Assembly (NCBI GenBank): GCA_052246695.1
Contig: JBQQCK010000017.1
Source of the DNA: Gracilibacillus sp. D59
Lineage (GTDB): Bacteria > Bacillota > Bacilli > Bacillales > Amphibacillaceae
Length of the DNA stretch: 24,000 bases
Reading direction: 5' to 3' (one strand)
The notes under the pieces were generated by a model. It saw only the letters and a program-made list of their open reading frames with translations. It was not told where the DNA came from and ran no database searches. This document shows positions 1 through 24,000 of this stretch, one piece after another. The translations under genes and the position numbers were made by a program. Within the stretch, counting starts at the first letter, position 1. Each line of letters opens with the position of its first letter.

Positions 1-80
1 ACACTCATCATTCTCGTATAGAGCTACCCTGGTACTTTCCACCAACGGATTAATAACTAAAATACGAAATATATTTTTTG

Positions 81-1691
81 TCATGGAGCACCTCGATCAA
101 TATTATATTTGTCCATCTTATAATATAAATTACGAACAGAAACACCTAAAGATTTTGCTGTTTTTGTTTTATTATAAGCATGCTCTTGTAGAGATTGCAT
201 AATATAATCCTTTTCAAACTGATCGATTGCAGTTTGCAATTTTCTATTAGCACTAGACGTGTTTAGATGATTGTTTTCTTGTAAACCAGCTTGACTTAGC
301 TGTTTACTGGAGATGACTTTTGTATATACATCAGTTTGTAATACAATATTTTCGAGTGTTTTCTCTAATTGAACAATATTACCTGGCCAATCACATTTTT
401 TCCAATGTTCAATAATTTTACTATCTACTTCTGATATATTAGTGTGATATTGTTGATTTAGTCTGGCTAGTAAGGTATCTACTAACATATACATATCATC
501 TTGTCTTTCTTTTAAGGCTGGTAATGTAATTTGGTAGCGTAGAATCATGTCATAAAAAGATACATACCAATACTCAGATGTTATCGCCAATGAAGTTCCA
601 AATATCACCCTTATACCTTGACTATTATTTACAAATTCAAGTAATTGAAGTTGTTTATCTTTTGAAATTATTTCATTAATATAAAAATAAATGGTTCCAT
701 TTCTTCCAGCCCTCTTTAAATATTCTAGCTTAGCTTTCAAATTGTTTAAACCAGCTAATTCAAAAAAATTACACCTTAGGAATGAATGTGAATACTTATC
801 ACTCAAGGCATGAATTGCCCTTGCTAGCATATATTTACCTGTTCCCTTTTCCCCTCGAATTAATATGGGGGTTTCCATTCTCGCGTATAACTTTGCTTGC
901 TCACGTGCAATATTGATCGCTGGTGAATTACCAATGATATCGTTTAATTGATAGGTCTTTTCTAATTTTCTAATGATCTTTTTAGCAAATTGAAGTTCTT
1001 TTTCACACTCATTTAGTTTATCTGTATTTAAAAACTGCACACAACCGATTAACTTCCCATTTATTTGGATTGGTTTACTAATTATCTCAATTTGATTGGA
1101 CATGGTGTTATTATCTTGAAAAATCTCCCTAATTTCTCGCCTAGATTCCATTGCGGTTTTGGCCAATTTATCTAGCCATTTGCCAGCATAAGAACTGACA
1201 TTTCGTAATTCATCCCACTGATCACTTATTAACCACTCACTATGATCAACAAGAACAACGCGAAATTTTGTATCACTATTTAACAATTCCTGTAAAACAC
1301 CTTGAAATAAATCCATATTTGTTAAATGACTTACACGATTATGGAATGTTGTTAATGTTTCCACTAGAATTATTATCCCTAGCAGTTCACCTTGTTCACT
1401 TAAATAAGGACTATATCGCGTTATAACTTTTTTTCCATTCCTTTTAATGGTATCGTGAGTTTCAACATGGTGACGAAGTTGTTTTACATTTGTTGTCGAT
1501 GCATCTTCCAAAAGTGCATCAATAGAAATATGAAATGTATTACTATCAATATCAAACATGTCTAGAGCAACCTGATTTATATAAGTGATTTTATCGTTTT
1601 TATCAATTAACAATAAGCCAACTGGTAAGTTATGAAATAAATGGTCATATCCACTCAATGTATTTGCAGTTATTTTCATCACACCTTGCAT
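81..1691 (-). CDS. PAS-domain transcriptional regulator with degenerate sigma-54-interaction-type AAA+ domain and C-terminal Fis-type HTH
   Basis: 536-aa ORF. The N-terminal half has PAS-like sensor repeats. The central domain carries Walker A GEKGTGK, a WPGNIVQLE motif and PALKERQDD. The C-terminus has the HTH KTKTAKSLGVSVRNLYYKM. It occupies the position of bkdR in B. subtilis synteny but is shorter and lacks GAFTGA. Confidence 0.8.
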   Translation of the reverse strand: MQGVMKITANTLSGYDHLFHNLPVGLLLIDKNDKITYINQVALDMFDIDSNTFHISIDALLEDASTTNVKQLRHHVETHDTIKRNGKKVITRYSPYLSEQGELLGIIILVETLTTFHNRVSHLTNMDLFQGVLQELLNSDTKFRVVLVDHSEWLISDQWDELRNVSSYAGKWLDKLAKTAMESRREIREIFQDNNTMSNQIEIISKPIQINGKLIGCVQFLNTDKLNECEKELQFAKKIIRKLEKTYQLNDIIGNSPAINIAREQAKLYARMETPILIRGEKGTGKYMLARAIHALSDKYSHSFLRCNFFELAGLNNLKAKLEYLKRAGRNGTIYFYINEIISKDKQLQLLEFVNNSQGIRVIFGTSLAITSEYWYVSFYDMILRYQITLPALKERQDDMYMLVDTLLARLNQQYHTNISEVDSKIIEHWKKCDWPGNIVQLEKTLENIVLQTDVYTKVISSKQLSQAGLQENNHLNTSSANRKLQTAIDQFEKDYIMQSLQEHAYNKTKTAKSLGVSVRNLYYKMDKYNIDRGAP

Positions 1692-1809
1692 GTTTTTTCA
1701 TAGTTCCATCATAAAACTTCTTGCAATTTATTGCAAGATATAGATATTTTCTTTTATTGTCGTTTTTTGCTATAATTTAATTATTTCCAACGTACTAGGA
1801 GGACATAAG

Positions 1810-2049
1810 TTGAGAATTATTGCGTTATTAATATTGGTCTTGCCTGCTGCATTAGCGACGTACGGGATTAAATTAATGAGAGATGCATTTTTCGGTGAAT
1901 TAACTGCTATATTTATGCATGTTATTATTCAATTTATCGTGGGACTAGGTCTATTTGTAGGAGGATTATATTTTATCGGTGGATTTATTCTGCATAGAGA
2001 TCGGAAACGACATCTAATAAAAGGTGGAAAAAATAACAGGTATTCCTAA
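1810..2049 (+). CDS. small two-TM membrane protein (YqzF/DUF2627-like)
   Basis: 79-aa ORF with a TTG start preceded by AGGAGG at 7-nt spacing. It has two hydrophobic helices and a basic tail, and is followed by a strong terminator whose loop contains the stop codon. Confidence 0.6.
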   Translation: MRIIALLILVLPAALATYGIKLMRDAFFGELTAIFMHVIIQFIVGLGLFVGGLYFIGGFILHRDRKRHLIKGGKNNRYS

Positions 2050-2072
2050 TGAGGAATACCTGTTATTTCATT
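2035..2072 (+). terminator. rho-independent terminator of the small membrane protein gene
   Basis: Perfect 12-bp stem AACAGGTATTCC / GGAATACCTGTT (2035-2046 / 2053-2064) with loop TAATGA, followed by ATTTCATT. Confidence 0.8.
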
Positions 2073-2182
2073 ACCATGCAGGAAAGTATATAACCATTGA
2101 TATCACAATCCCCATATGTGTCAACAATTAATCTTTGTTTGCTAAAAGGACCGGGTGGGCTTTTCCGGCTTTCTTAATATAA

Positions 2183-3529
2183 TTATTCAAAGAAAGTATT
2201 ATACAATGCTTTGACAGATTCATTTACTTTATCTGCCTTTATACCAAACATCATTGATACCTCTGAAGAACCTTGGTTCATCATTTCAATATTGACATTT
2301 GCTTTTGTAAAGGCATGTGTTGCTTTGTCAGCTAAGCCTACTGTACTATCCATACCTTCACCAACAACCATAATTAAAGCTAAATCGCGATCTACACTTA
2401 CTGTATCAGGATCAAGCTCCTCTTTAATACGTGCAATTACACGTTTTTCTTTATCTTCAGTAAGACTTGTTTCACGAATAATAACCGAAATATCATCTAT
2501 TCCTGAAGGAGTATGTTCAAACGAGATATCTTCATCTTCTAAAATGGTTAATAATTTCCGACCAAAACCTAACTCTCTGTTCATTAAATATTTACTAACA
2601 TAAATACTGATAAATCCAGTATCACTAGCAATTCCAACAACCGGGTTCGGTTGCGGCTCTTTTTTCGATACGATAATCGTACCGATTCCATGAGGGTTGT
2701 TCGTATTTTTAATGCAGACTGGAATATCTGCTTTAAAAGCAGGGATAAGTGCCTCATCATGAAAAACAGAAAATCCGGCATATGAAAGTTCACGCATTTC
2801 TTTATAAGTTAACGAAGTGATTTCTTTTGGATTATCGACAATAGTTGGATTCACACAGTATACGGAATCAACATCTGTAAAATTTTCGTAGAGATCAGCT
2901 TTTACTCCTGCTGCTACAATAGAACCTGTAATATCAGAACCACCACGGGAGAAAGTGATTAATTTACCATCTTTTGTATATCCGAAGAAACCTGGGATAA
3001 CCACTATCTCATCACGTTCTCTTAATTTATATAGTTGATCATAGCTTTCGTCTAGAATTTGTGCACTGCCTGGATTGTCACTTACCAATATCCCTGCTTC
3101 TGCTGGATTTAAATAAGCCGCTTTTATTCCTAATGATTGAAGATAAGCACTTAGGACTTTTGCCAGTGAATCTTCCCCAGTTGCCTTCAAAGCGTCCATT
3201 TTTAATGCATCACTATCCTCAGATGCAAGAATTCCTTCTACCCCATCCTTAATTTCCTGAATAATCTGATCTGATATTTTAAGTTCTTTCGTAATTTCCT
3301 GAAAACGATCTAAAACAGTTTGTAAGTTTTCTTCATAATCTTGTTTATTAAAGTAAGCTTCCCCTAGCTCAATAAGCAGATCCGTTACTTTAACATCGTC
3401 AGAAAATCTTTTCCCTGGTGCAGATACGACTATTACCTTACGTTCTTGATCATCTTGTATAATATTTGCTACTTTCTGCAATTGTTCAGCATTAGCTACT
3501 GAACTTCCTCCAAATTTAGCTACTTTCAT
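2183..3529 (-). CDS. aspartate kinase (monofunctional, YclM/aspartokinase III-like, with C-terminal ACT domains)
   Basis: 448-aa ORF. The N-terminus MKVAKFGGSSVANAEQ carries the kinase KFGG(S/T)S motif. Similarity to remembered B. subtilis YclM runs the full length (FSRGGSDITGSI, YREMRELSYAGFSVFHDEA-like stretches). RBS GGAGAGG lies 7 nt upstream of the ATG. Confidence 0.9.
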   Translation of the reverse strand: MKVAKFGGSSVANAEQLQKVANIIQDDQERKVIVVSAPGKRFSDDVKVTDLLIELGEAYFNKQDYEENLQTVLDRFQEITKELKISDQIIQEIKDGVEGILASEDSDALKMDALKATGEDSLAKVLSAYLQSLGIKAAYLNPAEAGILVSDNPGSAQILDESYDQLYKLRERDEIVVIPGFFGYTKDGKLITFSRGGSDITGSIVAAGVKADLYENFTDVDSVYCVNPTIVDNPKEITSLTYKEMRELSYAGFSVFHDEALIPAFKADIPVCIKNTNNPHGIGTIIVSKKEPQPNPVVGIASDTGFISIYVSKYLMNRELGFGRKLLTILEDEDISFEHTPSGIDDISVIIRETSLTEDKEKRVIARIKEELDPDTVSVDRDLALIMVVGEGMDSTVGLADKATHAFTKANVNIEMMNQGSSEVSMMFGIKADKVNESVKALYNTFFE

Positions 3530-3728
3530 GTTTTAACCTCTCCAATAATTATTTTTATGCCAATAAAAATATTATCATACTTTTGTCTGAATTGTTAAAC
3601 AAAAGTAGTGTCTAAACTTAAAAATATTGGAGAATTCAATCGCTTACGTGAATGAGATTAGTGACAGCTTAAAATTTTGGATTAAATCACACCATATAAA
3701 CATAGACCACTATTGTGATTGCTCTTTA

Positions 3729-4328
3729 TTATTTTTTAATAAACATTTGCGTCCAATAATTTCCTGATCTTACGTATCCTACACCGATATGTGTGTAATC
3801 TCCATTTAATATATTTGCTCTATGTCCACTAGAATTCATCCAAGCTTGTACAACTTGATATGGTGTTTCTTGCCCTTTTGCTATATTTTCCGCTGCCGAA
3901 CGATAGTTAATTCCAAAATCTCTCATCATATTAAAGGGAGATCCATATGTGGGGCTTTGATGGCTAAAATAATTATTTTGTTTCATATCCTGTGATTTAT
4001 ATCGAGCAACGCGTGACAATTGCCAATCAGGTCTTAATGGTGCTAAACCATATTTCTCTCTCTCTTGATTGGTATACTGAATTACTTGGTGCTCAATCGA
4101 CTTTATTTGATCTTTAGATGGAATCGTCACCTTCTGATTAGGATAGATTAAATCTGGATTTTCGATTTGCTCATTCGCCTCAATAATTTCGGATAAACCA
4201 ATTCGATATTGTACCGATATTTTCCAAAGACTTTCCCCAGGTTGAACGATATGTGTTGCTGCAAATACAGATTGTATCGGAACCAGAAACAAAAATAATG
4301 TAAGTATTATCAACACTAGCTGTTTCAT
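3729..4328 (-). CDS. secreted LysM domain + CAP/SCP (PR-1-like) domain protein
   Basis: 199-aa ORF with a signal peptide ending VFA-AT. A LysM motif follows (HIVQPGESLWKISVQYRIGLSEIIEAN...IYPNQKVTIP). The C-terminus is a CAP/SCP-like domain (GHRANILNGDYTHIGVG). RBS AAGGAG lies 8 nt upstream. Confidence 0.8.
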   Translation of the reverse strand: MKQLVLIILTLFLFLVPIQSVFAATHIVQPGESLWKISVQYRIGLSEIIEANEQIENPDLIYPNQKVTIPSKDQIKSIEHQVIQYTNQEREKYGLAPLRPDWQLSRVARYKSQDMKQNNYFSHQSPTYGSPFNMMRDFGINYRSAAENIAKGQETPYQVVQAWMNSSGHRANILNGDYTHIGVGYVRSGNYWTQMFIKK

Positions 4329-4455
4329 ATTTTCAACTCCTTAATTATTTGTAATATTTTTTCACATGTCTAGAAATATATGCACTCAAATAATTGGCAA
4401 TACAAAATTGATCGTGATAAAGTATCTATAGGCTGAAAAGGTTGGAGGGTTGGAC

Positions 4456-5553
4456 TTGAATTGGAGATTTTGGGAAAGTATTACTTATGATGATTATGTA
4501 CAGATTGCCATAAGTATCGGGATAATATTTTTTGCATTTATATTAAGAAAACTCTTTATTAAATATATCTACTTTCTATTACTAAAATTGGTAAGGAAAG
4601 GGAAAACTGATTTTTTAGATTATGTTTTAACCGCATTTGAAAAACCGTTGCGAGCATTAATCATTATTATTGGTGTGTATATTGCTATAGATTATTTTCC
4701 ATATTTAGATCAAGAAAATAAATTATTTGGCCAAATAATTAGCGTGAGTTTTATTATCGCCATTACTTGGGGATTGTACAATTTATCCTCTAGTTCTTCA
4801 CTGCTATTTATGAAAATCAATGATAGACTGAATTTTGAAATGGATCAAATTTTAATACCGTTTTTATCGAAAGCAGTACGAGTAATTATCATTGCCATAA
4901 GTATAAGTATTATTGCACAAGAATTTGGTTATGAAGTGAGTGGTTTTGTAGCCGGGCTTGGCCTTGGCGGTTTAGCCTTTGCATTAGCTGCACAAGAAGT
5001 AATCAAGAACTTATTTGGTGGAGTTGTGATAATTACAGAAAAGCCTTTTTCAATCGGTGATTGGATTCAGTCACCTAGTATTGAGGGAATTGTTGAAGAT
5101 ATTAACTTTCGTAGCACTATTATTCGTACATTCGCCGATTCTGTCATAACTATTCCGAACGCCACTTTATCAAATGAACCGATCACAAACTGGAGTCAAA
5201 TGGGAAAAAGACGTATTTTCTTTAATCTAGGCGTAGAATACGGCACTTCAAAAGATCAGCTCAAAACAGTCACGGAACAAATTAGAACCTACTTACAAAA
5301 TAATGAAAATATTCATCCAGAAACAATATTTGTTCGGTTCACTGAGTACAATGACAGTAGCTTAGATATTATGCTTTATTTCTTTACCAATACAATCGTT
5401 TGGGAAGAATATTTAGAAGTGAAAGAAGCTGTGAATTTTAAAATTATGGAAATATTGGAAGATGCAAATGTTTCTGTAGCATTCCCTTCCCGTTCACTTT
5501 ATTTAGATCAAGAAAGCCATGAATTCATGAATCACTTTCATTCACAAGAATAA
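4456..5553 (+). CDS. mechanosensitive ion channel (MscS family) protein
   Basis: The ORF has N-terminal TM helices followed by the MscS beta-domain signature (NLFGGVVIITEKPFSIGDWI...GIVEDINFRSTIIRT). The track start TTG 4450 directly abuts GGAGGG, so TTG 4456 (6-nt spacing) is the more plausible start. Confidence 0.85.
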   Translation: MNWRFWESITYDDYVQIAISIGIIFFAFILRKLFIKYIYFLLLKLVRKGKTDFLDYVLTAFEKPLRALIIIIGVYIAIDYFPYLDQENKLFGQIISVSFIIAITWGLYNLSSSSSLLFMKINDRLNFEMDQILIPFLSKAVRVIIIAISISIIAQEFGYEVSGFVAGLGLGGLAFALAAQEVIKNLFGGVVIITEKPFSIGDWIQSPSIEGIVEDINFRSTIIRTFADSVITIPNATLSNEPITNWSQMGKRRIFFNLGVEYGTSKDQLKTVTEQIRTYLQNNENIHPETIFVRFTEYNDSSLDIMLYFFTNTIVWEEYLEVKEAVNFKIMEILEDANVSVAFPSRSLYLDQESHEFMNHFHSQE

Positions 5554-5611
5554 GAAATATTGTGCAAAACCTGCCAGTATTTAATCGATGTAGATTTATT
5601 CTAATAAAATA

Positions 5612-5653
5612 AAGTATCACCCGCTCTAATGACAATAGAAACGGGTGATACTT
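5612..5653. terminator. bidirectional terminator between the convergent mscS-family gene and spo0A
   Basis: 12-bp stem AAGTATCACCCG / CGGGTGATACTT (5612-5623 / 5642-5653). T-rich runs follow it on both strands. Confidence 0.75.
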
Positions 5654-5731
5654 TTCTATATTTAGTACTTGTTTGGAAATTAATGTGAAAGTTTGCCACT
5701 AACGATACGTGACAAATGAGTTGGAAAATTT

Positions 5732-6514
5732 TTAGCTAGCACGATGTTCTAATCTTAACCGATCAGCAACCATCGCAATGAATTCAGAATTAGTCGGTTT
5801 TGCTTTTGAGACACTGACCGTGTAGCCGAATAATGAAGATATAGAGTCCATATTACCTCTACTCCATGCAACCTCAATTGCATGACGAATAGCTCTTTCT
5901 ACTCTTGAGGCAGTTGTATTGAATTTGGTTGCAATGTCTGGATATAACACTTTTGTTATCGATCCTAATAATTCAATATCATTGTACACCATCGTAATTG
6001 CTTCACGTAAATACATATAACCTTTAATGTGTGCTGGCACACCAATTTCGTGAATGATGTGTGTAATATTTGCTTCTAAATCGAACTTTTTGTTTTGACT
6101 ACTATTAGCAGATCTCTGCTCATTATGTACTGCAGTTTGAATTCCATGAACCTGCCTAATCTGATCTGCAAGATGTTCTAAATCAAATGGTTTCAGGATA
6201 AAATAGGATGCACCTAAACCAACAGCTTTTTTAGTCACTTCTTCTTGACCAAATGCAGTAAGCATAATAACGTTAATGTGCTTTGTGTTTTCATTTTGTT
6301 TTAATTTAGAAAGAACAGCTAAGCCATCTATATGAGGCATAATAATATCTAACACAACAACATCTGGATTAAATTCTTCCAGATTATTCAGACATTCCTT
6401 CCCATTATATGCTTTACCTACTACTTCAATATCATCCTGATCTAGTAAGTATTCGTCCATTAAATCTACAAGTTCTTGATTGTCATCAACTAACATAACC
6501 TTTGTCTTTTCCAC
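5732..6514 (-). CDS. spo0A: sporulation master response regulator Spo0A
   Basis: The receiver domain ([15 protein letters not shown]) and the Spo0A C-terminal DNA-binding domain ([52 protein letters not shown]) are near-identical to B. subtilis Spo0A. The likely start is GTG at 6514 (VEKTKV...), with AAGGAGGAG 6 nt upstream. The track start TTG 6532 lies inside that RBS. Confidence 0.95.
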
Positions 6515-6566
6515 AAAAAGCTCCTCCTTCAATTCTTATGCTAACAAATTTGATCCCACCTAATAA

Positions 6567-6591
6567 ATTCGACAAAAGGAAGAAAAATCCT
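6567..6591 (-). promoter_or_regulatory. candidate sigma-H-type promoter (Ps-like) of spo0A with an overlapping 0A box
   Basis: The minus strand reads AGGATTT (6591-6585), an 11-nt spacer, then GTCGAAT (6573-6567). This matches the remembered sigma-H consensus RNAGGAWWW-N11-12-RNNGAAT. TGTCGAA (6574-6568) is a consensus Spo0A box. Confidence 0.5.
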
Positions 6592-6635
6592 TCTTATCTT
6601 TCTAAAAAAATTATTTTTCTTAAAAATATTGGAAA

Positions 6636-6642
6636 TGTCGAA
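6636..6642 (+). promoter_or_regulatory. second consensus Spo0A-binding (0A) box upstream of spo0A
   Basis: Exact TGTCGAA on the plus strand, in the opposite orientation to the box at 6568-6574, within the spo0A upstream region. Confidence 0.45.
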
Positions 6643-6721
6643 AAATCTTTATTTTATGATAGCAAAATTATTCCATCATATCAATGCTTTTTATATAAAT
6701 AATCAGAACATGATAATTAGA

Positions 6722-6765
6722 CAAAAAAACTAAGCCCGTTTCAACATAAGATGAAACGGGCTTAG
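6722..6765 (-). terminator. rho-independent terminator downstream of spoIVB
   Basis: 14-bp perfect stem CTAAGCCCGTTTCA / TGAAACGGGCTTAG (6730-6743 / 6752-6765), followed on the minus strand by TTTTTTT (6729-6723). Confidence 0.85.
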
Positions 6766-6779
6766 ATTCCTCTAGAAAA

Positions 6780-8066
6780 TTAGCTTGCTTTCTTATTTTC
6801 TTGTTTGTATATATTAATCCCTGCTTCATTTAACATCCATTCAATATGCACACCATATCCACTGGTTGGATCATTAACAAAGACATGTGTAACCGCACCG
6901 ACAACCTTGTCATTTTGGATGATAGGACTACCACTCATTCCTTGTACGATCCCGCCAGTTGCATCTAATAATCGCTTATCGGTGATTTTCAATATAAGCC
7001 CTTTTGTTGCAGGAGCTGTTTGATCAATACTGTTGACAATCTCAACATCAAATGCTTCCACTTTTTCTCCATCAATAACCGTTAATATTTTTGCTGGTCC
7101 TTCTTTTACTTCATTAGGTAATGCTATTGACATTGGCTTTGCCCATTTTCCTTCTTTTGGTGGTTCTTGTAGTTTACCAAATATACCAAATGGTGAATTT
7201 TTGGTTATGTTACCTAATTGAACATCATTAAATTTAAAATCTGCTTTCTTCTCCCCAGGAACGCCATTTTCTCCCTTTTTAATATCTGTAATTTCGGAAC
7301 GAACAATTGATCCATCATTGATTTCTACTGGTTTTCTTGTGTCCATGTCAGATATAATATGACCTAATGCACCATATTTTTCTGATTTCGGATCATAAAA
7401 AGTCATAGTACCAATTCCTGCAGCTGAATCTCGGATATACAAACCAATACGATAATCTTCTTCCTTAACATCATACTGAGGAGTTAAATCAGTTTCAATC
7501 GTCTGCTGCCCTCGTTTAATTTCCACATTTAATGGTTCATTGTTCTTTCCTGCTTTCTTTACCATTGGTGCTACTTCTTCCATGCTCGAAATGGATTTGT
7601 CATTAATCGATATAATACTATCACCAACTTGAATATTCGCTTCTTCACCTGGTGATATTGTGCCATCATCAGTTGTTACTAAATGATGACCGACTACAAG
7701 TACTCCCTCTGTATGCAGATTGATTCCTATTGACTGCCCGCCAGGAATAATACGGAAATCATCGTATACTTCAACATTTACTCTCTTTATGGGAACTTTT
7801 CCTAATGTATATGTGACTTCATCATTTCCGCTTTCTTCAAGTGAATAATTCATTAAATCTGTAGCGTAGTGAACGGACTCGTCGTTCATTGCGGATACTG
7901 AAACATTATCACCTAAGGTTGGTAATTGAACCGATTCTGATTGAGAAAAGGTTTTGATCTGGTTTGGGATGGAAAGGTATATTTGAAATGGCGAATACCA
8001 TGGAAGTACAAATAATATGACAAGGAGTATTAATCCTATAGTTTTTCTTATATAATCATTTTTCAC
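6780..8066 (-). CDS. spoIVB: SpoIVB signalling serine peptidase (S55, PDZ domain)
   Basis: 428-aa ORF with an N-terminal TM anchor and a PDZ region ([18 protein letters not shown]). The catalytic region has GALGH and [30 protein letters not shown]. It sits next to spo0A and recN as in B. subtilis. The GTG start is preceded by AGGAGGG at 7 nt. Confidence 0.93.
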
Positions 8067-8112
8067 AACATCGCCCTCCTTGTGGATACAGACTATTTTT
8101 GATCTGTATCAT

Positions 8113-8142
8113 TAATTTGACCTTAAGGAGGGCTTTTTAAAC
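8113..8142 (-). promoter_or_regulatory. weak candidate forespore (sigma-G/F-type) promoter for spoIVB
   Basis: The minus strand reads GTTTA (8142-8138), an 18-nt spacer, then CAAATTA (8119-8113). The remembered consensus is GHATR-N18-CAHWHTA, so there is one mismatch in the -35. Confidence 0.3.
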
Positions 8143-8202
8143 CCGTTAAACATAACAAAATCGGGGGAACTTTTCCACTTGTAGAAATGTTTTGACGGGA
8201 TA

Positions 8203-9918
8203 TTATTTTTTATGATTCATTTCAATTAATTCTTTAGCGTGTATTCTCGATGTTTCCGTTAATTCGGCACCAGTAATCATCTTTCCAATTTCATCAATAC
8301 GTTCTACAAATGATAATTCTTGTATTGTTGTATATGTTCGATTATCCTGAATTACCTTTTCAATTTTTAAATGTGTATCTGCAATCGAGGCTACCTGTGG
8401 CAGGTGTGTAATACAAAGAACTTGTGATCCAATTGAAATATTATGAATTTTATCTGCCATTGATTGTGCTACACGACCACTAACTCCTGTATCTACTTCA
8501 TCAAAAATAACACTGGTAACTCCCTGATGTCTCGAAAAAATATTTTTTAGAGCTAGCATGATTCTTGACATTTCCCCACCTGAAGCGATCCGATCCAATT
8601 CCTTCACCGGTTCTCCAGGATTGGTAGAAATTAAAAATTTCACTTGGTCTATCCCATCTTCATTTGGAAATACTTTCTTTCCCTCAAAAGATATGCCTCT
8701 TTCTTTATTAGGTATCGATACATCTACTTGGAAATTTGTTTTTTCTAAATAAAGATCCTTTAATTCCGTCAAGACAGCCTTCTCCAAGTGTTTTGCAGCT
8801 TTTTTTCTAATGTTATGCAACTCTTTTGCTTCTATTAACAAGTCATTTGCTACTTCCTGTAACATGTCAGATAAATTAGCGAGGTGCTGATCACGATTTT
8901 TTATTTCATCTAATTCATCTTCAATTTTAGCACTATACGTCATGATTTCTTCAACGCTTTGGCCATACTTCCTTTTCAACTGATCAATTTCATGTAGCCT
9001 TGATTCAATTAGCTCAAGTCTGCCATGTTCATAATCCATATTTTCAACGTATTGTCTAATTTGGTATGATAATTCTTCTATTAAATAATAATGATCAACG
9101 TATTGTTGATGAATTTTTTGAATGTCTTTATTATGTTCTCCAGCTTCTTCTAGGTTATTAGCAGCATGTGATAGCCAGTCTAAGCCTCTTTGCTCACCAT
9201 GTAAAGCATTGTAGGCATCGTTCAGATTTTTATGGATCGTTTCAAAATGATGTAATTTATTACGTTCATTTGTCAGGTCTTCATCTTCATTTGGTTGTAA
9301 GTCGGCCTTTTGAATTTCATTTATTTGAAATTCCAATAAATCAATTCGCTGTGCTAATTCCTGTTCATTTTTGTTATTAGCTTCATATTTATCTTTTAAT
9401 TCTTTCCATTGTTGATAAATTCTTTGATAATCCCTCTTAAATTGAGAATGATTTGATTGATAAAAGAAATCTAACAATTCTATATGTTTATCCTGATTAA
9501 GTAATGCCTGTGTTTCATGTTGACTATGTATGTCTAAGACCGTTTGCCCAAATTCCTTCAATATTGCTAAAGTGGTTAATTTGCCGTTGATTCTACAGAT
9601 ACTCTTTCCTGAATAGGAAATAGTCCGATGTAAAACAAGCATATGATCTTCCATTATGTCAATTCCTAGTTCTTTTGCCTTTTGATAAACAGGATGTGCT
9701 GTGTCTTCTATGATAAATAAGCCTTCTAATTCAGCTTTTTTCTCACCATGTCGAACATATTCAACTGATCCTCGTCCACCAATTAATAAACCAACTGCAT
9801 CAATGATAATCGATTTCCCTGCACCTGTTTCACCAGTTAAAACAGTTAACCCTTTTTGAAATGATATATGCAGCTCATCAATAATAGCAAAATTTTTAAT
9901 GGACAATTCGGTTAACAT
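8203..9918 (-). CDS. recN: DNA repair protein RecN
   Basis: 571-aa ORF with Walker A GETGAGKS at the N-terminus, a long coiled-coil middle, and an SMC-type signature/Walker B at the C-terminus (SGGEMSRIMLAL, VIFDEVDTGVSG). Confidence 0.95.
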   Translation of the reverse strand: MLTELSIKNFAIIDELHISFQKGLTVLTGETGAGKSIIIDAVGLLIGGRGSVEYVRHGEKKAELEGLFIIEDTAHPVYQKAKELGIDIMEDHMLVLHRTISYSGKSICRINGKLTTLAILKEFGQTVLDIHSQHETQALLNQDKHIELLDFFYQSNHSQFKRDYQRIYQQWKELKDKYEANNKNEQELAQRIDLLEFQINEIQKADLQPNEDEDLTNERNKLHHFETIHKNLNDAYNALHGEQRGLDWLSHAANNLEEAGEHNKDIQKIHQQYVDHYYLIEELSYQIRQYVENMDYEHGRLELIESRLHEIDQLKRKYGQSVEEIMTYSAKIEDELDEIKNRDQHLANLSDMLQEVANDLLIEAKELHNIRKKAAKHLEKAVLTELKDLYLEKTNFQVDVSIPNKERGISFEGKKVFPNEDGIDQVKFLISTNPGEPVKELDRIASGGEMSRIMLALKNIFSRHQGVTSVIFDEVDTGVSGRVAQSMADKIHNISIGSQVLCITHLPQVASIADTHLKIEKVIQDNRTYTTIQELSFVERIDEIGKMITGAELTETSRIHAKELIEMNHKK

Positions 9919-9931
9919 ATGCTCACCACCT

Positions 9932-10381
9932 TTATAACATATTTAGAAACTTTTCTTTGAGGGCTTCTGCTTCTTCTGTTGTTTTACATATAATAAGAAT
10001 AGTATCATCACCACAAATACAACCTACAATTTCTTCCCAACCTAAATTATCAATTAATGCTCCCATTGCCTGTGCATTACCTGGTAAAGTTTTCATCACG
10101 ATGAAATGTGTGGCTGTATCTATACTGATAAATGCATCCATGATAAATCTTTTTAATTTGTTTAATGGATTAAATTTTTGATCAGCCGGTAAACTATACT
10201 TATACCTACCATCTGTAGTAGGGACCTTAACCAAATGTAATTCCTTAATATCACGTGAAATGGTTGCTTGGGTAATACCATATCCTTGGCTCCTAAGCTC
10301 TTCCACTAAATCATCTTGTGTTTCAATTTCATTCTCCGTAATGATTTCACGAATTTTAATATGTCGCTGAGCTTTATTCAT
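9932..10381 (-). CDS. argR: arginine repressor ArgR/AhrC
   Basis: 149 aa with a winged-helix N-terminus ([11 protein letters not shown]) and a C-terminal oligomerisation domain (GTICGDDT-like: [12 protein letters not shown]). Synteny is tlyA-argR-recN. Confidence 0.93.
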
Positions 10382-10410
10382 TGCTCTTCCTCCCGGTTAC
10401 TTGTTCATAT

Positions 10411-10438
10411 GAAAATGGACTACTTAACCGGTAGTCCA
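10411..10438 (-). terminator. hairpin / probable intrinsic terminator or attenuator between tlyA and argR
   Basis: The minus strand has TGGACTAC (10438-10431), loop CGGTTAA, then GTAGTCCA (10423-10416), followed by TTTTC. Confidence 0.55.
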
Positions 10439-10444
10439 ATTGGT

Positions 10445-11266
10445 TTAGCGATCTAATGCCTGGTGGGATTCTGTTACTACTTCTTCTGTCAAAGCTAAAA
10501 AATCCATTTCCTCTTCTATATTGAAATCTGATTTTTCCAATAAACCCAGGTATTCAATATTACCATCGCCTCCAGTTATTGGAGAAAAGGTTAAATCCAA
10601 AATATGAAAACCTGTTTTTTTTGCAAAAGATAATATATCTTGTAATACTTGCAAGTGTATAGCTGGGTTTCTCACAATCCCCTTTTTGCCCACTTGCTCT
10701 CTCCCAGCTTCAAATTGAGGTTTGATTAAGATAACTGCCTGACTATCTAATGATAACAATTGGAAAAGCGATGGTAAAATTAATCGTAAAGATATAAAAG
10801 AAACATCTACTGTAGCAAAATTTGGTGTCTCTTTTGTTAGCATGTCTGGTGTCACGTATCGAAAGTTAGTTCTTTCCATTACTACAACACGTGGGTCATT
10901 TCGTAATTTCCAGTCTAATTGATTATATCCTACATCGATCGCATAACTTAACTTCACACCGTTTTGGAGGGCGCAATCAGTAAATCCCCCAGTAGAAGAA
11001 CCGACATCAACCATCACTTTATCACTTAAATCTAAAGAAAAATAATCAATCGCTTTTTCTAATTTTAATCCGCCACGTCCAACGTATGGTATCGCCTTAC
11101 CCTTTATATCAATCGGAATATCATCGTTTACTTTTGTACCAGGCTTGTCCATTCGTTGTCCTTTTGAGAAGACGAGACCGGCCATGATTGTTCTTTTAGC
11201 CTTCTCTCTGGATTCACTTAAGCCTCGATCAACTATTAATTGATCTAGTCGTATTTTTTTACTCAT
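10445..11266 (-). CDS. tlyA: TlyA-family rRNA 2'-O-methyltransferase (YqxC)
   Basis: 273 aa with an N-terminal S4 RNA-binding domain (RLDQLIVDRGL) and an FtsJ-like methyltransferase motif (VDVGSSTGGFTDCAL). It lies immediately downstream of dxs. Confidence 0.9.
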   Translation of the reverse strand: MSKKIRLDQLIVDRGLSESREKAKRTIMAGLVFSKGQRMDKPGTKVNDDIPIDIKGKAIPYVGRGGLKLEKAIDYFSLDLSDKVMVDVGSSTGGFTDCALQNGVKLSYAIDVGYNQLDWKLRNDPRVVVMERTNFRYVTPDMLTKETPNFATVDVSFISLRLILPSLFQLLSLDSQAVILIKPQFEAGREQVGKKGIVRNPAIHLQVLQDILSFAKKTGFHILDLTFSPITGGDGNIEYLGLLEKSDFNIEEEMDFLALTEEVVTESHQALDR

Positions 11267-11272
11267 TATTCA

Positions 11273-13171
11273 TCATGCCCTTTTTTGCTCATCATTACTA
11301 ACGGCTAATAATTTTTTTAATTCCACAACAATTTGATCCTTTGTCAAATTTATTTCTTGCAGAAGTTCATTAACATTACCATGTTCAATATATTGATCAG
11401 GAATACCCATTCTTTTAACTTGTGGATGATAATTATTTTCTTCGGCAAACTCAAGAACTCCAGATCCAAATCCACCTTTAAGTACTGCTTCTTCCACAGT
11501 TAATATCGGGATATTTTTACTCATTCTGTCATGTAAAACCTCTTCATCTAAAGGTTTAATAAATCTTGCGTTGATTACTTCAACATGAATGCCTTGCTTT
11601 TGCAGATAGTCGCTCGCAGCAAGAGACATTTCAATTGTAGTACCAAATGTTAGGATAACGGCATCCTTTCCTTCTTTTAACACTTCCCATTTACCGATAG
11701 GCACAGTTTTTAGTTGCTGATCCATTTCAACACCTAAACCATTTCCTCTCGGAAAACGAACAGCGATTGGACCTTTATCATAAGAAATAGCCGTGTTCAC
11801 CATGTGTTGACATTCATTTTCGTCTTTTGGCATCATAATCACCATATTAGGTAAATGACGTAAGAACGCAATATCAAAAACCCCTTGATGTGTTTCACCA
11901 TCGGCCCCAACTAGCCCTGCACGGTCAATACCAAATGCAACATTTAGATTTTGGCGACAGACATCATGTACTAATTGATCATACGCTCTTTGTAAGAAGG
12001 TTGAATATATCGCAAGAAAAGGTTTCATTCCTTGCGTTGCCAAACCTGCTGAAAACGTTGTAGCATGTTGTTCTGCAATACCTACGTCAAATAAACGTTC
12101 AGGATATTTTTCCTGAAATTTATCCAGTTTGGAACCAAGAATCATGGCAGGTGTAATCACTGCAAGGCGTTCTTCGTTCGCAGCAATAGATTCTAATGTA
12201 TCACTTACAACTTGACTCCAAGCAGGTGCTGCATTAGCTGGCTTGATTTTTTCACCTGAATCAATTTTATACGGGCCAACACCATGCCATTTATCTTTCT
12301 TATCTGATTCTGCAGGGTAATATCCTTTTCCTTTTTGCGTAATAACATGAACCAATACAGGCCCTTGTGTTTTTTTTGCATATTCAATATGCTCTTCTAA
12401 ATCCTTAAAATCATGGCCGTCAACTGGTCCGAAATAAGTGAAACCAAATTCCTCAAACAACATTCCCGGAACCATAAAATATTTCATACTATCCTTCACT
12501 CGTTCTGCTGTTTGAGCAATCATGCCTCCAACCGCTGGAATTCTTTTTAACAGGATTTCTAATTCATCCTTGACTCGATTGTATTTTCCGGCACTTCTCA
12601 TTCTTCCCAATGCATTATGTAGTGCCCCAACATTGCCTGCAATAGACATTTCATTATCATTGAGAATAACCGTGATATTTTTCTTTTCATGACCAATATG
12701 ATTTAAAGCTTCCAACGCCATGCCGCCTGTTAAAGCCCCATCACCAATAATTGGTACAACATAATTGGTATCTTTTTTCATGTCACGAGCGACTGCCATA
12801 CCCATAGCCGCTGAAAGTGACGTTGAGCTATGTCCTGCTTCCCAAACATCATGCTCACTTTCGATCATTTTTGGAAAACCGCAAAGACCTTTATACTGTC
12901 TAAGCGTATCAAATTGATCTGTACGTCCTGTCAAGATTTTGTGAATATAGGATTGGTGTCCGACATCAAAGATTAATTTATCTTCAGGACTATTAAATTG
13001 CTTATGCAACGCAAGTGTTAGTTCTACCACTCCTAGATTAGCACCTAAATGACCTCCTGTTACGGATAACTTTTCAATTAGGAACTGACGGACTTCACTA
13101 GCTAATACTTCTAGTTCTTCCGCATTTAATTGTTTAAGAAATGCTGGATTTTTTATCTTGGTTAGATCCAT
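11273..13171 (-). CDS. dxs: 1-deoxy-D-xylulose-5-phosphate synthase
   Basis: TPP-dependent transketolase-like protein ([34 protein letters not shown]). The start is taken at ATG 13171 ([13 protein letters not shown], aligning with the B. subtilis Dxs N-terminus), with GGGAGG 8 nt upstream. The track TTG at 13198 is probably spurious. Confidence 0.95.
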
Positions 13172-13206
13172 GAAGGAATCCTCCCTACTTTTATTCAAGA
13201 TTCGCC

Positions 13207-13785
13207 TTATTTATTCGACAATACTTTTATTTTAAATTTTTCTTCTAAAAATGCAATTATTTTACCAACTATAAATATTATATTAGTTGATGAATGAATG
13301 GCAAAGAACTTACCCAGTGCCTTACCTCCTACTGTTAATGCAGCAACAAGGCTTGTAAGAATTACGTTAATGGATAGATGAAATGTTGTTCCTTCCCCAT
13401 AGCCAAACCCATTTGAAACTTGCAGTATAACGATAGCAGATGCTGTTCCACTTATTATACCAGAAATATCTCCAATCACATCATTACAAAAGCTGGCAAA
13501 TCGATCAGCATTTCTGACAATCTGTATCGCTTGCTTGGAACCGCTTACCTTCTCTGCTGCCATTGCATGAAATGGTACTTCATCTGCTGCAGTTGCTGCT
13601 ATACCTAGCATGTCAAAAAACACACCTATAAATACAATAATAAATACGATCACTAAGCCAATGATCGACATTACTCCATTTAATATGGACGAAGATACTA
13701 CTGAAAAAATAGCCGCTAACACAAACGTGATAACGGCAATGCTTAAACTAAATTTTATCGACTTTTGCAAATGTTGTTTATTCAT
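13207..13785 (-). CDS. oapA: small multi-pass membrane protein, OLE-associated protein A (OapA)-like
   Basis: 192-aa ORF with about four hydrophobic helices and a polar loop ([29 protein letters not shown]). RBS GAGG lies 7 nt upstream of the ATG. It is wedged between the large structured RNA and dxs (35-nt gap to dxs), the arrangement described for oapA. Confidence 0.75.
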
Positions 13786-13839
13786 ATTAAAACCTCGTTA
13801 ATTGGGTACATTATGTATACAGGTATGGAATGGTCATTT

Positions 13840-14438
13840 TAAAGGTAAAAACTGCGGCTTAGGTCCAGTAGGTTTTCCCAGACAGGTACCGAGTGTTGCC
13901 ACTCTGGCGGTTCCCCTTTAAGCCTGTCTTAGCGCAGTCACCCGACGCTAGACTGGATTACCACTTAGTCCGCACTATAATCCCTTTTAAATGTCCTATT
14001 GGAACAGTCTAGGAGATTTCCTCAACAACCCTTAACCGTTTCCTAGCCTCTTTTGCAGTACGAATTTCATACAGAAAAACATGTTCTAAACTAGTGGCCA
14101 TCCAGTTAAGAACACTTGTTACCTGTAATCCCCTTCGTACCACTCAAGGCAGGCTACGCTACAAATAAGGATTCCCTCACCCTTATTACGTAGGTTCATA
14201 CCCCATTCCATACTTCATTCTTGGCTAAGCATAAAATACAGATATGGGCCTCCGCGGAAGAAGGGTCGTCGCCCACATGCCTTTGTGGATCGCCCTTCAA
14301 CCTTAACTCCCAGCATCGACCCAAGGCTGGGCGCCTCAAGCCAACACAAGGAACTTCATCGATGTGCCCTTTGGCGGATTTTTAGGCCCGCCTTCAGAAA
14401 CGGAGGATTGACTAGAATACTGCACCATCCCATTAACT
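13840..14438 (-). ncRNA. ole: OLE-class large structured non-coding RNA (~600 nt; ends approximate)
   Basis: The six-frame track has no ORF anywhere in 13802-14477. Hand-counted GC is 55% (13861-13920), 53% (14221-14280) and 58% (14281-14340), against 25% in 13741-13800. Many nested helices are present, including a GNRA-capped hairpin. The context ispA-RNA-oapA-dxs and the same-strand orientation match the published OLE locus. Confidence 0.75.
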
Positions 14439-14445
14439 TACTTCA

Positions 14446-14474
14446 AATATAACATGTTTTTTATTTTTTCTCAA
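14446..14474 (-). promoter_or_regulatory. candidate sigma-A promoter with extended -10 directly upstream of the OLE-like RNA
   Basis: The minus strand reads TTGAGA (14474-14469), a 17-nt spacer, then TGtTATATT with the -10 hexamer at 14451-14446. The -35 starts 4 nt after the ispA stop codon. Confidence 0.55.
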
Positions 14475-14477
14475 TAA

Positions 14478-15362
14478 TTACTGATCTCGCTCACTTAAAT
14501 AACTACTTATTAAAGCCAGATCTGTGTTTTCCAGACCAACTTCCTTCAGACATTGGGCTGCTTCCTTTACATACTTTGCTTTATATTGTTTAGCTCCGTC
14601 TAATCCTAATATGCTTGGGTATGTGCTTTTCTCATTATCAATATCACTGCCAACACGTTTACCAATTGTTGCTTGATCACCTTCGATGTCTAAAATATCA
14701 TCTTGAATTTGAAATATAATACCTAAATAATCACCATATTTCTTTAAAATTTCCATTTTAGCTTGAGATATACCTGCTAAGAATCCGCCAATTTCTATTG
14801 CAAATGAAATAAGGCGTCCTGTTTTTAAATGATGAATGTTTTCCAGGTCTTTGATGGAAATGTCTTGGTTTTCTGCTTCCATATCCAAAAATTGTCCAGC
14901 AACCATCCCTTCTAATCCGCTTGCTTTCGATAGCTTGGCTACAATATTAACTTTTTCTCTGTCAGTATATAAATCGGAAGTGGTAATAACATGAAAGCTA
15001 TTAGTTAATAACCCATCGCCCGCTAAAATAGCTGTTGCTTCATCAAACTTTTTATGATTGGTTAGTATTCCTCTGCGATACGTATCATCGTCCATTGCAG
15101 GGAGATCATCATGGATCAGAGAATAGGTATGGATCATTTCTAATGCAATTGCAGCAGGATACACTTTTACTGGATCTTCTCCAAGTCCTGTACAAGTTAA
15201 TTTCATTAAAAGTGGACGTAATCTTTTACCGCCTGCTTCAATGGAATATAAAACGGATTCACGTAAACGATCGGGGATATTTAACCCTTTAAGGTAAGAC
15301 ATCAGTGCGCTATTTAATTGTTGTTGTTCTTTCAGTAACAATGATTGTAATGATTGATCCAC
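14478..15362 (-). CDS. ispA: farnesyl diphosphate synthase (polyprenyl synthetase family)
   Basis: 294 aa with the first Asp-rich motif LIHDDLPAMDDD and the second FQIQDDILD. Synteny is xseB-ispA. Confidence 0.93.
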   Translation of the reverse strand: MDQSLQSLLLKEQQQLNSALMSYLKGLNIPDRLRESVLYSIEAGGKRLRPLLMKLTCTGLGEDPVKVYPAAIALEMIHTYSLIHDDLPAMDDDTYRRGILTNHKKFDEATAILAGDGLLTNSFHVITTSDLYTDREKVNIVAKLSKASGLEGMVAGQFLDMEAENQDISIKDLENIHHLKTGRLISFAIEIGGFLAGISQAKMEILKKYGDYLGIIFQIQDDILDIEGDQATIGKRVGSDIDNEKSTYPSILGLDGAKQYKAKYVKEAAQCLKEVGLENTDLALISSYLSERDQ

Positions 15363-15599
15363 TTATTTTTCCTCCTGAATTTCAAAACTGACACGCTCAT
15401 TGTCTTCACGCAGGATTTCTTTCATTTGTTTTTCCGCATTTACTAATTTATCGTGACAAATTTTCGATAATTTTGATCCTTCTGCATAATACTCCATCGC
15501 TTTTTCTAACGGTACTTCTCCTTCTTCCATTTTAGTGACAATAGATTCTAATTGCTCCAATGCTTCTTCAAATGATAATTCTTTTTTTGACTCACTCAT
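15363..15599 (-). CDS. xseB: exodeoxyribonuclease VII small subunit
   Basis: 78-aa helical protein (FEEALEQLESIVTKMEEGEVPLEKAMEYYAEG). Its start overlaps the xseA stop by 4 nt. Confidence 0.93.
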   Translation of the reverse strand: MSESKKELSFEEALEQLESIVTKMEEGEVPLEKAMEYYAEGSKLSKICHDKLVNAEKQMKEILREDNERVSFEIQEEK

Positions 15600-16945
15600 A
15601 TTTTATCTCCCTTTCTAATTTCTTTTACCCTACATTCAACAAGACCATCGGAAAGTTGAACGGTCAATGCCTTGTCTTTGGTAACTTGGTCGATACTCCG
15701 AACAATTTCATTTTCCTCTGTATATGCAACTGAATATCCTCTGCTCATAATCCGAGTCGGGTTTAGTAAATCAAGCTGTGCTAAGTTTTTACTAAATATA
15801 TTGTTCTTTTGCACTAATTGTTGTTTACTCGCACGGTATAAACGCATTAATAAGTCTTGCACTTGTTGGTTTTGTTGCTCCATCTGCTTTTCAAGGTTGA
15901 GACGATTGTATCGTTGAACCACATATTGAAAGTGATCGTTTTTAGCTCGAACTACATGTTGTAACTGTTTCGTCACTTGCTCTACTGCTCGATCTAGCCT
16001 TTGTTCCTTATCTTCCACTAAACGGTCAGGATATTTGAACACATAGGAACTCTCAATCGAATCTAACTTTTCACGGGAGCGCTCTATTTTATTTTGAATA
16101 TTATTCTCAATAAATAGATCAATTTTCTTCAGCTTATCTAATAATTCTATTTGAGATGGCACTGCCAATTCAGCCGCTGCTGTAGGTGTCGGCGCCCGTA
16201 AGTCTGCCACCATATCACTAATGGTTATATCTGTCTCATGACCTACAGCAGATATGACGGGAAGTTCAGATTGAAAAATAGTTCTGGCCACTTCTTCTTC
16301 ATTAAAACTCCATAATTCTTCTAATGATCCACCACCACGTCCTACAATTATAAGATCCAATTTATCAATTTGATTTGCTTTATTAATACCTTCTACGATA
16401 GAGGATGCAGCCTGTTTCCCTTGTACTAATACAGGGATAATTAAAATGTTAGTAATTGGGTAGCGTCTTTCCATTGTTGTTAATATATCACGGATAGCTG
16501 CACCTGTTGGTGAGGTTAATACCGCAATATGCTGAGGATATTTTGGCAATGCTCTCTTATGTATCGGATCGAAAAGTCCTTCTTTAGAGAGCTTTTCCTT
16601 TAATTGTTCAAAAGCTAAATGAAGTGCACCGATTCCATCTGGTTGCAATTCCTGTATATACAACTGATATTGACCCTGTGACTCAAAAACACTGATATAA
16701 CCAGTAATCAAGACCTTCATACCATCCTCTGGTCTAAAAGAGAGATTTTGATTCTGTCTATGGAACATGACAGCACGAATACTTGCGTAATCATCTTTAA
16801 TGGTCATGTACATATGGCCTCTGGAATGGTGTTTAAAATTCGATATTTCACCTCTTAACCATATTTGATTAAGATGCCTGTCCACTTCAAATTTCTTTTT
16901 TATATATTTTGTTAGCGCAGTCACTGACAAATATTTATCTTCCAC
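15596..16945 (-). CDS. xseA: exodeoxyribonuclease VII large subunit
   Basis: The N-terminus has an OB-fold (LSVTALTKYIKKKFEV...IWLRGEISNF), followed by a catalytic core and a coiled-coil C-terminus. The preferred start is GTG 16945, with AGAGGG 8 nt upstream. The track ATG at 16984 lies inside a 16-bp hairpin. Confidence 0.93.
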   Translation of the reverse strand: MEDKYLSVTALTKYIKKKFEVDRHLNQIWLRGEISNFKHHSRGHMYMTIKDDYASIRAVMFHRQNQNLSFRPEDGMKVLITGYISVFESQGQYQLYIQELQPDGIGALHLAFEQLKEKLSKEGLFDPIHKRALPKYPQHIAVLTSPTGAAIRDILTTMERRYPITNILIIPVLVQGKQAASSIVEGINKANQIDKLDLIIVGRGGGSLEELWSFNEEEVARTIFQSELPVISAVGHETDITISDMVADLRAPTPTAAAELAVPSQIELLDKLKKIDLFIENNIQNKIERSREKLDSIESSYVFKYPDRLVEDKEQRLDRAVEQVTKQLQHVVRAKNDHFQYVVQRYNRLNLEKQMEQQNQQVQDLLMRLYRASKQQLVQKNNIFSKNLAQLDLLNPTRIMSRGYSVAYTEENEIVRSIDQVTKDKALTVQLSDGLVECRVKEIRKGDKI

Positions 16946-16971
16946 ATCATCATCCCTCTGTATACTTTTGC

Positions 16972-17010
16972 AAGAAAAGGTCATTCTAATGATAAGAATG
17001 ACCTTTTCTT
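16972..17010 (-). terminator. perfect 16-bp hairpin between folD and xseA (terminator/attenuator or processing/stability element)
   Basis: AAGAAAAGGTCATTCT (16972-16987) and AGAATGACCTTTTCTT (16995-17010) are exact reverse complements separated by a 7-nt loop. The 3' arm ends U-rich on both strands. Confidence 0.55.
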
Positions 17011-17050
17011 TCCATATTAAAATAAGTGAAACTGTTTCACAAGTTCCTTT

Positions 17051-17908
17051 TTACGATAATCCATTCACTTTTTTAGCGGATTTAATCGTATTATGCATCA
17101 ACATAGTAATAGTCATCGGTCCAACACCTTTTGGAACTGGCGTGATATAGCTAGCTTTTTCTCTAGCAGAATCGAAGTCAACATCTCCTGTAAGAGAACC
17201 ATCTTCAATCCTGTTAACACCTACATCAATTACAATGGCACCCTCTTTAATGTGATCACCATTAATAAAATGAGCTTTCCCGACTGCTACAATCAAGATG
17301 TCAGCTGACGCTATGTATTGTTCCATATTTTTCGTACGCGAATGACAATAAGTTACTGTGGCGTTTTCACTTAAAAGCAATTGTCCGACTGGCTTCCCAA
17401 CAATATTACTTCTCCCAATCACAACAGCATGTTTTCCTTCTAATGAAATGTTTTTGGATTTCATCATTTGAATAATGCCATAAGGTGTACATGGATAGAA
17501 TGTATCTTTTCCTGTCATCATACGTCCAATGCTTATCGGGTGAAAACCATCTACGTCTTTCTCAGGTGAAATAGCTTCAATAATTACTTCTTCATCAATA
17601 TGCTCTGGTAAAGGTAACTGCACTAGGATTCCATGGACCGAATCTTTTTTGTTTAATGTATCAATTAAAGATAATAGCTCCTCTTGTGTAGTTGATTCCG
17701 GTAACTCAATTAATTCTGAGTCTACTCCAACGTAATCAGATGCTTTTTGCTTTCCTTTCACGTATGATTTCGAGGCCGGATCATCACCTATTAAGACTAC
17801 GGTCAAGCCCGGTATAATTCCTTTGTCACGAAGGCCAGCTACTTCTTCCTTCATTTCATCTCTCAAAGATTGTGCTAGCTCACTGCCATAAATAACTTCT
17901 GCAGACAC
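17051..17908 (-). CDS. folD: bifunctional methylenetetrahydrofolate dehydrogenase/cyclohydrolase
   Basis: 285 aa with motifs SKSYVKGKQKA, VQLPLP, DVDGFHP, GRSNIVGKPV and PVPKGVGPMTI. The start is GTG, preceded by GGGGGAG. Confidence 0.95.
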   Translation of the reverse strand: MSAEVIYGSELAQSLRDEMKEEVAGLRDKGIIPGLTVVLIGDDPASKSYVKGKQKASDYVGVDSELIELPESTTQEELLSLIDTLNKKDSVHGILVQLPLPEHIDEEVIIEAISPEKDVDGFHPISIGRMMTGKDTFYPCTPYGIIQMMKSKNISLEGKHAVVIGRSNIVGKPVGQLLLSENATVTYCHSRTKNMEQYIASADILIVAVGKAHFINGDHIKEGAIVIDVGVNRIEDGSLTGDVDFDSAREKASYITPVPKGVGPMTITMLMHNTIKSAKKVNGLS

Positions 17909-17920
17909 AAAAGCTCCCCC

Positions 17921-18301
17921 TTATTTTATCATTTTTGATAATACACCATTGATAAACTTTCCTGATTTATCATCACCGAAAATATGAGCAATTTCAATTA
18001 CCTCATTGATTATCACACTTTCGGGTGCGTCTTTCGAATAAAATAATTCATAAACTGCCATACGTAGTAGCGTTTTCTCCACTAAGGCCACTCTTTCCAA
18101 AGACCATTTTTCTAAATGACCTTTAATTTTCTCATCAATCGCTTGTCTATTCGTAGCAACACCATTTACAAGATTCAACAAAAAGGGATCATGTTCATTT
18201 TCCTCTAACGTATGTTCAACGGTAGTTGCTAAATCATATTCTTCTGTATCCAATGAAAATAAAATTTGTAATGCTTTTTCACGTGCAGTTCTTCGTTTCA
18301 T
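17921..18301 (-). CDS. nusB: transcription antitermination factor NusB
   Basis: The 126-aa product MKRRTAREKALQILF... aligns from its first residue with B. subtilis NusB. AAGGAG lies upstream. The 80-codon in-frame upstream extension in the track (to 18541) has no homology or RBS support. Confidence 0.92.
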   Translation of the reverse strand: MKRRTAREKALQILFSLDTEEYDLATTVEHTLEENEHDPFLLNLVNGVATNRQAIDEKIKGHLEKWSLERVALVEKTLLRMAVYELFYSKDAPESVIINEVIEIAHIFGDDKSGKFINGVLSKMIK

Positions 18302-18573
18302 GTACTTATTCTTCTCCTTATCACGGTCATATTCTTCACTTTCAAATGATACCATGTTATCTTTTGGAATGCCATTAAATCTTATAATACCACGATAAAA
18401 AATATTGATACCACCTAGATAAGGTAAACATTTTATGTAAAGTTGTGAAAAATCTAATTTAGTCAGGTTTACTTCCATTATGGAAGGTTGAGTGCTAAAT
18501 CGACATTGCAAAAAAAGATCCCTTTCTATTGGGATAAACACAAAAATTTATCATTCCTAATAAAGTGAGACTT

Positions 18574-18606
18574 CCATCAGTGGGGGTTTTTGCCCTCCAC
18601 TGATGG
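18574..18606. other. strong GC-rich hairpin in the asp23-nusB intergenic region
   Basis: The plus strand has CCATCAGTGGGGG (18574-18586) and CCCTCCACTGATGG (18593-18606). That gives 10 contiguous bp plus 2 more after one mismatch. No clear U-tract follows on either strand. Confidence 0.5.
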
Positions 18607-18640
18607 TTAGTGAAACTTATCAGGGGGTTTACGATAAATG

Positions 18641-18676
18641 AATAAAAGCCCTACCAGATAATACTGCAGGACCCTC
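18641..18676 (-). terminator. weak candidate terminator after the Asp23-family gene
   Basis: The minus strand reads GGTCCTGCAG-TATTAT-CTGGTAGGGCT, an imperfect stem with an internal loop, followed by TTTTATTCATTT. Confidence 0.4.
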
Positions 18677-18701
18677 ATTCACTTACGCACATTATAAAAT
18701 A

Positions 18702-19094
18702 CTACTCATCTTTTTCATCATTAACTTGTTCCATGTGAACTCCTACAACGTGCACGTTAATTTCTTTGATTTGGATAGCAGTCATATTTTCGATCGCATG
18801 TCTTACATTTAATTGAATTTTTTCAGCGACAGTAGGAACAGAATGGCCATAATCCACAACAATGTATACGTCAGTCGACACAGCATCATCTGTTAGTTCT
18901 ACCTTAATTCCTTTACCATGTGCTTTTTTCCCTAATCGTTCTGCTACTCCTGTTGCGAAATTACCTCTCATGCTGGATACACCTGGTACTTCTGTAGTTG
19001 CAATACCTGCAATTACCTCCAACACATCAGGTGCGATTTCAACTTTTCCTAATGGAGTAGACTCACTAACATTAAGTAATTGGTTTTCAGCCAT
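18702..19094 (-). CDS. Asp23/Gls24-family envelope stress protein (YqhY-like)
   Basis: 130 aa with typical Asp23 family features (GKVEIAPDVLEVIAGIATTEVPGV, acidic C-terminus). It lies just downstream of accC, as yqhY does in B. subtilis. Confidence 0.85.
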   Translation of the reverse strand: MAENQLLNVSESTPLGKVEIAPDVLEVIAGIATTEVPGVSSMRGNFATGVAERLGKKAHGKGIKVELTDDAVSTDVYIVVDYGHSVPTVAEKIQLNVRHAIENMTAIQIKEINVHVVGVHMEQVNDEKDE

Positions 19095-19118
19095 GATAAA
19101 CGCCCCTTTTGACTAAAT

Positions 19119-20480
19119 TTAATCTTGCTCTTCTTCCATTATACTATATTTTTCTAAAAATCTTGTATTAAAATCACCGTCAACAAATACTGGGTGTACC
19201 ATCATTCTTCGATGAAATGGAATTGTGGTATGAACACCTTCTACGAAAAATTCATCCAAAGCTCGCTTCATACGATCAACTGCTTCTTTTCGTGTCTTGC
19301 CATAGGTAATTAATTTTGCAATCATCGAATCGTAATATGGCGGAATTCGATAGCCAGGATATGCTGCTGAATCGACTCTTACACCTAATCCACCTGGTGG
19401 AAGATACATTTCAATTTTACCTGCTGATGGCATAAAATCTTTTGCAGGGTTTTCAGCATTTATTCGGCATTCCATTGCCCATCCATCAAATGTAATATCT
19501 TCTTGTTCATAAGACAATTTTTCATTATTGGCAATGTTGATTTGTTCTTTGATTAAATCTACACCTGTAACCATTTCAGTAACAGGGTGCTCTACTTGGA
19601 TACGTGTATTCATTTCCATAAAATAAAACTTATTTTCTTTTTGATCAAAAATAAATTCAATTGTTCCTGCTCCAGAATAGTCAACGGCTTTTGCAGCTTT
19701 AACTGCCGCTTCACCCATCTTCATTCGCATATCTTCATTGATTGCTGGTGATGGCGTTTCTTCAATAAGCTTTTGCAATCGTCGTTGAACACTACAATCA
19801 CGTTCTCCTAGGTGTATCACATTGCCGTGATTATCTGCTAGAACTTGAATTTCTACATGACGGAAATCTTCAATAAATTTTTCCAAATATACACCCGGGT
19901 TGCCAAATGCTTTTTCAGCTTCATTTTGTGTAACACGGATACCTTTTAGTAATTCTTCTTCCGTACGAGCTACACGAATACCTTTACCTCCGCCACCAGC
20001 AGTTGCTTTGATAATGACTGGAAATCCTATTTCGTTAGCTACTTTAAGCCCTTCTTCTTCATCCTCAATGATACCATTTGAACCTGGCACCACCGGAACA
20101 CCTGCTTCTCGCATCGTTTCTCGTGCTACATCTTTTGTTCCCATTTTTTGAATTGCATAGGCACTAGGACCAACGAATGTTATATTACAGGCATCACAGA
20201 TCTCAGCAAAATCTGCGTTCTCTGATAAGAATCCATAACCAGGATGAATCGCATCGGTATCAGTTAATGTTGCAACACTCATAATATTAGTAAAGTTTAA
20301 ATAACTGTCCGTACTTAATTTCGGTCCAATACAATAAGCTTCATCCGCTAATTGTACATGCAATGCATCACTATCGGCCTCTGAATACACTGCTACCGTT
20401 TCAATTCCCAATTCTTTTGCAGATCGAATAATTCTGACTGCTATTTCTCCACGGTTCGCAATTAACAGTTTCTTAATCAC
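19119..20480 (-). CDS. accC: acetyl-CoA carboxylase biotin carboxylase subunit
   Basis: 453 aa with an ATP-grasp fold ([27 protein letters not shown]). The N-terminus [17 protein letters not shown] is canonical. The start is GTG with an upstream GGGGA RBS. Confidence 0.95.
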
Positions 20481-20492
20481 AATGTCATCCCC

Positions 20493-20990
20493 TTATGCCT
20501 TCTTAATTCGGAATAATGGTTGTCCATATTCCACTAATTCCCCATTTTCTGCTAATATTTCTGTAATTGTTCCTGTTATATCTGCTTCTATTTCATTAAA
20601 TAATTTCATTGCTTCTAAGATACATACAATGGAATCTTCATTAACTTGATCACCAACTTGTACATAAGCTGGTTTATCTGGAGATGGTGAACTATAGAAA
20701 GTTCCTACCATAGGTGAAACAATTTCATGATCATAATCCGCCTTTGGCTGTGGTTCTTCTTTTGTTACTGTTTCTTCAGTTGAAACTTCTGGTTTTGTTG
20801 TTGATTCCGGATTTGCTTGCGATACTACTTCTTCCGTTTGTACTACAGGTCGTGGCGCTACATGTGTTGTAGTTTCACCTGCATTTTTCTTCAGTTTAAT
20901 TTTGCCACCATTAGCCTCATAAGAGAACTCTTCAATAGTCGATTGATCTAATTTGTCAATTAATTGATTGATTTCTTGAATTGTTAACAT
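20493..20990 (-). CDS. accB: acetyl-CoA carboxylase biotin carboxyl carrier protein
   Basis: 165 aa with a Pro/Glu/Thr-rich linker and a C-terminal biotinyl domain carrying EAMKL (the biotinyl-lysine motif). RBS GAAGGGGTG lies upstream. Confidence 0.93.
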   Translation of the reverse strand: MLTIQEINQLIDKLDQSTIEEFSYEANGGKIKLKKNAGETTTHVAPRPVVQTEEVVSQANPESTTKPEVSTEETVTKEEPQPKADYDHEIVSPMVGTFYSSPSPDKPAYVQVGDQVNEDSIVCILEAMKLFNEIEADITGTITEILAENGELVEYGQPLFRIKKA

Positions 20991-21224
20991 TTTTGCACCC
21001 CTTCAACTTTTGTTACAATTAATAACAGGTACTAATAACTCCTTCTAACATTTTACGCAATAGATATAAAAACTGCAACCTTTCTTTTTTAAGGAGCGAT
21101 ATTAATAAATACTGAGACTGTGAAATAAGAAAAACCAACACAGTACGTATTAGTACTAGATATAAAACTCGAACCAATGAAACTTCTGATTAGTGTAGCT
21201 TTCACCCATTCTTCAAGTTGAATG

Positions 21225-21470
21225 CTAATTCATCGCTGGGGAAAATTCGACACTCCGTGGAACGGCTAAAAGAGGCCACGTCCAGTGACCAACGCCGACA
21301 CTTGATCGTCCTGCTCTTCGAAACAGCAACAACTGAACCCCATAAGAAGTGATTTTGCTCTGAGGAGGCTGAAATGTTGCACTTGTGCCCTGGATAAAAG
21401 AGAGTTTTTTTCCGCAGTGACCTTCAAGCACTCATCAATAAAAGAATGGAAGAAGTAATCCATATGACTG
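21225..21470 (-). other. unassigned GC-enriched island, candidate structured RNA or decayed gene remnant (strand tentative)
   Basis: Hand-counted GC is 55% (21241-21300) and 45% (21301-21420) in a ~35% genome. The only ORFs here (68 and 65 aa, overlapping, no RBS) have non-protein-like sequence. Local hairpins need G-U pairs on the minus strand that would be C-A mismatches on the plus strand. Confidence 0.35.
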
Positions 21471-21510
21471 TTATTTCTCAGTCTATGTTTTCACGCATTT
21501 TTACTATCCC

Positions 21511-21547
21511 TTATAAAATAAAAATGCCCTCGAGAAATCTCAAGGAC
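21511..21547 (-). terminator. rho-independent terminator of the spoIIIA operon
   Basis: The minus strand has CCTTGAG (21545-21539), loop ATTT, then CTCGAGG (21534-21528, one G-U pair), followed by GCATTTTTATTTTAT. Confidence 0.7.
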
Positions 21548-21581
21548 ATGTTAACGTGTATTGAAACAAAAGACAACGGAT

Positions 21582-22181
21582 TTAGCTTGGCTTATAGCTG
21601 ACATCAATTTGTATTTCACCAAATTCATCTTTTGCGTGTTGAATGATTTCATTTGCTTCTTTCCGTGAAAGACTGTCTGCTTGTACAGTTATCACGACAT
21701 TATTGTCTGATACATTGCGGACAAGAACTTCTTCATATCCATTTAGAGATTTTAGTGTGTCCTCCAGAATGTTTTCCTTTTTATTTACCATCTCTATTTC
21801 TTTCATTGCTTCATAAGCTTTATTCTTCTCGTCTGAACTAGCTTCGCTTGAAGCAACAATCGATTCCAGTCTTTCTTTTTCCATACTTCTTTGATTGGTA
21901 ATTTCCATGCGTACTGCTGCGAAATATTCATCAGAATTAATTGATGATGTATTTATGTTTTCGGTACTTGTACCTTCCATTCCTGTTTCTTCTGACTCCT
22001 CTAATACCGATTCATCAGTTGATTTGTCCACATTGGATAATGATGTGGTTTGATCCTCTTGCTCCTGATCTGAATCAAAGTATGCCAAATCCCCTTCAGA
22101 AGGTGCATTTAAATAATACACACTTAACACAATCATTAAACTCAACATCGTTAACAACCATACTGTTTGCTTTTTCAACAT
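21582..22181 (-). CDS. spoIIIAH: stage III sporulation protein AH
   Basis: The N-terminus MLKKQTVWLLTMLSLMIVLSVYY matches remembered B. subtilis SpoIIIAH almost exactly. An acidic linker and a YscJ/FliF-like C-terminal domain follow. GGAGGG lies 7 nt upstream. Confidence 0.9.
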   Translation of the reverse strand: MLKKQTVWLLTMLSLMIVLSVYYLNAPSEGDLAYFDSDQEQEDQTTSLSNVDKSTDESVLEESEETGMEGTSTENINTSSINSDEYFAAVRMEITNQRSMEKERLESIVASSEASSDEKNKAYEAMKEIEMVNKKENILEDTLKSLNGYEEVLVRNVSDNNVVITVQADSLSRKEANEIIQHAKDEFGEIQIDVSYKPS

Positions 22182-22202
22182 ATCTTTTCCCTCCTAATAG
22201 TT

Positions 22203-22847
22203 CTATGTGTTTTTCGGCATAACCGAAACTCTATGAGCCGGTACATCCAATACTTTGGATACGGCTTCTAATACCCATTTTTTCACTTCTAGGTTGTCCA
22301 CCCCATCCGCAACTATCAGCACACCTCTAACTTTTGGTTTTTTAGTCTGGATTAATAATGGAATTTCTTGTTCACCTTGGCGAATAACGACAACGGTTTG
22401 TTCTCTCGTTTCATCGTCAATTTTTCTTGTACCACCATTTTGGTCTGTTTCATTTGTTGTTTGTGAGCCTATCACTAAATTTTTCTCGTATACTTGTTTA
22501 TTTGTTGCATCTAGATTGACCATCACTTCAACTTCTGATACCCCTGTGATTTTGTTGAGTAATTCCACTAAATCACTTTCGTATGATGCTTCTAAATCTC
22601 CAATCTTTGAAGTTGCATCAGATACATTTGACTGTTGCCATGTTTCATTCTCTTCATCGTCCGAAGTCGATTCAATCATTCTAGGAGGATCAGTAATTTG
22701 ATTATTCGATTGATTGGAGCTGAATACATTACTAACTAACAATATGAAAACTGCAATTAATACCAGCAAAGCAATATACTGCATTTTTGTTGGTTTTTTA
22801 TCTTTCTCTTTTAAATTTGACAGAAACTTCTCCATCCATTTAGGCAC
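22203..22847 (-). CDS. spoIIIAG: stage III sporulation protein AG
   Basis: Single TM helix. The C-terminus VRGVLIVADGVDNLEVKKWVLEAVSKVLDVPAHRVSVMPKN resembles the SpoIIIAG C-terminus. The preferred start is GTG 22847, with GGAGG 6 nt upstream, right after the spoIIIAF stop. The track TTG 22868 overlaps that RBS. Confidence 0.88.
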   Translation of the reverse strand: MPKWMEKFLSNLKEKDKKPTKMQYIALLVLIAVFILLVSNVFSSNQSNNQITDPPRMIESTSDDEENETWQQSNVSDATSKIGDLEASYESDLVELLNKITGVSEVEVMVNLDATNKQVYEKNLVIGSQTTNETDQNGGTRKIDDETREQTVVVIRQGEQEIPLLIQTKKPKVRGVLIVADGVDNLEVKKWVLEAVSKVLDVPAHRVSVMPKNT

Positions 22848-22848
22848 C

Positions 22849-23460
22849 TTATTCCTCCTTCCATCCAATATGAATTATCTCCTCCTCTACTCCCCACTGA
22901 TCAGCTAAGAAATTTTTTATTTCTGTTGTATTCTGTGGTGGAGATTCGGAAGTCTGAGGTAATGAGTCGCCAATTTGTATATTCACCTCTTCGACTCTGG
23001 CAGAAGCATCATCCTTTATGGCAAGTTGAACATATATACGCTCTAGCTCATTTTCTTCAGAAGTCGGATGACTCGCCCAATTTACTTCTAGGTCCTCAAT
23101 TTGATAATTGTATGTTTCTTGTAACTCCTCCTCTACTATATTTTTCATTTGGACAACCATCTCTTCTAATACATATGCATCTTGTATCTGTTCTATTTCA
23201 TTTTTCTGCTGATTCATTACACTTTCTATTTTGGATTCCACCGATGGGTCACTATTTGTCACAAAAAATTGATCAACCATTTTATGAACATCCACATTAA
23301 AAATAGACAGCAAAGGTTGTAGAATAATTAAAATAAGCAATAGTCCCACTACTAATTTCACATATTGTTTTAGTGTGGAACTGGGCAGAATGAGATCAAC
23401 AATCATTGCTAGAATCATAAAGATAATAACTTGCAATATCCAACCTGACAGGTATTCAAT
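22849..23460 (-). CDS. spoIIIAF: stage III sporulation protein AF (probable non-canonical ATT start)
   Basis: The track ORF starts at TTG 23436 (MQVIIFMILAMIVDLILPSS). Eight in-frame codons upstream, IEYLSGWI from ATT 23460, align residue-for-residue with the B. subtilis N-terminus MSFLTEWL. GGGGGGGAG ends 4 nt upstream of that ATT. Confidence 0.8.
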   Translation of the reverse strand: MEYLSGWILQVIIFMILAMIVDLILPSSTLKQYVKLVVGLLLILIILQPLLSIFNVDVHKMVDQFFVTNSDPSVESKIESVMNQQKNEIEQIQDAYVLEEMVVQMKNIVEEELQETYNYQIEDLEVNWASHPTSEENELERIYVQLAIKDDASARVEEVNIQIGDSLPQTSESPPQNTTEIKNFLADQWGVEEEIIHIGWKEE

Positions 23461-23473
23461 GATTCTCCCCCCC

Positions 23474-24000
23474 TTATCTCACCATCATTGTTAAATTACT
23501 GGATATAATGAGAATGACAATAGTGAAGAAAAACATAAATGTAACTAATAAAAGCGCAGCAAATAAGTAAAGAATATGTTTCCCAATAATATCCAAACAC
23601 TCTATAACTGGCCCGTCACCAATAGGTTGTAATATGGCAGTAGCCACTCTATACATTAAAGAGATAGTAAAAATCTTGATCGCCGGGAACAACACGATAC
23701 CAATTAAAATCACTACACCAATCATGCCAATGCCATTCTTAATTAAAATAGTTGCACTTAATACAGTATCGGTGGCATCTGTAAAAATCCTACCAATTAC
23801 CGGGATGAAATTACCGGTTACAAATTTAGCAGTTTTCATCGCAATACCATCTTGGATCGCACTCGCAGCTCCTTGCACTGATATAACCCCAAGAAAAACC
23901 GTTAGAAGAATCCCCATCAAGCTAATCGCTATATTTTTTATTAAATTTGCTAATTTCGTTGCTTTATACTCTGTACTAATGGTACTTACAATTTGAAGAA
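23474..24000 (-). CDS. spoIIIAE: stage III sporulation protein AE (C-terminal part; 5' end beyond the window)
   Basis: Polytopic membrane protein. The stretch GRIFTDATDTVLSATILIKNGIGMIGVVIL...LQPIGDGPVIECLD...NLTMMVR resembles the SpoIIIAE C-terminus. The reading frame stays open upstream of the track start to the window edge. Confidence 0.88.
   Translation of the reverse strand, partial: LQIVSTISTEYKATKLANLIKNIAISLMGILLTVFLGVISVQGAASAIQDGIAMKTAKFVTGNFIPVIGRIFTDATDTVLSATILIKNGIGMIGVVILIGIVLFPAIKIFTISLMYRVATAILQPIGDGPVIECLDIIGKHILYLFAALLLVTFMFFFTIVILIISSNLTMMVR

Follow-up and report, generated by a model that had tools for sequence, protein, structure and literature searches.

OLE-associated protein A (OapA, BH2780) of Halalkalibacterium halodurans C-125 is a 21-kDa transmembrane protein (PMC12054373). 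It binds OLE, a large non-coding RNA, with cooperativity and brings the RNA to the membrane (Block et al., 2011, as cited in PMC12265935). The RNA and the protein show near-complete mutual inclusion across genomes (PMC11332333). The PM1 allele of OapA carries D100A and D104A, at "two strictly conserved aspartate residues" (PMC9723947; PMC7936274), and is dominant negative rather than a plain loss of function (PMC7936274). A second group to be compared is formed by MpfA, CorB, CorC and CNNM, in which a CNNM/DUF21 membrane domain (PF01595) is combined with a CBS pair and a CorC_HlyC domain. A weak CNNM similarity of OapA, including a comparison with 7M1U, is already published, and MpfA is anticorrelated with OLE/OapA (PMC11332333).

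We examined a 24,000-nt window (the whole stretch of DNA analysed) from contig JBQQCK010000017.1 of Gracilibacillus sp. D59. OLE was the single RNA family matched in the window by Rfam, and the ORF that follows it (Table 1) is almost certainly oapA, orthologous to the gene for H. halodurans OapA. An earlier note on this DNA had proposed the ORF product as the OapA partner of the large RNA. That proposal is borne out by the full-length OLE gene upstream, by homology to the H. halodurans protein, by a shared pair of aspartates, and by the co-occurrence of the RNA and the gene in all 80 related loci that we sampled.

Table 1. Features of the ole-oapA region in the Gracilibacillus sp. D59 window
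Feature	Coordinates	Strand	Evidence and remarks
ispA (polyprenyl synthetase), upstream neighbour	14478..15362	-	Pfam PF00348, E 1e-59
Promoter-like site upstream of OLE	14446..14474	-	TTGAGA, 17-nt spacer, TG-extended TATATT; consensus scan; between ispA stop and OLE 5' end
OLE RNA gene	13814..14444	-	Rfam RF01071, 533.4 bits, E 5e-154; model positions 1-616 of 616, full length
oapA Shine-Dalgarno GAGG	13793..13796	-	Direct sequence reading; 7-nt spacer TTTTAAT, then ATG
oapA CDS	13207..13785	-	ATG start, 192 aa, stop codon included; ORF listing and homology
Codons D102 to D106 (motif N-D-V-I-G-D)	13468..13482	-	Invariant Asp pair, matching D100/D104 of H. halodurans OapA
Best sigma-70-like match in the region	13277..13304	-	TTGCCA-16-TATAAT (11 of 12); inside oapA 3' end, 105 nt upstream of dxs ATG
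oapA stop codon TAA	13209..13207	-	
dxs (1-deoxy-D-xylulose-5-phosphate synthase), downstream neighbour	11273..13171	-	ORF; N-terminus MDLTKIK, RBS GGGAGG

The H. halodurans protein was absent among the members of the ten 50%-cluster representatives inspected. It was recovered, as a 200-aa sequence here called P0397, when the homology search was repeated with the Alkalihalobacillus sp. CinArs1 orthologue (locus L037) as query. BLASTP aligned the window protein with this OLE-adjacent protein over 188 aa without gaps, at 59% identity and 78% positives (E 9e-79), so that the likeness to the H. halodurans neighbour of OLE on which the earlier proposal would depend is present. The P0397 gene (locus L081) is placed between ispA and dxs, the latter recognised by its DXP_synthase_N Pfam domain, and begins 49 nt past a full-length H. 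halodurans OLE RNA (Rfam, 538.6 bits). P0397 has a mass of 21.2 kDa and aspartates at positions 100 and 104, with which D102 and D106 of the window protein align. By its position, size and Asp numbering P0397 should be BH2780, from a strain that may differ from C-125. Homology to P0397 and the Asp positions thus tie the ORF to the studied OapA by sequence and not by position alone.

The product of the window gene has the size expected of OapA (20.3 kDa against about 21 kDa), four predicted transmembrane helices and a computed pI of 9.3. NCBIfam has no model for it, the best match being a meaningless 10.5 bits. Its sole family assignment is the weak CNNM/DUF21 match described below, itself published for OapA (PMC11332333), and no clear unrelated function was assigned. 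The identification as OapA is supported, and we found nothing against it.

The likeness to H. halodurans OapA extends from size (192 and 200 aa) and the invariant Asp pair to the position of the gene, directly after OLE in the ispA-dxs interval, and to a predicted four-helix membrane architecture with weak CNNM similarity. The two proteins differ at the C-terminus, where the lysine-rich tail of the H. halodurans protein (GKKKKEKNSRK) is missing from the window protein, and the hosts differ as well, Gracilibacillus being moderately halophilic whereas H. halodurans is an alkaliphile.

For co-occurrence, one genome per GTDB species was scanned with the motif [FVI]C[NA]D[VI][VI]GD[IV]. At least 600 places matched, 585 of them encoding a relative. 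The loci examined were those of the best 80 of at least 585 relatives, each from another species and 39-90% identical to the window protein, so that the most distant members lie outside the sample. They span Gracilibacillus, Halobacillus, Virgibacillus, Fictibacillus, Rossellomorea, Paenibacillus and Laceyella, and include one Clostridiaceae and two Oscillospiraceae metagenome-assembled genomes. Searching with the window OLE (nhmmer) placed OLE directly upstream on the same strand in every one of these loci (80/80, the best 80 of at least 585). Rfam confirmed it in all 8 loci picked for divergence or for an unusually long gap between OLE and the gene, with scores of 376-547 bits. The occurrence of the family apart from OLE, which would have told against the earlier note, was not seen in this sample.

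The gap between the end of the nhmmer match and the nearest in-frame ATG had a median of 41 nt and was at most 80 nt in 70 of the 80 loci. At the window locus, where both are on the same strand, 28 nt separate the end of the Rfam match from the oapA ATG. The final paired positions of the OLE model are about 50 nt upstream of that ATG, in agreement with the earlier reading that the gene starts tens of nucleotides from the last helix of the RNA. A second RNA family, the Bacillaceae-1 sRNA (RF01690), matched in the flanks of two related loci (L027, 141..206 and 8589..8654; L069, 7577..7641); these matches are unrelated to oapA.

Our consensus scan returned promoter-like and terminator-like sites in the region in numbers equal to chance expectation. 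The sigma-A-type site before OLE (TTGAG[A/C], about 17 nt, TGnTATAAT) is in register in most of the related loci compared. The H. halodurans locus has a sigma-A-type extended -10 promoter-like site before OLE likewise (L081, 4295..4323), and its -10 box abuts the 5' end of the published OLE constructs (primer KH013, PMC12054373). On this sequence evidence, the corresponding site in the window probably drives an OLE-oapA transcript. OLE RNA is reported to be highly abundant, and the conserved promoter before it fits that abundance.

No terminator-like site was found by the consensus scan between OLE and oapA, and the 28-nt gap is too short for a terminator, so oapA is probably translated from the OLE transcript, from the promoter upstream of the RNA. 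A terminator-like hairpin inside the oapA ORF (13667..13647) was dismissed because the number of such sites in the region is what chance would give. Read-through from the OLE-oapA transcript into dxs may occur. The best sigma-70-like match in the region was also considered as an internal dxs promoter, and weaker versions of it are seen at the equivalent position of related loci. Because it shares codons with the nearly invariant F-A-I and I-I residues, its recurrence is indistinguishable from coding constraint.

The oapA gene sits within a long run of minus-strand genes. By Pfam the order is spoIIIAE, spoIIIAF, an unassigned ORF, spoIIIAH, accB, accC, asp23, nusB, folD, xseA, xseB, ispA, OLE, oapA, dxs, a tlyA-like methyltransferase gene, argR, recN, spoIVB and spo0A, with xseB assigned by position and tblastn matches rather than Pfam. 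The only large plus-strand gene in this stretch encodes an MscS-type mechanosensitive channel (4450..5553) and adjoins spo0A. For dxs, the ATG at 13171, with its RBS and typical Dxs N-terminus, is the more likely start than the TTG at 13198 in the mechanical ORF list, and agrees with the dxs starts in L037 and L065. Between it and the oapA stop codon lie 35 nt, the distance that the earlier note had read.

In 57 of the 80 loci OLE is immediately preceded by ispA and oapA immediately followed by dxs, and the order xseA-xseB-ispA-OLE-oapA-dxs-tlyA-argR recurs, including in the Clostridiaceae locus (L076). A dxs gene was matched by tblastn in 63 loci, with 41-88% identity. It does not directly follow oapA in 20 of the 80: three have dxs with just its distal part matched, and in the other 17 dxs went undetected by tblastn and oapA is followed directly by the tlyA-like gene. 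These 17 loci (L008-L010, L012, L015, L016, L018-L020, L022-L025, L040, L041, L059 and L078) are mostly from Virgibacillus, Oceanobacillus, Lentibacillus, Ornithinibacillus, Halolactibacillus and relatives. The module therefore goes with ispA and tlyA, not with dxs. ispA was not found in three of the 80 loci, two on contigs that end there and one on an Oscillospiraceae contig.

The earlier note had described the RNA and the gene as a two-gene insertion between ispA and dxs, from comparison with B. subtilis, in which ispA is presumably followed by dxs directly with nothing between. This part of the note needs adjusting. Since the order recurs in 57 of 80 loci, the Clostridiaceae one among them, the module is better taken as an old component of the cluster than as a recent insertion. 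The ispA-OLE-oapA-dxs order looks ancestral and kept across Bacilli and Clostridia, and the module would be missing from OLE-free lineages such as B. subtilis. In Gracilibacillus sp. D59 the ole-oapA module is a standard one, of a kind already known, in its canonical ispA/dxs neighbourhood. One record in the set, titled "Pseudomonas sp. ISL-84" (JAGGRA010000014.1, locus L042), holds an xseA-ispA-OLE-oapA-dxs locus typical of Bacillaceae, in which identity to the query protein is 63%, and is probably mislabelled or contaminated.

Residue conservation was examined in two alignments, one of 42 diverse family members (30-65% identical to the window protein) and one of 62 closer homologues (55-94% identical). 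Eight residues are invariant in the first: D58, D102, G105, D106, G113, T151, K155 and K159. The family motifs in this alignment are FD-x2-G, PFHAMAA, RNA-x5-FCNDV(V/I)GD-x2-G-x2-SG and ALTVGGKA-x-GK. D102 and D106, in the motif NDVIGD, are invariant in both alignments. K155 and K159 are invariant in the 62-sequence alignment too, and R91 is nearly so there.

Kyte-Doolittle hydropathy gave hydrophobic stretches at residues 8-68 (two helices, about 12-35 and 40-64), 103-121 (a segment of about 101-123) and 134-157, with a weaker one at 162-180. An AlphaFold2 model built with the 62 homologues had helices at 3-35, 40-66, 69-77, 83-126 and 134-184, at moderate confidence (mean pLDDT 78, pTM 0.60). 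Both methods concur on four long hydrophobic helices. The four hydrophobic segments with a polar central region (65-100) that had been noticed from the translation are recovered by both, and an amphipathic C-terminal helix is added to them.

The N-terminus has three lysines and arginines, the 65-100 loop four and the C-terminal tail six, and the two short loops predicted to be outside have none. By the positive-inside rule, which here predicts the cytoplasmic side, this suggests that both termini of OapA are inside. D58, D102 and D106 would then lie within predicted membrane helices, and K155 and K159 where helix 4 meets the cytoplasm. R91 would be cytoplasmic as well, a cluster of conserved positive charges on that face being expected of OapA. 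Acidic residues that are buried and invariant would fit a cation-binding site, and so lend support, short of proof, to the published minimal-transporter hypothesis taken up below.

The sole Pfam match of the window protein was to CNNM/DUF21 (18.0 bits, E 0.0025, below the 28.4-bit gathering score), aligning residues 46-180 with profile positions 2-127. Among the 42 diverse relatives, 29 matched CNNM at E<=0.01, the best at 4.5e-8. The relationship of OapA to CNNM is, from these profile matches, real but distant. Since the aligned part starts with the second hydrophobic helix, OapA appears to consist of one N-terminal helix followed by a CNNM-like three-helix unit. No CBS pair or CorC_HlyC domain was matched by Pfam in the window protein, which ends 35 residues past its last membrane helix.

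Foldseek against the PDB ranked chains of the archaeal CNNM MtCorB (7m1t, 7m1u) in the top three places for this model of pLDDT 78 (probability 0.99-1.00, E 0.03-0.26, TM 0.44-0.47), with the CorC transmembrane domain 7cff seventh. Searched against PDB sequences, the single protein gave a chance match only (E 0.97) and the family profile nothing at E<=10, so no solved relative of OapA is detectable by sequence. OapA shares a distantly related membrane domain with the MpfA/CorB/CorC/CNNM proteins, and differs from them in four respects: it scores below the family threshold, has an extra N-terminal transmembrane helix before the CNNM-like part, lacks their CBS and CorC_HlyC domains, and is always paired with a 630-nt structured RNA in the 80 loci sampled.

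By analogy with H. halodurans, the window protein would insert in the cytoplasmic membrane through about four helices and form dimers. It would bind OLE RNA cooperatively close to stems P2 and P4a, each RNA taking up two or more protein molecules, and binding would thereby bring the RNA to the membrane (PMC12265935; PMC7936274; PMC9723947). The resulting OLE-OapA ribonucleoprotein may help the cell to tolerate ethanol, cold, Mg2+ above about 2 mM and poor carbon sources, as in that species (PMC12265935; PMC7936274; PMC10898510). According to a published hypothesis, the membrane part of OapA may be a minimal divalent-cation transport domain of the CNNM/DUF21 type, and OLE RNA may stand in for the CBS and CorC domains that MpfA-type Mg2+ exporters have in the cytoplasm.

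It is possible, if somewhat unlikely, that OapA is a passive membrane anchor for OLE that transports no ion, its resemblance to CNNM being an evolutionary relic. RNA binding and membrane localisation are the only experimentally validated activities of OapA (PMC7936274), the family profile retrieves no CNNM structure by sequence, and the helix 4 consensus of the family, VGGKAxGK, also speaks for an anchor. Against this, three invariant aspartates in predicted membrane helices (D58, D102, D106) would be costly to keep unless they bound a cation or another polar ligand. Nor does the D100A/D104A mutant behave as a simple loss of function, being dominant negative (PMC7936274), loss of the complex brings Mg2+ sensitivity, and MpfA is anticorrelated with OLE (PMC11332333).

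We regard as very improbable that the gene encodes a stand-alone or truncated CNNM/CorB/MpfA-type Mg2+/Co2+ transporter, independent of OLE and adjacent to it by chance. Such a reading would draw on the Pfam match, weak as it is in the window protein and seen in 29 of 42 relatives, on the CorB structures that are the best fold matches, and on the names given to relatives in databases ("Mg2+ and Co2+ transporter CorB", "CBS domain containing-hemolysin-like protein"). However, the CNNM score lies under the Pfam cut-off (18 against 28.4 bits), neither a CBS pair nor a CorC_HlyC domain is present, and a 192-aa protein whose best 150 family representatives measure 119-274 aa is not a fragment of a transporter of about 440 aa. 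Adjacency to OLE in 80 of 80 loci from two Bacillota classes is impossible by chance, and the orthologue binds OLE RNA experimentally (PMC12265935). A transport role within the ribonucleoprotein is compatible with the identification as OapA, and to that extent the two readings overlap.

That the ORF is a chance reading frame or pseudogene remnant in the spacer between OLE and dxs is already refuted by conservation: its ATG is preceded by a proper RBS, a record with an identical protein exists, 39 columns are invariant among the 62 homologues of 55-94% identity, and collinear full-length alignments persist down to 30-40% identity. The 192-aa minus-strand ORF with its ATG at 13785, and the good RBS (GAGG, 7-nt spacer) described for it earlier, are accordingly real. 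The record with the identical protein is the ORF product from Gracilibacillus sp. D59 itself. Two opposite-strand ORFs of 62-63 aa (13420..13608 and 13610..13801) were taken as shadows of the conserved gene.

In a 90%-clustered database 3548 homologues of the window protein were found at E<=1e-3, the closest of 190-200 aa. When all 1.84 billion 50%-cluster representatives were scanned with HMMER, 1065 matched the OapA family at E<=1e-3, 768 of them at E<=1e-10. Most of the best 150 are 180-220 aa long, which marks a compact family of small proteins rather than fragments of larger ones. Seven representatives (P0122, P0124, P0130, P0154, P0200, P0206 and P0211) are 261-274 aa long, about 55-100 additional N-terminal residues preceding their OapA-like part, which could mean a mis-called start or a real variant.

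The gene arrangement, with a conserved promoter before OLE and a median of 41 nt between the RNA and the oapA start among the 80 loci, allows one further speculation, which we hold to be doubtful. With too little space between them for a terminator, OLE and oapA probably share one transcript in essentially all species, and the ribonucleoprotein might assemble in cis: co-translational insertion of nascent OapA would drag the message with its attached OLE to the membrane, where the new protein would capture the RNA. In E. coli that co-expresses OapA, OLE is reportedly found at the periphery of the cell, an observation by which cis assembly is neither required nor ruled out. If true, assembly in cis would be a route for the delivery of OLE RNA to the membrane, or even for its insertion.

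For experiments on the family, the alignments define an invariant core to target, made up of the acidic residues D58, D102 and D106, predicted to be membrane-embedded, and the lysines K155 and K159. The locus itself brings nothing new on the biochemical role of the OLE ribonucleoprotein, on divalent-cation transport by OapA or on the way in which the RNA reaches or spans the membrane; the new output is a better protein name. The protein, carried in public records as "hypothetical protein" or "CNNM transmembrane domain-containing protein", can be named OapA.

Follow-up and report, generated by a model that had tools for sequence, protein, structure and literature searches.

OLE RNAs form an already known family, whose hosts belong to Bacillota and are typically extremophiles or anaerobes, and Puerta-Fernandez et al. 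2006 is said to be its source reference. The function and the architecture of these RNAs have been addressed in several studies (PMC12265935, PMC12286853, PMC3413148, PMC7936274), and a survey across GTDB in 2024 recovered 2,822 matches (Fernando and Breaker, 2024, PMC11332333). An abundant and stable transcript, membrane localisation and stress phenotypes have been reported for Halalkalibacterium halodurans only (PMC3413148). The protein partner OapA is related to CNNM proteins and carries a distinctive DxxxD motif, and the occurrence of OLE correlates with the presence of oapB and oapC in the genome and with the absence of mpfA (Fernando and Breaker, 2024, PMC11332333). Searches of the literature library used returned nothing on OLE together with Gracilibacillus, nor on OLE together with ispA and dxs.

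Gracilibacillus is a halophilic genus. The window, i.e. the whole stretch of 24,000 nt that was analysed, contains a gap of 692 nt (13786-14477) with ispA on one side and an ORF of 192 aa on the other. The first-pass annotation had interpreted this gap as an OLE RNA and had proposed a covariance-model search of the minus strand. This search clearly supported the interpretation: the Rfam OLE model (RF01071) matched the minus strand from 14444 to 13814 with 533.4 bits (gathering score 50, E 5e-154). The match spans positions 1-616 of the 616 model positions and is not truncated, the corresponding stretch of the window being 631 nt long. In the Rfam scan, OLE alone passed the threshold, while no other RNA family and no tRNA did so within the 24-kb window. 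Taken with the neighbouring gene, the element is almost certainly a functional OLE RNA gene of the full-length type from a Gracilibacillus, accompanied by its partner gene oapA. The features of the locus are collected in Table 1.

Table 1. Coordinates of the OLE locus, its flanking genes and the structural elements of the RNA (positions in the window).
Feature	Position	Strand	Remark
ispA (farnesyl diphosphate synthase)	14478-15362	-	upstream neighbour of OLE
Proximal promoter-like site	14446..14474	-	-35 TTGAGA 14474-14469, 17-nt spacer, extended -10 TGtTATATT 14454-14446
OLE RNA gene, full-length type	13814..14444	-	extent of the RF01071 match
Structured core	13827..14431	-	P1 closes both ends
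P1	14431-14424 / 13834-13827	-	95% standard pairs over 108 sequences; 30-44% when slid
P3.1	14410-14405 / 14031-14026	-	88% standard pairs; double changes in 5/6 pairs
P3	14403-14397 / 14042-14036	-	96% standard pairs; double changes in 7/7 pairs
A-rich-loop hairpin GGCGGG/UCCGCC	14373..14392	-	98% pairing in the helix; loop conservation of 97% or more
Long P9-type arm, loop UGGCCA	14046..14150	-	palindrome GGCC at 14099-14096
3' multi-helix domain (P12-P15 region)	13835..13993	-	helices 14-19 are 81-100% paired
P13 hairpin	GUGA tetraloop 13941-13938; bulged U 13945	-	predicted OapB site
P14.1	GCAA tetraloop 13899-13896	-	second GNRA loop
oapA (192 aa)	13207-13785	-	downstream neighbour of OLE
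dxs	11273-13198	-	3' of oapA
tlyA	10445-11266	-	3' of dxs
First terminator-like hairpin downstream	10416..10438	-	after tlyA
argR	9932-10381	-	third gene 3' of oapA

Compared with the full-length OLE RNA as defined by RF01071 and by the consensus of Fernando and Breaker (2024), the window copy has the same length, the same conserved bases and all consensus helices including P7-P9, the same OapB site in P13, the same dimerisation loops and proximal promoter, the same ispA, oapA and dxs flanks and likewise a host belonging to Bacillota. It differs by small insertions in variable loops only (631 nt versus the 616-position model) and by six mispairs. The conserved core bases are also common to variants 1 and 2 of OLE, but in these the P7-P9 region is shortened or missing and the OapB site is often absent, whereas the window OLE has all of them; the presence of P7-P9 assigns it to the full-length type and to neither variant. 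The nearest OLE sequences among the matches listed are those of G. massiliensis and G. kekensis, which share 90-91% identity with it along the entire RNA and have the promoter hexamers in an identical arrangement; the few substitutions are mainly located in the variable P5, P6 and P9 stems. With respect to the OLE of the model organism, an alkaliphile, the host considered here is a moderate halophile. The window copy is an ordinary member of the family without any departure from the full-length type. Its value is chiefly one of annotation: protein gene callers leave a hole of 692 nt followed by a 'hypothetical protein', where OLE RNA and OapA are the right labels. Being a clean OLE of full length from a halophilic host, it could also be used in comparative or structural work.

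The minus strand of the window reads spoIIIAE-AH, accB, accC, asp23, nusB, folD, xseA, xseB, ispA, and from there on OLE, oapA, dxs, tlyA, argR, recN, spoIVB, spo0A. The order that had been stated for OLE loci, running from xseA through xseB, ispA, OLE, oapA and dxs to tlyA, is found here on one single strand and extends upstream to nusB and folD. The earlier heading, which placed the RNA between ispA and dxs, has to be corrected as it is flanked by ispA and oapA. Among the matches listed, an ispA-like gene lies immediately 5' of OLE in 88 of 95 loci, an OapA-like ORF of the same orientation comes next on the 3' side in 97 of 100, and a dxs-like gene is found 3' in 55 of 67. The gene order around the window OLE is thus typical of OLE loci. 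Lyon and Breaker (2025) name ArgR as a candidate, so far unpublished, for binding to OLE.

The GC enrichment of the gap that had been counted by hand was recovered in the 60-nt blocks starting at 13861, 14221 and 14281 (55.0, 53.3 and 58.3%, respectively), while the 5' end of oapA given for comparison has 30% GC and not 25%. With 47.1%, the OLE stretch is the GC-richest stretch of 631 nt in the window (mean 35.3%, sd 2.8). For the minus strand, folding gave a minimum free energy of -237 kcal/mol (z = -7.3 against shuffled sequences), and the plus strand reached z = -3.0.

The gap had also been described as free of ORFs. None that is conserved was found inside it; nine ORFs of 30-55 aa do overlap it, and the possibility was considered that the gap encodes one or several small proteins, for instance from an ORF of 30 aa (14428..14336) or from one of 55 aa (14285..14452). 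For eight of the nine, an intact frame is kept by only 3-25 of 107 relatives among the matches listed. The ninth, the one of 30 aa, has no stop codon in 60 of these 107 relatives, which speaks in favour of coding, but it lies within a near-invariant part of the RNA and displays no codon-position pattern (0.872/0.897/0.904), the third position being not more variable than the others. A Shine-Dalgarno sequence was looked for at this ORF and none was found, and its bases are used in covarying helices. On the basis of ORF conservation and codon-position tests, protein coding was rejected, and its probability is considered negligible; a conserved ORF, which had been named as an observation that would speak against an OLE RNA, is not present in the gap.

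In order to evaluate the structure of the RNA by comparison, one genome per species was scanned for the conserved 19-mer AAAGGGCACATCGATGAAG, which gave at least 120 loci and a sample skewed to sequences containing this 19-mer. A total of 118 of the 120 listed loci were similar to the window OLE, 107 of them over near full length, and the sampled OLE loci belong to Bacilli, Clostridia, Alicyclobacillus, Paenibacillus, Thermoactinomycetaceae and others. Two matches to the 19-mer, in Streptomyces and in TA06, displayed no similarity to OLE and were discarded as chance hits, about four of which are expected in 596 Gb according to our own estimate. Sequences from the listed loci were aligned with MAFFT (108 sequences, 57-91% identical to the window), an alignment which, if anything, underestimates the pairing of variable stems such as P5 and P9 (55-76% paired).

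Over these 108 sequences, the Rfam structure is 88.5% paired, as compared to 40-46% when the 3' partners are slid by 1-3 columns, and double-sided changes are seen in 122 of the 157 consensus pairs. The compensatory base changes that had been called for in homologous regions are therefore plentiful. A pair-count tool applied to 20 diverse sequences gave a similar picture: 86.4% of cells were paired versus 68.3% after shuffling (none of 500 shuffles reached as high a value), the covariation score was 0.523 versus 0.208 for shuffled and 0.11-0.15 for slid sequences, 121 pairs displayed double changes, and 15 of 19 helices were at least 80% paired. At least 97% identity was found at 186 of the 631 positions, in a sample biased to sequences sharing the 19-mer, in agreement with the approximately 25% of nearly invariant bases taken as characteristic of the family.

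Mapping of the 157 consensus pairs onto the window yielded 151 standard pairs. The six non-standard pairs could be taken as a sign that the element is a decayed and non-functional OLE remnant, and nothing more specific speaks for that reading. They are located at positions that are also variable or mispaired in relatives, and the window has the consensus base wherever conservation reaches 90% or more in the 108-sequence alignment. Moreover, the RNA is 91% identical to the OLE of G. massiliensis, the promoter is kept, and oapA is intact with its invariant residues. A remnant is extremely unlikely in view of these observations.

Four of the five helices that had been listed before coincide with covarying helices of the Rfam consensus. 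This applies to GGCGG/CCGCC (14373-14377 / 14388-14392), to the extended hairpin at 14260-14298, to AATAAGG/CCTTATT (14164-14170 / 14181-14187) and to the multi-helix domain at 13853-13974. The pairing CTAGGA/TCCTAG (14041-14046 / 14009-14014) did not hold: G14043 is replaced by A in 40 of the 108 listed sequences with the partner C unchanged. This helix was rejected, its bases being taken by the covarying P3 and by a long-range CUAG/CUAG pairing.

The structure line of RF01071 misses P1, P3 and P3.1, yet all three covary over the 108 sequences, and P2 has probably been left out as well. In P1, exchanges between GC, AU and UA pairs are present. Both P3 and P3.1, with 5' strands within 14397..14410 and 3' strands within 14026..14042, are also found in the energy fold. 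The P2 candidates CAGU/ACUG and CUAG/CUAG (14422-14412/14012-14005) are invariant, and covariation therefore neither supports nor contradicts P2. In the published architecture, P3 closes domain 1 (P3-P9), and P3 and P3.1 together typically comprise 12 bp (Lyon and Breaker, 2025). In the window they enclose domain 1 and add up to 13 bp. P1, P3 and P3.1 of the window match the published architecture.

Several elements to which a function has been attributed can be located in the RNA. The A-rich loop CUAAAAAU at 14386-14379 probably corresponds to the published A-A contact of the OLE dimer, which is described by Kretsch et al. (2025, PMC12286853) and Lyon and Breaker (2025); it was mapped by its conserved A-rich sequence, and the stem numbering is provisional. 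The loop of P9 is presented by Kretsch et al. (2025, PMC12286853) as a symmetric kissing loop of the dimer, with GGCC/GAUC/AGCU covariation. The GGCC loop is kept in most of the aligned relatives among the matches listed. Both dimerisation elements, the A-rich loop and the palindromic P9 loop, are present in the window, and the dimer itself may be proposed by analogy only. Binding of OapB has been ascribed to a GNRA tetraloop and a single-base bulge in P13 and to a second GNRA loop in P14.1 (PMC7936274). A GNRA loop is found in 106 of the 108 listed sequences for P13 and in all 108 for P14.1.

Upstream of the RNA, the proximal promoter-like site shows 10 of 12 matches and includes the TG. The start of OLE transcription is predicted near 14439. 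Like sites occur in the listed OLE loci with a diverging spacer sequence, their distance to the conserved CAGTAT being comparable (21-24 nt in most cases), and a promoter score of at least 9 out of 12 was obtained in 86 of 108 OLE loci among the matches listed. For B. halodurans, Wallace et al. (2012, PMC3413148) demonstrated by experiment that a proximal promoter of this kind drives OLE. A terminator-like site was looked for in the interval between OLE and oapA and none was found; together with the common strand, this makes co-transcription of OLE and oapA likely. The hairpin that follows tlyA is the first terminator-like one downstream and possibly represents the end of an ole-oapA-dxs-tlyA transcript.

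The likely co-transcription raises the question of whether the structured region controls oapA, dxs and tlyA in cis, as a riboswitch-like or attenuator-like leader, instead of being a separate functional RNA. No expression platform, neither a terminator/anti-terminator nor a sequestered ribosome-binding site, is visible, and with 630 nt and about 25 helices the region is far above the size of any known leader. In addition, the OLE family is described as a very stable (half-life of approximately 3 h) and abundant RNA that binds OapA, OapB and OapC (PMC3413148, PMC7936274), and in three of the listed OLE loci the RNA is not followed by oapA. All these evidences make a leader highly improbable and argue for a separate OLE RNA.

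The three loci just mentioned belong to MAGs of Ammoniphilus, Bacillaceae and Paenibacillaceae, in which an OapA-like ORF was searched for in the 8-kb piece, also by profile search, and was not detected. In two of the three, OLE is followed by an ORF of about 630-670 aa, and in the Bacillaceae MAG the next ORF leaves the piece at 432 aa. Full-length OLE was also found on two contigs assigned to Proteobacteria, labelled Succinivibrio sp. and Pseudomonas sp. ISL-84. These are probably mis-binned or mislabelled Bacillota DNA, and the same mis-assignment has been suggested for 24 non-Bacillota OLE matches (Fernando and Breaker, 2024, PMC11332333).

The gene downstream of the RNA begins 28 nt past the RF01071 match and is preceded by a GAGG ribosome-binding site (13796-13793). 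A 'hypothetical protein' from Gracilibacillus sp. D59 shows 100% identity to its 192-aa product, and relatives are named CNNM or DUF21. Pfam and NCBIfam gave no assignment for this product. Its match to PF01595 (CNNM) reached 18.0 bits and stayed under the gathering threshold of 28.4. The DxxxD motif is present as D102-V-I-G-D106, and no exception to DxxxD occurs in the 99 OLE-linked homologues among the matches listed. Hydrophobic segments were recognised at residues 8-68, 103-121, 134-157 and 162-180. The AlphaFold (AF2) model is all-helical with a pLDDT of 81.9. A Foldseek comparison of the model with the PDB placed MtCorB chains (7M1T/7M1U) as the top four hits with a probability of 1.00 and a weak E-value of 0.04, which points to a CorB-like fold; a sequence search against solved structures returned no match. 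The size of the protein, within the approximately 190-200 aa of OapA, and the predicted fold, CNNM-like with four membrane helices and no CBS domains, agree with OapA. From synteny, the invariant DxxxD, the sub-threshold CNNM match, the hydrophobic segments and the CorB-like predicted fold, the 192-aa product is identified as OapA.

The MpfA/CorB CNNM Mg2+ transporters are relatives of OapA and among the closest known systems: the predicted fold of OapA is nearest to the transmembrane domain of MtCorB and PF01595 matches weakly. Unlike MpfA/CorB, OapA lacks CBS and CorC domains and possesses the DxxxD motif and four membrane helices instead of three (PMC11332333), and its score stays below the Pfam threshold. 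It is a distant CNNM relative and not a member of PF01595, in agreement with Fernando and Breaker (2024, PMC11332333).

Family membership, structure, the promoter-like site, gene order and the features of OapA were obtained here from the window, while membrane localisation, dimer, protein partners and phenotypes are taken from the literature and would apply to the window organism by analogy. In the Gracilibacillus host, transcription of the RNA would start at an extended -10 promoter of its own, and read-through from ispA would probably contribute as well. The RNA would fold into approximately 605 structured nt closed by P1, and two copies may dimerise via the A-rich loop and the kissing loop with GGCC, by homology with H. 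halodurans and with the cryo-EM structures from Clostridium. OapA, a CNNM-like four-helix membrane protein with DxxxD, would anchor the RNA at the cell membrane, OapB would bind the GNRA loop of P13, and OapC would bind the kink-turn, at which the RNA bends sharply. By analogy, the resulting particle may aid tolerance of short-chain alcohols, cold, excess Mg2+ and poor carbon sources. In the favoured model, the RNA would act as a scaffold and regulator, at the membrane or through it, together with a CNNM-like protein related to ion transport, and the part put forward as crossing the bilayer is the 13-bp P3/P3.1 stem. A position of the P3 stems beside OapA and across the bilayer is a model built from partial cryo-EM structures (Lyon and Breaker, 2025). 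That P3/P3.1 (14410-14397 / 14042-14026) indeed crosses the bilayer, which would make the OLE class an integral-membrane RNA with a CNNM-like protein, is considered very unlikely. This reading concerns the OLE class and not the window copy, in which just the presence, conservation and expected length of the stem can be seen.

Two further observations were made elsewhere in the window. A second ORF-poor gap of 591 nt (20991-21581), in which ORFs do not exceed 68 aa, lies between accB and spoIIIAH. It contains a match to the Rfam Bacillaceae-1 RNA (21253-21317, plus strand) that, with 28 bits, stays below the gathering score of 35 and has several mispairs. At 81-1691 on the minus strand, a regulator of 536 aa resembling PAS and sigma-54-activator proteins is encoded. 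Its match to Sigma54_activat covers the first 58 of 168 profile positions only, and judging from this partial match the AAA+ domain of the regulator may be degenerate.
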